Source: Euprymna scolopes (taxonomy: Eukaryota). Taken from it: DNA of 64,000 nt. Positions within the stretch are counted from its first letter, which is position 1. Each line of letters begins with the position of its first letter. The stretch lies in the NCBI GenBank assembly GCA_053919585.1, contig CM132787.1; one strand, 5' to 3'. A program made the position numbers and the translations under genes. The notes under the pieces were generated by a model, which saw only the letters and a list, made by a program, of their open reading frames with translations, did not search any database and was not told the DNA's origin. This document shows positions 1 to 64,000 of the stretch, piece by piece.

Positions 1-51801: not shown

Positions 51802-52635
51802 TTACTAGGGAGTCTCCACTTATCAAGGCTCGAAGGCTACTCGAGGATAGAGGGTAATGAATGTACGGTAGTAGCGTGGTAATCTTTAATGGTGAAATTG
51901 GGTAGAATTTGGTTATTTATGGAGATAGCTCAACAAGAACTTGTTTACATTGGATTTGAAGACTACAATATTGTTTTCAACCTGGAAGCAAGACAGCGGA
52001 ACTATGTTCCACAGGCGGACAGTTCTAGGAAAGAAGCTTTGTTCATGAAATCTGCGTTTAAATTTAGGCACGGATAAAGCGTGGGGGAAATCGTTTATAG
52101 TGGTTGTAGTTAGTCGATTATTTTTTGTGAAAGTTTGGCAAGGAGACTATAGATTGGAGTTCAGCCGAGCACTGGCCACGAAAATGACAATAGAGCAGAG
52201 ACAGGCTCGCAACGTCCCTTCTGTGGGAAAGAGGTTGCAAGGAAGAGAAAATTACATCACTTACTAGGATTCGAAGCCGATTTTGAATTCTATCAAAGTA
52301 GGATAGGGCTCACCAAGCAACTCCTGCCGGCATGGTTTACCTGACTTTTATACAGATAAAAGATTGCACCGACAGTGAGATACCTGCGGGAGCGGTAGTG
52401 TGATCCAACCATTTTCCAGCGATCTTGGCAACAGATTTGATGTATGTTCCATTTCAGATCAGGGGTGGAAGTCAGTCCCAGAAGCTTGACATGAGGCGAC
52501 CTTAATACAAGAGCTATTTATTTTGATTGGGGCGTGGTGGGGGTCAGAACGATTATGATAAAAGGAGAGAAGCTTGGTTTTCGATGCATTAAAATTAACC
52601 AGCCACCTTTTTCTCAATTGCATCACGTTCTTAAA

Positions 52636-52684
<49 letters not shown>

Positions 52685-55250
52685 GAGAGAGAGAATCAGA
52701 AAAATCTTTGTCAATGCTGGCCTTTACAGTGTTGCTATAGATTGTGGTTTCGTCTGCATAAATGTCTACGAATGATGTATGAATGTGATTTGGGAGATCA
52801 TTGATGAAAATCAGGAAGAAGGTTGGGCTCAGGATAGAACCTTGAGTGACGCTATGAGTTTTTGATTTCTGGCCATCAGAATCTTATGAACCTATCATTT
52901 TATAAGCCTATCAGAGAGAAAGGATTTAATAATTGAGTGGAAATGTCCTACTATTCCATAGCTGGCGATCATGTGAAGTAGACCTTTATGTCATACTCTA
53001 CAAAAAGCCTTTGATATGCCAAGATCTATTGCTCTAGAAACGAGCCCCTGTCGAAAGATTTACCGATCCTGTGTAATATTACAGTTAGTACATCGGCTAT
53101 TGATCTCGCAGAACGGAACCTATGTTACGTGTCACTGGGCAAGTTATTTTTGCTGAGGTGGTTGTTCACTTTTCTATTTATCACAGATTCCAGCAACTTA
53201 CTCATGATGCACAGGAGACTGGTTGATTTTTAATGATCTCCGAAAATTTTAAATACGGGGCAGACTGATGAAGTTTTCCAGGGTGTTAGGAAGCATTTAT
53301 CTTTAAAGCAACGCTTAAACCGCTTTGTAAGTATGGGAGCTAATTCTGGTTGAAACGTTTTAAGCACTATGAATGGAATGCCGTCGGGACCAGTTGCTTT
53401 ACTGGAATCAAGGTCTTTAATAAACTTGGCAATATCACATACATATATTTATATGTCGCTTACTGTGTTTTAAGTGACAGGAGGAAATACGGGGTGGGGG
53501 GTAGGTTGATCTGATTGCAAAAGGGTAGAATTTGCTGCAAAGTTCTTGGCAAAGAGTTTTACTTTGTCAGATGCTGACGAAATTACCCCAAGTTCATTGA
53601 TGATGGTAGGGATAGTTGACACTGTTTATTATTTGCCAAAACTAGTGGGAACCAAGCCGCTGCTCAGCTACGTTAAACTTGACGTTCGAAGCATACGATT
53701 CTATTGCATTCTTTAATACTCTTTTAAAATGGTTGCTGGCAGTCCTAAAGGTGACTTTTTATTATTACGTTAGAAGCAATGGAAATAGTGATTTCTGTGC
53801 GCAATGGCAGCAGCACATTCTGGAGTGAACCAAGGCTGACCGTTGGGCTTTTGCTGGAATTTCTTGGAGGGTATGAAGCAGTCTATTCCAACAATTAACC
53901 ATTCAGTCAGGTCAGATTCTATAGAGGACACGTTCTTTTTTAACATGGAGTGAAGAGGTATATCTGGTATAAATGTCCGAAAGTTATTCTAATCAGCCAT
54001 AGAGTATCGATATACAATACGATGGAGAGGTACATCAGGACTTACTTTTATCTTAACTGAGACGACAAAGTGATCGGAAGATTCCAACGGAGACAGAAAA
54101 AAAGGATGAGCACATTTCTGGACAAGTTATAAGAAAAAGCATATTGTCTGCTGGAGTCGGGCATATAGGTGAGTTCGTGAACAATTTGTGTTAGGTGATA
54201 GGCAATCGAGAAATCATGATAGTATCTCCCCTCATCATCCGTCTTGTTTGAGTGAACTAGTCATTCAACGTTGTAAACATTGAAATCTCCGCACACGTGA
54301 ATGTTAGCTGAGAGATGTATAGACAGAATGAGGTCAATTTTCTCAGAAATACTCTCAATGATATTAACTCCGCTGTTATGGAGGCGATAGAGGGTAAATG
54401 TAACGCGAAATGCCACTCTGAAGCACGTATAAGGCAAATTAGAATGATCTCTTGAGATGTCCCTACCACATGGAAAGCTATCTTTAATGTAGGCACATAT
54501 TCCATGCCCATTTAGGGGGTCAGATTTTGATGTCAAGTTTTAGTATCCTTTAATCGTGAATTCATCTTGGGAAACAGTCGGTCCAATGCCAGTTTCACAC
54601 AGAAACAATGTCAGGTTTAGTCTCCTGTAATTAGATTTCAACCTCTGGAAGGTAAGAACGTAGACACCTAGTGTTAGAGATGGAAACTTGGTAGTGAGGG
54701 CTTGCGTTGGGTGGAGTTCTGAGTTTAATCTTGTTTTGTTTTTTCAGATTTTTAATCTTTGAGGATTGAGATATGTGGAAAAAAGATCGGCAGAGTTGTT
54801 AGAGCAGAGAAAAAATAAAGAATTAACGAAGAATGATTTTTGCAATCATATAGAGGAAAAGCCATACCCACCAATATTTCATCGACAGGCCCACCAGAAG
54901 TTATTGCATGATCCAGAAAAATCCACTAAATAGCCATACAGCAGTCCCAGTACTTTGATCTTTCTTATAGGATGGCCTCCTTGGTGGTTAATCTAAGGTT
55001 CAGGTCCCTGACTATCAGGCGGATAACCTCATCCCAGGTAAAACGTTTACCACCAGCATCCTTATTACTGATATGGCCACAAGGACAAAAATAGAAAAAA
55101 ATAAGAACATTGTAAGAGACTGCCCAGAGAAAAAAAGACTGCCGGCCTAGTGTAAATCTGTTCTCTTCTCCATTTGTGAGAAATATCACTCATTGTAAGT
55201 GAGGAGTGAAGGACAAAATAGAAGAAGCGAAAGTTTCGGAGCTACCGAGA
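51798..55250 (-). mobile_element. Near-full-length decayed CR1-group (Zenon-like) LINE
   Basis: APE motif IHVCGDFNV, RT motifs DISKAF and QGSILSPTFFLIFIND, and the family 3' tail. Many stops. Confidence 0.9.
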
Positions 55251-56913
55251 ACGCATCCACAATGCGTTTTCTACTCTCTATTGAAAAAAGTAAAAAAATA
55301 CACAACTAAGTATTGCACTTATCATAAGCTTAAATAAGCATTTTATAGGGGAGAAAATATCGATAGGTTTTCTCTCTCATGATTAAGGTAAAAATGTACN
55401 NNNNNNNNNNNNNNNNNNNNNNNNNNNNNNNNNNNNNNNNNNNNNNNNNNNNNNNNNNNNNNNNNNNNNNNNNNNNNNNNNNNNNNNNNNNNNNNNNNNN
55501 NNNNNNNNNNNNNNNNNNNNNNNNNNNNNNNNNNCTTGGACCAGAAACTATCATACATTTAAGAAAATAATCAAACAAAAAAAATATTACAAATTAAAAA
55601 CTCTGTCTGCTTCTAACGTTTTCCCTATCCAATACAGAAAACAGCGACTAAATGGTTGAATGCCCCTCTCCGCCTTGCGATCACTACTACTTAAATAAGT
55701 AAAGCATTAGTTGTCTTCCCTTACGATTATTCCTAGTATAATAAATAAGACATTCGTTGTCTTTCTTTACGATCATTACTACTTAAATAAGTAAAGCATT
55801 AATTGTCTTTCCCTTGAGATCTCTACTACGTGAATAATCTCAAGAACGATGAATCACAACTTTTCTTGCGTCTTTGCGTAAAACTAACGAACGAAAATAT
55901 ATTTAAGATATTTTTTGAATTATCTTAGATGAGGATTTGATTATTTGTATGATTCACGTTAATATGATTAATATTTACTTTTCGGATGGTGTTCTCAGAA
56001 ATTTTAGGCCTATGTAACCTCCGATTTTTAGGTGCATCTCGCAGGACTAAAAAAATACTTACGTCAAAATCGGAAATCTATATGAAATTTAAAACTGAAC
56101 ATTGAAATGTGGCTACGTATAATTAGTTTTATTCTGGAGGTTGAAGGTTCAATCCCCACTACATGCGAAACTAATTGAGAATATTTTTTTAAATACATTA
56201 CATTTTTACTCGTTCATGGTTGATGGAACGAAATTCAATTCGAAATTCCATACAGATTCTCGAGTTCGGCATAAAGATTTTCGAGCTCGACAAGACACAT
56301 CTGAAAAAGATCGAAAGTTACATCGGCCGAAACGTTTTGAGAATAACATTCAATATAAGAACAATAGCACGAATAATTGAAATAAAATTAATGAAGAACA
56401 ATCTTAAATATTTTTACAGGAAGCAAATATTTTTGGACATCATGAAGCTGAGAGACACACCAGAGATTTTCTTTAAGGTTTGTTTGGCTCGTCATTTTTA
56501 TGCGTTCATGGTTCTTTAAGCTAAGACATATATGGTTGAAAGTTAATGCACCCATAAGTAGAAAATAAAAGGAATATTTAACGGTCCAACGTACATTGAC
56601 AACATTTGAAGTCCTTTCCAATAAAAATCGATGACCAAAAACGTACATCGTATGAATCTGTAATTTAAAACTTGTTGACTGGCTTCATTCCATAGGCATT
56701 AGCTTGTCTGATTCATTTAAGAGTTGACCATTCACGAGAAGTGATACGCAATTCGGAGTAAAAGTGGTGCAATGGATATGACAAGAGAAGGGGGTTATCG
56801 TTAATCACCTAAGACACCCCTACAAGGGAATGTCAATGGGCTGCTCAGGCATTTTTGTAGGTGTTATCTTTTCAAACTGTACTTTCCGACTCTGTTTCAT
56901 TTTCTCTGTCGTC

Positions 56914-56947
<34 letters not shown>

Positions 56948-58169
56948 ATCATTAATCGTAGATTAATAAAATATTATAGTTTCCACTTCAAACAGGCAAG
57001 TACCAAATCTCCATTAGTAATAGATTTTCCTGATATAGTTTCAGTTACAGATAGACTGTAAATCTCCATTATAATAACACGTAACTCTGTGCGTGCAAAC
57101 GCTGCACGCTTGTTACCCACTTTGATATGTGCGCGTCTATTTAAATCGGAGGTAGCGCAAAACTCAAAAGAAATTGAACTAACCGTAACTCTAACCCGAA
57201 TCCTAAACTCAAAACAAGCTGAAATACACCCTTTGACATCCAAATGCAACCATGTTAACAGGTTTTGTAAAAAGGAAGAGAAACGTGTTAAGAACAAAGG
57301 CTGCTATTTTTTTCACCGCACCCTTGAAAATTATAATTATTGAAAATAAAATAACCTTCAATGATTTAACCAGTTTTATTGCACACATTAAAAAAGAAAC
57401 AAAGCTGTTTTTTTTTTTTAGATTGCCGGTTACGACAGCCATCAATACAAATGTTTGGTTGCTTTTGAACGTACCAATATGCAAGTTTTTTACTTACATA
57501 TCAAAGGCATATTACGTGTGTATGAGTGAGTTCGTTAGTTATGGACTTTGAATTCTTTCTTAATTTTACACAAATGTACTTCATGTGTCTGGAATTGTTC
57601 TTAGATAGATTTTGTATCGGAATACCTCCGATAAATATAAAAAATCGATAATCGAAAAAAGTCCGATTAAAGAAAGAACAGTCCAATTTTGACCAAAGTT
57701 AACATCATTATACGGTCTAACATCACAAGTGCATTTGACAATTTTCATCATCGCACAAGCAGAAGGGTCCGGTGTATAAAATTAAAAATAGGTTCTATGA
57801 TAAGACAGGGGCGCGTTCGAAATGAATGTTTCTCTTCAGAACACATCTGAATCATGATATTTTACTTTTGGAGTTTAAACGTTAATTCAAGTCCATATAT
57901 GAAAACAATTTTATAAAATCAACAGTATGGTTCTCTACAGTGCAATGTAGACTACAATATATTCTGAACTAAATCACTGCAAGTAGGCATGTGAAGCTTC
58001 CACCCGGTGCATCACAGTGGCTCCCCGACTAGAGCAAGCAATATGATTGAAAATTAGGGAGTTTATCGATTTTGATGACAATGAGATATTGAAAGTGTGG
58101 AAAATTTGTTGATACTCAATCCCTGGAAACCTGGTTGTCGGAAAAGAAACACAGTGGTATAGAGTTTCA

Positions 58170-58520
58170 CAAGCAACCAGTTCTAAAATAACTTTATTCA
58201 TGGAATTTGCGTTAAGATTCAGGCATAGACAGAGCGTGGAGGAATTTGTTGACGGTGGCTGTAGCTAGACGAGTGTTTTTGCGAACATTTTGCAGGGGAC
58301 ATAGTTTAAAGCTTAATATTACACTTGAACCTCTGCAATAAAAATAACAATAGAATAGGGATGGACTCGCAACGTCTCTTTTGTGAGAAAGGGGCATTAT
58401 CTACTCGGTTTCGAAGCCGGCTTAAAACCCTGTCAATGTAACAAAAGGTGCTCTGAACAGCTCCTTTCTCTATGGTGACAAAGGACTTCATTTTAAGACG
58501 TATTTGGTTCTTATACAAGT
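58170..58520 (-). mobile_element. CR1-group LINE C-terminal fragment
   Basis: PLSHKRDVASPSLFYCYF and KNTRLATATV. Confidence 0.8.
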
Positions 58521-59974
58521 AGAAGAATGTGATGAGAGATTATATTATAAATAAAAACTATAGGAACACCTGACCAAGGACATGTAAAATTAATTCTTCG
58601 AACAGAACAGTTTGCATCATAATTGCGTCTCCCTAATAAGATTAAAATCTAGGCGTATTCACACTGAAATTATTACTACAATTTTGATTCAATCCCAAAA
58701 TACGATTTGGATTCTAAAGTACAAGCTTAAGCGATCTTAAGAATAAATTGAAACTCAGATAATCTTGCTTTAATGATTCTAATGACTAGGGCTATGACAA
58801 GAGGATATTCTTTTCATTATTTTGACTCTCTAGTATATATCAGTTTATATCTTATATGTTTTTAGATAGAGTGATGTGCTTCTCAGTTGATTAACTGTGT
58901 CTAACTGTGTCGGATATATACTCGAGAATAAAAACAATTAAAAGAATATTCTCTTACCATAGCCTTGCTAATGACTATGGATCAAATTTAAAGCGAATCT
59001 GGAATATTTGAATTTTAAATGTGAAGTATATCAATATTATACCACAGAAAAATCTTTAAAATACTCTAAGGAAGTGTTGATGAGATATTAAGCTTTACGA
59101 ATTACACAAACTTGATTCTAAAGATAACAAAACACACACAGGTAATCACCATTATAATAACAAAAATGGGGAATATTTTTTTAATTAATGTTTTGTACCT
59201 ATTATTCAACTGTCACAAAAATCGAAGAATTTTTTTACAAAGGTCTTTGATCATTGCTTTGCTCCCTTTTGTCTGAAATTTTAATTTTTTGACAGGGTCT
59301 AGAATCCAGATAATTTTAAAAAAAAATTATTATTATATTTTAATTATGATTTTATTTTATTTATTCTTATGCATTGTCATCCTAAAGTAAATTTATTCTG
59401 TGTCTACAGTTATTTGATATTTAATTTCTAGAGTTTAATAAGCATTAGAATTTTAAACGATGAGAATTTACAAATTTCTCATTAAGGCATAATGTACGCG
59501 GGTCGTCTAGATTTCTACATGTACTGGCCTGAAGTATTATTTTCCACTCAATTACTGGAGAGTGTCAACTTGGTTTGAAAGATAAGTAATCAGTGTAGTT
59601 TTTATTCTAATTTTTTTGTTAATGAATGTACTTTTCTTGTTGTAATATCTAGTTTGAAAACCAAGGGAGATCATATCTAAGTAATACTTCTTGTTATTCG
59701 GCATTTATTTTGCAAATATTATGACTTGGTAAACAGAACCATATAGATTTAAAAGCCATATGTTAACTAAAAGTAATGCCCCAAAACGCATGTAATCTCC
59801 CACAATACATTTTTGAGACTTTATTTTAACATATTTTAAATNNNNNNNNNNNNNNNNNNNNNNNNNNNNNNNNNNNNNNNNNNNNNNNNNNNNNNNNNNN
59901 NNNNNNNNNNNNNNNNNNNNNNNNNNNNNNNNNNNNNNNNNNNNNNNNNNNNNNNNNNNNNNNNNNNNNNNNNN

Positions 59975-60367
59975 AAATACCTACAGATACTAGTGTTTCA
60001 TCCTTTCGGGACACAGTGCAGTGTGACACGATTACTGCTGGTCGGGAGATTCTAACCCGGCAATGAAGTCATCTCTGACTCCATAAGCAAGGCAGAAATC
60101 GTCTCGGCCAACTTAACCGCGAGAAGTATCGTTGAAATTTAAACATTTATTTTTAACTGTTTTAACGCCTGTCAGAGTGATCTAATAATCTCTTCATGAT
60201 CTCAGTATGCGAGCTAAAGTGACCGACTTCATTTGAACTGTAAAGTGCTCAACGATAAGAAACGATTTTTTAAAAGGGGCTGACATAATTATTTACTCTG
60301 ATAATGAATAAATACCTACAGACACTAGTGTTTAATCCTTTCGGGAATCATCAGTGCAGGGTGTCAC
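59975..60367 (-). mobile_element. Tandem hammerhead-containing repeat, 335-nt period (retrozyme-like family B), gap-flanked
   Basis: Motif repeated at 59980 and 60315. Minus-strand copy 2: cctgca-CTGATGA-ttcccgaaaggat-TAAA-cactagtg-TC-tgtagg. Copy 1 keeps GAAA but has lost CTGATGA. Confidence 0.7.
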
Positions 60368-60534
60368 NNNNNNNNNNNNNNNNNNNNNNNNNNNNNNNNN
60401 NNNNNNNNNNNNNNNNNNNNNNNNNNNNNNNNNNNNNNNNNNNNNNNNNNNNNNNNNNNNNNNNNNNNNNNNNNNNNNNNNNNNNNNNNNNNNNNNNNNN
60501 NNNNNNNNNNNNNNNNNNNNNNNNNNNNNNNNNN

Positions 60535-61104
60535 CTATATAGTTGACTATTTTAAAAAACTGATTACATATAATGATAGAAGATGTATCGAGACACAGGA
60601 GTGGGTATGTTTGATCTGGCAGAACGGTGGTTCATAAAAATTGTGGGGTCTGCTTCGCACCTGGTCCACAAAGTATGGAAATACAAAAATTAAAAATTTA
60701 AAAAAAACCACGTTTACAAATGTTTTTGATATAGGTGTACATAAGAATACTTTGATAAGTATGTTTTAACTTAAATAGGGATGGTATAATAAAAGTGTGT
60801 GGTCTGCGTTCGCGCCTGGCCTCTATAGAATGGAAATAGGCACAAAGTTTGACAAGTTTTTCAATATAGATCCACATAATATTGTGATAAGTGTTTCAGT
60901 GTGAACAGGTATGGTATAATAAATTATGGGGTTTATCTATTTTATTTTTACTTTCATAAAATTTTGCTTTGGTTTTGATACCCCCAAATTGGAAGCTATC
61001 TCTTTAAAACCCTTCCTTTTCATAACCTATCATACTTTCATAAATTAGAGTCCATTTTCTGTGGACTGTTTTTGAACCTAGTCAACGACGGATACTTTTG
61101 CTAG
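60535..61104 (+). mobile_element. Non-autonomous Helitron, copy 3 of 3 (5' end in gap)
   Basis: Homologous to 22590-23285, lacks one subrepeat, ends CTAG|T. Confidence 0.85.
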
Positions 61105-61176
<72 letters not shown>

Positions 61177-61429
61177 CATATATATATCATCATCATCAGG
61201 AAAATTGACGGTTTTCCTGATGATGATTCTGTTAATTTGCATTTTGTTTTTTTACTTTTTAATCCTTAGCAAATATTTTAATTAGCTAAGAGCCAAGTCA
61301 AATTTGTTCCACATGTTCAAATCCACTATTTATCAAGTTCCGAAGTTATAGATCAAACATTGGAAGAGTAGTTTGGTAGAGACTCTTCCATATACTGACA
61401 GACAAACATGATAACTTATATATATATAT

Positions 61430-61859
61430 ATTATTTTTAAAATGTAATTATCCACTGACACGTGTTTCGTCGTCTAAGACTCATCACAGTGGCTGAATAT
61501 AGCGAGATTCGAAATCGGGACCCAACGGTAATGAGCCTAAACCCTTATCCCTGGACCATCTCACCAACTGTCTGGACATATCGCGATTTACTTAGATGTT
61601 GTTTTGTTTTGGTTTTAGCGATATGTTTTGAATGAATTCAGTTATTTACGAAAGTGCCTTTTTACCTAAATGCGAGTTGGGAATAATTTTCCCTTTTAAC
61701 CAGTTTGGTACCCCCACATGCGGAGCGGTATATATATTATTTTTAAAATGTAATTATCCACTGACATGTGTTTCGTCGTCTACGACTCATCAGAATGGCT
61801 GAATATAGCGAGATTCGAAATCGGGACCCCACGGTAATGAGCCTAAACCCTTATCTCTG

Positions 61860-61863
<4 letters not shown>
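61430..61863 (-). mobile_element. Retrozyme-like family A: ~1.4 tandem copies of a 306-nt hammerhead-bounded monomer
   Basis: Hammerhead motifs at 61452-61492 (C3 to G mutation) and 61758-61798 (core intact, loop ACAT). Flanked by (TA)n and (GA)n. Confidence 0.85.
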
Positions 61864-61915
<52 letters not shown>

Positions 61916-63029
61916 AGTAATGAAAACAGAACAAACCAAATTATATGTTCATCAACATTTTGTCTATATTTCAAGACTTTCTCGGTATGATTAATTTAAA
62001 GGAAGTAAGATACCAGTACAATATAAAAATATACTTGCTTTGCTTGTAACGTCAAAGTTGTTTTTTTTTAATTTCAGAACATTAATATTCTAAGTGTATA
62101 TAGCGTTGGTGAATAGAGAGTAATATGTTTTAACGCCATTAGCCGTTAAATGTTTTAAAACATATGATGCGATTTCTGTTATTTTTGGAATAAATATAGT
62201 CGTTTTAATCCAAATGTTGGATGCGTAATTGAAATTGTTTTTTGTTTTTTTTATTATTTATTGATTGATTGTATTTATTATTTATAGGCATTATGTGCTG
62301 TGGTGTAAATAATTTAACCTGTGTCTAAAATTAAGTTCTGTTATTTTAATTTCATAAACATAACGTACACATTGGTTTTCATACATAAAGTAAATTCCAT
62401 AGTCTATAAGGATTATTTGATACTGAAGATATTCATAACCGTATCTTNNNNNNNNNNNNNNNNNNNNNNNNNNNNNNNNNNNNNNNNNNNNNNNNNNNNN
62501 NNNNNNNNNNNNNNNNNNNNNNNNNNNNNNNNNNNNNNNNNNNNNNNNNNNNNNNNNNNNNNNNNNNNNNNNNNNNNNNNNNNNNNNNNNNNNNNNNNNN
62601 NNNNNNNNNNNNNNNNNNNGTTTCTATGGGATGAATCTACATGAAAATTTGCAGGCTTTTTGAAGATTACATAGTTAAAATTTTATAAATTTGTAAAAAA
62701 AGAACCGAGATTTTAAAACCAATAAAATATACCTAAATTTAAATTACATTTGTATTTATAGAGTCCTGGCAGGAAGCTTCAGTTTTGCTATTTCGATTAT
62801 CTTCTCTGTNNNNNNNNNNNNNNNNNNNNNNNNNNNNNNNNNNNNNNNNNNNNNNNNNNNNNNNNNNNNNNNNNNNNNNNNNNNNNNNNNNNNNNNNNNN
62901 NNNNNNNNNNNNNNNNNNNNNNNNNNNNNNNNNNNNNNNNNNGTGCATTGCGATTATTAGCGAATGACTTAATATTTATTATAAGGTAAATATTTTAATT
63001 CAAACATAATTTCTTAATGTTAGATCATG

Positions 63030-63850
63030 TCTCTCTATAAGTCTCCAATCAAAAAGTAAAATGGCTTCTCCTACAGCAGGTACATCTCCAAAAAAAATAT
63101 TCAAAATTTTCTTGCATGTTCTTCCAAGTAGCACTTACATACAGCGTGGCATTTCATGTTTGCTCTATACCATCCCCACAACGATCACCATCTTTAGGAG
63201 TATCGCGGATCAAATTGACAACATCCTGACTACCCCTCCCTCAGCCATTCACGTTTGTGGTAACTTTAACGTCCACAACATTGAACTGCTGGTCCACTCT
63301 AATAAAACATATTACGAAGGTAAGTTTGATTCATGATTTTCTTCTGCCTATGATCTAATCCAACTAGTTGACGAACCCACCCACGTTCCTGATATCAACG
63401 ACTAATTTGCAAGCATCCTTGATCTTTTTCTGACCTCCCGCTTTGAACTGTGCACATCCTCCTTTATGTCTCCGCTAGGACCTTTCGGTCATTCGATTGT
63501 CTCTATTAAGATTAAAACTAGCAGCAAAATGTCCTCAGATGACAGTCTCCACCGCACGATGTATCGTTGCTCTATGGCCAACTGGGACGGTTTCCGTGCG
63601 TATATATCGGATATGCCCTGTTCTCTAAGTTCAAAAGGATGTATCCTCTATATCATCCGACTTGACAGATTGGCTAATCATTGGCATTGATAGCTATATA
63701 TTCTCTAAAAAACGTTACATTAAATCAAATAGACACACGTAGTACACCTCTGAATGTGCTACTGCAATTGCACATAGAAATCATTGTTTTAAACGGCGGA
63801 GATGATCAGAAATTAAAGCTACTTTTAGGTCTGCTAGCAACCACCAATAT
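63030..63850 (+). mobile_element. CR1-group LINE endonuclease region, decayed
   Basis: AIHVCGNFNVHN, PLGPFGHSIV and ANWDGFRAYI. Homologous to ~53750-54450. Confidence 0.85.
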
Positions 63851-64000
63851 GGTTGAACCTGGAAACGCNNNNNNNNNNNNNNNNNNNNNNNNNNNNNNNN
63901 NNNNNNNNNNNNNNNNNNNNNNNNNNNNNNNNNNNNNNNNNNNNNNNNNNNNNNNNNNNNNNNNNNNNNNNNNNNNNNNNNNNNNNNNNNNNNNNNNNNA

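What the first reader, a model, noticed from the sequence alone, without database searches (positions are those of the whole stretch)
61430..61863. Candidate non-LTR retrozyme: 306-nt non-coding monomer bounded by hammerhead ribozymes (family A)
Seen: a 41-nt type I hammerhead motif recurs on the minus strand at 61452 and 61758, exactly 306 nt apart. The unit has no ORF, and the same family occurs near 24 kb. Stem III is one base pair plus the palindromic loop ACGT (ACAT in the 61758 copy). Established: metazoan non-LTR retrozymes are tandem units of a few hundred nt with type I hammerheads whose short palindromic stem III favours dimeric cleavage. They yield monomeric linear and circular RNAs and are thought to use Penelope-like RT. 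Inference: this is such a family, possibly undescribed in this genome, and would give a ~306-nt circRNA. The copy at 61452 has a core mutation.
Basis: partly seen in the sequence, partly recalled or inferred. Interest (0 to 1): 0.85.

Follow-up and report, generated by a model that had tools for sequence, protein, structure and literature searches.

The report
Decayed hammerhead retroelement copy, Penelope-style insertion
This is one worn-out copy of a small, protein-less jumping element that carries a self-cutting hammerhead RNA motif and has spread to thousands of sites in this large mollusc genome; the kind is already known, but the other copies show that the ribozyme did cut its RNA in the animal.

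Summary
Two type I hammerhead motifs lie on the minus strand at 61756-61800 and 61450-61494, exactly 306 nt apart. They sit inside a 136-nt direct repeat that is 96% identical. The unit has no ORF, and the same family recurs at 23981-24575.

It is not a tandem array. It is a 1.44-unit partial tandem: 101 nt, then 306 nt, then a 35-nt tail. This is one insertion of a dispersed, young family; one 27-nt stretch across the cut site has 1,546 exact copies in the 5.9-Gb genome.

Across 90 fetched loci the copies look like Penelope-like-element (PLE) insertions:
- 3' ends are fixed at two UA-rich sites (unit positions ~35 and ~171) that run into (TA)n.
- 5' ends vary.
- Partial tandems and head-to-head inverted pairs are common.

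Copy 5' ends peak at the exact ribozyme cut site (49 junctions, against 2-9 at four nearby sites and 24 at a fifth). This is fossil evidence of self-cleavage in vivo.

This locus is probably inert. Its downstream ribozyme has a C3-to-G core change and a broken stem II pair. RNA-seq gave no sign of a discrete 306-nt RNA or circle.

No partner retrotransposon was found. A weak tRNA-like fold lies just upstream of the ribozyme.

The scan has already flagged similar elements on other DNA of this genome. Verdict: a new member of a known kind (non-LTR retrozyme, or PLE-derived mini-element).

The parts
61865..61912 (.). (CT)n microsatellite that forms the 5' flank of the insertion
   Evidence: Read directly. 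The element starts at 61864.
61764..61864 (-). 5'-truncated upstream unit (unit positions 206-306). It forms the upstream arm of the 136-nt repeat and acts as a pseudo-LTR.
   Evidence: BLAST against the unit gives 94% identity; repeat family D2.
61756..61800 (-). Upstream type I hammerhead with an intact core. Stem I has one G.U pair and the stem III loop is ACAU. The predicted cut lies between 61763 and 61762.
   Evidence: Rfam RF00163 at 23.2 bits, E 0.0076 in the 1.2-kb scan; sequence. Family reads carry C at 61767 and G at 61795 on the + strand, which are the family-majority letters (table 3).
61457..61762 (-). The 306-nt unit between the two predicted cut sites. It is non-coding and 39% G+C.
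   Evidence: The fold z-score is -0.9.
61499..61566 (-). Weak tRNA-like cloverleaf (unit positions 198-265) with A-box-like and B-box-like motifs, immediately 5' of the ribozyme
   Evidence: ARAGORN finds it only at 80% thresholds: 22 of 30 copies at the same place against 2 of 150 shuffles. ARAGORN at default settings and the Rfam tRNA model find nothing.
61450..61494 (-). Downstream hammerhead, decayed. Core C3 is G (61487) and stem II has a U.C mismatch (61477). The predicted cut lies between 61457 and 61456.
   Evidence: Rfam at 22.5 bits; sequence. Nearly all family reads show the canonical letters at 61487 and 61477 (table 3).
61423..61456 (-). 34-nt tail after the second cut site. It is the fixed 3' end of the family and ends in UAUAUA.
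   Evidence: The same end at unit position ~35 occurs in 23 of 33 and 23 of 46 sampled arms.
61417..61432 (.). (TA)n run that spans the 3' junction
   Evidence: Read directly. (TA)n follows the 3' end in most copies.
23981..24290 (-). Second locus of the same family, direct arm: hammerheads at 24008-24052 and 24254-24302, internal deletions, and an end at the 35-nt tail plus (TA)n
24289..24575 (+). Second locus, inverted arm (unit positions 186-306 then 1-165), joined head-to-head to the direct arm. Its hammerhead is at 24371-24415.
   Evidence: Rfam at 29.1 bits; BLAST.

Best explanation
The stretch 61423-61864 (minus strand) is one decayed insertion of a young, abundant, non-coding retroelement family. 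Its 306-nt unit carries a weak tRNA-like fold, a type I hammerhead with a two-pair stem III and a palindromic loop, and a 34-nt tail.

Inferred life cycle:
1. A transcript holding two ribozyme copies pairs them through the 8-nt palindrome ACACGUGU into a double hammerhead and cuts after GUC.
2. Reverse transcription is primed when a broken (TA)n target anneals to one of two UA-rich sites in the RNA (unit positions ~28-35 or ~167-172).
3. The cDNA runs towards the RNA 5' end. It stops at the cut site, stalls near the tRNA-like fold, or continues past one unit on an uncut or recircularised template.
4. Priming from both ends of the palindromic (TA)n break gives the head-to-head pairs.

This is the insertion style of Penelope-like elements, so a PLE enzyme is the likely mobiliser, but this is inferred and no partner was identified.

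What is shown: the anatomy, the family's abundance, the fixed 3' ends, the variable 5' ends, and the 5'-end peak at the cut site.

What is inferred: the dimeric cleavage, the priming mechanism, the PLE enzyme, and any RNA circle.

This copy is probably inert, because its downstream ribozyme has lost core C3.
For: Abundance and age:
- The unit has more than 4,289 first-look candidates on many chromosomes, and scored copies are 94-95% identical.
- The 27-nt stretch across the cut site has 1,546 exact copies.
- Thirty full units differ from their majority by a median of 2%. The window copy differs by 3.6%.

Ends:
- In a less biased sample of 46 arms, 42 end at unit positions 25-36 or 141-180.
- 21 of the 46 begin within positions 241-275.
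- 13 of the 46 are one unit or longer.
- 3' ends run into (TA)n, and about a third of 5' flanks are (TA)n too.
- Head-to-head inverted pairs occur in at least 12 of 30 loci and at 24 kb in the window.
- These traits, together with a 30-40-bp tail and a (TA)n bias, are those described for PLE insertions (PMC8557442).

Cleavage record, from exhaustive counts of copies whose three preceding bases all differ from the element:
- Junctions before -3, -1, +1, +2, +4 and +7 number 9, 7, 49, 6, 2 and 24.
- Fetched examples begin exactly at A+1 after (TA)n, (CT)n, unique DNA or an inverted arm.

Ribozyme:
- 73 of 94 sampled copies keep the core and its spacing.
- The single hammerhead fold is -6.7 kcal/mol against an alternative fold at -10.1. 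Two copies cofold as a double hammerhead at -28.5.

Context:
- The genome has more than 15,000 GIY-YIG candidates, many inside ORFs of about 806 aa.
- One fetched PLE also ends in (TA)n about 41 nt after a hairpin-GAAACGUU motif.
Against: - No autonomous partner that shares the unit's 3' end was found.
- Both hammerheads score below Rfam's gathering threshold.
- Target-site duplications could not be defined.
- RNA-seq shows no ends at the cut site and no enrichment over genomic abundance.
- Junctions are also frequent at +7 (24), so 5'-end hot spots of other origin exist.
- Among 30 young copies the core is no better conserved than the rest (2.6% against 1.5% changed). This is expected for neutral decay and gives no support.
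Confidence: 0.8

Rival explanations
1. It is a tRNA-derived SINE of the schistosome Sm-alpha type. RNA polymerase III starts in the tRNA-like head, the hammerhead trims the transcript, and a LINE rather than a PLE copies it into the genome. The window itself holds an RTE-like LINE.
For: - A tRNA-like cloverleaf lies just 5' of the ribozyme in 22 of 30 copies at relaxed ARAGORN thresholds, against 2 of 150 shuffles.
- An unrelated hammerhead family at 24608-24645 has the same layout, with 6 of 200 shuffles passing.
- Sm-alpha/Sj-alpha are tRNA-derived, Pol III-type SINE-like elements with a promoter followed by a hammerhead (PMC2770079, PMC6765202).
- An RTE-like LINE (RVT_1 and Exo_endo_phos domains) lies at about 39-42 kb.
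- Twin priming by LINEs can also give inverted 5' parts.
Against: - Default ARAGORN and the Rfam tRNA model find no tRNA.
- A T4 run at +15 to +18 after the cut would stop Pol III before the body of the unit.
- The unit has no similarity elsewhere in the window, including the LINE.
- Partial tandems, a 35-nt tail and a (TA)n target together are the PLE signature.
Confidence: 0.12
2. One reading: this locus is an active retrozyme dimer whose two ribozymes release a ~306-nt RNA that is then circularised.
For: - Two hammerheads lie 306 nt apart.
- The family's ribozymes can form a double hammerhead.
- Metazoan retrozymes give monomeric linear and circular RNAs (PMC7229834).
Against: - The downstream ribozyme has G at invariant C3 and a stem II mismatch. 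The upstream one has lost the loop palindrome.
- The copy is the most diverged of the 30 compared.
- Only 10-12 of about 1,100 reads per run match this copy at 99% or better, and no ends pile up at 61762/61763.
Confidence: 0.05
3. It is a satellite-like repeat spread by DNA-level duplication or unequal crossing-over, and the hammerhead motif is a passenger.
For: A few loci share flanks and are segmental duplicates: L008/L015/L023, L010/L022 and L017/L074.
Against: - Most copies have unrelated flanks on many chromosomes, fixed 3' ends and graded 5' truncation.
- 5' ends peak at the cut site with single-base precision.
Confidence: 0.02

Closest known systems
Metazoan non-LTR retrozymes (Cervera and de la Pena, NAR 2020, PMC7229834)
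   Same: - Non-coding unit of a few hundred nt with low G+C.
- Type I hammerhead with a short stem III that should work as a dimer.
- Thousands of copies, as in the mussel.
- Proposed link to PLE reverse transcriptase.
   Different: - Copies here are dispersed and short (mostly 0.3-1.5 units, at most 2.6 in the sample), not tandem arrays.
- No circular or monomeric RNA was seen in the libraries laid.
- A tRNA-like fold adjoins the ribozyme.
Penelope-like elements and their non-autonomous derivatives (Craig et al. 2021, PMC8557442; Li, Clavereau and Pollet 2026 preprint, 10.64898/2026.07.22.740005)
   Same: - 5' truncation.
- Partial tandem that forms a pseudo-LTR.
- An adjacent inverted 5'-truncated copy.
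- A 30-40-bp tail and a (TA)n target bias.
- A minimal hammerhead with a palindromic stem III loop.
   Different: - There is no ORF.
- No sequence match was found to the one PLE of this genome that could be fetched, so derivation from a specific PLE is unproven.
Schistosome Sm-alpha / Sj-alpha SINE-like elements (Ferbeyre et al. 1998; Laha et al. 2000; summarised in PMC6765202 and PMC2770079)
   Same: - A tRNA-related module is followed directly by a type I hammerhead.
- Copy number is high.
- More than one unit is needed for propagation.
   Different: - The tRNA likeness here is weak.
- A T4 run follows the cut site.
- The insertion anatomy is PLE-like.
- The host is a different phylum (a mollusc).
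Small PLE-associated hammerheads that cleave as dimers (Lunse, Weinberg and Breaker 2017; Forster et al. 1988; cited in PMC6765202)
   Same: Stem III is reduced to two pairs with the palindromic loop ACGU. The computed double hammerhead is far more stable than the single fold.
   Different: Activity was not assayed here. It is only inferred from copy ends.

Membership tests
Hammerhead ribozyme, type I (Rfam RF00163) | Conserved core CUGANGA ... GAAA ... NUH at a three-stem junction with an open stem I | tested here: met
   The upstream motif at 61756-61800 has the full core, a 5-pair stem I, a 4-pair stem II and a GUC cut triplet. The downstream motif fails at C3 (G at 61487). 73 of 94 family copies keep the core and its spacing.
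Hammerhead ribozyme, type I (Rfam RF00163) | Score at or above Rfam's gathering threshold (34 bits) | tested here: not met
   Scores are 23.2 and 22.5 bits, and the best family copy in the window scores 29.1. The model expects a 4-pair stem III, and this family has two pairs.
Hammerhead ribozyme, type I (Rfam RF00163) | Self-cleavage after the H17 nucleotide | tested here: inconclusive
   There is no assay. The indirect evidence is that copy 5' ends peak at +1 (49, against 7 and 6 at the adjoining positions). RNA-seq shows no ends at that place.
Non-LTR retrozyme | Non-coding repeat of about 170-400 nt, each unit carrying a type I hammerhead, with G+C under 50% | tested here: met
   The unit is 306 nt and 39% G+C, and its longest open frame is 58 aa.
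Non-LTR retrozyme | Tandem organisation of the units | tested here: inconclusive
   This locus holds 1.44 units. In the sample, 13 of 46 arms are one unit or longer and the maximum is about 2.6 units. These are partial tandems, not arrays.
Non-LTR retrozyme | Monomeric linear and circular RNAs in vivo | tested here: inconclusive
   Four runs were laid. Family reads lie on both strands, mostly joined to unlike flanks, with no discrete monomer. The libraries are not suited to small non-polyadenylated circles.
PLE-derived non-autonomous element | PLE insertion anatomy: 5' truncation, pseudo-LTR partial tandem, inverted 5'-truncated copy, 30-40-bp tail and microsatellite target | tested here: met
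   compared with the description in PMC8557442.
PLE-derived non-autonomous element | Sequence similarity to the terminal region of an autonomous PLE of the same genome | tested here: not met
   Only one PLE could be tested (L091, with an 806-aa ORF). It shows no similarity and no canonical hammerhead. More than 15,000 GIY-YIG candidates remain unexamined, so this result is weak.
Sm-alpha-like tRNA-derived hammerhead SINE | tRNA-derived Pol III promoter directly upstream of the hammerhead | tested here: inconclusive
   ARAGORN finds the fold only at 80% thresholds. Default ARAGORN and the Rfam tRNA model are negative. Pol III use cannot be tested with these tools, and the T4 run at +15 to +18 argues against full-unit Pol III transcripts.

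The most novel reading that the evidence does not exclude
The family keeps a double fossil record. Copies that begin exactly at the cut site come from cleaved linear RNAs. Copies longer than one unit, all primed at the same two internal UA-rich sites, come from rolling-circle reverse transcription of religated circular monomers. The tRNA-like fold next to the ribozyme is functional, either as a Pol III promoter or as a handle for the tRNA ligase or the reverse transcriptase. It also acts as the roadblock behind the 5'-end hot spot at unit positions 241-275. If so, decapod-sized mollusc genomes reported to hold almost no SINEs would in fact carry several active tRNA-hammerhead SINE/retrozyme hybrids.
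Probability: 0.25. Interest if true: 0.6.

Novelty: new member of a known kind. Interest (0 to 1): 0.35.

Why it matters
The locus itself is an ordinary dead repeat copy. The family has modest value:
- It gives a clean, assay-free readout that a minimal, dimer-dependent hammerhead cuts in vivo, because copy 5' ends land on the cut site to the base.
- It shows which template sites prime reverse transcription on (TA)n targets.
- It adds a mollusc family to the retrozyme/PLE/Sm-alpha continuum, with a tRNA-like module next to the ribozyme.
- Short elements of this kind may sit among unclassified repeats in large mollusc genomes.

The library searches found no paper that links hammerhead ribozymes with cephalopod names beyond the PLE survey.

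Tried and rejected
- Rfam at gathering thresholds found nothing in the window.
- ARAGORN at default settings found no tRNA.
- Whole-unit folding: z is -0.9 for the window copy and -0.8 to -4.4 for eight circularised copies, so there is no striking rod-like structure.
- Core against flank conservation within 30 copies has no power, and the core is not better conserved.
- Target-site duplications: only one clear long case (L013). Most are masked by (TA)n or absent.
- Copies that end exactly at GUC: only 6, so the cleaved 3' end is not the usual priming site.
- RNA evidence for monomers or circles: none in two raw-read RNA runs and two contig sets.
- Partner search:
  - No RT or GIY-YIG ORF lies next to any of 90 copies. 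Only Tc1/mariner fragments were found.
  - The window holds an RTE-like LINE but no PLE.
  - One abundant PLE (L091) is unrelated.
- Earlier-notes look-ups by sequence and by a longer word list returned nothing.
- PMC5785218 is not held in the paper library.

Full report
**Observation**

On the minus strand, the stretch 61423-61864 holds a 136-nt direct repeat (61423-61558 and 61729-61864). The two arms are 96% identical and start 306 nt apart.

Each arm carries a type I hammerhead. Rfam's Hammerhead_1 model matches 61756-61800 (23.2 bits) and 61450-61494 (22.5 bits) in a 1.2-kb scan. Neither reaches the gathering score of 34, and the window has no Rfam match at gathering level.

Read directly, the upstream motif has:
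- a 5-pair stem I with one G.U pair;
- the core CUGAUGA;
- stem II GUCG/CGAC with loop UAGA;
- GAAA;
- a stem III made of the 15.1-16.1 pair plus one C-G pair around the loop ACAU;
- the cut triplet GUC, with the cut between 61763 and 61762.

The downstream motif has G in place of core C3 (61487) and a U.C mismatch in stem II (61477). Its stem III loop is ACGU.

A loose core pattern matches five times in the window and never in 100 shuffles.

**What the locus is**

The window lies on contig C5 of a 5.9-Gb assembly of 925 contigs. Run labels such as 'mollusc metagenome' mark the organism as a mollusc.

The 306-nt unit has more than 4,289 first-look candidates, and scored copies are 94-95% identical on many contigs. 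The 27-nt stretch GTC plus the next 24 nt occurs 1,546 times exactly. Thirty full units differ from their majority by a median of 2% (range 0.7-3.6%). The window copy is the most diverged of these. So this is a young, abundant, dispersed family, and the window holds an older copy of it.

**Anatomy of the copies**

I number the unit from the C of GUC as position 1.

In the first 30 loci, chosen for full coverage, nearly every copy reads as follows: a variable 3' part of the unit, one full unit, then positions 1-35.

A less biased sample was fetched with the 78-nt ribozyme-plus-tail and gave 46 arms:
- 23 arms end at positions 25-36 and 19 end at positions 141-180.
- 21 arms begin within positions 241-275.
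- 17 arms are under 120 nt, 16 are 120-305 nt, and 13 are one unit or longer.

Both 3' end sites are UA-rich in the unit (UAUAUAUA at 28-35; CAUCUA at about 167-172) and run straight into (TA)n in the genome. About a third of the 5' flanks are (TA)n as well. Others are (CT)n, as in the window, or (CA)n.

Head-to-head inverted pairs are common, in at least 12 of the 30 loci. The 24-kb locus of the window is one such pair.

Craig et al. describe exactly this set of traits for Penelope-like elements:
- strong 5' truncation;
- a partial tandem that forms a pseudo-LTR;
- an adjacent inverted 5'-truncated copy;
- a 30-40-bp tail;
- a preference for (TA)n (PMC8557442).

The '306-nt monomer bounded by two ribozymes' at this locus is therefore a single 1.44-unit insertion, not a piece of a tandem array.

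**Fossil record of cleavage**

I tested this idea here. The test used exhaustive pattern counts that require all three bases before a chosen unit position to differ from the element.

| Junction before position | Count |
|---|---|
| -3 | 9 |
| -1 | 7 |
| +1 | 49 |
| +2 | 6 |
| +4 | 2 |
| +7 | 24 |

- The fetched +1 cases begin at the A that follows GUC. They are preceded by (TA)n, (CT)n, unique DNA or an inverted arm. They run to position ~35, ~171, or through a whole unit.
- The +7 cases are mixed. Many sit at the TAATTA palindrome of inverted junctions.
- After correcting for the three-base filter, roughly 7% of copies that contain this segment start exactly at the cut site.
- The peak is one base wide and is not explained by (TA) microhomology.

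I read this as good indirect evidence that template RNAs were cut by the ribozyme in the animal.

Copies that end exactly at GUC are rare (6). Priming is therefore internal and not at the cleaved 3' end.

**Ribozyme properties**

- Of 94 distinct ribozyme copies sampled, 73 keep the core and its spacing, and 53 also keep all stems paired. The usual stem III loop is ACGU.
- The single hammerhead fold is worth -6.7 kcal/mol and loses to an alternative fold at -10.1.
- Two copies cofold at -28.5 kcal/mol into a double hammerhead whose stem III is the 8-nt palindrome ACACGUGU.
- This is the known behaviour of minimal PLE, newt and viroid hammerheads (PMC6765202).
- In the window copy, the upstream loop has lost the palindrome and the downstream core is mutated. 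Family reads show the canonical letters at 61487, 61477, 61767 and 61795 (table 3). These are private decay changes, and this locus is most likely inert.

**RNA evidence**

Two raw-read RNA-seq runs and two contig sets were laid on 61380-61880 at 90% likeness:
- Reads cover the element on both strands about equally.
- 73-75% of reads run on into unlike sequence.
- Only 10-12 of about 1,100 reads per run match this copy at 99% or better.
- No ends pile up at 61762/61763.
- The depth profile is high over the ribozyme, tail and first half of the unit, and low over positions ~165-250. It has the same shape in all four runs, including one that may be DNA, and it mirrors how often each segment occurs in genomic copies.

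This looks like passive co-transcription of many copies. It neither shows nor excludes small circles, because the libraries are not designed for them.

**The tRNA-like module**

- ARAGORN at default thresholds finds no tRNA, and Rfam's tRNA model gives no match.
- At 80% thresholds ARAGORN places a cloverleaf at unit positions 198-265 in 22 of 30 copies, against 2 of 150 shuffles. The copies are not independent, so this amounts to one observation at roughly P = 0.01.
- An unrelated hammerhead family at 24608-24645 also has a relaxed-threshold cloverleaf with a good T-arm just upstream (6 of 200 shuffles).
- This layout recalls the tRNA-derived Sm-alpha SINE of schistosomes.
- A T4 run at +15 to +18 would end Pol III transcripts soon after the ribozyme, so a promoter role is doubtful.
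- The 5'-end hot spot at 241-275 coincides with the 3' edge of this fold. That suggests a roadblock to reverse transcription (inference).

**Mobiliser**

- The genome is rich in PLEs. There are more than 15,000 GIY-YIG candidates, many within ORFs of about 806 aa and often in tandem or inverted pairs.
- The one PLE I could fetch (L091) has a 960-nt pseudo-LTR and ends in (TA)n about 41 nt after a hairpin-GAAACGUU motif. That layout is analogous to the unit's ribozyme-tail-(TA)n end. However, it has no canonical hammerhead and no similarity to the unit.
- No RT or endonuclease ORF adjoins any of the 90 copies. The copies are therefore not terminal repeats of coding elements.
- The window holds an RTE-like LINE but no similarity to the unit.

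**Comparison and verdict**

The element works like a non-LTR retrozyme and like a non-autonomous PLE derivative. A 2026 preprint argues these are the same thing.

It meets the ribozyme-core, non-coding and PLE-anatomy criteria. It fails Rfam's score threshold and the single partner test. It is inconclusive for tandem organisation, RNA circles and tRNA derivation.

The scan has already reported several similar hammerhead families elsewhere in this genome. I rate it a new member of a known kind with modest interest. The useful addition is the single-base 5'-end peak at the cut site and the two fixed priming sites.

Noticed in passing
window 24608-24780 (-): A second, sequence-unrelated hammerhead (stem II GUUGU/ACAAC, longer stem III) lies directly downstream of a tRNA-like stretch with a good T-arm (GGTTCAATCC). 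It is followed by a 12-nt tail and (TA)n. The layout matches family A but the sequence differs. Its stem I pairs poorly in this copy.
   Followed up: partly
window 59975-60346: A 37-nt direct repeat has a spacing of 335 nt. Rfam finds no hammerhead there even at E 10. The minus strand shows GAUGAAAC followed by the palindrome ACUAGU.
   Followed up: partly
window 38143-42600 (-): An RTE-like LINE: RVT_1 in the ORF at 39333-39833 and Exo_endo_phos in the ORF at 41247-41726.
   Followed up: no
L091 (G000:C5:35825200-35829400, minus strand): An abundant young Penelope-like element with an 806-aa ORF, a C-terminal GIY-YIG domain and a 960-nt pseudo-LTR. Instead of a canonical hammerhead it has UUGAAGA, a 5-pair hairpin and GAAACGUU about 41 nt before its (TA)n end. 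The same 3' end abuts a family A copy at a shared (TA)n in L028.
   Followed up: partly
window 24880-24935 (-); also the flanks in L026 and L038: Another recurrent element end (a G+C-rich hairpin followed by AAATACGCTTAAATAT) sits next to (TA)n tracts beside family A copies. This suggests that several elements target the same microsatellites.
   Followed up: no
window 1517-1658, 11762-11878, 21633-21822 (-) and 3041-3147 (-): Sub-threshold Rfam matches to U2 snRNA (22-32 bits, gathering score 46) and to 5S rRNA (31 bits, gathering score 38). They may be snRNA- or 5S-derived repeats or pseudogenes.
   Followed up: no
L036, L038, L039 (5' junctions): Three of about 75 sampled arms begin at the same place inside the ribozyme (UAGACGACGAAAC, the stem II loop), 17-20 nt before the cut site. 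This may be a further 5'-end hot spot.
   Followed up: no
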